From: an uncultured delta proteobacterium
GTDB taxonomy: Bacteria > Myxococcota > Myxococcia > Myxococcales > Myxococcaceae
DNA: 64,000 bases
NCBI GenBank assembly: GCA_963776345.1
Contig: CAVZMH010000022.1
Location: 256,001 to 320,000, forward strand
Direction: 5' to 3'
The notes below the pieces were generated by a model that ran no database searches, had not been told where the DNA came from, and worked only from the letters and a program-made list of their open reading frames with translations. A program made the translations under genes and the position numbers. Of this stretch, positions 1 to 64,000 are shown one piece after another (position 1 is the stretch's first letter; each line of letters starts with the position of its first letter).

Positions 1-131
1 TCGATCCGGATGGCAGCCGGAACGCGATCACTTTCTCCGGCCTCAAGATGAACGTGGGCCTGCCGAAGGACACCTTCCAGCTCACGCCTCCCCCGGGCAC
101 GCAGATCATCGACACCACCGCGGCCCGGTGA
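1..131 (+). CDS. lolA: Outer-membrane lipoprotein carrier LolA family protein, C-terminal fragment (5' end outside window)
   Basis: Frame from nt 3 reads DPDGSRNAITFSGLKMNVGLPKDTFQLTPPPGTQIIDTTAAR*, a typical LolA C-terminus (N..F....N......F.F.PP.G..II). Its TGA overlaps the next GTG start. Confidence 0.75.
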   Translation, partial: DPDGSRNAITFSGLKMNVGLPKDTFQLTPPPGTQIIDTTAAR

Positions 132-1018
132 GGCGAGCCGGGGGACTCTGCGCGCTCCTGGCGCTCGTGGTGGGGGCGGGCTGCGCCCACGGCGGCTCCG
201 CGGGCGCGGGGCCGACGGTGAAGCTCGCCCTGCGGTCCGGCCCGGGGCTCCCGGTCGAGGGGACCGTCGGTGGCGCGAGCGCGGACATCCGGCTGGCGCT
301 CGAGGAGCCGCGGTCGCTGCTCTCGGCACGTTGCCTCGGGACCACCCCCTCGACCGAGGTGCAGGTCCGGCGGCCGTTGCTCCAGGGCGGATGGGAGACG
401 GTGCCGGAGATTCCCCTCACCGGGGTGACCCTCGGCTCGCATCCGCTCCCACCCTTCCGGGCGGCGGTGGTCCCCGAGTCGAGCTGCATCCTCTGGCTCG
501 GGCTGGACGTGCTCGGGCGGTCGGTGCTGGACGTGGACCTGGACGCCCGCACGGTCCTGGTCAGCCGTGCGGCCCCGGAGCTTCCGGCGAGCCTCGAGCA
601 GACCCAGGTGGAGGTCACCCGCGCGCCCGACACCGACCGCCTGCTCGCCGCGGTGCAGCTGACCGGCACCGCGGCCACCGTGCTGCAGACGCTGGTCCTC
701 GCCACGGGCCGCTCGACGGAGCTCGCCCGGCTCCAGGCCCGCCTGCTCGGGGCGGAGAGCGTCCTGCGCGCAGTGCAGCTCGCCCCGGGATGGGAGGCCT
801 GCGACGTTCCGGTCCGCAACCGGACCGACTGGACGCGCACGCCCGCCATCGGCGCGCTCGGGCCGGAGGGGTGGGGCGCGCAGCGGGTGATCATCGACCT
901 CGCGAACGCCCGGATGACGCTGGTCCGTCCGAAGGGCGCTCCGGCGCCGCCGTGCAGGCGGACGGAGGATGCGGCCACCGGGGCCGCACCCGGAGCGGGC
1001 GAGCGCGAGCCGCGCTGA
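128..1018 (+). CDS. Lipoprotein with degenerate retropepsin/aspartyl-protease-like domains
   Basis: Lipobox VGAGC. LGLDVLGRSVLDVDLDARTV and LGPEGWGAQRVIIDLANARMTL resemble the C-terminal motifs of retropepsin-like domains. No intact DTG motif. GTGA-coupled to lolA. Confidence 0.55.
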   Translation: MRRAGGLCALLALVVGAGCAHGGSAGAGPTVKLALRSGPGLPVEGTVGGASADIRLALEEPRSLLSARCLGTTPSTEVQVRRPLLQGGWETVPEIPLTGVTLGSHPLPPFRAAVVPESSCILWLGLDVLGRSVLDVDLDARTVLVSRAAPELPASLEQTQVEVTRAPDTDRLLAAVQLTGTAATVLQTLVLATGRSTELARLQARLLGAESVLRAVQLAPGWEACDVPVRNRTDWTRTPAIGALGPEGWGAQRVIIDLANARMTLVRPKGAPAPPCRRTEDAATGAAPGAGEREPR

Positions 1019-1042
1019 CCCCAGGCCCCGCCCAGCGGAGGC

Positions 1043-2407
1043 TCAGGCCGTCGCGAGCGTCTTGCGCTCGGGCCGGTCCACCACCCGGCCCACCAGGTCG
1101 TAGTCGTGGGCCTCGGTCACCTCGACCGTCACGAACTCGCCCGGGTAGCCGAACCCGTCGTTGATGTAGACCACCCCGTCGATGTCCGGCGCCTGGCCCT
1201 CGTGGCGGCCGACCAGCAGATGCTCCGACTCCGGGCTCGGGCCCTCCACCAGCACCTCCAGCCGCTTGCCGATCAGCGCGCGGTTCTGCTCGCGGTTGAT
1301 CCGCTTCTGGACGGCCATGATCTCCCGCCACCGCCGCTCGATGACCTTCGGCGGCACCTTGTCCGGGAAGTCGTAGGCCGCGGTGCCTTCCTCGTCCGAG
1401 TACTGGAAGCAGCCCATCCGCTCGAAGCGCTGGGTGCGGACGAACTCCTTGAGGAGCTCGAAGTCCTCCTCGGTCTCGCCCGGTAGCCCGGCGATCAGCG
1501 AGGTGCGGAAGGTCAGCCCCGGGATGCGCGCCCGGAGCTTGGCCAGGAGCGCGACCAGGAAGGCGCTTTCGCGCCCGCGGCGCATCGAGCGCAGCAGCCG
1601 GTCCGAGGCGTGCTGGAGCGGCATGTCCAGGTACTTGGCGATCTTCGGCTCGCGGGCCATCACCTCGATCAGCGCGTCGGGGAACACCCGCGGGTAGGCG
1701 TAGTGCAGGCGGATCCACCGCACGTCCACCGTGCACAGCGCCTCGAGCAGCGTGTGCAGCTGCGGGCGCCCGGGCAGATCGTGCCCGTACGCGGTCAGGT
1801 CCTGGGCCACAAGATTCAGCTCGCGGACGCCGCTCGCCGCCAGGGTCCGGGCCTCGGCGACCAGATCCTCGATGGGGCGGGACCGCTGCGCGCCGCGGAG
1901 GGTGGGGATGATGCAGAAGGCGCAGGCGTTGTCACAGCCCTCGGAGATCTTGAGGTACGCGGTCCACCTCGGGCTGGAGTTGACCTTCGGCGTCCGGGCG
2001 TCGTGGACGTAGTGCGGATCGGGGATGACCTGCCGGGGCGCGGCCTCGGCGGCGAGCAGGTCGCCGATCTGCACGTAGGCGCCGGTCCCGAGGAAGTGGT
2101 CGACCTCGGGCATCTCCTTCGCCAGCTCGGGGCCGTACCGCTGCGACAGGCACCCGGTGACCACCAGGGTGCTGCACCGGCCGGTCTTCTTGTACTCGGC
2201 CAGCTCGAGGATGGTGTCGACCGACTCCTGCTTGGCCGGGCCGATGAACGCGCAGGTGTTCACCACGATGACCGAGGCCTCGGCCGGGCTCTCCACCAGG
2301 GTGTAGCCGCGGGCGCCCAGCGTCCCCAGCATCACCTCCGAGTCCACCCGGTTCTTCGGGCAGCCCAGGGTGGCCATGTACAGCGCCTTGTTCTCGTGTG
2401 TGCTCAC
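1043..2407 (-). CDS. rimO: Ribosomal protein S12 methylthiotransferase RimO
   Basis: [18 protein letters not shown], radical-SAM motif CDNACAFC, C-terminal TRAM domain ([10 protein letters not shown]). Confidence 0.96.
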
Positions 2408-3531
2408 AGAAGTCCGTACTCGACGCGTTCGAAGTGGTCCCGGTCCCAGGTGAAGCGGACCGTGGCGCCGCTGGAATAACCGACCGAGAGCTCGCCGTCC
2501 TCACCGAGTGACACCGACAGCGCCCTGCCCAGGGCGCAGCTCATCGCCGGCCAGTCCAGCACCCGTTCCCCCACCCGGCCCCGGACCCAGAACACCGCCA
2601 GCCGCATCTCCCGCTCCGGGGCGCAGCTCTCGTCCTGGACGAACGGATCCTGGCCGGTGAGGACCGCGAGCAGCGACTTGCCGTCCGGGAGCTGCATGCG
2701 CGAGGGCACGTAGACCCGCTCCGCGACCGGGTCCACCGGGGCGTCCGAGACCAGCACCCGGAGCGATTGCTCGTTCAGCGGCCGGTCGCCCAGGACCCAC
2801 TTCGGGTCCACCTGGCCGTTGTAGCCCACCCAGCCGCCCGGACGGCCCTCGACGGTCTGCACCTCGGCCGGCGGGCGGGGGTGGAGCCCCCGCCGGAATC
2901 CGGCCGGCAGCGCCAGCAGCTCGGGCGGCGGCGCGCCGGTGACGCAGGTGGAGATCTCCTTCGCCGCCTGCGCGGGGTCGTCGACGTCCTCGTAGGAGAG
3001 GCACAGCTCCAGCACCAGCGCGTCACGGGCGGGGAACCGGGGCAGTGCCCGCGCCGGAATCGCCACCTCCAGCGACATCCCCCTGCGCGTGTGGTGCACC
3101 GCGGCGTCGACCAGGGCCAGCGTCCCGGCGCTCACCCCGTCCTCCGGGCGCGGGTCCAGCTTCCCCCCGGGGCCGAAGCGGAAGACCGAGCCTCCGGCGG
3201 TGACGCCGGCCTCGGGGAAGTGCAGCGCCAGGCTCACCCGGTCACGGTCGGTGATGGCCTCGTCCTGCACCTCGAGCGCGACGTAGAGGGTGTCCCGGAA
3301 CGCGCCCAGCCGGGCGGTGACGCTGGCGCTCGGGCCCTCCAGCGGCTTGCCGGTCAGCGGCACCCCACCACGAAAGTCTCCCAGCTTCCCGTCCACCTTG
3401 GGGCTCCGGGCGAGCTCGGGGACGGAGCGTGGGGGAGGTGGCTCGTCGGGGGCAGCGAGCAGGAGCGTGCTGAGGAGGAACGGCAGCATCGGGAGAGCCA
3501 CGGACCCGGGTGGCCAGGGCGCGGGGGTCAT
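2404..3531 (-). CDS. Secreted hypothetical protein with N-terminal CBM9/DOMON-like domain
   Basis: Hydrophobic N-terminus. [10 protein letters not shown]...LYVALEVQD...LEVAIP pattern of CBM9-like domains. Overlaps the rimO start (ATGA). Start uncertain. Confidence 0.55.
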
Positions 3532-3633
3532 ACCAGAGCGGGCCTCCCGGGTGGTCTCCGGCCTGCCCGGCGAGGTGCTTGGCCGGCCGCCGGCCGGGGG
3601 TTGTCCACACCCTGGGGCGCTCGGTTTCCGCCA

Positions 3634-5277
3634 TCAGACCCGGACGAGGATCGGGAGGATCAGCGGCCGGCGGGCCGCCCGCTCCCGGAACACCTGCCGG
3701 GTCACGCGGACCAGCGCCTCGCGGAGGAACGCATCGTCCCGGCGCACCGCGGGGCTCAGCTCCTCCAGGAGGGGAACGAGGTCGAGGGCCGCCGACTCGA
3801 GCACCCGTTCCTCGTCGCGGGTCAGCCCCCGTCCAACGAGCTGGGGCAGCCCGAGGTACGCCCCGGTGTCGCGCGAGACGGTCACCGCCACCGCCACCAC
3901 GCCGCTCCGGGCGAGCCGGTTCCGCGCCGAGAGCGACTCGGGCGCGATGTCGCCACCCCCGGCCCGGCTCTCGAAGATCCGCCCCACGTGCGCCTTGCCC
4001 CAGAACGCGCCCTGGCCGCGGGAGAATCCGAGCACGTCGCCGTCCCGGGCGAGGAAGCACTGCTCGGCGGCCAGCCCCGCGCTGTGGGCGAGTTCCAGGT
4101 GCGCGGTGAGCTGGCGGAGCTCGCCGTGGATGGGGACGAAGTGCCGGGGACGCACTGCCTCCAGCATCCGCCGCTGCTGCGCCCGCGCCGCGTGCCCGGA
4201 CACGTGCAGCCCGGGCTCGATGCCGGCGTGGAGCACCCGGGCGCCCGCGGCGAGCATCGCGTTGATGAGGACGCTCACCGCCCGCTCGTTGCCGGGGATG
4301 GGGCGCGAGCTGAGGAGCACCGTGTCGCCCCGCTCGATGCGCAGCCTCTCGGCCTCGGGCTGGAGGAGCTGGGACAGCGCCGCCCGCGGCTCGCCCTGCG
4401 CGCCGGTGGCGAGGATGCACACGTGGTGGGGGAGGAGCCCGTCCGCCTCCTCCACCGAGCAGAGCAGGCCCTCCGGCACCTCCAGCCGTCCCGCCCGGCG
4501 GGCGGCCTCCACGTTCCGCTCCAGGCTCCGGCCGGCGAGCACCAGCCGGCGACCGGTGCGGTGACAGATGTGGATGACTTGCTGCACCCGGTGCAGGTGC
4601 GAGGCGAAGAGGCCCACCAGCACCCGGCCACCGGCCTGTGGAATCAGCCGCTCCAGCGTCTCGGCGACGACCCGCTCGGGCGGGGTCTCACCCTCCACCT
4701 CGGCGTTGGTCGAGTCGCTCAGGAGGCACAGCGCCTCGCCCTCGGCGAGCGCCTCCAGCCGGTCGAGGTCGGTGGGCCGCCCGTCGAGCGGGGTCTGGTC
4801 GAGCTTGAAGTCCCCGGTGTGCACCAGGGTTCCCTCGGGCGTGCGGAGCAGGAAGCCCACCGCGTCGGGGATGGAGTGGGCGACCCGGAACGCTTCCACC
4901 TCGAAGGCCGGGGTCGGGTGGAAGGGCTCGCCGGGGAGGATCTCCCGCAGGTCGGCGTGCACCTCCATCTGGTCGAGGCGCTCGGCCACCAGGGCCAGGG
5001 TGAGCCGGGTGCCGTAGACCGGGACCAGGCGCTCGCGGAGCAGGAAGGGCAGCGCGCCGATGTGGTCCTCGTGGGCGTGGGTGAGGAGCACCGCGCCGAG
5101 CTGCGCCGCCGCGTCCCGGAGGTAGCTGAAGTCCGGGATGATCAGCTCCACCCCGGGCAGCTCGGGCGGGGGGAAGAGCAGACCGGCGTCGACGAGCAGC
5201 AGCTCGTTCTGGCACTCGAAGACCATCGAGTTCAGGCCGATCTCGCCTAGTCCGCCGAGGGGAATGACGCGCAGCAC
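3634..5277 (-). CDS. rnj: Ribonuclease J
   Basis: IPLGGLGEIGLN, THAHEDHIG, HTGDFK, GAQGEP, HVSGHA and PIHGE motifs. Confidence 0.95.
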   Translation of the reverse strand: MLRVIPLGGLGEIGLNSMVFECQNELLLVDAGLLFPPPELPGVELIIPDFSYLRDAAAQLGAVLLTHAHEDHIGALPFLLRERLVPVYGTRLTLALVAERLDQMEVHADLREILPGEPFHPTPAFEVEAFRVAHSIPDAVGFLLRTPEGTLVHTGDFKLDQTPLDGRPTDLDRLEALAEGEALCLLSDSTNAEVEGETPPERVVAETLERLIPQAGGRVLVGLFASHLHRVQQVIHICHRTGRRLVLAGRSLERNVEAARRAGRLEVPEGLLCSVEEADGLLPHHVCILATGAQGEPRAALSQLLQPEAERLRIERGDTVLLSSRPIPGNERAVSVLINAMLAAGARVLHAGIEPGLHVSGHAARAQQRRMLEAVRPRHFVPIHGELRQLTAHLELAHSAGLAAEQCFLARDGDVLGFSRGQGAFWGKAHVGRIFESRAGGGDIAPESLSARNRLARSGVVAVAVTVSRDTGAYLGLPQLVGRGLTRDEERVLESAALDLVPLLEELSPAVRRDDAFLREALVRVTRQVFRERAARRPLILPILVRV

Positions 5278-5281
5278 GGGG

Positions 5282-8200
5282 TCAGCCGGTCGGCCCGAGG
5301 TACCGGTCCAGCCAGTCGAGGACCTCCTGGGTCAGCACGTCGTTCGGCGGCACGTGGCCGGCCTCGAGGACCAGGTGGCGCTTGTCCTTCCCTGGCGTGG
5401 CGAGCAGCTTGAACATCGGAACCTGCGTCTCCTCGACGGGGAAGAAGAAGTCGTACCGGCCATTCACCATCAGCACGGGCTGATGGACCAGGCCGAGGAA
5501 GTTGAAGGGGTCCGCCTCGGGCAGGCACTCCTGCGACTCCAGCCCGCCGCCCACCCACAGGCCGACCTTGATCCGGTCCTCCACCGCCATCATCACCGGT
5601 CCGAGGAACGCCCCCCAGCTCGCGCCGTAGAAGGCGAGGCGCTTCGCGTCGAGGTCCTTGCGCGTCTCGGCCCAGTCGATGCTGCGGCCGAGGTCTCTCG
5701 ACCACATGATGACGTGGTCCCGGTAAAACGCCGTGGGCGCCTGGTAGTCCGAGTCGAGCGCATCTCCACGCTCGAAGGTGGACTTGAAGACCGGGTACAG
5801 CACCGCGCGCCCGCTCCGGAGGATCGGGGACAGCAGGCGCATCCCGGGCAGGTCCGTGCTCGAGCGCTGGTGGATGGCGTTCGAGCCGGGGAAGAACACC
5901 ACCAGCGGGTACGGAGGTCGCCCGGCGCGTGGGGTCAGGAGGTACGCGGTGACGCGCTCGCCTCCGTAGGCCGCGGTGAAGCTGACCTTCTCCTTTCTCC
6001 AGCGGTCCGAGCTGTCGTCGGTCTCCTCGGTCCGGGCGTCGAGCGGCGCCCGGTCGTAGGCGTAGAGCCGTCGGTACGCCCGGGCGACCTCGGGCTGCAC
6101 CGGCTTCTCCTGGTCGTAGTCGCGGTGGGCGAGCGGGATGACTGCGGAGGCCTCGGGCGCGGTCCGGTCGTCGAGCGGCTTCACCAGCCGGAATCCGAAG
6201 GCGGCTCCCCGGGTGAACGGATCCTGCGCGTCGGCGTCGTTGAACATGTACGACGGCTCGTTCCAGCCGCCGCCCAGGATGAACCGCCGACCGTCCTTCA
6301 CCGCGTTCCGGCACCACTCCTTGGCGTTGCCAGCCATGTCGTGGGTGCCGTAGGGGCCGATGGCCGCGAGGGTCGCCACCGGCACGGTTCCGGCGTTGCG
6401 GAAGTTGCTCGCCGGGACGATCTGCGGGGCCGCGTACGTGCCCGCGGCGTGGGTCCACTGGTACGTGCTGGGGAGCTCCTCGCCGACGAACGCGGCGTAG
6501 GCCGCCGCCTCGTACCAGCTCACGCCGGTGACCGGATGGTCCCCCTGCCCCTCGGGATAGTCCCCGAGCTCCCAGGTCGCCGGACCTGGCCGGCCCGTGC
6601 GGTCGTGGAACAGGGCCATCGCCTGCTCCCAGCCGAGGGTTCGTCCGGCGTGAACGAACGGCTCCTTCCAGAGCTCACGACGCCGGTAGCCGCCGGCATC
6701 GACGAAGCGCTTGAACTGGCGGTTCGTCACCTCGGTGCGATCGATGAGGTAGTCGCCCAGGACGACCTCCGGGAGGTGGTCGAGCCCCGGAATGGGGAGT
6801 CCCACGCTTCCGCCCGGGACGTGCACCATGTCCGGAGGGATGGTTCCCGTTCGGTCCAGGGCCAGCTTCAGCGTCACCTCGGGGCCCGCGTAGACCGACG
6901 GGTAGGCGCGGATCACCGTCTCGTGGCCGGGCAGGGCGATGCGCCAGAGGTGGAGCCCGAAGGGAAGCCGGAAGGCCCGGAGCGGGGTGATCCCCAGCCG
7001 CCGCCACGCGCCGTCGGGAGCGCCGTACCGCTTCACCTCGACGGTCGCGCCGGGCGGGCTGGTCTCGACCGTGTAGAGCCGGGACATCTCGGGGAGCAGC
7101 TTCTTGAGCTTCGGGTCTCCGGGGAGGATGTCTTGGAGTTGCTCGGCCAGGGCCATGGCCTCGGGGTACTTGTTCAGCTCGACCAGCTCGACCAGCTTCG
7201 GGAACGCCACGTCACGCGCCCAGCGCACCCGCGCCTCCCGGCGAACGTAGAGCGAGCCGAGGACCGCCACTGCGGCGAGCGCCAGCACGGCGCCGGCGAC
7301 CAGCCCGGCCCTCCGCACCGGGTGCCTGGGCGGGGCGAGCAGGGCCGTGCGCACCTCCCCTGCGCTCCGGAAGCGGCGCTCCGGCTCCCGAGCCAGGCAG
7401 CGGACGATGATCTCGCTCCAGCGCCGGTCGAGGCCGGGAAGCACGGTGTGCGGTGCGCGCGGCGTCTCCTGGATGCGCTTCGCGGCGGCGGCCAGGGGCG
7501 TGTCGCCGGTGAAGGGCAGCTCGCCGGTCACCATCTCGTACATCACCACGCCGAGCGCGAAGATGTCGGTGCTCGGCGTGATGGCGCCGCCGGTCACCTG
7601 CTCGGGCGCCATGTACTCCGGAGTGCCGATCATCCCGGCGCCGCCGGTGAGCGCGGGCTCCGCTCCCGGCCCGGTCTCGAGCGGCCGGGCGATGCCGAAG
7701 TCGGTGATCACCGCGCGCGTCGATCCGGACTCTGCGGCCGGGCCGCGCCGCTGGACCAGCAGGACGTTGCTGCTCTTGAAGTCCCGGTGGACCACGCCCT
7801 CCGCATGGGCCGCGGCGAGCCCGTCGCACATCTGCAGCACCAGCGGCAGCGCCTCGGCCGTGGTCATCCGCCCCCGCTCGCGGAGGCGCTGGGCGAGGGT
7901 CTCGCCCTCGAGAAGCTCCATGGTGAGGAAGTGGACCGGGACTCCCTCGGCGGTGCGGGCGTCGTAGAACTCGTAGACGTGACAGACGTTGGGGTGGCCC
8001 ACCCGCCGGGCCAGCAGCACCTCGCGCCGGAAGCGCTCCAGGGCCGAGGAGTCGGCCAGGAGCTCGCTGCGGATGATCTTCAGGGCCACCCGGGACCGGA
8101 GGCTCAGGTCCTCGGCCTCGTACACCGCCCCCATGCCGCCACGGGCGATGAACCGGACGATCGAGAAGCGACCCGCGAGCAGCTCCTCGGGGCGCAGCCG

Positions 8201-8359
8201 GGGGAGGTCCGGATCCGCCTCGCCGCGGGAGGCGAGCGAGGGCGCGAGATCCTGCGTGCGCTCGTCGGGGGGGCGGCGGACGAAGGTGGCTCCGGGCTCG
8301 TCGCCAGGTGACTCCGACGGACCGGTCCCCTCCTCGGGAGCGCCCGGCTTGCCGCTCAT
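5282..8359 (-). CDS. Ser/Thr protein kinase fused to PEGA-like, FGE-sulfatase (SUMF1) and alpha/beta-hydrolase domains
   Basis: Kinase motifs GGMGAVY, VALK, HRDFKSSN, DFG, GTPEYMAPE; TM helix; FGE motifs EVTNRQF, HPVTGVSWYEA, DMAGNAKEW, GFR; hydrolase motifs GASWG, NGRYD, AGH. Confidence 0.9.
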   Translation of the reverse strand: MSGKPGAPEEGTGPSESPGDEPGATFVRRPPDERTQDLAPSLASRGEADPDLPRLRPEELLAGRFSIVRFIARGGMGAVYEAEDLSLRSRVALKIIRSELLADSSALERFRREVLLARRVGHPNVCHVYEFYDARTAEGVPVHFLTMELLEGETLAQRLRERGRMTTAEALPLVLQMCDGLAAAHAEGVVHRDFKSSNVLLVQRRGPAAESGSTRAVITDFGIARPLETGPGAEPALTGGAGMIGTPEYMAPEQVTGGAITPSTDIFALGVVMYEMVTGELPFTGDTPLAAAAKRIQETPRAPHTVLPGLDRRWSEIIVRCLAREPERRFRSAGEVRTALLAPPRHPVRRAGLVAGAVLALAAVAVLGSLYVRREARVRWARDVAFPKLVELVELNKYPEAMALAEQLQDILPGDPKLKKLLPEMSRLYTVETSPPGATVEVKRYGAPDGAWRRLGITPLRAFRLPFGLHLWRIALPGHETVIRAYPSVYAGPEVTLKLALDRTGTIPPDMVHVPGGSVGLPIPGLDHLPEVVLGDYLIDRTEVTNRQFKRFVDAGGYRRRELWKEPFVHAGRTLGWEQAMALFHDRTGRPGPATWELGDYPEGQGDHPVTGVSWYEAAAYAAFVGEELPSTYQWTHAAGTYAAPQIVPASNFRNAGTVPVATLAAIGPYGTHDMAGNAKEWCRNAVKDGRRFILGGGWNEPSYMFNDADAQDPFTRGAAFGFRLVKPLDDRTAPEASAVIPLAHRDYDQEKPVQPEVARAYRRLYAYDRAPLDARTEETDDSSDRWRKEKVSFTAAYGGERVTAYLLTPRAGRPPYPLVVFFPGSNAIHQRSSTDLPGMRLLSPILRSGRAVLYPVFKSTFERGDALDSDYQAPTAFYRDHVIMWSRDLGRSIDWAETRKDLDAKRLAFYGASWGAFLGPVMMAVEDRIKVGLWVGGGLESQECLPEADPFNFLGLVHQPVLMVNGRYDFFFPVEETQVPMFKLLATPGKDKRHLVLEAGHVPPNDVLTQEVLDWLDRYLGPTG

Positions 8360-8452
8360 CGGCCTCTCCCCTTCATCGGCCGGCGAGGCTAGTCACGAAC
8401 CTCGCGACTCGGCCAGGCGCGCGGGCGGCGCCCCGGGCGGGGCGGGCGGGAC

Positions 8453-9667
8453 TCAGGGCTGACCGGCGGCCGCGGACCGGGCCGCCGCGGCGCCACTCGA
8501 TGGTGCCGTCCAGCGCGCCAGCTCGCGGGCCACCGTCAGCGCCGCCAGCGCCGCGAGCGCGCTGCCGCCGAGCAGCACGCGCGACATCTCGATCCACCGG
8601 GTCAGCCAGGCGACGACGAAGGGCGCGCCGAAGCCCAGGTACGCCCAGGCGTAGAACCAGCCCACCAGCGTCCCGCGGGTGGTGGCGTCCGCGAGCCGGC
8701 CCGCCGCCGAGAGGCCACCGACCAGGCCCAGCCCGTACGCGCTTCCGAGCAGCGCCATACAGAGGAGCACTCCCGGGACCGTGGGCGCCTGCGCCGTCCA
8801 CGCCGCCACCCCCAGCCCGAGCGTCGCCACCGCGAGCCCGGTCACCGCCGAGCGCCCGGCTCGGGCCGCCTCGAGCCGTCGCCCCAGCGACTGGATGGCC
8901 GCGCCCATGCCCAGCGTCACCCCGGTCATCAGGCCCACCAGCGCCGTGGGGTGGGGCAGCGGCCCGAAGCGCGTCGGGAGCACCACGAAGGCCACCGCCA
9001 CGCTGGCGAAGACGAACGGCGCGAGCGGCGCCACGCCCCATCGGAAGGCGCGGCGCACCTCGGGGGAGGGCGGGAGCCGCCGGGCATGGGTCCCGGGCTG
9101 GAGCGTCTCGCGCGCCGATAGCACCCCGGGCAGCGCGGCGGCCATGAGCACCAGGTGCGGCAGGTAGGGCACCACCTCAGGCCAGGGGAGCACATCGGCG
9201 ATCAGCCCGGCGGCGAGCGGCCCGAGGCAGAAGCCCGCGGTCACCGCCAGCGCCGCGCGCCGGGTGGCCAGCGCCGCCGACAGCTCCACCAGCCACGCCG
9301 AGCCCGCGCCGAAGACCACCCCCGAGACGACGCCCGCCACCACCCGTCCGATCGCCAGCGCCGGGCTCCACGCCGCGCCGGCGATCAGCACGCCGGTCGC
9401 CAGGAGCGAGAGGAAGAAGAAGGGGAGCACCACCGGACGGCGTCCGCGGGCGTCCGACGCGGCGCCTCCCGCCAGCAGCCCCGGCACCAGCCCCAGCGCG
9501 TAGCAGCCCCACAGCGCCCCGAGCACCGCGGGTCCGAACCCGAACCGCTGGCGGTACACCAGCAGCAGCGGCGTGAACTGGTTGGCGCCCCAGGCCACGG
9601 CGAACAGCGCCAGCGTGAGTCGCCGCTCGTCTCGTCCAGCGTCCATCGCGGGTCCGGTAACGGTCAT
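8453..9667 (-). CDS. MFS transporter
   Basis: Many hydrophobic helices; MFS motif A (GAASDARGRRP). Confidence 0.88.
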   Translation of the reverse strand: MTVTGPAMDAGRDERRLTLALFAVAWGANQFTPLLLVYRQRFGFGPAVLGALWGCYALGLVPGLLAGGAASDARGRRPVVLPFFFLSLLATGVLIAGAAWSPALAIGRVVAGVVSGVVFGAGSAWLVELSAALATRRAALAVTAGFCLGPLAAGLIADVLPWPEVVPYLPHLVLMAAALPGVLSARETLQPGTHARRLPPSPEVRRAFRWGVAPLAPFVFASVAVAFVVLPTRFGPLPHPTALVGLMTGVTLGMGAAIQSLGRRLEAARAGRSAVTGLAVATLGLGVAAWTAQAPTVPGVLLCMALLGSAYGLGLVGGLSAAGRLADATTRGTLVGWFYAWAYLGFGAPFVVAWLTRWIEMSRVLLGGSALAALAALTVARELARWTAPSSGAAAARSAAAGQP

Positions 9668-9772
9668 CCTCCTCCTCTGCCCGGCTCCAGCCCGGGGATG
9701 CTTCGGCCCGCGACGAAACTGTGTCGGCTGCGGCGCGCCGGCGACCCGGTGGCACCGCGCGCCCAGGGGGGC

Positions 9773-10246
9773 TCAGCCGCCCGGCGCGCCCTGGGGCTGG
9801 TCCAGCGCCTGCCGGCTGACGGCCACCACCGCCTGGCACCGCGCGCAGACCTGTCCCTGCGCGTCGAGGATGCGGGCGCTGGCGAAGAGGGTCCGCTGGC
9901 CCTCGCGGTCGATCCACGCCTCGCAGCGCACCGCGCGGCCGAACACCGCCCGCTCGAAGCTCATCGACAGCTGCACCGTGGCGCTGCGCCGGTGCGGATC
10001 CACCAGCACCACCGTGCTCCCCACGGCCAGGTCGAAGAGGCCGGCCAGCACCATGCCGTTCACCGCCGAGGTCCCCAGCCCGCCCAGGTGCTCGGCGCGG
10101 ACCTCCGGGATCTCCACCACCACCCGATCCGACTGGAACGCGACCCGCATCCCGTTGTGGCGCAGCACCTCGCTCTGGTTCCAGAGGGCGGCCAGGGCGA
10201 CGAGCTCCTCGGCAGTGGGGCGAGGCGGGGGCACGGGGGGAGTCAC
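9773..10246 (-). CDS. PaaI family (hotdog-fold) thioesterase
   Basis: AVNGMVLAGLFDLAVG and ATVQLSMSFER motifs. Confidence 0.85.
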   Translation of the reverse strand: MTPPVPPPRPTAEELVALAALWNQSEVLRHNGMRVAFQSDRVVVEIPEVRAEHLGGLGTSAVNGMVLAGLFDLAVGSTVVLVDPHRRSATVQLSMSFERAVFGRAVRCEAWIDREGQRTLFASARILDAQGQVCARCQAVVAVSRQALDQPQGAPGG

Positions 10247-10302
10247 TCTAGCGGAACGCCTGGACCCCGGGCCGCGGACTGGCCGATGCTGCCGTCCACC
10301 CC

Positions 10303-11487
10303 ATGGCGCCGGACGGACTGGTGGGCCTGGAGATCCTCCCCGGCAACCCGGACTTCCTCGACCTGCCCTGGCACCTGCCGATGGCCCGGTGGCGCGAGGT
10401 CACCACCCGCATCGTCGAGGTGCCGCGCGGCATCTCCCGTCACGAGGTGCTCTTCCTCCAGTACGACCGCACGCTGTACGCGGCCAAGGAGCTCCCGCCG
10501 AAGGTCGGGGAGCGGGAGTACGACGCGCTCCGCTGGCTCGAGCAGCGCGAGCTCCCGGCGGTGCACGCCGCCGGACACGCCCGGGTGCGCCGCGAGGGCG
10601 AGGAGGCGAGCCTGCTCTTCACCCGCTTCCTCGAGAGCTCCATCCCCTTCCGGACGCTGTTCGAGAACGCGAAGCTGGAGCAGTACCGGCCGCGGCTGCT
10701 CGACGCCATCGCCGGGCTGCTGGTGCGGCTGCACCTCGCCGGCTTCTTTTGGGGCGACTGCTCCCTCTCCAACACGCTCTTCAGGCGCGACGCGGGTCAG
10801 CTCCAGGCCTACCTGGTGGACGCCGAGACCGCCGAGATGCACGGCGAGCTCTCCACCGGGCAGCGGCTCCACGACCTCGAGCTCCTGCAAGAGAACGTCG
10901 CCGGGGACCTGCTCGACGTGGCGGCGATGCTCGGTGAGCGCGGGGAGGAGACCCTGGACCGGACGCCGGCCGAGATCCGCTCCCGCTACGAGCAGCTGTG
11001 GAGCGAGGTCACCCGCGAGGAGTGGGTCGCCCCATCGGAGAGCTGGCGCATCCACGAGCGCATCAAGAGCCTCAACGCGCTCGGGTTCACCGTGGGCGAG
11101 GTGAAGCTCGAGGCCACCGGCGACGGCAGCCGCCTGCGGATGCGGGCCATCGTCACCGACCGCGACTACCACCGGGACCTCCTCCACGACCTGACCGGGC
11201 TGAACGCGGAGGACCGCCAGGCCAAGCTGATGGTGCAGGAGATCCAGGAGCTCCGGGCCACGCTGGCGCGCACCGAGAACCGCAGCGTGCCGCTCCAGGT
11301 CGCTGCCTACCGCTGGCTCACCGAGCGCTACCAGCCCACCGTCCGCCGGCTGGCCGGGCGCGGGGACCCGCCCGAGCTCTACTGCGAGCTGCTGGAGAAC
11401 AAGTGGTACCTCTCGGAGCGCGCGGGCCGCGACGTGGGGATGGAGGTGGCGCTGGAGGACTACCTCCGGCGCTTCTCGGCCACGTAG
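10303..11487 (+). CDS. DUF4032 domain-containing kinase-like protein
   Basis: PRGISRH, LHLAGFFWGDCSLSNTLFRRDAG, AYLVDAET and KWYLSERAGRDVG are characteristic of the family. Confidence 0.88.
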   Translation: MAPDGLVGLEILPGNPDFLDLPWHLPMARWREVTTRIVEVPRGISRHEVLFLQYDRTLYAAKELPPKVGEREYDALRWLEQRELPAVHAAGHARVRREGEEASLLFTRFLESSIPFRTLFENAKLEQYRPRLLDAIAGLLVRLHLAGFFWGDCSLSNTLFRRDAGQLQAYLVDAETAEMHGELSTGQRLHDLELLQENVAGDLLDVAAMLGERGEETLDRTPAEIRSRYEQLWSEVTREEWVAPSESWRIHERIKSLNALGFTVGEVKLEATGDGSRLRMRAIVTDRDYHRDLLHDLTGLNAEDRQAKLMVQEIQELRATLARTENRSVPLQVAAYRWLTERYQPTVRRLAGRGDPPELYCELLENKWYLSERAGRDVGMEVALEDYLRRFSAT

Positions 11488-13320
11488 GCCAGCGTGGCCC
11501 GGGCCTGCGCGTCGTCGGGGCGGACGCGGAGCGCCTCGCGGCACTGGGCCTCGGCCTCGTCGAGGCGTCCCAGCCGGGCGAAGGCCTCGGCAAGCCGGAT
11601 GCGCGCCTCGCCGAAGCGGGGCAGGGTCTGCAGCACGCGCTGGTACTCGGGGACCGCGCGGCCCGCGTCGGGCTCGCCGCGTCGAGCGAGGAAGACGTCG
11701 CGGTTGTCGAGCAGGATGGCGTGGTTCCAGTGGAGCCACGGGTCTCCTGGGTCGCGGGCCAGCGCCGCCTGGTAGGCCGCCTCGGTCGCCTCGAACGTCT
11801 CGCGCGCGCCCTCGTCGCGGACGCGCTCCACCTGGGCGAGCTGGAGCGCATGGTCCAGCTGCCCGGCGAAGGGCGGACGGGCGAGGCGGCGGAGGACCTC
11901 CTTGGCGACCAGGTACCGGTTGTAGCCGGTGAGCGCCAGCCGCCCGGCCAGGCGCTGGTGCGAGGGCGGAGCGACGTCGTGCACGCCCGCCGAGGCGGGG
12001 AGCGCGCGCACCACCGCCGGGAACAGCGCCCGGGCCAGCACCTCGTTGCCCTCGGGGGTGAGGTGGGCGTGCTCCCAGAAGAGCTCCGGGCCAGGCACGC
12101 CGTGGGGGCTCGCCGCGGCGAGCGCCCCGCGCCGTCCACCAGCTCGACGCCCGGTCCCGCCGTCTGCGCCACCTCGGCGGTGAGCTGGACCAGGGAGCGT
12201 CGGCGCGGAAGCGGAGCGTGTCCAGGTCGCGCGCCCGGGCCAGCCGCTCCCGCGCCAGCGCGTCGTCTCCGAGCGCGAGCGCGGCCCGTCCGATGCGGTA
12301 TTGCAGCTCCGCGAAGGTCCCGTCGATCGCCTCGGCCTCCCGGTAGGCGGCGAGGGCGTCGGCCGGATGCCCGGCCTGCTCGGCGGCCTCTCCTCGCGCC
12401 ACGGCGGCCTTCCACCGCTCGAGCGCCGGCGCGTCGAGTCCGGGCCGGTGTGCGGAGGCGAAGGGGGCGAAGTCGCGGAGCCGCGTGCCGACGGTGCTCA
12501 CCACCACCCGGGCCCCGCGCTCCCGGAACGCGGCAACGACGTCGGCGAGGTTCCCGCGGAACGCCCGGTACGTCTGTTCCATGGCCGGGTCGTCCGCGCG
12601 CACCTGGTGGTCGAGGAAGAGCTCCATGCCCCGCCACTCGGTGGGCGCGTCCTTCCCCCGTGGCCGGCCGAGCGCGCCGAGGAGCTGCCCCAGGCGGGTG
12701 GTGCCGAGCGCGATGGAGACGCGGATGAGCCCGAGCCCTGGCGTCCCACCGGTGAGCACGGTGCCGGGCCCGTATGGCCCAACCACCTCGTTGTTCCCGG
12801 CGTAGACCACCACCACGTCCGGCGCCTGGCGGGCGAGGTCGCGCGCCATCGGCACCAGCACGTGCGAGTTGATGGCCACCACCCCCGCGTTCACCACCTC
12901 GAACCGGACGCCAGGGGCCGCCTCCTCGAGCATCGCCTCGAGGAAGCGGGAGACGCCGAACGTCGGCTCGGGGTCTCCCTGCGCCGCGGACTCGCCGAGC
13001 ACCACCACCCGGACCGTCCCCGCACCCCTCTCCTCCGGCAGCACGAACGGCGTGGGCTGCCGGGCCAGCCCGGGCGGGAAGAAGCGGAGCGCGAAGTCCG
13101 GGTTGGGACAGGCGGCCGGGCGGCCCTGCGCCTGGCAGGGAACGGTAAAGCCGGCCGGGTGGCCCACGCCGAGCAGTCGCAGGAGCAGCTCGAGCCCGCC
13201 CAGGAGCACCACTGGCGCGAGCACCACGGTGACGGCGCGGAACAGCCGGACCCGTCTCGTGGAGGGAGGCGAGGGAGTCGCGGGGGCCGGCGGCCGGGCT
13301 CGGGTGCGGCGCTTGGCCAT
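11460..13320 (-). CDS. Membrane-anchored SGNH/GDSL hydrolase-like protein with TPR repeats (two apparent single-base deletions, near 12197 and 12127)
   Basis: MAKRR start, TM helix, GESAAQG, NAGV and YAGNNE SGNH blocks, then RARDLDTLRFRAD. Continues through two frame changes to FWEHAHLTPEGN and C-terminal TPRs. Confidence 0.8.
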
Positions 13321-13328
13321 CGGCCTGC

Positions 13329-13487
13329 TCAGAAGAGCGTGTAGATGAAGGGCGCGATGGCGCTGCCCTGGGTCAGGACGATGACCACCCCGAGCAGGAG
13401 CAGCACCACCACCAGCGGCAGGAGCCACCACTTCTTCTGCTCGCCGAGGAACTGGAAGTACTGCCCGAGGATGCGGAGCTTGGACAC
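13329..13487 (-). CDS. DUF5989 / SxtK-like small membrane protein
   Basis: 52 aa from GTG: KKWWLLPLVVVLLLLG...QGSAIAPFIYTLF, the characteristic family motif. Confidence 0.9.
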   Translation of the reverse strand: MSKLRILGQYFQFLGEQKKWWLLPLVVVLLLLGVVIVLTQGSAIAPFIYTLF

Positions 13488-13501
13488 GGGGGTCGGCGAG
13501 C

Positions 13502-13933
13502 CTAGTACATCCGGTCGTAACGGCCGCCGGCTCCGGGCTTTCTCCGGACCCAGTAGGTGGACGCCGTCCGGTCTGGCCCGAGCGCGAGGAAGCGCTTCCC
13601 CGTCAGCCGGGCGACCAGCGCCAGCGGCGTCAGCACCACCGCAAAGACCAGCGTCAGCACCACCCGGGACATCACCCAGCCGATGGCCAGCGCGACGGTC
13701 ATCCACCCGAGGTAGAGCGCGCGCAGCCGGGTCGGGACCAGCGCGCCCGCGAGCAGGAGCAGCGCTCCCACGCCCGCGAGGCCGAGTCGAACCGCCGGCG
13801 CCCGGTGGCGCCAGAGGAGCACCCCGGCGAGGGCGAGGAGCACGCCGCCGATCCCGAACGCGGCCTTGCGGAGCCCGCGCGGCGAGGTGTCCAGCCGCCC
13901 GAGCGCGGTGCGCACGTCCTCAGTCCAGGACAT
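13502..13933 (-). CDS. SxtJ family membrane protein
   Basis: Pattern LRKAAFG...LYLGWM..A..IGWV.SRV.L...F..VLTP...STYW...YDRMY; lies between the carbamoyltransferase and DUF5989. Confidence 0.85.
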   Translation of the reverse strand: MSWTEDVRTALGRLDTSPRGLRKAAFGIGGVLLALAGVLLWRHRAPAVRLGLAGVGALLLLAGALVPTRLRALYLGWMTVALAIGWVMSRVVLTLVFAVVLTPLALVARLTGKRFLALGPDRTASTYWVRRKPGAGGRYDRMY

Positions 13934-15740
13934 GGCGGCGCCTCCAGTCCTCCGACTCCTCGAACGGGGGCTGGGTCTCCTTGCGCAGGAGGAAGGTCCC
14001 CAGCACCAGGACGTCCATCCCGGTGCGCATGAAGCAGGTATACGCGTCGGCCGGCGACTCCACGATGGGCTCGCCGCGGACGTTGAAGGAGGTGTTGACC
14101 AGCACCGGGCAGCCGGTCCGGGTCTCGAAGGCCCTGAGCAGCGCGTGGAAGCGCGGATTGTCGTCCCGGTGCACCGTCTGCAGCCGCGCCGAGTAGTCCA
14201 CGTGGGTGACCGCCGGGATGTCCGAGCGGGCGACGTTCAGCTTGTCGATGCCCCAGAGGCTTTGCTGATGGCCGGACATCGGCCGCTGCCGCGCCTTCCT
14301 CACCTCGGCCACCAGCAGCATGTACGGGCTCTCGCAGTCGATGTCGAACCACTCCGCCGCCTTCTCCGCCAGCACAGCGGGGGCGAAGGGACGGAAGCCC
14401 TCGCGGAACTTGATGGCCAGGTTCATCCGCTTCTGCATGTCCGGGGAGCGCGGGTCGCCGAGGATGGAGCGGTTCCCCAGCGCGCGCGGGCCGAACTCCA
14501 TCCGTCCCTGGAACCAGCCGACCACCTTGCCCTCGGCGAGCAGCCCGGCCACGGCGTCGAGCAGGGCACGCTCCTCGAGCCGGTCGCCGGGCGCGCCCCG
14601 GCGCCGGAGGAGCTCGGCGATCGCCTCGTCGTCGTGGGCCGGGCCGAGGAAGGCGCCGCGCAGCGCGTCCCGCCCCGTCTTCGGCCGGGCCGGCGCGCCG
14701 AGGTGGTGGTGGTGCGCGACGTACGCCGCCCCCAGCGCTCCCCCGGCATCCCCCGCCGCCGGCTGGATCCACAGCCGGTCGAAGATGCCCGCCCGGAGCA
14801 GCTTGCCGTTGGCCACGCAGTTCAGCGCCACGCCGCCGGCGAGGCAGAGGTCGCGCTCGCCGGTCTCCCGCCGGACGTGCCGCGCCATCCGGAGCACGAT
14901 GTCCTCGGTCACCTCCTGGATGGACCGGGCGAGGTCCATCTCCCGCTGGGTCAGCGGCGTCTCCGGCTCGCGCGGTGGGCCGCCGAACAGCCGATCGAAC
15001 GCGGGCGAGGTCATCCGGAGCCCGCCCACGTAGTCGAAGTACTCGAGGTTCATCCGGAACGACCCGTCCTCCCTGAGGTCGAGGAGGTGCTCGCGGATGG
15101 CCGGCACGTACCGGGGCTCGCCGTACGGCGCGAGGCCCATCAGCTTGTACTCGCCCGAGTTCACCTTGAACCCGGCGTGGTAGGTGAAGGCCGAGTAGAG
15201 CAGGCCGAGGGAGTGCGGGAACTGCAGCTCGGCCATCAGCTCCACCCGGTTGCCCTCGCCCACGCCCCAGGACGAGGTGGCCCACTCGCCGACGCCGTCC
15301 ATGGTGAGGAACGCCGCCCGCGAGAACGGCGAGGGGAAGAACGCCGAGGCGGCGTGCGACTCGTGGTGCTCGGAGAAGACGACCGGCCCCCGGTAGCCCA
15401 GGGCGTCGGAGATGAGGTCCGGCACCCAGAGCTTCTCGCCGAGCCACGCGGGGATGGCCTGGACGAAGGCCGGCAACCCGCGCGGGGCGATGGCCAGATG
15501 GGTCTCGAGGATGCGGTCGAACTTGAGGAATGGCTTGTCGTAGAAGGCAACGCAGCCGAGCGCGTCCACGCCGATTCCGGCCTCGCGCAGGCAGGCGCGG
15601 ACCGCGTGCTCGGGGAAGCGGTGGTCGTGCTTCACCCGGGTGAACCGCTCCTCCTGGGCGGCGGCGACGATGTCCCCGTCGCGCAGCAGGCACGCCGCGG
15701 AGTCGTGGTAGTACGCCGAGATTCCGAGGATGGTCGCCAC
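13920..15740 (-). CDS. O-carbamoyltransferase (NodU/CmcH/SxtI family)
   Basis: ILGISAYYHDSAA, QEERFTR, HHESHAASAF, DGVGE, GEYKLMGLAPYG, GGVALNC, GPRALGNRS, NTSFNVRGEP; GTG start at 15740. Confidence 0.95.
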   Translation of the reverse strand: MATILGISAYYHDSAACLLRDGDIVAAAQEERFTRVKHDHRFPEHAVRACLREAGIGVDALGCVAFYDKPFLKFDRILETHLAIAPRGLPAFVQAIPAWLGEKLWVPDLISDALGYRGPVVFSEHHESHAASAFFPSPFSRAAFLTMDGVGEWATSSWGVGEGNRVELMAELQFPHSLGLLYSAFTYHAGFKVNSGEYKLMGLAPYGEPRYVPAIREHLLDLREDGSFRMNLEYFDYVGGLRMTSPAFDRLFGGPPREPETPLTQREMDLARSIQEVTEDIVLRMARHVRRETGERDLCLAGGVALNCVANGKLLRAGIFDRLWIQPAAGDAGGALGAAYVAHHHHLGAPARPKTGRDALRGAFLGPAHDDEAIAELLRRRGAPGDRLEERALLDAVAGLLAEGKVVGWFQGRMEFGPRALGNRSILGDPRSPDMQKRMNLAIKFREGFRPFAPAVLAEKAAEWFDIDCESPYMLLVAEVRKARQRPMSGHQQSLWGIDKLNVARSDIPAVTHVDYSARLQTVHRDDNPRFHALLRAFETRTGCPVLVNTSFNVRGEPIVESPADAYTCFMRTGMDVLVLGTFLLRKETQPPFEESEDWRRRHVLD

Positions 15741-15818
15741 CGGGTGGCCCGGACTGTAGCTCCCCGGGTGCGGCGAGGTTGCGCGGAGGCGCTCCACCCG
15801 GCGGCGAGGTCCGCCGAG

Positions 15819-15903
15819 CTGACCCTGGGGTGGACGCGGGAGGAGCTGCTCAGTCGCCCCTTCCTGGAGCTGGTCCACCCCGACGACCTCGCCACCACCG
15901 AGG
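15819..15903 (+). pseudogene. Isolated PAS-domain gene remnant
   Basis: Reads LTLGWTREELLSRPFLELVHPDDLATT, a PAS core motif, with no plausible start or downstream domain. Confidence 0.55.
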
Positions 15904-16113
15904 AACCGGCGCCGGGCTCCCGTTCAATCCGCGCGAGACGCTTGGCCGGGGCCGCGCCTCTACGACCTTGGTCGTATCGAATCGCGGGGCAGAACACGGT
16001 GGATTCGAGCTCGAGCGCTCACCCCGGAGCAGCTCGCGCCTCGTCTGCAGCGGTCGAGGCAGAGCGGGCGCCCGACGACGAACTTGGAGCGCACAGACAT
16101 CAGGGAGGCTGGG

Positions 16114-17565
16114 ATGGGAACCTCCGCCGTCGTACGCAGGAGAACCTCCACCGTCGCAGGCAAGGCCTCCGGCCGACGACGCCAGGCACTGCTGGAAGGC
16201 TCCGCGGAGGAACAGACGCGGGCGGAGCGCTACGCCGCGGGCAAGGCCCTGAGAGAGACGTGCCCCCGGAGTGCACACGCCGGCTGGAAGCCACCGGCCA
16301 GTCGACCGGACCCGGTGGAGCTCGTCCTGAGCGCGGAGAAGGGACGGATGCCCGAGCTGCTGCCACTCCGTCACGGCCGGATGGTTCGCTCGGCGTTCAC
16401 CTTCTACCGCGGGTCGGCGCTCGCCATGGCGGCCGACCTGGCGTCCACGGCGGTGTCCGGGGTTCGCGTCCAGTGCTGCGGGGACGCGCACCTGTGCAAC
16501 TTCGGTGGATTCGCCACGCCGGAGCGAAGGCTCATCTTCGCCATCAACGACCTCGACGAGACGTTGCCCGCGCCCTGGGAATGGGACGTCAAGCGTCTCG
16601 CCGCGAGCTTCGTCGTCGCGTGCCGGGACAACGGCCTGAGCGAGGGGATCGCGAAGGACGTGGTGCTGCACTGCGTCCGGACGTACCGGGAGTCCATGGC
16701 GGAGTTCAGCGAGATGAAGACGCTGGAGGTCTGGTACCAGTCGATGCGGGCGGACGATCTGATGGCAGGCATCGCGGATCCCGAGATCCGCGACCGGGTG
16801 ATCAAGCGCATCGAGAAGGAGCGCGGGAAGAGCGCCGCCGAGGACCTCTTCCCGAAGCTCGTGGAGCACAAGGGCGAGAAGCCAGTCATCAAGGATCAGC
16901 TCCCGACCATCTTCCACGCCGAGGGCTATCCGCCGGGCGAGATCCAGCAGGTGGTGCACAACGCGCTGGCGGGGTATCGCGCCTCCCTCCCATCGGCGTA
17001 CGGTGCGCTGCTCGACCGGTACGAGCTCCGGGACGCTGCGATCAAGGTGGTGGGGATCGGAAGCGTGGGGACAAACTGCTGGGTCCTGCTCTTCACTGCA
17101 GGAGAGGGCGACCCGCTGTTCCTCCAGGTCAAGGAGGCGCGGACCTCCGTGCTCGAGCCGTACGCCGGCGCGAGCGTCTTCAAGAACCACGGTCAGCGGG
17201 TGGTGGACGGCTACCGGCTCATGCAGCCCGCCAGCGACATGTTCCTCGGGTGGACCGCGGGTCGCAAGCGCGACTTCTTCGTGCGCCAGCTCCGGGACAT
17301 GAAGCTCGGCGCCCGGGTGGAGATCTTTGGCCGCCTCGACATGGAGATCTACGCCGGCTGGTGCGGCCGGGCACTCGCTCTCGCCCACGCGCGCTCCGGT
17401 CCCTCCGCCGTCCTGAGCGGTTACATGGGCAAGAGCGACACCTTCGACCAGGCCATCAAGGCCTTCGCCATCGCCTACGCCGACCAGAACGAGAGCGACC
17501 ACGCCGCGCTCGCGCTCGCGGTCAAGAAGAACAAGGTGGAGGCGGTCTTCGAGGAGGACCGCTGA
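16114..17565 (+). CDS. DUF2252 family protein (kinase-like fold)
   Basis: RHGRM..SAFTFYRGSA, CGDAHLCNFG, INDLDET, PWEWDVKRL, KVVGIGSVG, FLQVKEA, VRQLRDMK; GGAGG ribosome-binding site before ATG 16114. Confidence 0.92.
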   Translation: MGTSAVVRRRTSTVAGKASGRRRQALLEGSAEEQTRAERYAAGKALRETCPRSAHAGWKPPASRPDPVELVLSAEKGRMPELLPLRHGRMVRSAFTFYRGSALAMAADLASTAVSGVRVQCCGDAHLCNFGGFATPERRLIFAINDLDETLPAPWEWDVKRLAASFVVACRDNGLSEGIAKDVVLHCVRTYRESMAEFSEMKTLEVWYQSMRADDLMAGIADPEIRDRVIKRIEKERGKSAAEDLFPKLVEHKGEKPVIKDQLPTIFHAEGYPPGEIQQVVHNALAGYRASLPSAYGALLDRYELRDAAIKVVGIGSVGTNCWVLLFTAGEGDPLFLQVKEARTSVLEPYAGASVFKNHGQRVVDGYRLMQPASDMFLGWTAGRKRDFFVRQLRDMKLGARVEIFGRLDMEIYAGWCGRALALAHARSGPSAVLSGYMGKSDTFDQAIKAFAIAYADQNESDHAALALAVKKNKVEAVFEEDR

Positions 17566-17730
17566 GGCGGGCCGGAAGCAAGGCCTGAGCCGGAGGCGGC
17601 GAAGCCCCGGGGACCCGCCGCGTGCCCGTGCCGGGGTGTGCGATGGCCGAGGCGCGCGTGCCCGCTTCGCCCACTCGCCCCGCGGTGCGCGCAGATCGAG
17701 GAGCCGCTCCTCGCTGTGTATGGTCGTGGC

Positions 17731-18138
17731 ATGAAGCTCCATCTCCTCGTCACCGCAGCGATCCTCGCCGCCACCCCCGCTCGAGCCGGAGACGTCGGCG
17801 TCACCGTCTCCGTTGGCGGCTCGGGCTTCTACGGCCGCATCGAGGTCGGCAACTTCCCCAAGCCGCCGGTGGTCTCTCCGATTCCGGTGGTGATCGAGAG
17901 GGCGCCGGTCACGGCGGAGCGGCCGCCGATCTACCTCCGAGTCCCGCCCGGGCACGCCAAGCACTGGCGCAAGCACTGCCGCGAATACGATGCCTGCGGC
18001 GAGCGGGTCCTGTTCGTCGAGGAGCGCTGGTACAACGAGGTCTATGTTCCGAGCCACCAGACCCTTCAGCAGGTCGTGGCCGAGCACCCCGAGCACGGCC
18101 ACGGCCACGGCCACGGGAAGGGCAAGAGGGAAGACTGA
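17731..18138 (+). CDS. Small secreted protein with Pro-rich segment and His-Gly tail
   Basis: Signal peptide ending ARA; GFYGRIEVG; PIYLRVPPGHAKHWRKHCREYDACGERVLFV; HGHGHGHGKGK tail. Confidence 0.8.
   Translation: MKLHLLVTAAILAATPARAGDVGVTVSVGGSGFYGRIEVGNFPKPPVVSPIPVVIERAPVTAERPPIYLRVPPGHAKHWRKHCREYDACGERVLFVEERWYNEVYVPSHQTLQQVVAEHPEHGHGHGHGKGKRED
18094..18117 (+). repeat. (CACGGC)4-like hexamer repeat encoding (HG)4
   Basis: cacggc cacggc cacggc cacggg. Confidence 0.8.
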
Positions 18139-18212
18139 CGCTCGGGCGCCCCGGGACGGGCGGCGGCGCCGAGACCGGGAGCCCGCGAGTCCGATGCACG
18201 GGTCGTCGTGGA

Positions 18213-18779
18213 TCAGGCCAGCCGCGCTGCGAGCCAGTCCGCCGCAACCTCGACCGCCCGTGACTCCCGGTGGCCGAAGGCGTGTGACGCACCGGCGATG
18301 ACCTCGAGCTCCAGCCTCGGGTTCCTCGCCGCGAGCCGCCTTAGGCTCCGGACGGGTCCGAGCGGATCCGCCGCGCCCTGAACGATCAGCGTCGGGCAGG
18401 TCAGCTGCTCGAGCACGGCCTCGTCCACGGGCCGACGGCGTCCGGCCGCCGTGCGCACGGGGAAGCCCAGCAGCACCAGCGCCCCGGGCGCGGTCTGGAG
18501 CGCGAGCCGCGCGAGCACGCGACCTCCGAAGGAGCGGCCTGCATACGCGGCGATCGCCGGATCCGATCGCGCGAGCGTCCGGGCCTGGCCGACCTCGTGC
18601 TCGAGCCCCGACGAGGGACGGCCGCGTGCCAGCGAGGCGCGGAGCGCGGACAGACCTCGCGCCCGGAGCGCCTGCTCCAGCGCGACGAGGATCGGCTGGT
18701 CGGCGCGACCGCCGAAGCCGGGGAGCATCAGGACCCGCGTCACCAGGTCTACGCTCGCCGTCGGTCTCTCACGAATCAA
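18213..18779 (-). CDS. Small alpha/beta hydrolase (Abhydrolase_11-like)
   Basis: GRSFGGR nucleophile elbow, LGFP, QGAADPLG, GASHAF; start uncertain. Confidence 0.8.
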   Translation of the reverse strand: MIRERPTASVDLVTRVLMLPGFGGRADQPILVALEQALRARGLSALRASLARGRPSSGLEHEVGQARTLARSDPAIAAYAGRSFGGRVLARLALQTAPGALVLLGFPVRTAAGRRRPVDEAVLEQLTCPTLIVQGAADPLGPVRSLRRLAARNPRLELEVIAGASHAFGHRESRAVEVAADWLAARLA

Positions 18780-18890
18780 GCGCCGAGGACTCGCTCACCC
18801 CCCGAGGGGCGGCCCGACGACGGGAAGCCCTGATCGCTCCCGCTTCACCCTGGCTGTGACGCGCACGCCAGGGCCGGTACGCTGCGCCCC

Positions 18891-20921
18891 ATGGCCGCGC
18901 CGCGCACCGTTCGCACCATGTGCCCGATGAACTGCCATCCCACGCTGTGCGGGATGCTGGTGGACATCGATCCGGACGGCCAGGTGACCGCGGTGCGGGG
19001 CGACCCGGGGAACCCGGACAGTCGCGGCTTCCTCTGCCAGCGCGGCCACGCGAGCCGGGAGATCATCGGTAATCCCGAGCGCCTGCTCCATCCCCTGCGG
19101 CGCAGGCCCAGGAGTGGATCGTGGCAGCGCACCTCCTGGGACGACGCGCTGGACACCATCGCCGCGACCTCGCGGGCGGTCGGCGCGGAGGCGGTGGGCG
19201 CCTGGTCGGGTCACGGGCTCTTCGCCAACAGCTACGGCACCCGGCTGCACTCCGAGCTGCTGCGCCGCTTCGCGAACCTGGCCGGCTGGCAGTGGTGGAC
19301 CCCATCGATGGTCTGCTGGGGTCTCGGTGCCTTTGGCCTCGCCTTGACCGGAGTGTTGAGGGTCCACACGCCGGAGGACCTGGCGGCGAACGCGGCGCTC
19401 GTTCTCCTCTGGGGAGCCAACCTCGCCAGCCAGCCGACCACCGGGCGGCATCTCCAGGCAGCGCGTCGACGGGGAGCGAGGGTGGTCACCCTCGACGTGC
19501 GCCGCACCGAGGCCTCGGCGCTCTCGGACGAGACGTTGCTTCTCCGGCCCGGCACGGACGCCGCGCTGGCGCTGGGGATGATGAGCGTCATCGTCTCGGA
19601 GGGGCTGCACGACCGGGAGTTCGTCGCCTCGCACACCGTCGGCTTCGAGCAGCTGGCCGCTCACCTGGCCCGTCACCCGGCGGAGTGGGCGGCGGAGGTC
19701 ACCGGCGTGCCCGCTCGAGCAGATCGTGTCGCTCGCCCGGCGCTACGCGACGACCCGCCCGGCGATGATCCTCCTGGGCGGGAGCTCGATGCACAAGGGT
19801 GCGCACGGCTGGGAGGCGGGACGCGCCGTCGCCTGCCTCCCGCGCGCTGACCGGCAACCTCGGTGTCCGTGGCGGTGGCATGGGCCCGCGGCACGGCGCA
19901 CGCGCGCACGGGCAGATGCTGGCCGACATCGCCGGCCAGCGCCGGTCCTCCACGCCCGTCGTCCCGAGCCAGATGTCCCGGGTGACGGAGGCGCTGGAGG
20001 ACGGTCGGGTGCGCGCGCTGCTCCTCTTCGGCACCGACCTGCTCTCGTCGTACGCCGACTCGGGCCGGGTGAAGGCCGCGCTCGGGAAGCTCGACCTGGT
20101 CGTCTCCCACGACCTGTTCTGGAACGGGACGGCGCGGGAGCACGCCGACCTGGTCCTGCCCTCGACCTCGTGGCTGGAGGACCTGGGGTGCAAGAGCACC
20201 AACACGCACCTCTACCTGATGCCGAAGGTGCTCGAGCCACCCGGCGAGGCGCGCTCGGTGACGCGGATCCTCCGCGAGCTCGCCCGCCGGCTCGACCTCG
20301 CCGACTTCTTCCCCTGGTCCGACGAGTCCGGACCACTCGATGCGTTGCTCGATCACCCCTCCACAGGTCGCGCCACCGTCCAGGCGCTCTCGGCCGAGGG
20401 TGGAATCTGGCCCCTCGCCATCTCACCGGTGGCCTATCCGGACCTCGCGTTCGACACGCCGTCGGGCAAGGTGGAGCTCGTCTCCGAGCGGGCCACGGCG
20501 TCTGGGCCTTCCTGCGCTGCCGGTCTTCACGCCGCCCGGGCCGCGGACCGAGCCGCTGGCGCTCCGGAGCGGGCGAACGCTGACCCACTTCCACGCCTTC
20601 TACGACCAGGGCCGGGCCTTGCCCTCGCTGGCCCGCGCCGACCCCGAGCCGGTGCTGTGGATCTCCCCGGCCGACGCGGCGGCGCGCGGGATCGGCGCCG
20701 GTGACCCGGTCCGGATCCACAACGCGCGGGGCGAGCTCTCGGCCCGGGCGGAGGTGACCGACCGCATCCCGGCCGGCACGGTGTGGATGCACGACGGATG
20801 GTCCGGGCTGAACCGCCTCACCTCGGGCGCGCCGGTCCTCCCCGACGAGGCGGTGGAGATGCCCGGCTTCTCCGGCGGCCAGGCGGAGTACGAGGCCTTC
20901 GTCGAGGTCACGCTCGGATGA
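18891..20921 (+). CDS. Molybdopterin-dependent oxidoreductase, DMSO-reductase superfamily (three apparent +1 frameshifts, near 19716, 19843 and 20501)
   Basis: N-terminal Fe-S motif CPMNCHPTLC...C, RPGTDAALALG, ALTGNLG..GGG, ADLVLPSTSWLE, TPSGKVEL, C-terminal molybdopterin dinucleotide-binding domain, spread over four ORF segments. Confidence 0.88.
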
Positions 20922-21322
20922 CCACCGTTCCCATCCTGCGGGTCGCCCGACCCACCGACGACATCGAGGCGCAGCTGCCCTTCTACTGCGACGGCCTCGG
21001 GCTCCAGGTCCTCGACTCGTTCGAGGACCACCAGGGCTTCGACGGCGTGATGCTCGGCCTGCCCGGGGCGCCGTACCACCTCGAGCTCACCCACCGGCGC
21101 GGCCACGAGGTCGGCCGGTCGCCGACCCGGGACAACCTGCTCGTGCTCTACCTGCCCGACCGGGGGGAATGGACGCGTGCGGTGGCGCGGATGCAGAGCG
21201 CCGGGTTCGCGCCCGTCCCCTCGTACAACCCCTACTGGGACGTCGCAGGCAGGACGTTCGAGGACCCCGACGGGTACCGGGTGGTGCTCCAGTGCGCTGC
21301 GTGGCCCGAGGCGCCGGGCTAG
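20918..21322 (+). CDS. VOC/glyoxalase family protein (YycE-like)
   Basis: LRVARPT, FYCDGLGL, SYNPYWD, TFEDPDGYRVVL; ATGA-coupled to the oxidoreductase. Confidence 0.9.
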   Translation: MTTVPILRVARPTDDIEAQLPFYCDGLGLQVLDSFEDHQGFDGVMLGLPGAPYHLELTHRRGHEVGRSPTRDNLLVLYLPDRGEWTRAVARMQSAGFAPVPSYNPYWDVAGRTFEDPDGYRVVLQCAAWPEAPG

Positions 21323-22779
21323 AGCTGGAAGAACGGCTCGAGGTCCGGCACTCCGGTCTCCCCGCTCTCGTGGGTGAACTCGTTGGTCCGTGACGAGTAG
21401 CGGTAGTCGGCGCCCCAGGCGTCGGCGTTCTTGACGGACGCGCGCACCGCCTCGGTCAGGGCGTGGACCTCGGCGGTGGTGGTGGTCGGGTGCAGCGACA
21501 CCCGGACCCATCCCGGCTTCTCCGAGAGGTCGCCGTGGTCGATCTTCTCGGTGATGCGCGAGGAGCGGTTCGGGTCGACGTGGAGGAGGTAGTGCCCGTA
21601 GGTGCCGGCGCAGGAGCAGCCGCCGCGGACCTGCACCCCGAAGCGGTCGTTCAGCAGCCGCACCAGCAGGTTGTAGTGCAGGTCCTCCACGTAGAAGGAG
21701 ACGATCGGCAGCCGGTCCTCGAGGTGATCGGCGAGGATGTGCAGCTTCGGGATGGTGCGGAGCTCGGCGAGGAGGAGCCGCAGAAGCTCGTGCTCCCGCT
21801 CCCGGATGCGCGAGGTGCCCATCGCCTCCTTGAGCCGCACCGCGAGGGCCGCCTTGATGGTCTGGAGGAAGCCGGGCGTCCCGCCGTCCTCGCGCGCCTC
21901 GATGCCGTCGACGAAGCTGTGCTGCTTCCAGGGGTTGGTCCAGTTGACCGTCCCACCGCCCGGCTGGTCGGGGACCCGGTTGTGGTACAGCCTCGAGTCG
22001 AAGACCAGCACCCCCGGCGTCCCCGGGCCCCCGAGGAACTTGTGCGGCGAGAAGTACACCGCGTCGAGCTTCTCCAGCGGATCGGCCGGGTGCATGTCGA
22101 TGTCCACGTAGGGAGCGGACGCGGCGTAGTCGACGAAGCAGTAGCCGCCGTGCCGGTGCATCACCCGCGCGAGCGCGTGCACCGGCGGGCGCACTCCGGT
22201 GACGTTGGAGCAGGCAGTGAACGCGCCGATCTTCAGCGGGCGATCGCGGTACTGCTGGAGGAGCGACTCGAGGGCACCGAGGTCGACGAGGCCCCGCTCG
22301 TCCGGAGGCACCACCTCCACGGTGGCCACCGTCTCCAGCCACGAGGTCTGGTTGGAGTGGTGCTCCATGTGGGTGAGCAGGATCAGCGGCCGGAGCTCGT
22401 CGGGGAGGCGGCAGAACGGCGCCAGCTGTTCCGGGAGGCGGAGCCCGAGCATCCGCTGGAGCTTGTTGACCACCGCGGTCATCCCGGAGCCCTGGGTGAT
22501 GATCACGTCGTCGGGCGCTGCGTTGACGTGCTTCTTCAAGAGACCCTGGGCCCGCTGGTAGGCCCGGGTCATCGCCATTCCGGTGGCGCTGGACTCCGAG
22601 TGGGTGTTCCCGACCAGCGGACCGAACTGCTCCACCAGCCGCCGCTCGATGGGCGCGTAGAGCCTGCCGCTCGCCGTCCAGTCGGCGTAGAGCAGCGCCC
22701 GCTCGCCGTACGGGCCGGAGAGACGGTGATCCACGCCGACGATGTTCGCGCGGAACTGCGCGAAGAACTCCTCGAGCAT
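21319..22779 (-). CDS. PLP-dependent class V aminotransferase (cysteine desulfurase / selenocysteine lyase-like)
   Basis: YADWTASGR, MEHHSNQTSW, SNVTG, SPHKFLGGPG (PLP lysine), EDGGTP, RGGCSCAG. Confidence 0.9.
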   Translation of the reverse strand: MLEEFFAQFRANIVGVDHRLSGPYGERALLYADWTASGRLYAPIERRLVEQFGPLVGNTHSESSATGMAMTRAYQRAQGLLKKHVNAAPDDVIITQGSGMTAVVNKLQRMLGLRLPEQLAPFCRLPDELRPLILLTHMEHHSNQTSWLETVATVEVVPPDERGLVDLGALESLLQQYRDRPLKIGAFTACSNVTGVRPPVHALARVMHRHGGYCFVDYAASAPYVDIDMHPADPLEKLDAVYFSPHKFLGGPGTPGVLVFDSRLYHNRVPDQPGGGTVNWTNPWKQHSFVDGIEAREDGGTPGFLQTIKAALAVRLKEAMGTSRIREREHELLRLLLAELRTIPKLHILADHLEDRLPIVSFYVEDLHYNLLVRLLNDRFGVQVRGGCSCAGTYGHYLLHVDPNRSSRITEKIDHGDLSEKPGWVRVSLHPTTTTAEVHALTEAVRASVKNADAWGADYRYSSRTNEFTHESGETGVPDLEPFFQL

Positions 22780-22947
22780 CGAGACTCCTCGAGTGCAGCA
22801 TAGCTCAACCAGCTCCGCGCGGTCGGCCTCGTCGCCGGGGAACCAGTCGCTCCTGGTGGGCTCGACATCGACCGGCGCGGCTTCCGCGGCCGTTCCCCGC
22901 CGCGCAGCGCCGCCTCCTCCCCTCCAACTAGCAGCGGCCGGGCATCG

Positions 22948-23385
22948 CTAGGGCGCGCGCGGCGGGTCGTGGACGACCAGCACGTGGCAATTCGCATGGT
23001 CCGCCACCTTCGCCGCATTCGTTGCCAGGAGCCGGTCCCAGCCGCCGAAGCCGTGGCTGCCGACGACGATGAGCTCGGCCCCGACGCGTCGCGCCGCGGC
23101 GAGGATGGCCTGCCAGGGCTGGGGGGTGTCCAGGTCCGGCGGCTCGATGACGATCCGCCGCCGATGGGCGGCGAGCGCCTCGAGGCTCTGTCGCGCCCGG
23201 GACTCGAGCTGCGCCGGGAACGGATCCGGCTCCGTGGCCGCCGCGGGCGGGAAGGGCGGAGGGACGGTCACCGCCCGGAACAGGTGAACCTGGCCATCGA
23301 ACCGCTCGGCGATGGCCAGGGCGGCGTTGAGCACGCCCTCCGAGCGAGAGGAGTCGTCCACTGCGGCGAGAATCACGGAGTACAT
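22948..23385 (-). CDS. Universal stress protein
   Basis: MYSVILAAVDDS..S start; LIVVGSHG.GG..RLL.TNA.KV...A.CHVLVV. Confidence 0.88.
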   Translation of the reverse strand: MYSVILAAVDDSSRSEGVLNAALAIAERFDGQVHLFRAVTVPPPFPPAAATEPDPFPAQLESRARQSLEALAAHRRRIVIEPPDLDTPQPWQAILAAARRVGAELIVVGSHGFGGWDRLLATNAAKVADHANCHVLVVHDPPRAP

Positions 23386-23487
23386 CGCTGGTCCCGTCCT
23401 TCCTACCCCGATCCGACCTGTCGGCCCCCAATCCTCGCGCACAAACTGTGCTGGCACCTTCCTCGGTCCGGGTGCACCGTTCACCGC

Positions 23488-23868
23488 ATGCCACTCGTTC
23501 GAGTCGATCTGCCCCGCGGAAAGAGCCCTGAGTACCGCCGAACCCTCGGCGACGTCGTCTACGAGGCGATGATCAAGGAGATCAACGTCCCGGCGAACGA
23601 CCGGTTCCAGGTCATCACCGAGCACGCTCCGGAGGATCTGGTCATCGACCGGACGTACCTCGGCATCGAACGCAGCGCCGAGTGCGTCGTGATCCAGGTC
23701 TTCCTCAACGAGGGCCGGACGACGGAGCTGAAGAAGGCCTTCTACCGCGCGGTCGCCGAGGGTCTCCACCGGCGCCTCGGCCTGAGAAAGCAGGACGTCC
23801 TCATCACCCTGGTGGAGGTGAAGAAGGAGAACTGGTCCTTCGGCAATGGCGAGGCGCAGTACGCCTGA
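23488..23868 (+). CDS. Tautomerase family protein (4-OT/MIF superfamily)
   Basis: Starts M-P (catalytic Pro1); DRFQVITEH, GRTTELKKAFY, ENWSFGNG. Confidence 0.92.
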   Translation: MPLVRVDLPRGKSPEYRRTLGDVVYEAMIKEINVPANDRFQVITEHAPEDLVIDRTYLGIERSAECVVIQVFLNEGRTTELKKAFYRAVAEGLHRRLGLRKQDVLITLVEVKKENWSFGNGEAQYA

Positions 23869-23981
23869 CCGAGCCGGACGCCGGGCTCGCCGCATCGGTC
23901 CTGGTTGACGGCGAGTCCCCCGCTCGAGCCAGAGTGCGGGCCCAGGTCGGCCGAGCGAGCCGAACCGCGGAGGTTTCCCGG

Positions 23982-24764
23982 ATGAGCGCTGCCATGCAGA
24001 CGGAGAGCGTCGCGCCGGTCGTCGCCAGCTGGACGCGCTTCTCGCGTCACCTGAGCCAGGATTTCCTCGGCGGCCCGAGGGTCCTCAAGTTCGCCTGGGT
24101 CATCAACGTGCAGAAGGGCGGGACGCTGCTCTTCATCGCCGCGCTGATGCTCGCCTACCGGAATTTCTCCACCGCGGCCTGGGTGTACCTCGCCCTGCAC
24201 GGCACCTACGGCCTCTGCTGGCTGCTCAAGCACGTGGCGTTCCCCGACCCGTCGTGGGAGCGGCGCCTCACCTTCGGCGGCGCGTTCATGAGCGTGGCCA
24301 CGGTGCTCGGGCCCTACTGGCTCTTCCCGTTCCTGCTCGTCTCGGACGTGCTCGGACCCCGCGCGGCGCCCGGGCTGCCGCTGCTCGCCCTCTGCATCGG
24401 GCTGCACACGCTCGGCGTGGCGATCATGCTCAGCGCCGACTGCCAGAAGTACTTCACCCTGCGGGTGCGCCGCGGGCTGATCGACGACGGGATGTTCCGC
24501 TACACGCGGAACCCAAACTACCTCGGCGAGATGATGGTCTACGGGAGCTACGCGCTCCTCGTCGCGCACTGGATTCCCTGGGCGGTCCTGGCGTGGGTGT
24601 GGATCGGGATCTTCTTGCCCAACATGCTGAACAAGGACGCGTCGCTGTCGCGGTACCCGGGATGGGCCGGGTACAAGGCGCGAAGCGGGTTGCTCCTGCC
24701 GAGGATCCTCCCCACGGCGGCGCCGCACCGCCCGGAGCCGGTCGCGGGTGACCGGGCGGCCTGA
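23982..24764 (+). CDS. DUF1295 / steroid 5-alpha-reductase / ICMT-like membrane protein
   Basis: Several TM helices; AD.QK and GMFRYTRNPNYLGEMMVY motifs. Confidence 0.85.
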   Translation: MSAAMQTESVAPVVASWTRFSRHLSQDFLGGPRVLKFAWVINVQKGGTLLFIAALMLAYRNFSTAAWVYLALHGTYGLCWLLKHVAFPDPSWERRLTFGGAFMSVATVLGPYWLFPFLLVSDVLGPRAAPGLPLLALCIGLHTLGVAIMLSADCQKYFTLRVRRGLIDDGMFRYTRNPNYLGEMMVYGSYALLVAHWIPWAVLAWVWIGIFLPNMLNKDASLSRYPGWAGYKARSGLLLPRILPTAAPHRPEPVAGDRAA

Positions 24765-24883
24765 GAGCGCTCGTCGGAGTCCGCCCGGGCCGCGGAGGCC
24801 TGTGCTGTGTTGTTGCGATAGCCTCTCGTGCGCCGAGAGCAGGGCCCCCGGGCGCTGCCTCCCGATGCGGATCCGGTGAGCGC

Positions 24884-25624
24884 ATGAATGACACCGCTCC
24901 ATTCCTCGAGGCGACCGACTCGCTCGACCGCGACGCCCCGGCCGTGAGGGCGGCGGTCGCCCGCGTTGCCGGGGGAGCGAGGGACGACGTCGAGCGCGCG
25001 GTCCGCATCCACGACTTCGTCCGTGACCAGGTGGAGTTCGGATGGGCGCCGACGTTCGACGCGGGCCGCGCCTCGGAGACGCTCGCCAGGAAGATCGGGT
25101 TCTGCAACACCAAGACCCCGCTCTTCGTGTCGATGCTCCGGGCCGCCGGCATCCCCGCGCGCATCCACTTCGCCGGCATCGACACCCGGCTCCTCGCGCC
25201 GCTCATCGTGCCCCGCGGCCCTTACGTCGACCACTCCTATGCCGAGGCGTTCCTCGGCGGTCGCTGGCTCCATGTCGACAGCTACATCGTCGACCTGCCG
25301 TTCCACCGGGCCGCGCTCGAACGGCTCCGCGCCAGCGGCCGGACCATCGGCTTCGGGCTCCACTCCCACGGGAGCCCGACGTGGGACGGTCGGTCGGACA
25401 GCTTCGTACAGTTCGTGAACGACGGGAGCTCGCCCGCCCTCAGCGACGTCGACTTCGGGATCCACGCCGACGTCCCCGCCTTCTACGCCACCGGGAAGGC
25501 TCGTACGCCACTCAACCCTCTCTTCCGCTTCCTCGTGCTCCGGCCGGTCCTGGCCGCCGCCAACAGGCGCGTCCGCGCCGTCAGGTCGGGGGCAGAGACC
25601 GGCCCCGCGTCGAGCACCCCATGA
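24884..25624 (+). CDS. Transglutaminase-like domain protein
   Basis: GFCNTK, LRAAGIPAR, H.YAE.FLGGRW..VD (Cys-His-Asp triad). Confidence 0.88.
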   Translation: MNDTAPFLEATDSLDRDAPAVRAAVARVAGGARDDVERAVRIHDFVRDQVEFGWAPTFDAGRASETLARKIGFCNTKTPLFVSMLRAAGIPARIHFAGIDTRLLAPLIVPRGPYVDHSYAEAFLGGRWLHVDSYIVDLPFHRAALERLRASGRTIGFGLHSHGSPTWDGRSDSFVQFVNDGSSPALSDVDFGIHADVPAFYATGKARTPLNPLFRFLVLRPVLAAANRRVRAVRSGAETGPASSTP

Positions 25625-25747
25625 CCGCGCCAGGCCGCGGAGGCCGGGCGGCACGCGCACCGGGATAGCCGACGGGCGGGAGGCTCGCGTCCGCGGGGGG
25701 CAGACCGCGTCGAGGTCGTCCCCGGCCGCGCTCGCTTCGCCTTCGGA

Positions 25748-26653
25748 TCAGTGCGTCCGGGTCTCTGCCGCCGAGCTGACCTCTCCGTACTTCTTCTCGT
25801 ACTCGCGTCGCGCGCTCTCCACCCACCCCTCGCGCTCGATCCGCCCCTTGAAGCTGGGCAGCCGTGCGGTCACCGCCGCGACGTCGTCCATGCCCCAGTG
25901 CATCACCTGCTCGAACCGGTAGATGCCCATCCGGTGGAGGAGGCGCTGGAGCACCGGGCCCACGCCGTGAATGAGGATCAGGTTGTCCCGCTCCTGCTTC
26001 GGCGGCGGGGCGGGGCTGGCGCGCATGGATGCTGGCCGGGTCTGCGACGCGGCGATCTCCTGCGCGAGCGCGTCGAGCCGCCGCTCGACGCCGGAGAGGT
26101 CTACCACGCTGGCGATCGCCTGGAGGGGTCCGAGGTCGACCGCCGGCACCGGTCTCCGCGCGAGCTCGTCCACCCGGTCCGCCACCGCGTCCAGGCGGCG
26201 CTCCAGCCCCGAGAGGTCGGGGGCGCGCAGCGCTGTCAGCGCCGCGGTCACGCTCGCCAGCTTCGAGGTCACCTCGCCGCCGTCGCCCTGCAGCCTCTCG
26301 AGCTTCTGGACCATCGGTGTCAGGTCGAGCGCCGGCGGGGTCGGCGCCGGTCTCCGGGCGAGCTCGGACACGGTCCCCTGCAGCGCCTCCTGGCGCTCGA
26401 GGAGCCGGTGCAGGTCGGCCGCCGCGGACCCGGCCGTCGGTCGGGCCTTCAGCTCCTCCATCATCCGCGCCAGGAGCTCCAGGCGCGTGGCGAGCGCGGA
26501 TGGCAGCACGCCGGTCGGTGCGGTGGCGCGGAGACGCTCCGCCTCGGCAGTCAACGTCGCCACCTCTCGCATCCGCAGGAACCAGGCGATCAGGAACCCG
26601 ATCACCGCCGCGGCCAGCAGACAGAGGAGGATCTCGGAGATCAGCGCGAGCAT
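25748..26653 (-). CDS. Membrane-anchored coiled-coil protein with C-terminal helix-hairpin-helix domain (COG3743/DUF4332-like)
   Basis: N-terminal TM; repeated DL.GxERRLDA coiled-coil segments; DNLILIHGVGP..L..MGIYRFEQV..W...GRIEREGWV. Confidence 0.8.
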   Translation of the reverse strand: MLALISEILLCLLAAAVIGFLIAWFLRMREVATLTAEAERLRATAPTGVLPSALATRLELLARMMEELKARPTAGSAAADLHRLLERQEALQGTVSELARRPAPTPPALDLTPMVQKLERLQGDGGEVTSKLASVTAALTALRAPDLSGLERRLDAVADRVDELARRPVPAVDLGPLQAIASVVDLSGVERRLDALAQEIAASQTRPASMRASPAPPPKQERDNLILIHGVGPVLQRLLHRMGIYRFEQVMHWGMDDVAAVTARLPSFKGRIEREGWVESARREYEKKYGEVSSAAETRTH

Positions 26654-26675
26654 CGTTCGGCCTCCACCAGGGTTG

Positions 26676-27524
26676 CTACCTGAACAGCGTGAGATGGATG
26701 CGGCGGTTCAAGGCGCGGTCCTCCGCGGTGCGCTCGGGCACCAGCGGGCGCGAGCTTCCGAAGCCGGTGGTCTCGATGCGCGCCGCCGCCACGCCGCGCC
26801 TCACCAGGGCTGCCTTCACCGTCTCCGCCCGCCGCTCGCTCAGCGCCTGGTTCTCCTCGACCGTCCCCGAGGCGTCGGTGTGCCCCTCGATGCGCACCCG
26901 AACCTCCGGGTCCTTCTCCAGGATTCCGCCGATCGCCCGCAGCACCCGGAAGCTCGAGGGCAGGAGCGCCGCGCTCCCACTCGCGAACTCGATGACCGTC
27001 CCGCCGAGCAGGGTGTCCACCTCCTGCTGCAGCGGCTCGGGCCTCGTGGCGACGGTGACCTGCGTCACCACGTGCATCCCGCCGGAGGACGCCTCGACCC
27101 GCCGCTCCAGCGTCTCCTTGCTGGCGGAATCGGGCACCTCGGCCACGAGCTGCACCTGTCCTGCGCCGACGTGCAGCTCGCGCCCGGAAGGAAAGAAGGT
27201 CCCCACCAGCGGACCGAGCCGGTCGGCCAGCGGACCCACCTCCGGGCTGTCGATCAGCCGGTCGACGACGCGCGTTCCCTCGGCGGCCCTTTGCAGCTCG
27301 GCCACCACCCGCGCGTGCTCCTCGCCCGGGCGAACGACTCCCGAGAGGAGGATGTCGTCGCCGCTCCGGGCGACGCTCACCTGCGCCGGGCCCGGGGTGG
27401 GCGCCGGGACCGCCGCCGCCACCGGCCGGGGAGCGATGAGCCCCCAGTGGCGATCGAGGCAGAGGAGGAAGACCGCACAGAACCCGAGGACACCGAGGAA
27501 CCACACCCGGATGGAGTTGCCCAT
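26676..27524 (-). CDS. BON-domain + OmpA-C (peptidoglycan-binding) membrane protein
   Basis: N-terminal TM; ILLSGVV and V.LVAEVPD BON-like segments; IEFASGSA, IEGHTD..G...N..LSERRA, NRRI. Confidence 0.88.
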   Translation of the reverse strand: MGNSIRVWFLGVLGFCAVFLLCLDRHWGLIAPRPVAAAVPAPTPGPAQVSVARSGDDILLSGVVRPGEEHARVVAELQRAAEGTRVVDRLIDSPEVGPLADRLGPLVGTFFPSGRELHVGAGQVQLVAEVPDSASKETLERRVEASSGGMHVVTQVTVATRPEPLQQEVDTLLGGTVIEFASGSAALLPSSFRVLRAIGGILEKDPEVRVRIEGHTDASGTVEENQALSERRAETVKAALVRRGVAAARIETTGFGSSRPLVPERTAEDRALNRRIHLTLFR

Positions 27525-27590
27525 GCGAACCGCTCCTCGGAAGGCGCCTTCCGGGGGAGGTCCTACACCTCTTGGTCGTGGGGGAGATCG

Positions 27591-27648
27591 TGCACCTTGG
27601 TGCCGATCCACGCCGGCCGGGGCGAGGCCATCCTGCACCTTGGTGCCG
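27591..27648. promoter_or_regulatory. Two identical 15-bp near-palindromic boxes (TGCACCTTGGTGCCG), putative operator
   Basis: Exact copies at 27591-27605 and 27634-27648, each with a GCACC-TT-GGTGC dyad, upstream of the BON-OmpA gene. Confidence 0.55.
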
Positions 27649-27672
27649 GTCCGGCCTGCGTCGACGCCTCGC

Positions 27673-28404
27673 TCAGAAGGCGTACCCGAGCCCGCCGAGC
27701 ACCGCCTGCTCTCCGAGGAAGCCGACCTCGACGAAGGCCTCGAGGTGCGCGGGGAGGCTGAAGCTCGAGCCGGCGCTGAGCCGGTAGTGGTAGACGTCGC
27801 TGCCGGTGAACGACTGGCCACCCGGCGCGAACCAGACCGGCCCTCCGAAGAAGGCCACCCCGACGTAGGGCAGCCAGACGTCGAACAGCCGCTTGCCGAG
27901 GATGGCGGACGCCCGGATGTCCGAGGCGGTGAACGTCGGCCGGTCCGCCGGGTCCGACCTCGACTGCGTGCCTGCAACGGCGATGCTCACCGCCGCGCTG
28001 ACCGCGAGGTACGGCCGGGGGCCGGTCCCGTCGAGGAAGGTGTACCCGACCGAGGCGCTGGCGATGACTCCCGGCTTCAGGTCGTAGTTGCCGAGCGGCC
28101 CCTCCAGGCTCCCGGCGACGATCGCCCCGAGCGAGACCTGGAAGGAGAGCGCGGAGGGCCGGTAGGTGAACGCCACTGCCGCGCTGGCCTGTTCCAGCCG
28201 CTGGCGGTTTCCGTCGAATGTGAGATCGGTGCGCAGGCCGCCGCCGGTGAGCGCGAGCTGGAACCGCCGCTCCTCGTCGAGCGCCGCGCCGCAGGTGCCC
28301 GTGAGACCCACGGGCGGCGCCACGCCTCAGGCCCGTGCGGGCGGCGGACGCCAGAGCAGGGCGAGGACACAGCCGGAGGCGACGACTCGGAGTGCTCGAT
28401 GCAT
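27673..28404 (-). CDS. Putative selenoprotein: signal peptide, Sec26 (in-frame TGA), outer-membrane beta-barrel-like domain
   Basis: ATG 28404 reads MHRALRVVASGCVLALLWRPPPARA, then TGA (28327-28329), then GVAPPVGLTGTC in the same frame as ORF 27673..28323. SECIS-like hairpin follows. Alternating amphipathic strands and C-terminal GLGYAF. Confidence 0.72.
28297..28315 (-). promoter_or_regulatory. Putative bacterial SECIS element
   Basis: GCCCGUG-GGUCU-CACGGGC: perfect 7-bp stem with a GGUCU loop, starting 11 nt after the in-frame UGA, as in E. coli fdhF. Confidence 0.68.
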
Positions 28405-28488
28405 CGACGGGTCGGACCTAGTCCCTCCGGGATGGATGCGCCAGCGCCGCCTCAACCTGTGGGTCGCTCCGGTGTTCCTCGCCCCGAC

Positions 28489-29010
28489 GTGCGCTTCGCC
28501 CTCCTCATCGCAGCCATCGCGATCGCCTGTGCCTCGGCGCCGACGACCGCACCGCGCGCCGTCGCCCAGCCTGCCGACCTGCCTCGATCGTCCATCGCCG
28601 CGGTCCTCCTCCACCGCGAGGAGCTGCGCTTGACCGCGACGCAGGTGGATGCGCTCGGGCGGCGCGACGAGGAGCTCCAGCGCGAGGACGCAGCCCTCCG
28701 GGCGCGACTCGCCGCGGGCTCCGAGGTGCCGGCGGCGGCTCCGCAGGCGTCGATGACGGGCGCGGGCCGGGGTGGCCGTCACGGCGGGCGGCGCCCGTCC
28801 ACCCAGGCGCATGCCCCGGATCTCCTCACCCGACTCGACGACGACGACACCCGGGCGTACCTCGAGGTGGAGGCGCAGGTGCTCACCGAGCAGCAGCGGC
28901 CCCGGGCGCAGCAGATCGCCTCGCAGTACCGCGAGGCCCTCTACGACCGGCAGCATCCATCCCGCACCCCAAGGGAAGGTGCGGCGGACGCGGGCTGGCC
29001 CGGGGGATGA
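28489..29010 (+). CDS. Lipoprotein with LTxxQ motifs (Spy/CpxP/ZraP-like helical periplasmic protein)
   Basis: GTG start, hydrophobic stretch ending AIAC, LRLTATQ and VLTEQQ motifs, helical composition; alternative ATG at 28432. Confidence 0.7.
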   Translation: MRFALLIAAIAIACASAPTTAPRAVAQPADLPRSSIAAVLLHREELRLTATQVDALGRRDEELQREDAALRARLAAGSEVPAAAPQASMTGAGRGGRHGGRRPSTQAHAPDLLTRLDDDDTRAYLEVEAQVLTEQQRPRAQQIASQYREALYDRQHPSRTPREGAADAGWPGG

Positions 29011-29321
29011 CCTCGGACGGCAGGAGCCACGCGATTGCGCCGGGCCCACTCCGGTCGAGGCGCGTTAACCGCTGGCCGGCGCAGGTGTTTGCCCGCGTGC
29101 AGACGGCCGGAAAGCATTCCCGGTCACGACGCCCGCCACGGTGCCATCGCCCCCCCACCGCGCGCGGGCGTTTCTTTGCCTCGACCCGGCGGCGGACCCT
29201 CGCTCGCCTCCCGGAAACGAACCCGCCTCCGGAGCTCAGCGCTTCTTGCTCGTCGCCGCGCACGCCGCGAGAGCTTCCAGCGCCTGCGTCCGAACGGGAT
29301 GGCGTAGCATCGCCGGCCCCA

Positions 29322-29684
29322 GTGCAGACCGCCCTCCTCGTCCTCCTCGCCGGGCTGATGATCTCCGCGGGCGTCATGCACTTCGTGACCCCCGGGGTCT
29401 TCATCCGCATCGTCCCCCGCTGGCTCCCGGCCCCGGCCGCCCTGGTGGCCATCAGCGGCGCCTGCGAGCTCCTCGGCGGCGTGGGGCTCCTGGTCCCCGG
29501 GACGCGGCGCTGGGCGGCCTGGGGACTGGTCGCGCTCCTGATCGCGGTGTTCCCGGCCAACGTGAACATGGCCCTCAACCGCCTCTCCTTCGGGCGGCAC
29601 CCGGTCCCGACCTGGATGCTCTGGGCACGGCTTCCGCTCCAGGCGGTGCTGGTCGCCTGGGCCTGGAGCTTCACCCGGCCCTGA
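29322..29684 (+). CDS. DoxX-like membrane protein
   Basis: AGVMHF..P.F.RIVP, SGACELLGG, LIAVFPANVNMA, RLPLQ. Confidence 0.88.
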   Translation: MQTALLVLLAGLMISAGVMHFVTPGVFIRIVPRWLPAPAALVAISGACELLGGVGLLVPGTRRWAAWGLVALLIAVFPANVNMALNRLSFGRHPVPTWMLWARLPLQAVLVAWAWSFTRP

Positions 29685-29739
29685 CCCCAGCCTTAGCTGG
29701 TCATCGGCTTCGCCGCGGGGCTCTCGGTGCGCCGGGCGG

Positions 29740-29908
29740 ATCCGACATCTCCGACCTCTTCCGGAACCCGCGAGTCCGGCCCGAGCAGAGGGCGCTCTGG
29801 GCCGTGGTGCTCTTCCTCGGCAACATCATCGCGATGCCGGTCTACTGGTCCCTCTACATCTGGAGAGAGCCCGCGCCCGGGCTCCCCTCCCGCGACGCCG
29901 AGCGCTGA
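29740..29908 (+). pseudogene. PLDc_N-like small membrane domain remnant
   Basis: Reads SDISDLFRNPRVRPEQRALWAVVLFLGNIIAMPVYWSLYIWREP with no obvious start for the first helix. Confidence 0.5.
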
Positions 29909-29950
29909 GCGCGGCTGAGTGGCCTCTTCCTCACCGCGGAGGGTGATCTG

Positions 29951-30085
29951 ATGACCCTCCGGATCCACCGCGTCTCCGAGCTGCGTGACCTGCTCAGGAA
30001 GGGGCCCGGGCACCAGCTCTCGGTCTCCGTCGAGCAGGACGGGCGCCAGGCGACCTTCCGCATCAAGATCCGTCCGCTGCTGTAG
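29951..30085 (+). CDS. 44-aa ORF resembling the C-terminal half of a PDZ domain (small protein or remnant)
   Basis: GGAGG upstream of ATG; MTLRIHRVSELRDLLRKGPGHQLSVSVEQDGRQATFRIKIRPLL*. Confidence 0.4.
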   Translation: MTLRIHRVSELRDLLRKGPGHQLSVSVEQDGRQATFRIKIRPLL

Positions 30086-30089
30086 AGCG

Positions 30090-31157
30090 TCAGGGCACCA
30101 TTGAGAGGAAGAGAAAGGCGGCGAACACCACCAGCTGCACCGCTCCCTGCATGATGCTTGTGCGCCCCGGGCCGAGCGTGACCGCGCCGACGATGAAGGT
30201 CAGGCCGAGCAGGACCAGGTCCTTCGGCTGGAGGCCCAGGACGACCGGGAGGTGGAACAGTTGCGAGGTGGCGACCACCGCGGGGATGGTGAGGCCGATG
30301 GTGGCCAGCGCCGAGCCGAGGGCGAGATTCATGCTGGTCTGGAGGCGGTCGGCCCGGGCGGCGCGGACCGCGGCCACCGTCTCGGGGAGCAGCACCAGCA
30401 GGGCGATGGCGATGCCGATGACCGCATCCGGGGCCCCCGCGGCGCGGACCAGCGCCTCGATGCGCGGCGAGAGCACCTTCGCCAGGCCCACCACGCCGAC
30501 CAGCGACACCAGCAGCAGCCCGAGACTGGTCCACGCCGCCAGCGCCGTGGGGGGCGGAAGGTGGACGTCGTCGCCCGCGGCCGCGCTGGTCGGGAGGAAG
30601 TAGTCGCGGTGCCTGACGGTCTGCACGAAGACGAAGACGCCCCATAGGACAAGCGAGGCGAGCCCGGCGAAGAGCAGCTGCGCGGGGGTGTAGGCCGGGC
30701 CAGGCGCGCTGGTGGTGAAGCCGGGGAGCACCAGCGCCAGGGTGGAGAGCGCCACCAGCGCGGCGAAGGCGGGCCCGGCGCCCTCGATGCGGAACGACTG
30801 CTCGCGGTGGCGAATGCCCCCGATGAGGATGCACAGGCCGATGACCCCGTTGCAGATGATCATCACCGCCGCGTAGATGGTGTCGCGGGCCAGGGCGGCC
30901 TTGGCCGGTCCGCCGGCGAGCATCATCGAGACGATGAGCGAGGTCTCGATGACCGTCACCGCCAGGGCGAGGATCAGCGTCCCGAGCGGCTCGCCGACCT
31001 TGTGCGCCACCACCTCGGCGTGGTGGACGGCGGCGAGCACCGCGCCCACCAGCGCCAGGCCGCACACCGCGGCGAGCACTCCTCCAGGAGGAAACGCCGT
31101 GGCGACCCCGAGCAGGGCGGCGGCGAGCAGCGGGGCGATGGTCGACCAGTGCTTCAT
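30090..31157 (-). CDS. chaA: Ca2+/H+ antiporter (ChaA family)
   Basis: AVHHAEVVAHKVGEPLGTLILALAVTVIE, LARDT, VLLPE, NLALGSALATIGLTIPAV. Confidence 0.88.
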   Translation of the reverse strand: MKHWSTIAPLLAAALLGVATAFPPGGVLAAVCGLALVGAVLAAVHHAEVVAHKVGEPLGTLILALAVTVIETSLIVSMMLAGGPAKAALARDTIYAAVMIICNGVIGLCILIGGIRHREQSFRIEGAGPAFAALVALSTLALVLPGFTTSAPGPAYTPAQLLFAGLASLVLWGVFVFVQTVRHRDYFLPTSAAAGDDVHLPPPTALAAWTSLGLLLVSLVGVVGLAKVLSPRIEALVRAAGAPDAVIGIAIALLVLLPETVAAVRAARADRLQTSMNLALGSALATIGLTIPAVVATSQLFHLPVVLGLQPKDLVLLGLTFIVGAVTLGPGRTSIMQGAVQLVVFAAFLFLSMVP

Positions 31158-31235
31158 CGGGCTCCCGAGGAAAGCGGCGTCGGAGGGCCCGCCAAGCTAC
31201 CTCAGCTCACGGCCCGATCGTGCTCCCCGTGAGCG

Positions 31236-31913
31236 CTAGCGCCCGCAGACGAAGGCGCTCAGCGTGCTGCTCGCGTTCGCGGGGAGCGCCGTCCGCGCCA
31301 CGTTCAGCACCATGGCCAGGAAGGTGTAGTAACCGCAGACGCCCACCAGGTCGATGACCCCCTGCTCGCCGAAGCGGCGCACCGCGGCCGCGTAGGTCGG
31401 GTCCGAGACGGCCTGGTTGTGCAGGAGCTCGTGCGCGAAATCGAGCACCAGCTGCTCGTCCGCGTCCAGCTTCGCCGGGCGGCGGCCCTCGGCGACGGCG
31501 GCGGCGACCTCGGGCGAGAGCCCCGCCTTCAGCGCGATGGGCTGGTGCACCGCCCACTCGTAGCGCTGCGTCCAGTGCCGGGCGGTGAGCAGGATGGCGA
31601 GCTCGTTCAGCTTCGGTGGGAGGGTGCTCTGGTAGCGCAGGTAGTCCCCCATGGCCTTCGCCCGCAGCATCACCTCGGGGCTGCGCAGCAGGGGGACGAA
31701 GGGGCCGAACACGGGGACGTTGCGCCCGGCGAGGAACTCGGCCGAGGCCTTCTTCTGTGCCTCCGTGTGCCGGGCGGCGGGAATCTCCGGCATCCGGTCG
31801 GGGCATGCCTCCGACGGCGGAGCTGCGGTCCCTCCGTCCTTTCCCGCGGCCTCCACTCGGGCGGCGGCGAGTGCGACTCCGGTTCCCAGCAGCGCTCTTC
31901 TCGACAGCGACAT
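31236..31913 (-). CDS. Carboxymuconolactone decarboxylase (AhpD-like) family protein with Tat-like signal
   Basis: MSLSRRALLG twin-arginine signal; GPF.PLLRSP, ELAIL..AR.W...YEW..H. Confidence 0.85.
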   Translation of the reverse strand: MSLSRRALLGTGVALAAARVEAAGKDGGTAAPPSEACPDRMPEIPAARHTEAQKKASAEFLAGRNVPVFGPFVPLLRSPEVMLRAKAMGDYLRYQSTLPPKLNELAILLTARHWTQRYEWAVHQPIALKAGLSPEVAAAVAEGRRPAKLDADEQLVLDFAHELLHNQAVSDPTYAAAVRRFGEQGVIDLVGVCGYYTFLAMVLNVARTALPANASSTLSAFVCGR

Positions 31914-32091
31914 GGGCAGTCCCTCCGTGGGCTGGACGTCGGAGGTCCGGACCCTACCGTCCCGGAGGCCCACGGGCCGGTCGCCATCGAGTGGCGGCTG
32001 GAGCGCGGCTGCTCGGCGGCCTGGCGCTGCGCGGCGAGGGACGACGTCGCCTCGGCGCGGCGACATCAGCCCCTCGCGGCGCGCTCGGTCT

Positions 32092-32670
32092 CTACTTCTC
32101 GCCCTTGCTCCAGGGCGGCACGACGCCGTTGGACCGGGCGTAGGCGATCGACTGGCCGAGGTGCTCCTGGTAGTGCCCGAGCGCGATCAGCACCAGCGCG
32201 CGCTTGCTGAAGTCGCGCCCGAAAAAGTTCACCGTCTTGCCCAGCTCGGCATCCGGCATCTGCTTCACCTGGTTGCCGAACCAGATGAAGGAGTCGGTGA
32301 GCAGCTTCTGGATCTTTGCCTTGTCGGTGGTCTGCTTGTCGAAGGTCTTCATCTGCGCCGCGACCTCCGCGGGGATCTCGAAGCCCATCTGCTTGCCGAA
32401 GAAGTAGCTCGAGCCGGCAGCGTGCAGGTACACCTCGGCCACCGAGCGCACGCCCTTTGCAGGGCGCCAGTTGAACTTGCCCTGCGGCATGGCCTGCTCG
32501 AGCGAGACCATCTGCTCCTGCACGTGTGCGAGGACCCCGGCCACGTCGGACTGGAAGGTCGACGCCGGCGCCGCCGCAGGCGCCGGAGCGGCCGGGGCCG
32601 CACCCTGGGCGAAGGCGGGAAGCGATAGGGCGAGACAGGAGGTCAGGAGCAACTTGCGCGTCAATGGCAT
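32092..32670 (-). CDS. Secreted DinB family protein
   Basis: Signal peptide ending AFA; AMP.GKFNWRP..GVRSVAEVYLH, H..EHLGQSIAYARSNGVVPPW. Confidence 0.88.
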   Translation of the reverse strand: MPLTRKLLLTSCLALSLPAFAQGAAPAAPAPAAAPASTFQSDVAGVLAHVQEQMVSLEQAMPQGKFNWRPAKGVRSVAEVYLHAAGSSYFFGKQMGFEIPAEVAAQMKTFDKQTTDKAKIQKLLTDSFIWFGNQVKQMPDAELGKTVNFFGRDFSKRALVLIALGHYQEHLGQSIAYARSNGVVPPWSKGEK

Positions 32671-32684
32671 GTGGGCTCTCCGGT

Positions 32685-34346
32685 TCAGACCGGCGTGGGG
32701 CGGGACCAGACGCGCTGCAGCAGGGGGGCGAGCCCCACCACCACGGCGCATCCGAGCACGTTGTACCAGAGGTACCCCATGCTGCCGAACGTTGCTGCAG
32801 CCAGCACCGCGATCTCCCCTGCCACCGTCGCCCAGAACGCCGCGCGGCCCCCCACCCGCGCGAGGAAGAAGCCCACCAGGAACACGCCGAGCATGGGGCC
32901 GTAGAAGAGCGAGCCCAGGACGTTGACCGCCTGGATGAGGTTGTCGAGCAGCGAGGCGAAGGTGGCGAACCCCACCGCCACCACGCCCCAGGCCGCGGTC
33001 GACCAGCGCGCCACCGCCAGCGTCGTCGCATCCGGCGCATCGGGGTGGCGCGGACGGTAGAAGTCCACCACCGTCGTGGCGCCGAGCGACGAGAGCGCCG
33101 CCGAGTTGGCGGACATCGCCGCCGAGAGGATGACCGCCACCAGGAGCCCGATCAGCCCGCGCGGGAAGTGGTCCAGCACGAAGCGAAGGAAGATGAAGTC
33201 CGCGTCCTTCGGGTCGGCGCCGGGGTGGGCCCGCGCCACCAGCGCCCCGGTCTCCTTCCGCAGCGCCTGGACCCGGTCCTCGGCAGCCCGCAGCGCGTCG
33301 GTGTTCCCTCCGCCGGCGAGCCAGGTGTCGATGGCCCCGCGCTTCTCGGCGAAGAGCCGGGCCTGCGTCGCCTCGAGCCGGACCACCTCCGCCGGATGCG
33401 TCGCCCGCACCCGCTCAAGCTCCGCCCGGTTGAAGAACAGCGGTGGGGGGGTGAGCTGGTAGACGACGAAGACCATCACCCCGATGAAGAGGATGAAGAG
33501 CTGCATCGGCACCTTGAGCAGCCCGTTCATCAAAAGGCCCCGCCGGCTCTCGGCCAGCGGACCTCCGGCGAGGTAGCGCTGAACCTGGGACTGGTCGGTG
33601 CCGAAGTAGGCCAGCTGCACGAACAGCCCGCCCAGCAGGCCGGACCAGAGCGTGTAGCGCGTGTCCAGGCGCAGGGAGGTGTCGACCCCCTGGAGCTTGC
33701 CGAGCACGCCGGCCAGCGCGACGCCTTGCCCGAACGAGACCCCCGGCGGCAGCCGGGTGATGGCCACCCAGAGCGCCACCACCAGGCCGATCAGGATGAC
33801 CGCCATCTGCGCGGTCTGGGTCCGGCTCACCGCGCGGCTCCCGCCTGCGACGGTATAAGCAATCGTCACGGCGCCGAGGACCAGGTTGGTGCGGAGGACG
33901 GGCCAGCCCAGCACCGCCGAGAGCACCAGGGCCGGCGCGTAGATGGCCAGCCCCGAGGCCATCCCGCGCGACACCAGGAAGAGCAGGGCGGTGAACTGCC
34001 GCGTCCGCCGGTCGAAGCGTTGCTCGAGGTACTGGTAGGCGGTGTAGACCGAGAGCCGGTGGTAGACCGGCAGGATGATCGCCGAGAGCAGCACCATGGC
34101 AATCGGTAGCCCGAAGTAGAACTGCACGAACCCCAGTCCGTCCTGGTACGCCTGCCCCGGCACCGAGAGGAAGGTGATGGCGCTGGCCTGGGTGGCGATG
34201 ACCGACAGGCCGATGGTCCACCAGCGGATGTCCTTCCCCGCCCTCAGGAAGGAATCGGTGGTGTGCACCCCCCGGCTGCGCCAGGCGCCGAAGGCGACGA
34301 TGCCCAGGAGGGTGAGGACCAGCACCGTCCAGTCGAGCGCGCTCAC
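32685..34346 (-). CDS. Sodium:solute symporter (SSS family)
   Basis: ATQASAITFLS.PG, AYQYLEQRFD, YFGTDQSQVQRYL, GLLVA.I.SAAMS; GTG start at 34346. Confidence 0.93.
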   Translation of the reverse strand: MSALDWTVLVLTLLGIVAFGAWRSRGVHTTDSFLRAGKDIRWWTIGLSVIATQASAITFLSVPGQAYQDGLGFVQFYFGLPIAMVLLSAIILPVYHRLSVYTAYQYLEQRFDRRTRQFTALLFLVSRGMASGLAIYAPALVLSAVLGWPVLRTNLVLGAVTIAYTVAGGSRAVSRTQTAQMAVILIGLVVALWVAITRLPPGVSFGQGVALAGVLGKLQGVDTSLRLDTRYTLWSGLLGGLFVQLAYFGTDQSQVQRYLAGGPLAESRRGLLMNGLLKVPMQLFILFIGVMVFVVYQLTPPPLFFNRAELERVRATHPAEVVRLEATQARLFAEKRGAIDTWLAGGGNTDALRAAEDRVQALRKETGALVARAHPGADPKDADFIFLRFVLDHFPRGLIGLLVAVILSAAMSANSAALSSLGATTVVDFYRPRHPDAPDATTLAVARWSTAAWGVVAVGFATFASLLDNLIQAVNVLGSLFYGPMLGVFLVGFFLARVGGRAAFWATVAGEIAVLAAATFGSMGYLWYNVLGCAVVVGLAPLLQRVWSRPTPV

Positions 34347-34462
34347 GGGAAGGCCCGGGCCAGCACCCACAGGCCGGCGATCTCCAGCGCGAGCACCACC
34401 AGGATCAGCGCGTAGAGCCGGCTCCAGCGCTCGGCCGGCTCCTCAGCCTCCTGCTCAGCCAC
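34343..34462 (-). CDS. 39-aa single-pass membrane protein (probable SSS accessory subunit)
   Basis: GTG start: MAEQEAEEPAERWSRLYALILVVLALEIAGLWVLARAFP*. Overlaps both neighbouring genes (translational coupling). Not in the ORF track. Confidence 0.75.
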   Translation of the reverse strand: MAEQEAEEPAERWSRLYALILVVLALEIAGLWVLARAFP

Positions 34463-36947
34463 CCGCGTCCACCAGGTTGGCGAACAGCCGGAACGCGCCC
34501 GGCACCCCGGCGGGGAGCTGCCGGAAGAACGACAGCCCGGTGTAGACGAAGGCGCCCTTCCCGGACCGGGCGATCAGGATCGAGCCCTTCAACGGCGGCT
34601 CACCAGGGTCGTGCATCGCCAGCGGCGCGGCGTAGCGCGGATCCCACGACTCCGCGAAGTACAGCCCGCGCTCCTGCACCCACCCCGCCCAGTCGTCGGG
34701 CCCGATGCGGTTGGGGCCGGTGAGCACCGGGTGCGCCGCCGCCTCGACCGCCGCCGTCTCGTCGGTGACCCGTCCGTGGCCGATCTGGAAGGGGAAGGGC
34801 CCGAGGTCGGGCGGCGCCGAGGAGATCCAGTTGCTGGTCACGTACTGCACCAGCACCGTCCCGCCCGAGGCAACGTACTCCATGAGCTTGGGGTGGAGCG
34901 CCTGCAGCTGCGGCTCGACGTTGAACGCCCGGATGCCGAACACCACGGCGTCGAAGCGGCCCAGGGCGCTCTCTCGCAGGTCGGCGAGCGACAGCGGCGT
35001 GACCTCGTACCCCGCCTGACGCAGCGCCTCGGGCACCTCGTCTCCGGGGCCGGGGACGTAGCCGATGCGATGCCTGGCGTGCGCCACGTCGGCGCGGGTG
35101 AGCTGGACCGTGGCCGGCGGGAGCCAGGTCTGGATGGGGATGTGGGCCGCGTCGATGCGGTGCAGGCCACGATCGAACCGCTGGCCGTCCACCGTGGCGA
35201 CCGCGCGGAGCGTCCCGCGCGCGGCGGTCCGCGGAGGGCTCACCCGAAAGCGGAGCGTGGACTCGCCGCCGGCCTTCACGGTGAACGGCGCGCTCGCTGG
35301 CTCGGCGGAGAACCCCGGTGGAAGCTCGAGGGCCAGCGTGCCCGAGGCGCCGCGGACGCTGCGCACCGTCACCTCGAGCTGGCGGGGGGAGGCGTCCGGG
35401 AAGAGCAGGAGCCCGCTGGGCGGATCCACCGTCACCGCCGGCAGGACCTCGAGCCGGCGGTAGCGCTCTCCGATCACCGGGTCGGTCCACTTGTAGGCCA
35501 CCGGCCGGTGGACGGTGATGGACTCGCTCCCGAAGGCGAAGACCAGCTCCGCCTCGAGCGGCGCCGGCTCCTCGGGGAGCCCCGCCAGCGCCGGGTCCCG
35601 CACCGGGTAGAGGCCCGGCTCCGGCGCGTCCAGCCAGGCGGGGTTGGAGAGGCGCGTGTCCGCTGGGACCTCGAGCGGCGCCTTCGCCTCGAGCGGGACG
35701 CCGGCCTTCAGCGCGGACGGCCCGAGCAGCGCGCGGCTACCCACCCGGGCCGAGGTGAGCGAGACCTGCGCCGGCCGGCGGAGCAGCACGCTGGTGGTCG
35801 CGGTCACGCTGCCGCCGGGCGAGGTGCTGGGGCGGTCCGCGGTGACGTCGGCGAAGAGCCCGGCGCAGGCGAGCACCGCCCGGTCGACCTCGCCGAGCTT
35901 CGCCTCCTTCCACGGATGCTCGGGCATCCGCCGCAGCTCGGCGCGCGCGGCGAGGAGCCCCGGGATCGCGGCCTCGGGAGCGCCCGTCCGGTACGCCTGG
36001 CGTGCCCGCTTCAGCTCCGAGACCAGGCGCGCCGTCCCGGGCACGCGCGACCAGTCGAATGTCACGCCATCCAGCGGCCCGTCCTTCATCGCCTCGCCGG
36101 CGAGGGGGTGAAAGGCCTCGATCGTCGGACCGCGGCGTCGCGCCGCGCCGAAGCCCTGGCTCTTGTGGTTGCTGCGGCTGTCGGCGGCGAGCTCCGGATA
36201 CGACAGCCCGAGCCACGGGTCGTAGCCGCCCACGTCGAGGTGAGGGAGCTTTGCCAGCTCCGCATCCGACTTCCCGAAGAAGTTGCTCTCGTTCCACACC
36301 ACCCGGCGCGCCTTCCACGGGCCCAGCCGCCGGTGCTCGGCATCCGGCATGTACGAGGGATCCGCGGCGCGGGTGAACGCCTCCACCGCCAGCCGCGCCG
36401 AGGCGGTGTGCTGCCCGTGCGTCTCGCCGGCCTCGAGGGGGAAGCGGGTGATGATCACGTCCGGACGGAACCGCCGGATGGCGAGCACCACGTCGGCGAG
36501 CAGCGCGTCGTGCCCCCAGATGGAGAGCGACTCCTCGGGACTCTTCGAGTAGCCGAAGTCCCGCGCCCGGGTGAACAGCTGCTCGGCCCCGTCCATCGCG
36601 CGCGCCGCGAGCAGCTCCTGGGTGCGGATGAGCCCGAGCGCGGGGCCCAGCTCCGGGCCGATCAGGTTCTGGCCGCCGTCGCCCCGCGTCACCGACAGAT
36701 AGCCGGTGCGAAGCAGCGAATGGTTGGAAAGGTAAGCCAGGAGGCGGGTGTTCTCGTCGTCCGGGTGGGCGGCGACGTAGAGGACACCTCCCACCACCAG
36801 CAACCGATCGAGCCAGCGTTCCAGCCGCGCTCCATCGGGCTGGGAGGGGCGCAGGGTGGGCGCAGCGTTCGCGGTGGAGAGCAGCAGGGGCAGGGTGAGG
36901 ACCATCGGGGCAAGCAAGACGCGGCGCGCGCGTTTGGACGGGTGCAT
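34455..36947 (-). CDS. Secreted PIG-L/LmbE family deacetylase with Ig-like (NEW3-like) and glutamine-amidotransferase-like C-terminal domains
   Basis: Signal peptide ending ANA; AAHPDDE, TRGDGGQN, RTQELLAAR..DG, DFGYSKS, HGQH; C-terminal WVQERGLYF and FFRQLPAGVPGAFRL. Start may be ATG 36905. Confidence 0.9.
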   Translation of the reverse strand: MHPSKRARRVLLAPMVLTLPLLLSTANAAPTLRPSQPDGARLERWLDRLLVVGGVLYVAAHPDDENTRLLAYLSNHSLLRTGYLSVTRGDGGQNLIGPELGPALGLIRTQELLAARAMDGAEQLFTRARDFGYSKSPEESLSIWGHDALLADVVLAIRRFRPDVIITRFPLEAGETHGQHTASARLAVEAFTRAADPSYMPDAEHRRLGPWKARRVVWNESNFFGKSDAELAKLPHLDVGGYDPWLGLSYPELAADSRSNHKSQGFGAARRRGPTIEAFHPLAGEAMKDGPLDGVTFDWSRVPGTARLVSELKRARQAYRTGAPEAAIPGLLAARAELRRMPEHPWKEAKLGEVDRAVLACAGLFADVTADRPSTSPGGSVTATTSVLLRRPAQVSLTSARVGSRALLGPSALKAGVPLEAKAPLEVPADTRLSNPAWLDAPEPGLYPVRDPALAGLPEEPAPLEAELVFAFGSESITVHRPVAYKWTDPVIGERYRRLEVLPAVTVDPPSGLLLFPDASPRQLEVTVRSVRGASGTLALELPPGFSAEPASAPFTVKAGGESTLRFRVSPPRTAARGTLRAVATVDGQRFDRGLHRIDAAHIPIQTWLPPATVQLTRADVAHARHRIGYVPGPGDEVPEALRQAGYEVTPLSLADLRESALGRFDAVVFGIRAFNVEPQLQALHPKLMEYVASGGTVLVQYVTSNWISSAPPDLGPFPFQIGHGRVTDETAAVEAAAHPVLTGPNRIGPDDWAGWVQERGLYFAESWDPRYAAPLAMHDPGEPPLKGSILIARSGKGAFVYTGLSFFRQLPAGVPGAFRLFANLVDAGG

Positions 36948-36972
36948 GGGCACTGGTACGGTGGAATCTGGC

Positions 36973-38577
36973 ATGGCTTCGGACTTCTTCGCGCAGTTCA
37001 TCGCCGGGGAAGCCGACGCCGCGACACTCCTGCCCGCGAGCCCGCTGGACCCGAAGGCCTGGGACCAGGCCACGGCCCGCGCCTCGCGGCGCCGGCCGGT
37101 GCAGGGAGTGGTCGAGGAGCTGCAGCGACAGGCGGCGGCGCTGCCGGCCTCCGCCGCGCGGGATGCGGCCCTCGCCGCGCTCGAGCTCCCGGGGACGACC
37201 TGCGTCGTGACCGGACAGCAAGTCGGTGTCTTCCTCGGTCCGCTGTACACGTTGCACAAGGCCGCGACCGCGGTGGCGCGGTCCAGGTGGCTCGGCGAAC
37301 GCACGGGGCGGCCGTGCATTCCAGTCTTCTGGCTGCAGACCGAGGACCACGACTGGGCGGAGGTGGCCCGGTTCGACGGCTGCGTGCGCGGGAGCTGGAG
37401 CTCGGGCCGGCTTCCCCCCGAGCCGGCCGCCGAGGCCCGCGTGTCCCTGGCCCATCGCCGGCTCCCGCCGGAGGTCGAGGTCCACCTCGCGGCCCTCTCG
37501 CGGACGCTGGCCCCGCTGCCGCACGGCGCCGCGGTGTCGGCGCTCCTCGGCCGGCACTACGTCGCGGGGCGCTCGCCCGGCGCGGCCTTCGCCGGGGTCC
37601 TCTCCGAGCTGTTCGCCGAGGAGGGCCTGGTGCTGCTCGATCCGCGGACCCCCGCCATGGCGGCGCGTGCCGCGCCTCTGGTCCGCTTCGCGCTCGAGGA
37701 GCACGACGCGATCGGAGCCGCGCTCGAGGCGCGCTGCATGGAGCTCGCCCGCCACGGGTTCCACGAGCAGGTGCACACCCGCGCCGACGCCTCGCTGGCC
37801 TTCTTCCACCCCGCCGGCCCCGCGGGCCCCCGCTTCCGGCCGGACCGCGACGGTGACGGGTTCCGCACGCCGCTCGGGAGGGTCTCGCTGGCCGAGCTGC
37901 GCGCGCGGCTCGCCGACGTTCCGCTCTCCTTCAGCACCTCGGCGCTGCTGCGCCCGCTGGTGCAGGACACGCTGCTGCCCACCGCGGCGTACCTGGGTGG
38001 ACCGGCCGAGTGCACCTACTTCGCCCAGCTCCCGCCCCTCTACCAGCTGGCCGGGGTGGAGCTGCCGATGATCGGCCCGCGGGCGAGGTTCCGGGTGGTG
38101 GACCCGTGGACCGCCGGAGCGCTCGGGCGGCTCGGGCTCACTGCGGAGGACACGGACCAGCCGGTCCACGCGCTGGCCGCGCGGCTCCACGCCTGGCCTC
38201 CCTGGATGGACGGCTCGCTCCGCCAGCGTCTGCTCGGGCCCGTCGAGCGGGAGCTGGAGGCGCTCCGACCCGAGGCGGTGGCGCTCGACCCCGCGCTGGC
38301 CCGGAACGTGGAGAAGACCAGGGCGCACCTGGCGCGCGGCGTGGACCGCTTCATCGGCCGGCTGCAGCGCGCGGTGCTCTCCTCGAGCGGCGTGGGAACG
38401 GGCGCCCTCACCGCCCTCGAGCAGGTGACCGCGGCGCTGAACCCGGGAGGACGGCCCCAGGAGCGCGTGCACGGATTCTGGGCCATCGCCGCCGAGGTGG
38501 GTCCGCGCGCCCTGGTCTCCAGCCTGGTGGCGGCCGCCGCGCCGCTCTCGCCCGAGCTGCGGACGGTGCGGCCGTGA
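36973..38577 (+). CDS. bshC: Bacillithiol biosynthesis cysteine-adding enzyme BshC
   Basis: VVTGQQ.G.F.GPLYT..KA, PVFWLQTEDHDWAE, S.SALLRPLVQD.LLPT.AY.GGPAE..Y, PQER. Confidence 0.92.
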   Translation: MASDFFAQFIAGEADAATLLPASPLDPKAWDQATARASRRRPVQGVVEELQRQAAALPASAARDAALAALELPGTTCVVTGQQVGVFLGPLYTLHKAATAVARSRWLGERTGRPCIPVFWLQTEDHDWAEVARFDGCVRGSWSSGRLPPEPAAEARVSLAHRRLPPEVEVHLAALSRTLAPLPHGAAVSALLGRHYVAGRSPGAAFAGVLSELFAEEGLVLLDPRTPAMAARAAPLVRFALEEHDAIGAALEARCMELARHGFHEQVHTRADASLAFFHPAGPAGPRFRPDRDGDGFRTPLGRVSLAELRARLADVPLSFSTSALLRPLVQDTLLPTAAYLGGPAECTYFAQLPPLYQLAGVELPMIGPRARFRVVDPWTAGALGRLGLTAEDTDQPVHALAARLHAWPPWMDGSLRQRLLGPVERELEALRPEAVALDPALARNVEKTRAHLARGVDRFIGRLQRAVLSSSGVGTGALTALEQVTAALNPGGRPQERVHGFWAIAAEVGPRALVSSLVAAAAPLSPELRTVRP

Positions 38578-39764
38578 GCGCGCTCGGCGTCGGCATCGCC
38601 TGCTTCCCCACGGTGGGCGGGAGCGGAGTCGCCGCCTCTCAGCTCGCGATGCAGCTGGCCGCGCGCGGCCACCGGGTCCACGTCTTCTCCGCGGGTGTCC
38701 CGGTGCGCCTGGAAGGGGCTGGCCCGTGGACGGTGCACCGGGTCGCCACCTCACCCCGGCCCCCGTCCGAGGCGGTGGCGCAGCCGATCGCGCTGGCGAG
38801 GGCCATGGCGGAGGTGACGGTGCGCGAATCGCTGGACCTCCTGCACGTGCACTACGCGCTCCCGCACGGGCCCGCGGCGCTGCTCGCCCGGGAACTGGTG
38901 CGAGGCCAGGGTCGCCGGCCTCCGGGGCTGGTCACCACGCTGCACGGCACCGACGTGACCGGCGTGGCGCACGACGCGGCGATGCGCGCGCAGGTCCGCG
39001 AGGCGGTGCTCGGCAGCGGCGCGGTCCTCACCCCGTCCGCCTGGCTGCGCCGGGTGGCGATCGAGACGCTCGCGCTCCCGCCGAGCGTCGGGGTGGCGGT
39101 GGTGCCGAACTTCGTCGACCCCCGGACGTTCCACCCGCTCGACGACGGCGCGGGGGAGGTGCCGGCGCTCTTCCCCGCGCTCGACTGGAGCCCCGGCCGG
39201 CGTCCCGCGGTGCTGCTCCATGCCTCCAACTTCCGGCCGGTGAAGCGGGTGGGCGACGCGGTGCGGGCGCTGGCCGAGGTGCGGCGCAGCCGGGCGGCGG
39301 TGCTGGTGCTGGTGGGCGATGGGCCGGATCGCGAGGCCGTGGAGGCGCTCGCGGCTTCGCTCGGCGTCCGGGACGCGGTGGCCTTCGCCGGGGAGCGCCG
39401 CTCGCTGGGCGACCTCTTCGCCCACGCCGATCTGTTCCTGCTCCCCAGCGCGCAGGAGAGCTTCGGCCTCGCCGCGCTCGAGTCGCTGGCCTCGGGCGTC
39501 CCGGTGGTGGCCAGCGACGTGGGTGGCGTGCCCGAGGTGGTGACCCACGGCGAGACGGGCTGGCTCGTGCCGCCCGGGGATCCGGCGGCGATGGCGTCGG
39601 CGGCGCTCTCCCTGCTCGCCGACCCGCCTCGGCGCGCGGCGATGGGCCGGGCGGCGCGGGCGGCGGCCCTCGCGCGCTTCCAGCCCGGGCCGCTGGTCTC
39701 GCGGGTGGAGGAGATCTACCGCGGGGTCTTGGCACCGGCGTCCGGCGATCCAGCTCCCGGCTGA
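38574..39764 (+). CDS. bshA: N-acetyl-alpha-D-glucosaminyl L-malate synthase BshA (GT4)
   Basis: IACFPTVGGSG, LHVHYALPH, TTLHGTD, HASNFRPVKR, ESFGLAALE; GTGA-coupled to bshC. Confidence 0.93.
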   Translation: MSALGVGIACFPTVGGSGVAASQLAMQLAARGHRVHVFSAGVPVRLEGAGPWTVHRVATSPRPPSEAVAQPIALARAMAEVTVRESLDLLHVHYALPHGPAALLARELVRGQGRRPPGLVTTLHGTDVTGVAHDAAMRAQVREAVLGSGAVLTPSAWLRRVAIETLALPPSVGVAVVPNFVDPRTFHPLDDGAGEVPALFPALDWSPGRRPAVLLHASNFRPVKRVGDAVRALAEVRRSRAAVLVLVGDGPDREAVEALAASLGVRDAVAFAGERRSLGDLFAHADLFLLPSAQESFGLAALESLASGVPVVASDVGGVPEVVTHGETGWLVPPGDPAAMASAALSLLADPPRRAAMGRAARAAALARFQPGPLVSRVEEIYRGVLAPASGDPAPG

Positions 39765-39921
39765 TCCGGCGCCGCTCCGGACGGCGGAGAGCCGGGGCAA
39801 GTGTCCGTGGCCGGACAGGCGCCACGGGGTCGCGCTGCCGCTCACCGCAAGCGCCTCGGCAGGTCGGGCGTACTGAGGCAGAACGGTCTATGCAGCGGAT
39901 GACGCGAGAAGGAGGGCAGGC

Positions 39922-40281
39922 ATGAGCACGACAGGATGGAAGTGGCTGACCCGTGCGGCGGTGCTGGGGGCGGTGCTGTCCTCGCCTCATGCCGCGTGGG
40001 CCCAGAGCGTCGGGCTGCCCGGGACCACCGGTGGCAGCTCGCAGACCAGTGCCGCCACCATCAACAACGCGCCGACCTTCGACCCCTCCGCGCAGGCCGC
40101 CGCGCTCCTCATCGGAAACTACCGCGTCCCCGGCGCGCCGCCCGTCGACCCCACCGCCACGTACCGGGTCCCGACCGCGGGCGCCGGCGGAGGCTCGAGC
40201 ACCACCACCAGCACCACCACCACCACCACCAACACCAGCACCGCCACCACGGCGACGGCGTCGACCACGGGCTCGCAGTAG
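39922..40281 (+). CDS. Small secreted protein with Thr-rich low-complexity tail
   Basis: GGAGG ribosome-binding site; signal peptide ending AWA; YRVP occurs twice; poly-Thr tail. Confidence 0.75.
   Translation: MSTTGWKWLTRAAVLGAVLSSPHAAWAQSVGLPGTTGGSSQTSAATINNAPTFDPSAQAAALLIGNYRVPGAPPVDPTATYRVPTAGAGGGSSTTTSTTTTTTNTSTATTATASTTGSQ
40201..40250 (+). repeat. (ACC)n-rich trinucleotide tract encoding poly-Thr
   Basis: accaccaccagcaccaccaccaccaccaccaacaccagcaccgccaccac. Confidence 0.8.
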
Positions 40282-40403
40282 GGAACGCCCGAGCGGAGCG
40301 GCGCCGGTCGGCCGAGCGAGGCTCTGGCGTCGGGTGCGGGGGAGTGACAGCGTAGGCGCCTGCTTCCCCGGTGTCGCTCGCCCTCCCCGGAGGCCCCTCG
40401 CCG

Positions 40404-42017
40404 ATGTCGCTCGGAACGATGATGGAGTTCCCGCTGACGCTGGACCACCTCCTGGTCCGCGCCGAGCGGATGTTCCCGGCCGTGCCCGTCGTCTCCCGCC
40501 TGCCGGACCGCTCGCTCCACCGGACCACCTACGGGCAGGTGGCGAAGCGCGCCCGGGCCCTCGCCGAGGCGCTGGCCCGCGCCGGCCTGCGCCCGGGCGA
40601 CCGGGTGGCCACGCTGATGTGGAACCACGCCGCGCACCTCGAGGCCTACCTCGGCGTCCCGCTCGCCGGTGGCGTGGTGCACACGCTCAATCTCCGCCTC
40701 GCGCCGGAGGAGCTGGCGTTCATCGTCAGCCACGCCGACGACCGCTTCCTCCTGGTGGACGAGGTGCTGCTGCCGCTCTGGGAGAAGGTCCGCCCGCGGG
40801 CGGCGATCGAGCGGGTGGTGGTGGTCTCGGCGTCGCAGGGCGGCGAGTACGAGGCCCTGCTCTCCACCGCGACCGGCGGCTGGACCGCGCCGAGGCTCGC
40901 GGAGAGCGACCCGTGCGGCATGTGCTACACCTCCGGGACCACCGGGCAATCCAAGGGCGTGGTGTACACGCACCGGAGCACGATGCTGCACACGCTCAGC
41001 GCCGCCCTCGCCGACGGGCTCGCGCTGCGGCACGCCGACGCGGTCCTGCCGGTGGTCCCGATGTTCCATGCCAACGCCTGGGGTCTGCCCTACGCGGCGG
41101 TGATGACCGGCGCGAAGACCGTGTTCCCCGGGCCGGCGCTCGATGCGGAGAGCGTCCTCGACCTCATGGCGCGGGAGCAGGTGACGGTCTCCGCCGGGGT
41201 GCCGACGGTCTGGTTCGGCGTGCTCGAGGCGCTGGACCGCGAGCCCCGGCGCTGGGCGCTGGCGCCCGGCCTGCGGATGATCGTCGGGGGCTCGGCCGCG
41301 CCGGAGTCGCTCCTCCGCGGGTTCGACCGGCACGGGGTCACCGTGGTGCACGCCTGGGGCATGACCGAGATGTCGCCGCTCGGCTCGGTGTGCCACCTCG
41401 GGCCCGAGGCGGCGTCGCTCGACCAGGCCGGGAGGTACGCGCAGCGCGCGCGCCAGGGACGCCCGTCGCCGCTGGTCGAGATCCGCGCGGTGAACGAGGC
41501 CGGCGAGGTGCCGTGGGACGACCGGACGATGGGCGAACTTCAAGTCCGCGGCCCCTGGGTGACGGCGCGCTACCACCACAACGACGAGGTGAAGGACCGC
41601 TGGACTCCGGACGGCTGGTTCCGGACCGGCGACGTGGTCACCCTCGACGCGACGGGGAGCATCAAGCTGACCGACCGCACCAAAGATTTGGTCAAATCCG
41701 GCGGCGAGTGGATCTCCTCGGTCGATCTGGAGAACGTGCTGATGGGGCACCCCGCGGTGCAGGAGGCGGCGGTGGTGGCGGTGGCGCACCCGCGCTGGGG
41801 TGAGCGGCCCCTCGCCACGGTGGTGCTCCGGCGCGACCGCTCGGCGACCGCGCCCGAGCTCCAGGAGTTCCTGAAGGCCCGGTTCCCGAAGTTCTGGGTC
41901 CCCGAGGCCATCGTCTTCGCGGAGTCCATCCCGCGCACCTCGGCGGGCAAGTTCCGCAAGTCCGAGCTGCGCGAGCGGTACGCCGGCTGGACCTGGCCGG
42001 CTACTTCTTCCAGCTGA
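40404..42017 (+). CDS. Long/medium-chain fatty-acid--CoA ligase (AlkK/FadD-like)
   Basis: YTSGTTGQSKG, PMFHANAWG, WGMTE, WFRTGD, DRTKDLVKSGGEWISS; GGAGG before ATG 40404. Confidence 0.93.
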   Translation: MSLGTMMEFPLTLDHLLVRAERMFPAVPVVSRLPDRSLHRTTYGQVAKRARALAEALARAGLRPGDRVATLMWNHAAHLEAYLGVPLAGGVVHTLNLRLAPEELAFIVSHADDRFLLVDEVLLPLWEKVRPRAAIERVVVVSASQGGEYEALLSTATGGWTAPRLAESDPCGMCYTSGTTGQSKGVVYTHRSTMLHTLSAALADGLALRHADAVLPVVPMFHANAWGLPYAAVMTGAKTVFPGPALDAESVLDLMAREQVTVSAGVPTVWFGVLEALDREPRRWALAPGLRMIVGGSAAPESLLRGFDRHGVTVVHAWGMTEMSPLGSVCHLGPEAASLDQAGRYAQRARQGRPSPLVEIRAVNEAGEVPWDDRTMGELQVRGPWVTARYHHNDEVKDRWTPDGWFRTGDVVTLDATGSIKLTDRTKDLVKSGGEWISSVDLENVLMGHPAVQEAAVVAVAHPRWGERPLATVVLRRDRSATAPELQEFLKARFPKFWVPEAIVFAESIPRTSAGKFRKSELRERYAGWTWPATSSS

Positions 42018-42846
42018 CTAGGGCCCTGGCCACGTCCTCCTCCTCGAAGAAGTTCTTCGCGGCCTTGCCCAGCGTCTGCGCCCGCTGGGCCGCGGCCACC
42101 GCCTCGGCGTTCTTCCCCGCGGCGTGGAGGAGCTGCGCCCGGGTCCAGACGTTGTTCCACTCCTCCTTGAGCTTGATGGAGCGGTCGGCGAGCTGCATCG
42201 CCAGCGCGGGCTCGATGCCGGCGCCGAGCAGGTAGCGGGCGGCGGCGTTGTAGGGCTTCCAGTCGTCGCCCTTCAGCGCGCGGATCTGGGAGAGCACCTT
42301 CTCCCGGGTCCCGGTGGTGAACCTCACCGCCACCCGCTGGGTCTCCCACTCCATCACCAGGGCGCCCTTCTCGTCGTCGAAGTCGACGATGGCGAAGGCC
42401 AGGCGCTCGCGGAGCGGGACCGTGCTCGCGGCGGCCGTGACGCGGAGGGCGTCCTCAGACTGCTTGTAGTCGCCCGCGCCCCACAGCTCGGTGTTCTTGC
42501 TGAGGATGAAGGTCCAGCCGGACTTCTGCGGCAGGAAGAACAGGCAGTAGGCGCCGGCGGGCACCGGCTTGCCCTCGATCGACACCGGTGTGGAGAAGGT
42601 CACCTTGGTGCACTCGTTGGCGCCGGCGCGCCAGAGCTCGTCGAAGGGCACCACCTCGCCCCAGATCTTCCGGCCCCTCACCGAGGGGCTCGAGTAGACG
42701 ATGGAGATGTCGGTCAGGCCCACGGTCTGGGTCGCCGACCCCTTCGGGCTCGGGCGGGGAAGGTCGAGCTTCGGCGCGGGCTGGGCGAGCGCGGCGCCGG
42801 CGCCGAGCGCCACGGAGAGGATGACCTGGGAGATCGAACGCAGCAC
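42001..42846 (-). CDS. DUF2911 domain protein with C-terminal TPR
   Basis: Signal peptide; PRPSP, QTVGLTDI.I.YS.P.VRGR.IWG..VP...WRAGANE. Confidence 0.9.
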   Translation of the reverse strand: MLRSISQVILSVALGAGAALAQPAPKLDLPRPSPKGSATQTVGLTDISIVYSSPSVRGRKIWGEVVPFDELWRAGANECTKVTFSTPVSIEGKPVPAGAYCLFFLPQKSGWTFILSKNTELWGAGDYKQSEDALRVTAAASTVPLRERLAFAIVDFDDEKGALVMEWETQRVAVRFTTGTREKVLSQIRALKGDDWKPYNAAARYLLGAGIEPALAMQLADRSIKLKEEWNNVWTRAQLLHAAGKNAEAVAAAQRAQTLGKAAKNFFEEEDVARALVSWKK

Positions 42847-43096
42847 TGCCGCCTCGGTGGAGAAGGGTGGGGCCGCGGAGCATATCCAACCGCTCGCGGG
42901 CGGTGGGTCCACTTCGCTCCGGCAGGTCTCGCCGACCCGGCCGGGGTAGCCCCGGAACCAGTCGTCTCGCCCATCTGCAGACTGGCGTCTTCCTTGCTGA
43001 ACGAACGGTCGGAGGGGGAGCCGGTCCGCCCGTCTCGTTGCTCGTCCGCGCGGGTCGTCCGGTTCTCTTCGTTGGACGAGCGGTCTCGAGTCGAAC

Positions 43097-43336
43097 ATGA
43101 AGCGGTGGATGTGGGTCGCCGGAGCGCTCGCCCTGAGCGGTTGCCTGCCGATGGACGGCGGGACCGGCTCCAACACGAACTCCAGCAGCAGCCAGCAGCA
43201 GTGCAACACCGGCTACTGCTACTCGTACCTCGAGGGCGTCTGCTGCCCGAGGTCCGCGCCGTACGCCTGCAATGGGTCCTGCTACACCTATTCTGGCGGT
43301 GGCGGGTGCAGCAGCTACAAGACCCAGTGCTTCTAG
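43097..43336 (+). CDS. Small Cys-rich lipoprotein (8 Cys after the lipobox)
   Basis: Lipobox LSGC, Ser/Asn linker, Cys/Tyr-rich domain. Confidence 0.8.
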   Translation: MKRWMWVAGALALSGCLPMDGGTGSNTNSSSSQQQCNTGYCYSYLEGVCCPRSAPYACNGSCYTYSGGGGCSSYKTQCF

Positions 43337-43352
43337 CGCTGAGCGGACGAGG

Positions 43353-43700
43353 TCACTGACAGACGTTGTTGCAGCTCGCCGGCGTCACGCCGTTGGTGAC
43401 GTCGGTGCATGACTCGTTGCCGTAGTCGTTGATGCAGCTGCTGGCGGCCGAGGCGTTGTAGCTCTTCCCGCTCGGGCACGAGGTGTTGGTGCTGGTGCAG
43501 CCCGCGGAGAGGGTGGAGGCACAGGTCGAGGCATTGCCGTAGAGCTGCGCCGCGCCGGCGGCGTTGCACTGGAAGAGCTTGTTGCACACGGTGGTGAACA
43601 CGCTCTTGCAGGCCGCGACCGGGTCCGAGGTGTTGTTGCTGGATCCGCCGCAGCCGAGGACGGCGGCGGCGAGGATGAAGGCGGACAGCGTGCGATGCAT
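43353..43700 (-). CDS. Small Cys-rich lipoprotein (10 Cys after the lipobox)
   Basis: Lipobox VLGC, AAGGAGG ribosome-binding site, CxxxxxxxCxxxxxC pattern. Confidence 0.85.
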   Translation of the reverse strand: MHRTLSAFILAAAVLGCGGSSNNTSDPVAACKSVFTTVCNKLFQCNAAGAAQLYGNASTCASTLSAGCTSTNTSCPSGKSYNASAASSCINDYGNESCTDVTNGVTPASCNNVCQ

Positions 43701-43851
43701 GTGAGACCTCCTTCGGGTTCGCCCCGGAGGCTAGGGACGCGGCTCGAGCACCCGGCAGGTGCGCTTCGGAAATACCGGGTGGGCCACCGAGGTCCTGGCA
43801 TCCCGTCGCACGCCGGTTAGTCTCCCGCGCCTTCGCCCCCGGAGGTGGTCC

Positions 43852-45832
43852 CTGACGTCGCTCCCGCTCCTCGCGCTCTCCGTGCTCTCCGCAGCCCCCG
43901 GGCAGCCCGGCGTCGAGTCCGCGCTCGCCGAGCTGAACCGGCTGGTGGAGCTCAAGCGGGTCGCCCTCTCCCCCGATGGCGGCCGGGTGGCATGGGTGGA
44001 GGCGGCGCCCACGCCGGCCGGGCCGTCCGGGCGGCTGAAGATCATCCGCCTGGCCGCGCGCAGCGGCGGCGCTCCGGTGCGGATCACCGCGGCGAAGGAC
44101 GGCGCCGACCACGAGGAGGACGAGCCGGTCTTCTCGCCCGACGGCACCCGGCTGGCCTTCCTCTCCGACGCCGAGCAGGCCGGACAGCCGCAGCTCTACG
44201 TGGCCGACGTGCCGAGCGGCGGGGTGCGCAAGCTGACCCAGGCCACGGGCCACCTCGAGACGCCCCGCTGGTCGCCGGACGGGAAGCGCCTGGCGGTCCT
44301 CTACCTCGAGGGCGCGGCCGATGCGCTCGGGCCGCTGGGCCCCAGCGCGCGCGAGACCGGCGTCATCGGGTCGGCGGTGCGGGAGCAGCGCATCGCGCTG
44401 GTGCCGGCAGAGGGTGGACGGCTTCTGCCCGTCTCTCCCGACGACCTGTTCATCTACGAGTACGCCTGGAGCCCCGACGGCACCGCCTTCGCCGCCACCG
44501 GGGCGCACGGCTCCGGGGACGACAACTGGTGGACCGCCGAGCTGTTCATCGTCCCGACGGCGGGCGGGCCGGCGCGGGTGCTCCACCATCCGGCGCTCCA
44601 GCTCTGCGAGCCCACCTGGAGCCCGGACGGCACGCGCGTCGCGTTCATCGAGGGGCTGATGAGCGACTTCGGCGCGAACGGAGGGGACGTCCTCGTCGTC
44701 CCGGTGACGGGCGCTCGGGCCCGGAACGTGACTCCGGGGATGCGTGCCTCGGCGGCCCAGCTGGTGTGGACGCGCGAGGCGGGGCTCGTCGCGACGGCGC
44801 TCATGGGCGGCGACACGGCCTTCCTCCGCGTGGACCCCGACCGGCCGGGCACGCCGGCGACGCTCTGGCGGGGGCCCGAGCATCTGACCGCGCGCTGGGG
44901 CACCTCGGCTGCGTTCTCCCGGGACGGGTCGACGGTCGCGGTGGCGCGCCAGACCGGCATCGAGCCGCCCGAGGTGTGGGCCGGGCCCATCGGCCGCTGG
45001 ACCGCAGGTCTCACACGCCAACGCGGGGCTGCGGAGCCCGGCGGCGCGGGTGGAGAGCCTCTCGTGGAGGAGCGACCGGTGGGACGTCCAGGGCTGGCTG
45101 TACCTGCCGCCCGAGGACGCATGGCCCGGCAGGCGACCGCTGGTGGTCTCGGTGCACGGCGGGCCCGCGGGGGTGGCGACGAACGCGTTCGACATCCGGC
45201 TGCTGGTGCTGGTGAGCCAGGGCTACGCGGTGCTCGCCCCGAATCCCCGCGGCAGCTTCGGGCAGGGCGAGGCGTTCACGCGGGGGAACGTGAAGGACTT
45301 CGGGCACGGTGACCTGAGGGACATCCTCGCCGGCGTCGACCGGGCGGTCCGCACGGCCCGGGTCGACGGCGCGCGGGTCGGCATCCGCGGGCACAGCTAC
45401 GGCGGGTACATGGCCATGTTCGCGGTGACGCAGACGTCGCGCTTCAAGGCCGCGGTGGCGGGCGCGGGCATCGCCAACTGGCAGAGCTACTACGGCCAGA
45501 ACAAGATCGATCAGTGGATGCTGCCGTACTTCGGCGCCACGGTGTACGCCGACCCGGCGGTGTACGCCCGGAGCTCGCCGATGCAGTTCATCACCCGGGT
45601 GAAGACCCCGACGCTGGTGCTGGTGGGCGAGCGCGACGCCGAGTGCCCCGCCCCGCAGAGCTACGAGTTCTGGCACGCGCTGAAGACGCTCAGCGTCCCG
45701 ACCGAGCTGGTGGTCTACGCCGACGAGGGACACATGTTCCGGGATCCGGCGCACGTGCTGGACGCGACGCAGCGCGAGGTGGGGTGGCTCGATCGCTACC
45801 TCGGGAGCCCGGGGCCCGCCGCGGCTCGCTAG
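43852..45832 (+). CDS. S9 family peptidase (beta-propeller + catalytic domain); one apparent +1 frameshift near 45004
   Basis: Repeated (W/F)SPDG propeller motifs; VHGGP, NPRGS.G.G, GHSYGG, GERD, EGH. Start uncertain (CTG after GGAGG). Confidence 0.9.
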
Positions 45833-45971
45833 ACCGGGAGGGCCGCTCCTTGCGAACCTCCCACCCGCCGCTGCCTCATGGCTGGCCGCCGGGCTGGCGG
45901 TCGCCTGGCTCCGGCGAGGCAGGGCGCTGAGATCAGGCCCCGGAACCGCGTAAGCTCCGGCCCCCAGAGCG

Positions 45972-47066
45972 ATGTCCGACATGCCCCACAACCGAATCGA
46001 CGACGTCCGGATCGCGCGGCTGCGCCCGGTCCTTCCCCCTGCCATCCTCATCGAGCAGCTGCCCCTCGGGCCCGCCGCGGAGGCCTTCGTCTACGCCGCA
46101 CGCCGCGAGGTGAGCGCCGTCCTCCACGGGATGGACGACCGGCTGCTGGTGGTGGTGGGCCCCTGCTCCATCCACGACGTGGACGCCGCACGGGCCTATG
46201 CCGAACGGCTGGCCGCGGTGGAGCGCCGGCTCTCGGACGCTCTCTTGCTGGTGATGCGCGTCTACTTCGAGAAGCCACGCACCCGGGTGGGGTGGAAGGG
46301 GCTGATCAACGATCCGCACCTCGACGGGAGCTTCCGGATCAACGAGGGGCTCACGCTCGCCCGAGGGCTCCTGGTCGGGCTCGCCGAGCAGCACGTCCGC
46401 GCGGGCTGCGAGTTCCTCGACACCATCACCCCGCAGTTCCTGGCCGACACGGTGTCCTGGGGCGCCATCGGCGCGCGCACCACCGAGAGCCAGGTGCACC
46501 GCGAGCTCGCCTCGGGCCTCTCGATGCCGGTGGGCTTCAAGAACGGCACGGACGGGAACGTGAAGATCGCCATCGACGCGGTGACCGCGTCGGGGCATCC
46601 CCACTGCTTCCTCTCGGTGACCAAGCAGGGCCTCGCGGCGATCGTCGAGACCAAGGGCAACCCCGACACCCATCTCATCCTCCGCGGCTCCTCCAGCGGC
46701 CCGAACTTCGACTCGGCATCGGTGGCGGCGGCCTGCGCCGGGCTCCGCGAGGCCGGCCAGCGGCCCCGCCTCATGGTGGACTGCTCACACGGCAACAGCG
46801 GGAAGGACCCGCGCCGGCAGATCGACGTCGCGGCCGAGCTCGGGCTCCGCCGCGCCGAGGGCGACCAGGCGGTGTTCGGGGTGATGCTGGAGAGCCACCT
46901 CGTCGAGGGCCGGCAGGCTCCTGGGCCCCGGGCGCAGCTGAGGTACGGCCAGAGCATCACCGACGCGTGCCTGGGCTGGGAGGCGACCGAGGAGGTCCTC
47001 GGCGGGCTCGCCGAGGCGGTCCGCACCGGGCGCGCCCGGGCCGCGGGTCCTCGCGCCGCCGGTTGA
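45972..47066 (+). CDS. aroG: 3-deoxy-7-phosphoheptulonate (DAHP) synthase, class I-alpha
   Basis: GPCSIHD, RVYFEKPRT.VGWKGLINDP, IGARTTESQVHRELASGLS, DCSHGNS, YGQSITDAC. Feedback specificity (aroF/G/H) cannot be assigned. Confidence 0.93.
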   Translation: MSDMPHNRIDDVRIARLRPVLPPAILIEQLPLGPAAEAFVYAARREVSAVLHGMDDRLLVVVGPCSIHDVDAARAYAERLAAVERRLSDALLLVMRVYFEKPRTRVGWKGLINDPHLDGSFRINEGLTLARGLLVGLAEQHVRAGCEFLDTITPQFLADTVSWGAIGARTTESQVHRELASGLSMPVGFKNGTDGNVKIAIDAVTASGHPHCFLSVTKQGLAAIVETKGNPDTHLILRGSSSGPNFDSASVAAACAGLREAGQRPRLMVDCSHGNSGKDPRRQIDVAAELGLRRAEGDQAVFGVMLESHLVEGRQAPGPRAQLRYGQSITDACLGWEATEEVLGGLAEAVRTGRARAAGPRAAG

Positions 47067-47080
47067 GCCAGGCCGGACCG

Positions 47081-48439
47081 GTGACCTCGGTGTCCGGATC
47101 CGCCCCGCCCCAGGTCGCCGACCCGAGCGCCGTCCGGGAGGCCCCGGGTCCCGGCATCTACCGGGCCGTCCGCGGGGTGGTGGCGTTCGCGCTGGGGTTC
47201 TTCTACCGGATCGAGCGCGCCGGTCCGCCGTTGCCGGAGGGTCCGCTGGTGCTGGTGGGGAACCACCCCAACGCGCTGGTCGATCCGGGGCTGATGATCG
47301 CCGTCGCCTCGCGTCCGCTGACCTTCCTGGCCAAGGAGCCGATCTTCCGAATACCGGTGCTCGGGCCGCTGGTGCGCGCGCTGGGGGCGCTCCCGGTGGT
47401 ACGCGCCCAGGACGATCCGGGCCGGATGCGCGAGAACCTCGAGGCGCTGGGAGCCGCCGCCCGCGGTCTGGCCTCGGGACGGGCGGTGGCGCTCTTCCCC
47501 GAGGGACGGAGTCACTCCGAGCCGTCGCTCGGTGCGCTGAAGACCGGCGCGGCCCGGCTCGCCCTCGGGGCGGGTGTCCCGGTCCGCATCGTGCCGGTCG
47601 GCTTCACCTACGCCGAGAAGGCCCGCTTCCGCAGCGCGGTCCGGGTCGAGTTCGGACCCGCGCTCGACGTGGAGCCGGGTCCGGCCGAGCCGGAGCGGGT
47701 GCGCGCCCTCACCGAGCGGATCGCCGTGGCCCTGCGAGGCCTGACGCTCGACCTCGCGGCCTGGGAGGACCTGCCGCTCGTCGAGGCGGCGGACGCGCTC
47801 TACGTGCTCGCCAACGCGGCGCCGGCCCGCGACGCCGGGCGGCAGCGGCTCTTCGCCCGCGGTCTGGCGCTTCTCCGGGCGGAGCAGCCCGAGCGCGCCG
47901 CCGCGCTCGCCGACCAGGTGCTCGCCTTCCAGCGCCGCCTCACGCTGACCCGCGCCGACGCCACCGACCTCGGGATCCGCTACCGGCCCTGGACGGTGCT
48001 GCGCTTCGCGCTGCGGAACGTCCTCGCCCTGGCGCTCGGCCTGCCCCTCGCCGCGCTCGGCGTGCTCGCCTTCGGGCTCCCGGTGCTGGGGACCCGCCTC
48101 GGGCTGCGGCTCGCCCGCACCGAGCCCGACATGGTGGCCACCGTGAAGCTGCTGACCGGGCTGGTGGTCGGTCCGCTCTGGGTCGGCGCGCTGGCCCTGG
48201 CCGCGGGGGCGTGGCTCAGGCCCTGGTGGGCGGTGGCCGTCGCCGCCGGCGCCTTGCCGCTCGCGCTCTTCACCCGCCGGTTCATCTCCCGGCGGGCGGA
48301 GGCGATCCGGGATGCGCGCCTCTTCTTCCTCCTGGGGAACCGCTCGGCCCGGAAGCGGCAGCTGCTCGCCGAGGCCCGGGACCTCGCCGCACGGGTGACG
48401 ACCCTGGCGGACGAGCTGCTGCCCCGGCTCACCGGCTGA
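47081..48439 (+). CDS. Lysophospholipid/glycerol acyltransferase (PlsC-like) with C-terminal TM helices
   Basis: NHPNALVD (HxxxxD), FLAK, FPEG.SH motifs. Confidence 0.9.
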   Translation: MTSVSGSAPPQVADPSAVREAPGPGIYRAVRGVVAFALGFFYRIERAGPPLPEGPLVLVGNHPNALVDPGLMIAVASRPLTFLAKEPIFRIPVLGPLVRALGALPVVRAQDDPGRMRENLEALGAAARGLASGRAVALFPEGRSHSEPSLGALKTGAARLALGAGVPVRIVPVGFTYAEKARFRSAVRVEFGPALDVEPGPAEPERVRALTERIAVALRGLTLDLAAWEDLPLVEAADALYVLANAAPARDAGRQRLFARGLALLRAEQPERAAALADQVLAFQRRLTLTRADATDLGIRYRPWTVLRFALRNVLALALGLPLAALGVLAFGLPVLGTRLGLRLARTEPDMVATVKLLTGLVVGPLWVGALALAAGAWLRPWWAVAVAAGALPLALFTRRFISRRAEAIRDARLFFLLGNRSARKRQLLAEARDLAARVTTLADELLPRLTG

Positions 48440-48476
48440 GGCGCGGGGCGCCCCGTCGTGCGATGGTCGAGGGTCG

Positions 48477-50054
48477 ATGAGCCAGATGCGCTGGTTCGTG
48501 CGCGGGGACGTCGACGGGTTCTTCGGGCTGGCGCTGGACAACCTGGTCCAGCTGCTCGTCCTGTCCGAGCTGTGCCGGGCGGTGCTCGGCTTCCCCGACG
48601 CGCTGGTCTACGGGCGCATTCTCCCGGGGGCGGCGGTCTCGCTCCTGGTGGGCAACCTCTTCTACGCCTGGCAGGCGATGCGGCTCGCGCGCGCGACCGG
48701 ACGGCAGGACGTCTGCGCGCTGCCCTACGGCATCAACACCGTCTCGCTCTTCGCCTACGTCTTCCTGGTGATGCTCCCGGCGAAGCTGGCGGCGGAGGCC
48801 GCGGGCGCGGCCGATCCGTCGAGGGTGGCGTGGCAGGCGGGCCTGGTGGCGTGCTTCGGCTCGGGAGCGATCGAGCTGCTGGGGAGCACGGTCTCCGAGC
48901 GCGTCCGGAGGTCCACCCCGCGCGCCGCGCTCCTCTCCACCCTGGCCGGCATCGCCCTGACCTTCATCGCCATCGGCTTCCTGTTCCGGGCGTACACCCG
49001 GCCGATCATCGGGCTCGGCACGCTGGCCATCATCCTCCTGGTCTACTTCGGCCGCGTCCGGTTCCGGGGCGGGCTCCCGGGCGGCCTGGTGGCCATCGCG
49101 CTCGGCACCGGCTTCGCCTGGCTCACCGGTCTGGCGCCGGCAGGCGTTGCTCCTCCGGGACCCGCGTTCCATCCGCCGGTGCCAGTGCTCGGAGCGCTCG
49201 TCGACGCGTTCGGCGGCGGGTTCTGGGCGGCGTACTTCTCGGTCATCCTCCCGATGGGGCTCTTCGCCACGGTGGGCTCGATCGAGAACATCGAGTCCGC
49301 CCGGGCCGCCGGCGATCCCTACCCGGCCGGCATCTCGCTGGCGGTGAACGGCGTGGGCACCCTGGCCGCCTGTGCGTTCGGCTCGTGCTTCCCGACCACC
49401 ATCTACATCGGGCATCCGGGGTGGAAGGCGCTGGGGGCGCGCGCCGGGTACTCGGTCCTGAACGGCGCCTTCATGACCCTCATCTGCCTGACGGGGACGG
49501 TGCGGTGGATCGCCTGGGCGGTGCCCATCGACGCCGGGATGGCCATCGTCCTGTGGATCGGCATCGTCATGGGCGCGCAGGCGTTCCAGGCCACGCCGCG
49601 CGCGCATGCCCCCGCGGTGGTGGTGGGGCTCCTGCCGAGCCTCGCCGCCTGGGGCGTCTACATGGCCAAGTCCGGGCTGCACGCGGCCGGGCTCGGCGTG
49701 CCGGGAGGGCAGCCGTTCTCCGCGGACCTGCTCGGCACCTTCCTCCGCTCCGATCTGTGGATGGATGGTGCGCTGAGGCTCGAGCAGGGGTTCATCCTGA
49801 GCAGCGTGATCCTCGCGGCGGCCACGGTCTGTGTCATCGAGCGGCGTTTCCGCCTCGCCGCCGGGTGGTGCCTCGCCGGCGCGGTGCTCTCGGCCGTCGG
49901 CCTGGTCCACTCCTACCGCTGGACACCTGCCGACACGGTGCTGTCGCTCGCTCCGGCGTGGCCCTGGGCTCTCGGGTACGCGGTGATGGCGCTCTGCTTC
50001 GCCGTCGCGCCTTGGGTCACGCGTCCGGTGGACGACGCGTCCGGCGGACACTGA
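48477..50054 (+). CDS. NCS2/AzgA-like nucleobase permease
   Basis: GDVDGFFGLALDNL, ALPYGINT, FPTTIYIGHPGWK..GAR.GYS; many TM helices. Confidence 0.85.
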   Translation: MSQMRWFVRGDVDGFFGLALDNLVQLLVLSELCRAVLGFPDALVYGRILPGAAVSLLVGNLFYAWQAMRLARATGRQDVCALPYGINTVSLFAYVFLVMLPAKLAAEAAGAADPSRVAWQAGLVACFGSGAIELLGSTVSERVRRSTPRAALLSTLAGIALTFIAIGFLFRAYTRPIIGLGTLAIILLVYFGRVRFRGGLPGGLVAIALGTGFAWLTGLAPAGVAPPGPAFHPPVPVLGALVDAFGGGFWAAYFSVILPMGLFATVGSIENIESARAAGDPYPAGISLAVNGVGTLAACAFGSCFPTTIYIGHPGWKALGARAGYSVLNGAFMTLICLTGTVRWIAWAVPIDAGMAIVLWIGIVMGAQAFQATPRAHAPAVVVGLLPSLAAWGVYMAKSGLHAAGLGVPGGQPFSADLLGTFLRSDLWMDGALRLEQGFILSSVILAAATVCVIERRFRLAAGWCLAGAVLSAVGLVHSYRWTPADTVLSLAPAWPWALGYAVMALCFAVAPWVTRPVDDASGGH

Positions 50055-50135
50055 GGCGTGCCCGGCCGCGAATCCTCCGGAGGCGCTGCTGGCTCTCAGC
50101 AGGTCAACGAAGCCCCAAGCGAGGAGACGCGTCCG

Positions 50136-50378
50136 ATGTGCACCAGGGTGACCTGCCGGGTCTGCGGCAAGGCGACATTCAGCGGTTGCGGCCGCCATGT
50201 GGAGAGCGTTCTCCGCGGCGTGCCCGCGGACCAGCGGTGTCGCTGCGAGCCGACGAGCCAGCCTGGCCTGCTCTCCGCCTTGCTCGGGCTGGAATCCCCC
50301 GGGGATCCCAGCGCAAGTAGCGCACCGCTCCCGGATGTAGTCCCAAGGTCCGATGCTCCCCTTCCGCGGGCTCGGTAG
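50136..50378 (+). CDS. Small Cys-rich, probably metal-binding protein
   Basis: GAGGAG ribosome-binding site; MCTRVTCRVCGKATFSGCGRHVESVLRGVPADQRCRC. Confidence 0.75.
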   Translation: MCTRVTCRVCGKATFSGCGRHVESVLRGVPADQRCRCEPTSQPGLLSALLGLESPGDPSASSAPLPDVVPRSDAPLPRAR

Positions 50379-50445
50379 CCTCCCGGGGGGTCTGCCATCC
50401 GCTCGCACCGCCGCAGCGGGTGCTCGGAAATCCACGGGAGCCGCC

Positions 50446-51405
50446 GTGAACATCACCTGCGTCGCCCTCGAGGACGGTGGCTTGCTGAGGCCGGAGGCGG
50501 AGCCCACGGCGGTCGCGGCGTGGCGAGCCGGCGGAGGCCCGTTCTGGATCCACCTCACCGGTGCCCGGCCGGAGGACGTCGAGGCCTGGCTGGCGAGGCT
50601 CGGTCTGGATCCCGAGCTCCTGGAGCTCCTGAAGCAGCGGGAGGGTGAGACGAGGATCCTGCCCCTGGCGGACGCGGTCTTCGTCGCCTACCCCCTGCCA
50701 TCGGGAGCAGAGGGTCAGAGGGCCACTCACTTCGGCTTCCTCTGTCTCGACCGGCTCCTGGTCACCATGCACGCGGACCTCGAACAGTCCGCGGTGCTTG
50801 GTGTGGGTCTCGACAGGCTGAAGCTCCGGGAAGGATCGACCGCGGGCGTGGTCTGCGCCCTGGCTCTGGTCCATTCCGCGCGCATGCGACAGCAGGTGGT
50901 GGCCCTCCGCGGCGAGGGAGATGCGCTCACCGACCGGATGGACTCCGATCCCTGGGCGGTCTCCATCGGAGAGATCCTGGCCTTGAAGCGCCGGGTGCTG
51001 TCGCTGGGCGGCTTCGTGGACGAGGAGCTCGCAGTGCTCGAGGTCCTGAAGGCCAGCAACCTCGCCACGCTGCCGCTGAGTCATCTGGCGGGGACCTTCC
51101 AGATCGCGATCGAGGTGACCCAAGCCACGGACCATGACATCGACCGCCTCGATCGCCGCGTGGGCGACCTCCACCGCCGGTACGAATCGGCCCAGCAGGA
51201 GAGGGCGAGCCGCCGCCTCGGCCTGCTGACCGTCATCTCGGCCGTCTTCATGCCGCTGACGCTCATCGCCGGCATCTACGGCATGAACTTCGAGGTGATG
51301 CCGGAGCTCCACTACCGCTATGGCTATCCGATCGCCGTGGGAGCCATGGCGCTGATCGCCGGCGGCCTCACCTGGTACTTCCGCACCCGGTGGTGGGGGA
51401 AGTGA
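50446..51405 (+). CDS. CorA family divalent cation transporter
   Basis: C-terminal LTVISAVFMPLTLIAGIYGMNF..MPEL signature with two TM helices. Confidence 0.9.
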   Translation: MNITCVALEDGGLLRPEAEPTAVAAWRAGGGPFWIHLTGARPEDVEAWLARLGLDPELLELLKQREGETRILPLADAVFVAYPLPSGAEGQRATHFGFLCLDRLLVTMHADLEQSAVLGVGLDRLKLREGSTAGVVCALALVHSARMRQQVVALRGEGDALTDRMDSDPWAVSIGEILALKRRVLSLGGFVDEELAVLEVLKASNLATLPLSHLAGTFQIAIEVTQATDHDIDRLDRRVGDLHRRYESAQQERASRRLGLLTVISAVFMPLTLIAGIYGMNFEVMPELHYRYGYPIAVGAMALIAGGLTWYFRTRWWGK

Positions 51406-51618
51406 AGGGCGACGGAGAGCGCGCTGCAGTGTGTGCGCCGGTGCAGACGGTGGACGCAAGGAATGCGCAAGGCCGCGTCGTCAGCGCCGCGCCTTCACGT
51501 CGGCAGCCTCGGAGATTCCGGCATCTGGCCGGAGCGGATCGGCGTGGTGGCGCCGTCCTTCCCCGCCGGTCGTTGCGGCGGCGCCCGAGGCGAGGATTCA
51601 CGAATCCGCCCCTGGTCC

Positions 51619-51634
51619 GGGCACGCGCATTGCT
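51619..51634 (+). promoter_or_regulatory. Putative sigma-54 (-24/-12) promoter of the efflux operon
   Basis: GGGCACGCGCATTGCT fits GG-N10-GC and the (T)GGCACG-N4-TTGCW consensus, just upstream of the TolC-family gene. Confidence 0.6.
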
Positions 51635-51649
51635 TTGGCGGAGGGTGGG

Positions 51650-52972
51650 ATGCTCCATCGAGGAAAGGCCGCGCGCTCGGCTCTGAAGCCATGGGTGCTC
51701 GCGCTCGCCACCCTGCCGGCGCTGCCCGGCCCCGCCTCCGGTCAGCCGTCCGCCAGCCGGACCGAGCCTCACGTGATCCAGCACGCGCCGGGGACGCCGG
51801 TCAGCTTCGACCAGGCCCTGGGGCTCGCCGCACGCGCTCCGGCCGTGCTCGGCGCCGAGGCGGCGGTCGACGAACAGCGGCGCGTCGGTCAGTCCGTCTC
51901 GTCGATGATCGCCAACCCCACGTTGACCGTCCAGCCAGGGGCGGCCAAGGACCCGCTCGACGATCAGTGGAAGTTCTTCGGCGAGACCACGCTGATGCAG
52001 TCCTGGAACCTCTCCGGGCTTCCGGGCAACCGCAAGGCCTCGATCGCCGCCGAGGGCGCGGTGCTCACCGCGGAGGCCCGGTCAGCCGCGCTCTCCCACC
52101 GGCTCGCCGCGGCCCAGGCCTGGATGGAGCTGTGGGCCGCACAGCAGTCGCTCGCGGACGCGTTGCAGGAATCGGAGCTCGCCCGTGAGTTCTCCTCCCG
52201 GATGGCCCACGCCGCCGCGGCCGCCGCCTTCACGCGCGCCGAGGCCGCCGACGCCGCCACCTACGCCGCCGAGGCCCACGTCCTGGCCATCGCCGCCGAG
52301 GGGGAGGTGGTGGATCGTGGCTTCCAGCTGGCGGTGAGCATGGGACAGGGCGCAGAGCGGTCGCTGGTCGCCTCCGGGCCGCTTCCCTCGCCTCCCGCGC
52401 CGCTGCGCTCCGACTGGCCGGCGCTGCTCGAGGCCGCCGGGAAGCTCCCCCCGGTGGTCGCTCGCAAGATGGTCGGAGACGCCGAACGCGCCAGGGACGT
52501 GGAACTCCGCTCCGCCAGAGGCTGGGGGCTGGGCACCGGCGTGAAGGGGACCCGCGACTACCTGGCGACCTGGGGCGTGCAGGCGGTGCTGGAGGTCTCG
52601 GTCCCGCTCTTCGACCGTGGCGAGCGCGAGGCCGCAGCCCAGGCCGCCGCGGCGCTGCGCTCGGATGGAGAGCACCGCGAGGCGCTGGAGGTGGCCGCCA
52701 CCGAGCTCACCCGCGCACTGCACGAGGTGGAGCACACCGGCGAGGTCCTCGCCGCCGTCGAGACGGAGCTCCTCCCCGCCGCTGCGGAGGGCGCCCGGGT
52801 CCGGGAGGCCTCGATGCGTGCCGGCGAGACCACGGTGCTCGAGGTGCTGGTCGCCCGCCGGTCATGGGCCGCGGCGCGTGCCCGGCGCACCCGGGCGGTG
52901 GCCTCGCACGCCTGGGCACAGGTCAAGGTGTGGATGCTGCTCGCCGACCTCACGCTGGGAGGCACGAAGTGA
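51650..52972 (+). CDS. TolC/CzcC family outer-membrane efflux protein
   Basis: Signal-like N-terminus; VPLFDRG and AGETTVLEVLVARR motifs; first gene of a C-B-A operon. Confidence 0.85.
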   Translation: MLHRGKAARSALKPWVLALATLPALPGPASGQPSASRTEPHVIQHAPGTPVSFDQALGLAARAPAVLGAEAAVDEQRRVGQSVSSMIANPTLTVQPGAAKDPLDDQWKFFGETTLMQSWNLSGLPGNRKASIAAEGAVLTAEARSAALSHRLAAAQAWMELWAAQQSLADALQESELAREFSSRMAHAAAAAAFTRAEAADAATYAAEAHVLAIAAEGEVVDRGFQLAVSMGQGAERSLVASGPLPSPPAPLRSDWPALLEAAGKLPPVVARKMVGDAERARDVELRSARGWGLGTGVKGTRDYLATWGVQAVLEVSVPLFDRGEREAAAQAAAALRSDGEHREALEVAATELTRALHEVEHTGEVLAAVETELLPAAAEGARVREASMRAGETTVLEVLVARRSWAAARARRTRAVASHAWAQVKVWMLLADLTLGGTK

Positions 52973-54084
52973 GGAGACTCCGGAACGCCACCGCCGGCCT
53001 GCTGAGAACGCTCCTGGTCGCGGCCGCGGCGGCCGGCTCCTCCGGCTGCGGGAAGCACGGTGCTGCCCCCGAGGAGGAGCCGCCCATCCCCAGCGCGCGC
53101 ACGCCGTGGGTCCTGGCCCGCTCCAGCGAGGGCGTCCCGCTCCTCGAGGCCCCGGCCCAGGTGCTGCCCTCTCCGCAGGGGCAGGCCGGCGTGGTCCCGC
53201 CCTACCGCGCGCGGGTCATCCAGGTCCTCGTCCGCCCCGGGGACCGCGTCATCAAGGGTCAGCCGCTGGTCGAGGTGGTGATGCCGGAGGTCTCGACCGC
53301 CGCCGGCGCCTATGCTGCCGCATCCACCCGGGTCGACGCCTACGGCCGCCGCAAGGCCCAGCTCGACGCGCTCAAGTCCCAGGGGCTGGTCCGCCTGGTC
53401 GACGTGCTGGAGGCCGAGACCAAGCTGGCAGAGGCCCGCGCCGACCAGCAATCCGCGGCAGCCACGCTTCGCGTCGCGCAGATCGAGCCGGCCGAGGCGG
53501 CCGGCATCGTGTCCGGCAAGAAGCCGGTCTGCCTTCGCAGCCCCATCGCCGGCATGGTCACCGCGGTCGGCGTCGCGGTGGGGGACAGCCGGGAGCCCAC
53601 CGGAGACCCGGTGGTCCGCGTCGCCGGAGAGGGCGACTCGCGCGTCGAGGCACGTTTCTCCCGGCCGGTGGACACCGAGATCGCGGCCTTCGAGCTGATC
53701 ACCTCCAGCGGCGGTCACCATCCCCTCACCTTCGTCGCCCGTGCGCCGGTGATGGACCCACGCGACGGCACCATCTCCGTCTGGCTGATCCCCGAGAAGG
53801 GCACCCAGCTCCAGCCAGGCCTCACCGGCCGGGTGGTGGTGACGCTTCCCGGCGCCGCGCATGTCGCCGTGGTCCCGGCGCGAGGGGTGGGGCTCTTCGC
53901 GGGGAGAGCTTTCGTCGTCGCGCGGAGGAACGGCAAGCCGGAGCGGGTTCCGGTCGAGGTCATCGCCAGCTCCGGCGCAGAGGCGCTGGTGAAGGGAATC
54001 GCGGTCGGCGAGGAGGTGGCCGCCGATGCAGCGCTGGCCGAGGCGCCCTCCACCGCGTCGCCGGCGCCGGAGAAGGGGCCGTGA
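52969..54084 (+). CDS. RND efflux periplasmic adaptor (CzcB-like)
   Basis: Lipoyl-like halves V.PGDRV.KGQPL and LRSPIAG.V; LQPGLTG; GTGA overlaps on both sides. Confidence 0.88.
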   Translation: MRRLRNATAGLLRTLLVAAAAAGSSGCGKHGAAPEEEPPIPSARTPWVLARSSEGVPLLEAPAQVLPSPQGQAGVVPPYRARVIQVLVRPGDRVIKGQPLVEVVMPEVSTAAGAYAAASTRVDAYGRRKAQLDALKSQGLVRLVDVLEAETKLAEARADQQSAAATLRVAQIEPAEAAGIVSGKKPVCLRSPIAGMVTAVGVAVGDSREPTGDPVVRVAGEGDSRVEARFSRPVDTEIAAFELITSSGGHHPLTFVARAPVMDPRDGTISVWLIPEKGTQLQPGLTGRVVVTLPGAAHVAVVPARGVGLFAGRAFVVARRNGKPERVPVEVIASSGAEALVKGIAVGEEVAADAALAEAPSTASPAPEKGP

Positions 54085-57000
54085 TCCAGGCCTTCGTCGG
54101 CTGGTCGGTCCGCCACCGCGTCCTGGTGGTCGGCACCACGCTGGCGCTGATGGTGGTGGGCGCCCTGGTAGGCGGCCTCCTGAAGTTCGACGCGCTTCCC
54201 GACACCACCAACAACCAGGTGCTGGTGCTCACTCGCGCCCCCGGTCTCACCCCCGAGGAGGTGGAGCGGCTGGTCAGCCGTCCGATCGAGGTGGCGCTGG
54301 GAGGCCTGCCCGGGCTGGTGGAGCAACGGAGCCTGTCACGCTACGGCATCTCGGCGGTGACCGCGGTGTTCGTGGACGGCCTCGACGTGTACCGGGCCCG
54401 GCAGATGGTCCAGGAGCGGCTCAACGGTCTGTCCTTTCCCGCCGGCGTCACCCCGCCCGAGCTCGGCCCGGTCACCGGGGGCCTGGGCGAGATCTTCCAC
54501 TTCACTCTCGACTCCCCGCGCCGCAGCCCCTCCGAGCTGCTGGAGATCGCCCAGTTCAAGGTGGCCCCGATGCTGCGCAGCGTCCGCGGCGTGGTGGAGG
54601 TGAACACCTGGGGCGGAGAGCAGCGGGTGCTCGAGGTGAAGGCCGACCCGATGCGCCTCGCTGCCCGTGGGCTCACGCTGCAGGACGTGCAGGATGCGCT
54701 GGCCAGCGCCACGGGCACCGCGCCGGGCGCGGCTCTCCCCGCGGGCTCGGGCCAGACCCTGCTCCGCGCGGTGGCCTTGCCCCGGACCGCCGGCGACCTC
54801 GGCTACGCGCTGGTGTCCCGGCGCGACTCCAACGCCAACCCGGTCCGTCTGGCCGAGGTGGCCGACATCGCGATGGGCTCCTCCACCCGCATCGGTGCGG
54901 CGAGCGAGAACGGCAAGGGCGAGACCGTCTACGTGATGGCGCAGATGCTCCGCGGCGAGAACGCGCTGAACGTGATGAAGCGGTTGAAGAAGCAGATGGT
55001 GGAGGTCCGCAAGGCCGTCCCGGAGGACGTCTTCGTCGACGTGGTCTACGACCGGAGCACGCTGGTCACCGGCACGCTCCGCACCGTCTTCAAGAACCTG
55101 CTCGAGGGCGGTCTGCTGGTGGGGGCGGTGCTCTTCCTGATGCTCGGCAGCTGGCGGGCCGGGCTGCTGGTCGCCTCCGCCATCCCGCTCTCCATGCTCG
55201 GCGCCACCGCGGCGATGGTGGCCTTCGACGTGCCCGGGAATCTGATGTCGCTCGGCGCGCTGGATTTCGGCCTCATCGTCGACGGCGCGGTGGTGATGGT
55301 GGAGGCGGTCTTCCACGGCTTCGACCGTTCCGCCCACCTGCTCCAGGACCCCAAGCGCCGCCGGACGCTCTGGGTCCGTCACGTCGAGCAGGTGACCGGG
55401 ACGGTGGCCGAGCCGGTCTTCTTCTCGGTGCTGATCATCCTGCTGGTCTACCTGCCGGTCCTGTCGCTCACCGGCGTGGACGGCAAGATGTTCCGGCCGA
55501 TGGCGCTGACCGTGGTCTTCGCCCTGGCGACCTCGCTGGTGCTCTCGCTCACCTTCGTCCCGGCGGCGACCGCGCTCTTCCTCGGGCCGAGGGACGTCCC
55601 GGACGGTGCTCCGTTCCTGGTGCGGTGGATCGAGCGGGGCTACCGGCCGCTCCTTCGCGCCGCGGAGGCCCGCCCCTGGGTGGTGGCCGCCAGTTCGGCG
55701 GTGCTCCTCGCGCTCGGGGGTCTCTTCTTCGCCCGGGCCGGAAGCGAGTTCGTCCCGCAGCTCGACGAGGGGGACCTGGTGGCGCAGGTGACGCGGGCGG
55801 CGGACATCTCGCTCGACACCGCGGTCTCCGAGGCAGGGAAGCTCGAGGCGGTGATGATGCAGAAGGTTCCGGAGGTGAAGGAGGTGGTCTCTCGCATCGG
55901 AAGCCCGGCGGTGGCCACCGACATCATGGGACTCGAGCAGGCGGACGTCTTCGTGCTGCTCAGGGCCCGGGACAGCTGGCGACCGGGCGTCGACAAGGTG
56001 CAGATCATCGCGGAGATCGACCGGGCAGCGAAGTCGATCAACGCCAACGCCGAGATCTCCTTCACCCAGCCGATCCAGATGCGCTTCAACGAGCTGCTGG
56101 GTGGCTCGGTGGCCGACGTCGCCATCTCCATCTACGGCGACGACCTGGCGGAGCTGAGCCGCCTCGCGGCGCGCACCGCGGAGGTGGTGGGGCGGGTCCC
56201 CGGCGCCGTCGACACCCGGGTGATCGCGCCGCCGGCGGTCTCGCTGCTGGAGGTACGGCCGCGACCGCTGGACGCCTCGCGGGCCGGCTTCACGGTGAAG
56301 AACCTGCTCGAGGCCGTCCAGTCGATCCGGACCGGCGTGGAGGTGGGAGCGACGTACGACGGGCCGCTGCGGGTCCCCATCCTGCTCCGGCTGGGGGGAG
56401 GGGCCAACGCCTTCACCCTGGGCGACCTGTCCATCCCCGCTCCGAGCGGGGGCCTTGTGCCGCTGGGGCGCGTCGCCGACGTGGAGCTGACCACCTCGCC
56501 GAGCCTCGTCTCGCGGCAGAACGGGGAGCGGCGCATCGTGGTCGGCTTCAACGTCCGCGGCGCCGACCTGGGCTCGGTGGTGAAGCAGGCCGAGACGCTG
56601 GTGGCCGGCGAGCTGAAGCTGCCGCGCGGCTACCGTCTCGACTGGGGTGGTCAGTACGAGACCCTGGTGGACGCGAAGCGACGCCTCTTGATCGTCATCC
56701 CGGCGGTGATGGTCCTGATCATGGCGGTGCTCCTCTACGCCTTCCGGAAGCTGCGCCCGGCACTGCTCATCTTCCTCAACGTCCCGTTCGCCTCGGTGGG
56801 CGGGATGCTGCTGCTCGCGATGCGCGGCATGCCGGTGTCGATCTCCGCCGCGGTGGGGTTCATCGCGCTCTCCGGAATCGCGGTGCTCAACGGCGTGGTC
56901 CTCATGTCCCGGTTGCTCGCGCTGGAGGTGTCGGGGCTGGCACCGGGTGCTGCGGCCATGGGTGCGGCGAGGGAGCGGGCCCGTCCGGTGCTGATGACCG

Positions 57001-57242
57001 CGCTCGTCGCCGCCCTGGGCTTCGTGCCGATGATGCTCGCCAGCGGCGTGGGCGCCGAGGTGCAGCGGCCGCTGGCGACGGTGGTGGTCGGCGGGCTGGT
57101 GACCTCGACCCTCCTCACGCTGCTCATCCTCCCCAGCCTCTATCCCTGGTTCGCTCGCATCGGAGCGAAGGCCGAGCCGGAGGGCGAGCCGGAGCGTCCG
57201 TCGACGCCGGGAATGGTCCCCGCCGGCGACACCGAGCGCTAG
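54081..57242 (+). CDS. czcA: Heavy-metal RND efflux permease (CzcA/CusA family)
   Basis: DALPD, GPVTGGLGEIF, NLMSLGALDFGLIVDGAVVMVE, GKMFRPMA, RPVLMTALVAALGFVPM, GAEVQRPLATVVVGG. Confidence 0.9.
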   Translation: MIQAFVGWSVRHRVLVVGTTLALMVVGALVGGLLKFDALPDTTNNQVLVLTRAPGLTPEEVERLVSRPIEVALGGLPGLVEQRSLSRYGISAVTAVFVDGLDVYRARQMVQERLNGLSFPAGVTPPELGPVTGGLGEIFHFTLDSPRRSPSELLEIAQFKVAPMLRSVRGVVEVNTWGGEQRVLEVKADPMRLAARGLTLQDVQDALASATGTAPGAALPAGSGQTLLRAVALPRTAGDLGYALVSRRDSNANPVRLAEVADIAMGSSTRIGAASENGKGETVYVMAQMLRGENALNVMKRLKKQMVEVRKAVPEDVFVDVVYDRSTLVTGTLRTVFKNLLEGGLLVGAVLFLMLGSWRAGLLVASAIPLSMLGATAAMVAFDVPGNLMSLGALDFGLIVDGAVVMVEAVFHGFDRSAHLLQDPKRRRTLWVRHVEQVTGTVAEPVFFSVLIILLVYLPVLSLTGVDGKMFRPMALTVVFALATSLVLSLTFVPAATALFLGPRDVPDGAPFLVRWIERGYRPLLRAAEARPWVVAASSAVLLALGGLFFARAGSEFVPQLDEGDLVAQVTRAADISLDTAVSEAGKLEAVMMQKVPEVKEVVSRIGSPAVATDIMGLEQADVFVLLRARDSWRPGVDKVQIIAEIDRAAKSINANAEISFTQPIQMRFNELLGGSVADVAISIYGDDLAELSRLAARTAEVVGRVPGAVDTRVIAPPAVSLLEVRPRPLDASRAGFTVKNLLEAVQSIRTGVEVGATYDGPLRVPILLRLGGGANAFTLGDLSIPAPSGGLVPLGRVADVELTTSPSLVSRQNGERRIVVGFNVRGADLGSVVKQAETLVAGELKLPRGYRLDWGGQYETLVDAKRRLLIVIPAVMVLIMAVLLYAFRKLRPALLIFLNVPFASVGGMLLLAMRGMPVSISAAVGFIALSGIAVLNGVVLMSRLLALEVSGLAPGAAAMGAARERARPVLMTALVAALGFVPMMLASGVGAEVQRPLATVVVGGLVTSTLLTLLILPSLYPWFARIGAKAEPEGEPERPSTPGMVPAGDTER

Positions 57243-57265
57243 GCGCAGGCGGCGCGGGCCGGCAC

Positions 57266-58003
57266 TCAGCGGACCAGCGAGGTCAGCCGGTCAGCGAGGC
57301 CCAGCCAGCCAGGGGTGAAGGCGATGGCCAGGCGCGCGGGAACCGAGAGCACCACGAACAGGCCACCCCAGAGCGTGGCCGGGTGAAGCCGCCCGCGGGT
57401 GCTCAGGTCCCACACCACCAGCGGGACCAGGAACAAGGTGGTGACCCCGAGGACCACCGGCGGGCCGAGCCCGAGATAGAAGATCAACCAGCGGGCGAGG
57501 GCTGGGGGCAGCAGTCCGATGGTCGCCAGCAGCATCAGCCGCTTGTGCGCCTGCGGACGGCGCCGGGCGACGACCGCCGCGGCGAAGAGGACGGCGAAGA
57601 CCAGCAGGGCGAAGAGCGGGACGACCAGGAAGCGCCGGGCGTCGAGGCCCGGTGGCGAGACACCCCGCCCCACGGCCTGAAGCGCCGTGACGGTGCCCAC
57701 CCCGAGCATCAGGACGGCGAGCGCCACGCCGGCGAGCCCGAGGCGCCGGTGGAGCGGAACTCTCCCCGTCGCCACCAGGCGCGCCTGGACGACGAGCAGC
57801 ACCATCCACCCGCTGAAGAGGAGAGCGTGGACGTGGATGAGACCGGTGACCGGCAGCTGACCGGCGAGTGCAGGGGCCGGAAGCAGCGGTCGGAGGTAAT
57901 AGGTCCGCGCGAAGCCGGCGAAGACGACCAGGGCCATGAAGACCGTGAACCCGCTGTAGAACGCGCGTTCCGGGTTCGGCGTTGCGAGCGCGACCTTGGT
58001 CAT
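57266..58003 (-). CDS. Multi-pass membrane protein with conserved-looking His residues
   Basis: GFARTYYL, HVHALLFSGW, HRRLG, HKRLMLLATI, WD....RLHPAT; about 6-7 TM helices. Confidence 0.8.
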   Translation of the reverse strand: MTKVALATPNPERAFYSGFTVFMALVVFAGFARTYYLRPLLPAPALAGQLPVTGLIHVHALLFSGWMVLLVVQARLVATGRVPLHRRLGLAGVALAVLMLGVGTVTALQAVGRGVSPPGLDARRFLVVPLFALLVFAVLFAAAVVARRRPQAHKRLMLLATIGLLPPALARWLIFYLGLGPPVVLGVTTLFLVPLVVWDLSTRGRLHPATLWGGLFVVLSVPARLAIAFTPGWLGLADRLTSLVR

Positions 58004-58315
58004 CCACGTCCCCGTTTCGTGAAGTTCCGGCAGATCACGTCCGCATCCTAGAGGCCAGCGCCCTGGAGACGGAGCATCTCGGGCATCGTGATGCCCCTCC
58101 GGCCATGTGCTGCGGTGCGGTGCGCGCGCTCGCCCGCCGCTCCGAACCGGCCTCGCGCCGCAAGCAGTGATGGAGCGTCCGCGAGGGAGGGGTCACCGAT
58201 GACCGCGCGTCCATTCCTTGCCACTCCCCCCGGGCGACCCGTAAGAACGCGGGCCGCCCCGGTGGCGACAGCGGAGGTTCGAACGATGAACGGAGTCCCG
58301 ACCGTCCCCGGTGCC

Positions 58316-61277
58316 ATGCGCCGGTCGACCGCGCCGCTGCTCCTCGCCGCCGTCGCGCTGCTCGCCCCCGCGGCACGGGCCGACGGCGGGCTCGAGTACT
58401 TCAAGAACTTCTTCGTCACCGGCGATGCGCTCGTCTCCGGGGTGCAGCTGCAGCACCAGGGGGTCAACGGCTTCGCCACCGGGCAGGTGACGGTCGATCC
58501 GGCGCAGATTCCCGCGGGCGCGGAGATCGTCGCCGCCTACCTCTACTGGCAGACGATCTACCGCGGCGCGGCGCCGGCGCCCTCCGCCCTGCCAGGCGCG
58601 AAGTTCAAGAAGAACGACATCCGCGGGAGCACCGTGCTGCTCGGCCCGGCCAGCGCGAGCCCGTGCTGGGACGACGACGGTGGGAAGGACAACCGGACCG
58701 TCTACACCTACCGCGCCGACGTGCTGCGCTTCTTTCCCGCGCATCCGCCCGGCGGACACCACCCGCCCGGTCCAGGTGCTGGTCGGCGGGGCGCACGAGG
58801 TCACGCTCCCGGACGCGGGCAAGAGCAAGCGGCTCCCGACGACGCTCGGGGCGGGCCTGGTCGTGGTCTACCGGGTCACCGGCTACGATCCGGCGAGCGG
58901 CTACAACGCACCGAGGCAGCCCCTCCGGTCGATCGTCATCTTCGACAAGAGCGGGGCTCAGGACGTCCCGGGCCGCCCGCTGACCGCGACGCTGGAGGGG
59001 TTCTACGAGGCCTCGCGAACCGCCCCCCACGCCAAGCTGTCGCTCCTGCTGTCGACGGGTGCCGCCGGGGACCGCGACGACGATCACCACGGGGACAAGA
59101 AGCGCCAGGACGACGGCCAGAGCTGGCGCGTCCTCCTGTCCAGCACCCTCTCCCCGGCCGACAGCGCGCTCGTCGGCACCCGCCCCTCCGGGAGCGACGC
59201 AGGCTTCGGTGCGGTGACCTTCGGCTCGGTGCCGCTCGAGCCCGGGGCGATGAAGGCGCTGGTCACCGTCGATGCGGGCAAGGACCGGGGCTGCAGCTGC
59301 CTCACCTGGGGCGCCGCCGTGCTCAGCACGGAGGTGCAGGACTCCGACGGCGACGGCCTGGTCGACGCCTGGGAGGAACGGGCCGAATGGGAGGAGCTCT
59401 CCCGCACGGTGCCGCCCTGCGCCTCCGCGAGCCTGGGCTCGGTCTACCCGAGCTGGCCTCTCACCGACCCGACCGGCGTGCCGTTGCCGGACCTCCAGGC
59501 GATGGGCGCGAGCCGAGGCATCCAGGACCTCTTCGTCCAGATCGACTACTTGACCGGAACCGGTCACACCCACCTGCCGAGCAAGGCCGCCCTCTTCGCC
59601 GTGGCGAACGCCTTCCACGGCGCCGCGCCGCGCGCCGCGCGCGCCAGCGGTCCCATCGCCGTGCACTTCGACATCGGCGCTCCACCGCCCGGCTGGAGCG
59701 TCGCCGCCTGCGGGGCCACCTGGACCCCGGACTGCGCCATCGTCCCCGCTGCCCTGGCGAAGGGCGGAGTTGCGATCCCCGAATCGGTCTGCTCCGACCC
59801 CGCCAAGTGCGCCTTCCCGGCCTCGAACGTCCCGGGCATCGTCGGGTGGAAGAACGGCTTCCGGGCCTACCGTGATCCGCGCTTTGCGCGAAACCGGAAG
59901 GACATCTTCCACTACGCGCTCTTCGCCCACGCCCTCGGTTACCCGTCGCCCACTGACCCGGCGCAGCCGCGGAAGACCTCCGGCATCTCGGACGTCTCCG
60001 GCGGGGATCTCATGGTGACCCTCGGCCTGTGGGACAACCAGAGCGATCTGGTCCAGGCGGCGACGCTGATGCACGAGCTCGGCCACAACCTCGGGCTCCG
60101 GCACGGAGGCATCGGCCCCTCGGGCGGCCTGGAGCCGAACTGCAGGCCCAACTACCAGAGCGTGATGAACTACCTCTTCCAGGTGGCGGGGCTGCTCACG
60201 CCCGAGGGCACGCCGGTCATCGACTTCTCGCGCCAGGCGCTGCTGGCGCTGAACGAGTCCAGGCTGGTCGAGGCGAGCGGGCTCGGTCCGACCGACTACC
60301 TGGCGCGCTGGTATGCGCCCAAGAGCACCAGCTTCATCGACCAGGCGCTGAACACCACCCCCGCCACCCGTCACTGCGACGGCACGCCGCTCGGGCCTCT
60401 CGACACCACCCCGTATGTCCGCGTCGACGCCGATCCGCGCCGGCTGGCCTCCAGCACGCCGGAGGCGCTCGACTGGAACGGAGACGGGACGATCACCACC
60501 GCGCCCAGCGCGCCCCTGGACATCAACTTCGACGGGATGCTCGACAGCTTCGACCCGGGCTCCAACGACTTCGCCACGATGGACCTCCGCCAGGTCGGGG
60601 GCCGCCGGAGCATCGGCAGTCAGAGCATGAGCCAGAGCGTGGTCGATCCGGTGACGGGTCTGGCGCCGGCCACGCCGATCGGCGGCGGCCTGTCCCTGGA
60701 CGCCCGGCCGGAGGACCTCGGCTACGGGGACCTGGGCTACGGAGATCTCGGCTACGGGGATCTCGGGTACGGAGACCTGGGCTACGGCGACCTCGGCTAC
60801 GGCGACCTCGGGTACGGAGACCTGGGCTACGGCGACCTCGGCATCCCGGCCGACGAGCCGCTCGGCTCTGGCGACCTGGACCTCGAGACCGCCAAGACGC
60901 TGGCCAGCAACCCGACCGGTCTGACTGCGACCGTGGTGAAGAGCGGGCAGGGAGACGATCGGTCCCGGAAGCAGCGCAAGGATGACGACGACGACTGCTC
61001 CAGGCTCTCCGTCCTGCTTGCGTGGCAGGCGCCCAACGTGAGCGGAGCGATCGGCTACCAGGTCTACCGGGTGGCCGGCGCCGGCGTCACGCCGGAGAAC
61101 CTCGCCCGCAAGGTGCTCGTCGCCAACCTCAGGACCGGCCAGTTCACCTCGGCCACCGACACCGGGATCAAGAAGCGGGGGACCTACACCTACTTCGTGG
61201 TGGCGACGGTCAAGGCTCCCGACGGAACCGTCACGGTCCAGAGCGGCCCGTCGAACTTCGCCACCGTCACCCTCTAG
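58316..61277 (+). CDS. Large secreted protein with Zn-metalloprotease motif, GDLGY repeats and C-terminal FN3-like domain; one apparent +1 frameshift near 58738
   Basis: Signal peptide ending ARA; DSDGDGLVDAWE; HELGHNLGLRH with SVMNY Met-turn; DWNGDG and DINFDG Ca-binding-like motifs; PTGLTA..LAWQAP..GYQVYR..TYTYFVVA. Confidence 0.85.
60711..60845 (+). repeat. Nine tandem 15-bp units encoding (G/E)DLG(Y/I)
   Basis: EDLGY, seven GDLGY, GDLGI; the seven GDLGY units differ only at synonymous positions. Confidence 0.95.
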
Positions 61278-64000
61278 GGCTGGCGCGGGTCGGGGCCCGC
61301 GCGGCGGCGGGCGTCCCGGAGCAACGGGTCCTCGCCCGCCGGGCCGCGCAAGGCGAGGTAACGGCGGTACGCCTCGGCGAAGTTGGCCGTTCCCATCCCT
61401 TCCCGGGCCCGGCCCCGGTAGTAGTCGACCAGCGGGAAGAAGGCGTAGGTGGGCTCCTCGTCGAGGAAGAGCGCGAGCGCCTCGCCGCGACGGCTGACAC
61501 AGCGATCGAGCTCGGAGTCCGCCTGGGCAAAGGCCCCCGCCTCGACGTAGGCGCGGCCGAGGGTGAAGCGGCCGATCCAGGTGTCGAGCAGCACGTTGGC
61601 GTCGGTCGCGGCGAGGATCGCCTTCCGGGGGTCGCGGGCCGCGAGCGCGAGCTCGGCCTCGACCAGCTTGGCGTACGCCCGGGGCTCTGCCTGCAGCTCG
61701 GCGCCCAGCCCGTCGGCGAGCTTCCAGGCCTCCCGCTTCGCCCCGGTCTGGGCGTACACCCACGCGGCGAGGAAGCGGATCTTGACCGAGGTGCTCAGCT
61801 CCAGCGCACGCTTCGCCGCGGCGATCGCCTCCGCGTTCCGCCCCAGCGCGAGCTGGGCGTGGGCCACCGCGGCCAGCTTCGCCGCGGCCCGGTCCGCGCT
61901 CTTCGCCGCCCGGTCGGCGATCGCTCCGGCCTCGAGGATCTGCACCGCCTCGGTGAAGCGCCCCTGGTACGCCGCGAGGTCGCCGAGCCCGGAAGCCGCG
62001 TGCGAGGCCCCGAGGGCGTTGACCTTGGCGAACTCGGCGTAGGTCGCCGCGGCCGCGTCGAGGCGGCCCAGGCCGAGCTGGGCGAAGCCGAGCGGCACGA
62101 ACCCGATGGGCGTCATCTCCTTCGCCCGTCTGGCCTCCTCCTCCGCGGTCCCGAAATCGCTGGCGTAGGCCGCGTACAGCGCGAGGTTCACCCGGTACAG
62201 CGCGCGGTTGGGAAGAATCTTCACCGCCGCCCGGATCCCCTCCAGCGCCTTGGGCATGTCGCGGAGGCGAGTCCAGCAGAGCGCGAGGTTGTTGCGCGCG
62301 GCGGCATCCGCCGTGTAGCGGGCGATCAGCGCCCCGTATTCCTTGACGCACGACGGGTAGTCGGCGGTCAGGAAGTAGTAGAGCCCGCGCGTCCGGAACC
62401 GCTCCCGATCGGTCATCCCGTCCACGTGGCGAACCGCCTCGGTGATCTGGTGCTCCGCGTCCTGCTGGTTCCCGACGTTCGCCGCGGCGATCGCCATCCC
62501 GGCGTAGGCGAGGCCGAACTTCGGGTCCCCGGCCACGGCCCTGGCGAAGCTGCTCCGGGCGTCGTCGAACCGGCTGTTGGCCAGCGCATCCATCGCCAGC
62601 GCGTAGTCGTGGATGACGGCCAGCGAGGTGGCGGAGAGGGTCTCCATCGCGAAGCGCTGCTTGGCGTCCGAGGCGTCGTCGCCAAGGGCCTCGCGGATCC
62701 GGTCCGAGAGCTTGACCGTCGCGGCCAGCACCCCGTCCTTGCCGTCCGCCGTTCCCCGCGCCTTCGCCAGGACCGCGCCGGTGACTGCCTGGGTCGCCGC
62801 GGCGCTGATCTGGAACCCGCTGCCCGCCCGCTCGATGCTCCCCGAGAGCACCACCCCGACCCCCTGCTTCACCGCCAGCTCGCGCGCGGCCTGGGCATCG
62901 AGCCGTTCCGGAGGCTGGACCCCGAGCGCCCGCTTGATGTCGCTGCGGGTGTAGGCGGTGATGAAGTCGGCGCTCTCCAGCGAGAGCTTGGTCACCGGCT
63001 CGAGCGTCCGGTCGAAGGCCGGGTCGCCGGTCCCGTTGGCGAAGTCGGCGAGGACGACGCTGATCGGAGCCTTGGAGACCGGCGCCGGCTTGGGCGAGAA
63101 GTACCACCAGGCCAGGGCGATGACCGCGAGCGCGCCGGCCCCGATTCCCAGGACGCGCCAGAGGCCGACGGTGCTCTTCACCCGGATCCGGCGCCCATCG
63201 TCGCCGATCCGCTCCAGCGCCTCGGCCAGATCCGCCGATCTCTGGAAGCGCCGCGCTGGATCGGGCTCGATGCAGCGGGCGATCAGGGCGTCGAGCGCCT
63301 CGGGCACCTCGGGCACCACCGACTTCACGTGGGGGAGAGGCTCGCGGGTCCGCAACTGGAGCTCGGCGAGCGCGCTCTCGGCCCGGGAGCTCCTGGTGGG
63401 CCCGGCCAGCATGTCGTAGAGCATCAGCCCCAGCGTGTAGATGTCCGCCCGCTGGTCGACGGGATCTCCGCGGGCCTGCTCCGGCGGCATGTACTCCATG
63501 GTCCCGATGACCGAGCCCACCCGGGTGAAGTCGGAATAGCGGCCCGCGCGGCGGCCCGAACCCGAGAAGGCGTCTCCGATGCTCGCTCCGCCTTCACCTC
63601 CCACGTCGGAGGTCAGCCGGGCGACGCCGAAGTCGGTGATCACCGCGTCGCCGTTGACGCCGATCATCACGTTGGCCGGCTTCAGGTCGCGGTGGATGAC
63701 GCCCGCGGCGTGCGCGGCGGCGAGGCCCGCGCAGATCTGCCGGGCGATGTTGACCACCCGGGGCACCGGGAGGCGACCCTCGCGGTGGAGGATGGTCGCC
63801 AGGTCGATGCCCTCGACGTAGGACATCGTGATGTACTTCATCCCGTTGATCTCGCCGATGTCGTGGATGCGGACGACGTTGTTGTGCGAGATGAGGCGAG
63901 CGAGCAGCAGCTCCCGCTTGAAGCGCTGCTGGATCTCGGCGGCGGCCGCTGCGTCCGCCATGATCTCCGGGCGGATCAGCTTGATGGCGACGTCGATGCC
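61274..64000 (-). CDS. Ser/Thr protein kinase with TM helix and TPR repeats (5' end outside window)
   Basis: VAIKLIRP at the window edge, HRDLKPAN, DFG, GTMEYMPPE; TM helix; DFANGTGDPAFD adaptor; TPRs. Confidence 0.92.
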   Translation of the reverse strand, partial: GIDVAIKLIRPEIMADAAAAAEIQQRFKRELLLARLISHNNVVRIHDIGEINGMKYITMSYVEGIDLATILHREGRLPVPRVVNIARQICAGLAAAHAAGVIHRDLKPANVMIGVNGDAVITDFGVARLTSDVGGEGGASIGDAFSGSGRRAGRYSDFTRVGSVIGTMEYMPPEQARGDPVDQRADIYTLGLMLYDMLAGPTRSSRAESALAELQLRTREPLPHVKSVVPEVPEALDALIARCIEPDPARRFQRSADLAEALERIGDDGRRIRVKSTVGLWRVLGIGAGALAVIALAWWYFSPKPAPVSKAPISVVLADFANGTGDPAFDRTLEPVTKLSLESADFITAYTRSDIKRALGVQPPERLDAQAARELAVKQGVGVVLSGSIERAGSGFQISAAATQAVTGAVLAKARGTADGKDGVLAATVKLSDRIREALGDDASDAKQRFAMETLSATSLAVIHDYALAMDALANSRFDDARSSFARAVAGDPKFGLAYAGMAIAAANVGNQQDAEHQITEAVRHVDGMTDRERFRTRGLYYFLTADYPSCVKEYGALIARYTADAAARNNLALCWTRLRDMPKALEGIRAAVKILPNRALYRVNLALYAAYASDFGTAEEEARRAKEMTPIGFVPLGFAQLGLGRLDAAAATYAEFAKVNALGASHAASGLGDLAAYQGRFTEAVQILEAGAIADRAAKSADRAAAKLAAVAHAQLALGRNAEAIAAAKRALELSTSVKIRFLAAWVYAQTGAKREAWKLADGLGAELQAEPRAYAKLVEAELALAARDPRKAILAATDANVLLDTWIGRFTLGRAYVEAGAFAQADSELDRCVSRRGEALALFLDEEPTYAFFPLVDYYRGRAREGMGTANFAEAYRRYLALRGPAGEDPLLRDARRRAGPDPRQP

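Follow-up and report, generated by a model that had tools for sequence, protein, structure and literature searches.

A well-supported selenoprotein gene of Myxococcota, uncatalogued among the sources checked, that encodes a predicted outer-membrane β-barrel

In the window, that is, the whole 64,000-nucleotide stretch of DNA analysed here, a minus-strand frame opens with ATG at 28404, ends with a terminal stop at 27673–27675 and contains a single internal TGA at 28329–28327, which is codon 26. The residues before this TGA are PPPARA, a Cys follows at position 38, whose codon is the only Cys codon 3′ of the TGA in the gene, and the protein ends in GLGYAF. A sequence-only reading of this DNA had claimed that two open reading frames called here are one gene interrupted by an in-frame TGA at codon 26, and inspection of the frame confirmed that both parts are read in register from 28404 to 27673. 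Its neighbours in the window are an OmpA/BON gene and a divergent gene that lacks annotation. The latter (approximately 28490–29010, plus strand) has a leader resembling that of a lipoprotein (LLIAAIAIAC), followed by a body that looks helical, and gave no Pfam hit. A search of 27450–28650 gave neither a sigma-70-like promoter nor an intrinsic terminator. The features of the locus are as follows.

27673..28404, minus strand: full gene for a 243-aa precursor with one UGA read through; the frame has no other internal stop
28330..28404, minus strand: predicted signal peptide of the signal-peptidase-I type, residues 1–25, ending A-R-A (pattern and hydropathy)
28327..28329, minus strand: in-frame TGA, putative selenocysteine 26 and predicted mature residue +1 (conservation, Cys interchange and run contigs)
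28297..28315, minus strand: putative SECIS hairpin with a 7-bp stem and a GGUCU loop at 28304–28308 (consensus fit, conservation and covariation)
28291..28293, minus strand: Cys38, the invariant partner cysteine (100% in 148 aligned sequences)
28264..28329, minus strand: Gly/Pro-rich N-terminal arm, residues 26–47 (low confidence in the model)
27676..28263, minus strand: predicted β-barrel of ten long strands (AlphaFold, fold matches and conservation)

The codon at 28327–28329 was bridged by assembled contigs of the public runs X3, X4 and X8, which belong to three studies and one of which may be the window's own source; run X1 gave no bridging record. The result showed that these contigs differ from the window at 8–16 other places but carry the same TGA at codon 26. 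The sequence-only reading had proposed to check this codon in raw reads; at the level of contigs it is TGA in all three runs, and a sequencing error at 28327–28329 is excluded.

A protein search returned 110 matches. Among the 35 that were aligned, 33 are annotated as starting downstream of codon 26, and the other two span it and have Cys at both 26 and 38. The downstream annotations in this first search favour a reading in which the TGA terminates translation, was miscalled in sequencing or encodes Trp, and the barrel protein starts after it. However, proteins called in this way have no signal peptide, whereas the upstream leader is conserved in frame: an upstream start, 16–40 codons away with no intervening stop, was present in 147 of 148 family members.

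When 401 genomes of the phylum were searched with a profile, 69 gave matches. Of the 76 profile matches, 70 were taken as loci (six short fragments were omitted), and three of these end at a contig edge before the site. In the 67 readable loci the site is TGA in 63, Cys in one and neither in three. The 63 TGA loci, distributed over 60 genomes, have a leader, the TGA, the motif G-[VIL]-x-x-x-[VI]-G and a later Cys; 57 of them encode no Cys other than Cys38, and in 40 the terminal stop is itself TGA. Of 40 full-length database proteins, 37 have Cys as the residue immediately following the A-x-A site, and 63 distinct Cys-codon loci were obtained. These results answer the question, raised by the sequence-only reading, of which residue homologues have at position 26: it is TGA or Cys. 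The family is large, with 507 clusters at 50% identity found by its profile. A DNA pattern comprising the TGA and the hairpin region was found in at least 120 GTDB stretches, with about 270 estimated, in a set that is preselected for TGA and overlaps the loci of the genome profile search. Of the 120 pattern matches listed, the HMM places 113 in the family; two more show its N-terminus on truncated contigs, and the remaining five, from other phyla, matched by chance. The titles of the carriers name Myxococcaceae, Anaeromyxobacteraceae, Polyangiaceae, Kofleriaceae, Haliangiales, Enhygromyxa and unclassified ‘proteobacterium’ MAGs; three cultured strains carry the gene, namely Minicystis rosea DSM 24000 and Enhygromyxa salina SWB005 and SWB007.

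In the three loci with neither codon the barrel is kept. L055 has GGA instead of TGA, with the hairpin surviving, and L088 and L089 have lost both Sec26 and Cys38 and are also altered at H206, R184 and E232; this joint change, seen in one lineage, hints that the Sec/Cys pair and the three other residues are coupled. Some further variants were noted: P0158 and P0222 have Ser at +1 in place of Sec/Cys; the distant homologues P0152, P0193 and P0206 have extra or rearranged N-terminal cysteines (ACGASC, ACGCG) and may form a sister family; and G392, G205 and G236 hold two TGA-bearing copies each, which may be paralogues or strain mixtures.

The E. coli fdhF-type hairpin is an example of a bacterial SECIS. 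In the window the corresponding element, GCCCGTG-GGTCT-CACGGGC, begins 11 nt past the UGA and its loop begins 18 nt past it. The bacterial SECIS consensus, in the accessible part of its source (PMC13188914, section 5), has a loop of 3–9 nt, a G in the first two loop positions, a spacing of 16–37 nt and an MFE of −7.5 or lower. The window hairpin, with an MFE of −14.0 kcal/mol, agrees with all four of these constraints, and the earlier claim of a canonical SECIS just 3′ of the UGA holds at the spacing of the model. In DNA this rich in GC its folding energy is not remarkable against shuffled sequences (z between −0.54 and −2.28 for four tested segments), so the case for the hairpin rests on conservation and covariation.

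In 55 distinct TGA regions, pairing in the stem reaches 91.9%, and five of its seven pairs show changes on both sides, the covariation counts being cells among related sequences and not independent events. These pairing and covariation values were reached by none of 500 shuffles, and registers slid along the sequence were 29–48% paired. The outermost pair is weak and is unpaired in 20 of the 55 regions. The loop-closing pair, which joins two third-codon positions, is C-G in 33, G-C in 21 and U-A in one, and is never unpaired. In addition, 61 of 63 genes encode the loop Gly by GGT, a codon used for 136 of the 1747 other Gly residues of these genes (7.8%). Hairpins of the family type occur after 62 of 63 TGAs, a count that is partly circular as the test was defined on the TGA set itself, after five of 63 distinct Cys codons and after none of 45 terminal TGA stops. 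Under the generic published SECIS model, hairpins were found at 59 of 63 TGA loci, 14 of 63 Cys loci and eight of 45 terminal TGA controls. Taken together, these comparisons indicate that selection acts on the hairpin as RNA in the TGA carriers. Conservation of the hairpin in TGA-bearing homologues, which the sequence-only reading had set as a check, was thus borne out, the hairpin being both kept and covarying.

One metagenomic subclade, marked by GVSTADGL as its arm peptide, comprises six TGA loci, which form one clade, and 25 Cys-codon loci. In every one of the six TGA loci, a 7-bp stem encloses a GGTCT loop at the same distance as in the main clade, and the peptide encoded there differs from that of the main clade. 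Among the 25 Cys loci the full hairpin is present in one (L246), and one more has a 6-bp stem and an altered loop. In a tree built from the barrel part of 151 sequences (quick search, rooted at the midpoint, without an outgroup) the Sec forms of the subclade lie deep among Cys forms, and three Sec/Cys label changes are needed, two of them forced by well-supported branches. The simplest reading is that Sec was apparently regained once from a Cys lineage; repeated loss is the alternative. The nested Sec clade offers a clean natural experiment on the origin of a SECIS inside coding sequence.

The sequence-only reading had also asked whether the genome holds selA, selB, selD and tRNA-Sec. All were found: the window's genome (98% complete) contains SelA, SelB, a SelD with its own in-frame TGA, and tRNA-Sec. 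SelA was detected in 58 of 60 TGA-carrier genomes compared to 292 of 401 overall, a tally that includes genome G195 and is drawn from related, not independent, genomes. The two TGA-carrier genomes with no SelA hit have selB and tRNA-Sec, and all 60 TGA genomes have some Sec machinery. In contrast, G005, the sole Cys-form genome (100% complete), has no selA, selB or tRNA-Sec. SelA was present in four of five further genomes, with M. rosea and both E. salina strains among those that have it. In the selD of genome G000 (L010:1531-1580, G000:C20) Sec lies in CAG-U-AAK with the hairpin GCAGGUCCUGC, which is farther from the UGA than in the barrel family and has a similar GGUC loop. A further in-frame TGA, at 401696 on the minus strand of G000:C15, lies in the ORF of an exported protein (FYCSNKL-U-TSSHTAA) that looks rhodanese-like on reading its sequence, and has a GGUCG-looped hairpin; this ORF resembles the catalogued rhodanese-like selenoprotein form 1 (UxxS).

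A TGA and a paired hairpin kept in dozens of myxobacterial genomes, with Cys in relatives, make a Sec codon very likely, and on this sequence evidence codon 26 is almost certainly decoded as Sec. Against the alternative of a stop, an error or a Trp codon stand the alignment of the site with Cys and not Trp, the use of TGA as a real terminal stop in 40 of 63 members, the unchanged codon in three runs and a covarying hairpin that tracks the TGA; this alternative is accordingly very improbable. Recoding of TGA to Trp in particular was rejected on the first two of these grounds. The sequence-only reading had named beforehand what would count against it (another codon in the reads, a genome devoid of the machinery, unrelated residues in homologues, a hairpin not conserved), and each of the checks that were run came out in favour of the selenoprotein reading.

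The leaders of 148 members show a hydrophobic stretch at −19 to −8; position −6 is Pro in 58%, and positions −3 and −1 are Ala in 93% and 94%, respectively. A lipobox has the pattern [LVI][ASTVIG][GAS]-C right after the hydrophobic region. This pattern was found in one of the 148 members, and residue −2 is charged or His (D/E/K/R/H) in 108. A lipoprotein with a lipidated residue +1 was rejected on these two counts, and a lipid anchor on residue 26 is unlikely. Together with the rarity of the lipobox, the hydrophobic core and the favoured Pro and Ala positions of the leader predict cleavage by signal peptidase I just before the Sec/Cys.

Sec/Cys26 and Cys38 are both 100% conserved in 148 aligned sequences and are separated by 10–16 residues over a Gly/Pro linker. 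AlphaFold, run on the mature alignment of 148 full-length sequences, gave a model with a mean pLDDT of 91.1 and a pTM of 0.85, which contains ten long strands and a short hairpin and leaves the N-terminal arm unplaced; a first model was in agreement. The first 20 residues are uncertain, with pLDDT below 50 at mature residues 4–12 and 14–16. The secreted β-barrel of the sequence-only reading is therefore predicted with high confidence, its top matches being to outer-membrane barrel folds, and the mature barrel is predicted to lie in the outer membrane. Invariant or nearly invariant positions are U/C26, G27, C38, D162, R164, Y180, FGGP186–189, D203, H206, E226 (or D) and E232, with D162, D203, H206 and E232 conserved at 95–100%; H206 is replaced by Lys in 15 of 148 sequences, which are distant representatives. 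Position 184 is Arg in 89% and Ala in the window protein, and the last residue is F in 70% and L in 24%. From the alternation of residues along the strands, we infer that D162, R164, Y180, H206 and E226 would face the lumen and that the arm would start on the periplasmic side. The arm residues of the model superpose on the pre-barrel segments of autotransporters (model ranges starting at 3–6), which is a weak hint that the arm may fold into the lumen.

Of 210 loci, 105 had at least 1200 nt of downstream sequence available for the comparison of gene neighbourhoods. Neighbourhood clustering and Pfam scans revealed no neighbour common to the whole family. A di-haem cytochrome c peroxidase gene lies downstream of the barrel gene in 22 loci and a PPK2 gene upstream in 23, largely in the same clade. 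Since the unrelated PPK2 gene matches the peroxidase gene in frequency and clade, the peroxidase link may be plain synteny. In nine loci, which belong to one lineage comprising the nested Sec clade and its sisters, a sulfite-reductase-like gene lies just downstream, and in L242 cysA- and cysK-like genes lie upstream. More widely, L242, L266, L235 and their relatives have cysA- and/or cysK-like genes together with an opposite-strand DUF488 gene upstream. A glutathione peroxidase gene is found beside L298. These redox- or sulfur-related neighbours, which occur in separate lineages, lend a redox role weak and lineage-bound support. Among 200 neighbouring ORFs scanned there were no mer, cop or cus genes and one protein with a MopE motif.

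Elsewhere in the window, a molybdopterin oxidoreductase is spread over three reading frames at 18891–20921 (plus strand), probably owing to assembly indels or a broken gene. At 34455–39764 there are a BshC gene, a family-4 glycosyltransferase gene and a divergent PIG-L deacetylase-like gene, which suggests that bacillithiol synthesis is encoded approximately 6–11 kb from the barrel gene.

The following mechanism is proposed. SelB, acting at the covarying hairpin, would direct decoding of the UGA as Sec26; the precursor would be cleaved after A-R-A, as predicted, and folded into a ten-stranded outer-membrane barrel; the flexible N-terminal arm would likely carry a reversible Sec26–Cys38 selenenylsulfide; and this bond may form a redox-active gate or relay through which a small polar solute is handled in the conserved, charged lumen. 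The Se–S bond, the redox cycling and the channel activity are each put forward here as proposals for the barrel protein, and a redox-active arm that gates or serves a polar channel is favoured tentatively, at slightly less than an even chance. The best guess for the solute, weakly suggested by the neighbourhoods, is a sulfur or selenium compound or another thiol-reactive species. Given two invariant chalcogen residues, a flexible arm and a spacing of 10–16 residues, closure of a loop by an Se–S or S–S bond is the simplest arrangement, and this spacing fits loop closing better than a rigid chelate. In the accessible part of PMC13188914, redox or metal-binding sites are given as the main places where Sec is used.

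Such a bond may instead be only a structural staple, formed quickly in the periplasm, in which case any selenium dependence would be incidental or would serve to switch expression. In an exported protein, a pair of invariant chalcogen residues would normally be oxidised, Cys forms are common (63 distinct ones), and an early UGA makes export dependent on selenium, all of which are consistent with a staple. However, costly Sec has been retained over a wide clade and apparently regained once, and we know of no general reports of Sec in purely structural bonds, so a staple seems improbable. Retention of costly Sec across the phylum argues that the bond is reactive, beyond a structural role, and thus favours the redox-active arm.

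Alternatively, the N-terminal amine, Sec26 and Cys38, perhaps with His206 and Asp203, might bind Cu(I) or Hg(II) in a channel for metal uptake or export. When its amine is free, an N-terminal Cys or Sec makes a good bidentate ligand, and conserved His, Asp and Glu residues are available in the barrel. The tie of several predicted selenoproteins to metal handling, reported in the accessible part of PMC13188914, speaks for a metal-binding role. The absence of mer, cop and cus genes from the 200 neighbouring ORFs scanned, where one MopE-motif protein was seen, and the variable U-to-C spacing of 10–16 speak against it, and soft-metal binding is considered unlikely. Of the two roles offered by the sequence-only reading, redox chemistry is thus the better supported, whereas soft-metal capture loses ground for want of mer/cop neighbours and on account of the spacing.

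The conserved Asp, His, Arg and Glu residues could instead form the active site of an outer-membrane enzyme, with the N-terminal Sec/Cys as a nucleophile activated by its own amine. The omptin pOmpT is among the closest folds (Z 14.4, rmsd 3.6, 194 aligned), D162, D203, H206 and E232 are conserved at the level given above, and the modelled arm overlies the pre-barrel segments of autotransporters. Nevertheless, identity to pOmpT is 11%, there is no omptin or enzyme profile match, the placement of the arm is of low confidence and H206 is Lys in the 15 distant representatives. An enzyme therefore appears improbable, to about the same degree as the staple or very slightly less so, and we retain the redox-active arm as the preferred reading. 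A broader proposal, which is speculative and more doubtful than the redox-active arm itself, is that of a Myxococcota-wide class in which signal peptidase would unmask a Sec with a free α-amine, acting at the cell surface as a catalytic nucleophile or redox gate, with selection for Sec strong enough for one Cys lineage to have regained it and remade the GGUCU hairpin from another peptide.

The family adds to the known selenoproteins a large group that gene callers truncate, the estimate of about 270 GTDB stretches coming from one narrow DNA pattern. The cultured carriers M. rosea and E. salina, which we take to be aerobic myxobacteria, make the Sec claim directly testable. According to the accessible part of PMC13188914, aerobic bacteria rarely retain selenoproteins, and the very likely presence of a selenoprotein in aerobic cultured carriers contrasts with this rarity.

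No NCBIfam family was found for the barrel protein, and no member reaches any NCBIfam selenoprotein model. There is likewise no Pfam family, generic barrel hits being confined to a few members (PF13505 in eight of 148), and a PDB sequence search gave only two chance-level matches (E 0.12 and 0.22). Foldseek returned generic barrel matches with a TM of about 0.5, and an ESM Atlas search with P0103, a natural Cys homologue, returned unnamed clusters and generic barrel families. Our literature search found no description of the family, although other recent candidate lists could contain it. Deng et al. reportedly applied deep-Sep to groundwater MAGs in 2026, and the resulting list is said to include unvalidated candidates. 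The accessible parts of the deep-Sep (PMC12013277), ExtI (PMC5877670) and BSepDB (PMC13326102) papers, the last of which collects previously reported selenoprotein families, describe no such protein. The sequence-only reading had not recognised the protein as a described selenoprotein, and the family is indeed absent from NCBIfam 20.0 and from the 119-family table in the accessible part of PMC13188914.

In that part of PMC13188914, Table 1 (119 families) includes as barrels identifiable by name the GSU2204 family and the TonB-dependent receptor of the FCYXU type, and contains no small outer-membrane barrel that has Sec as predicted mature residue +1 and a partner Cys far from it. The GSU2204 (NF041027, MtrB/PioB-type) and FCYXU (NF049945) models gave no NCBIfam match to the 148 members or to 12 further full-length Cys forms; unlike these proteins, the barrel family has no CXXCH and no CxxU, and its mature form has only 218 residues. 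The COG4313/PF13557 channels share with it a signal peptide and an outer-membrane barrel, but PF13557 matched one of 148 members (E 0.0015) and the fold scores are lower (4RL8, Z 8.7; FapF, Z 10.0). These channels have 12 strands, compared to ten long strands in the barrel model.

The closest folds are those of the Legionella Dot/Icm porin I (9nh1; Z 14.8, rmsd 4.1, 178 aligned), pOmpT (7xw0), OpcA (2vdf; Z 13.7, rmsd 3.7, 183 aligned) and the designed barrel TMB10 (Z 13.2), all at 6–11% identity and with no sequence or profile match. OmpT and OpcA are ten-stranded barrels, and to our knowledge no N-terminal Sec/Cys pair occurs in omptins, OpcA or the Legionella porin I.

With other bacterial selenoproteins of the SelB/SECIS type the barrel family shares the in-frame UGA, a coding-region hairpin with a GG-U loop, Cys homologues and selABCD. 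It differs from them in having no UxxC, CxxU or other listed motif, and in that its Sec is the predicted first residue of the mature protein, with the partner Cys 10–16 residues away. The gene is thus a well-supported selenoprotein gene, uncatalogued among the sources checked, whose decoding mechanism is the known one.
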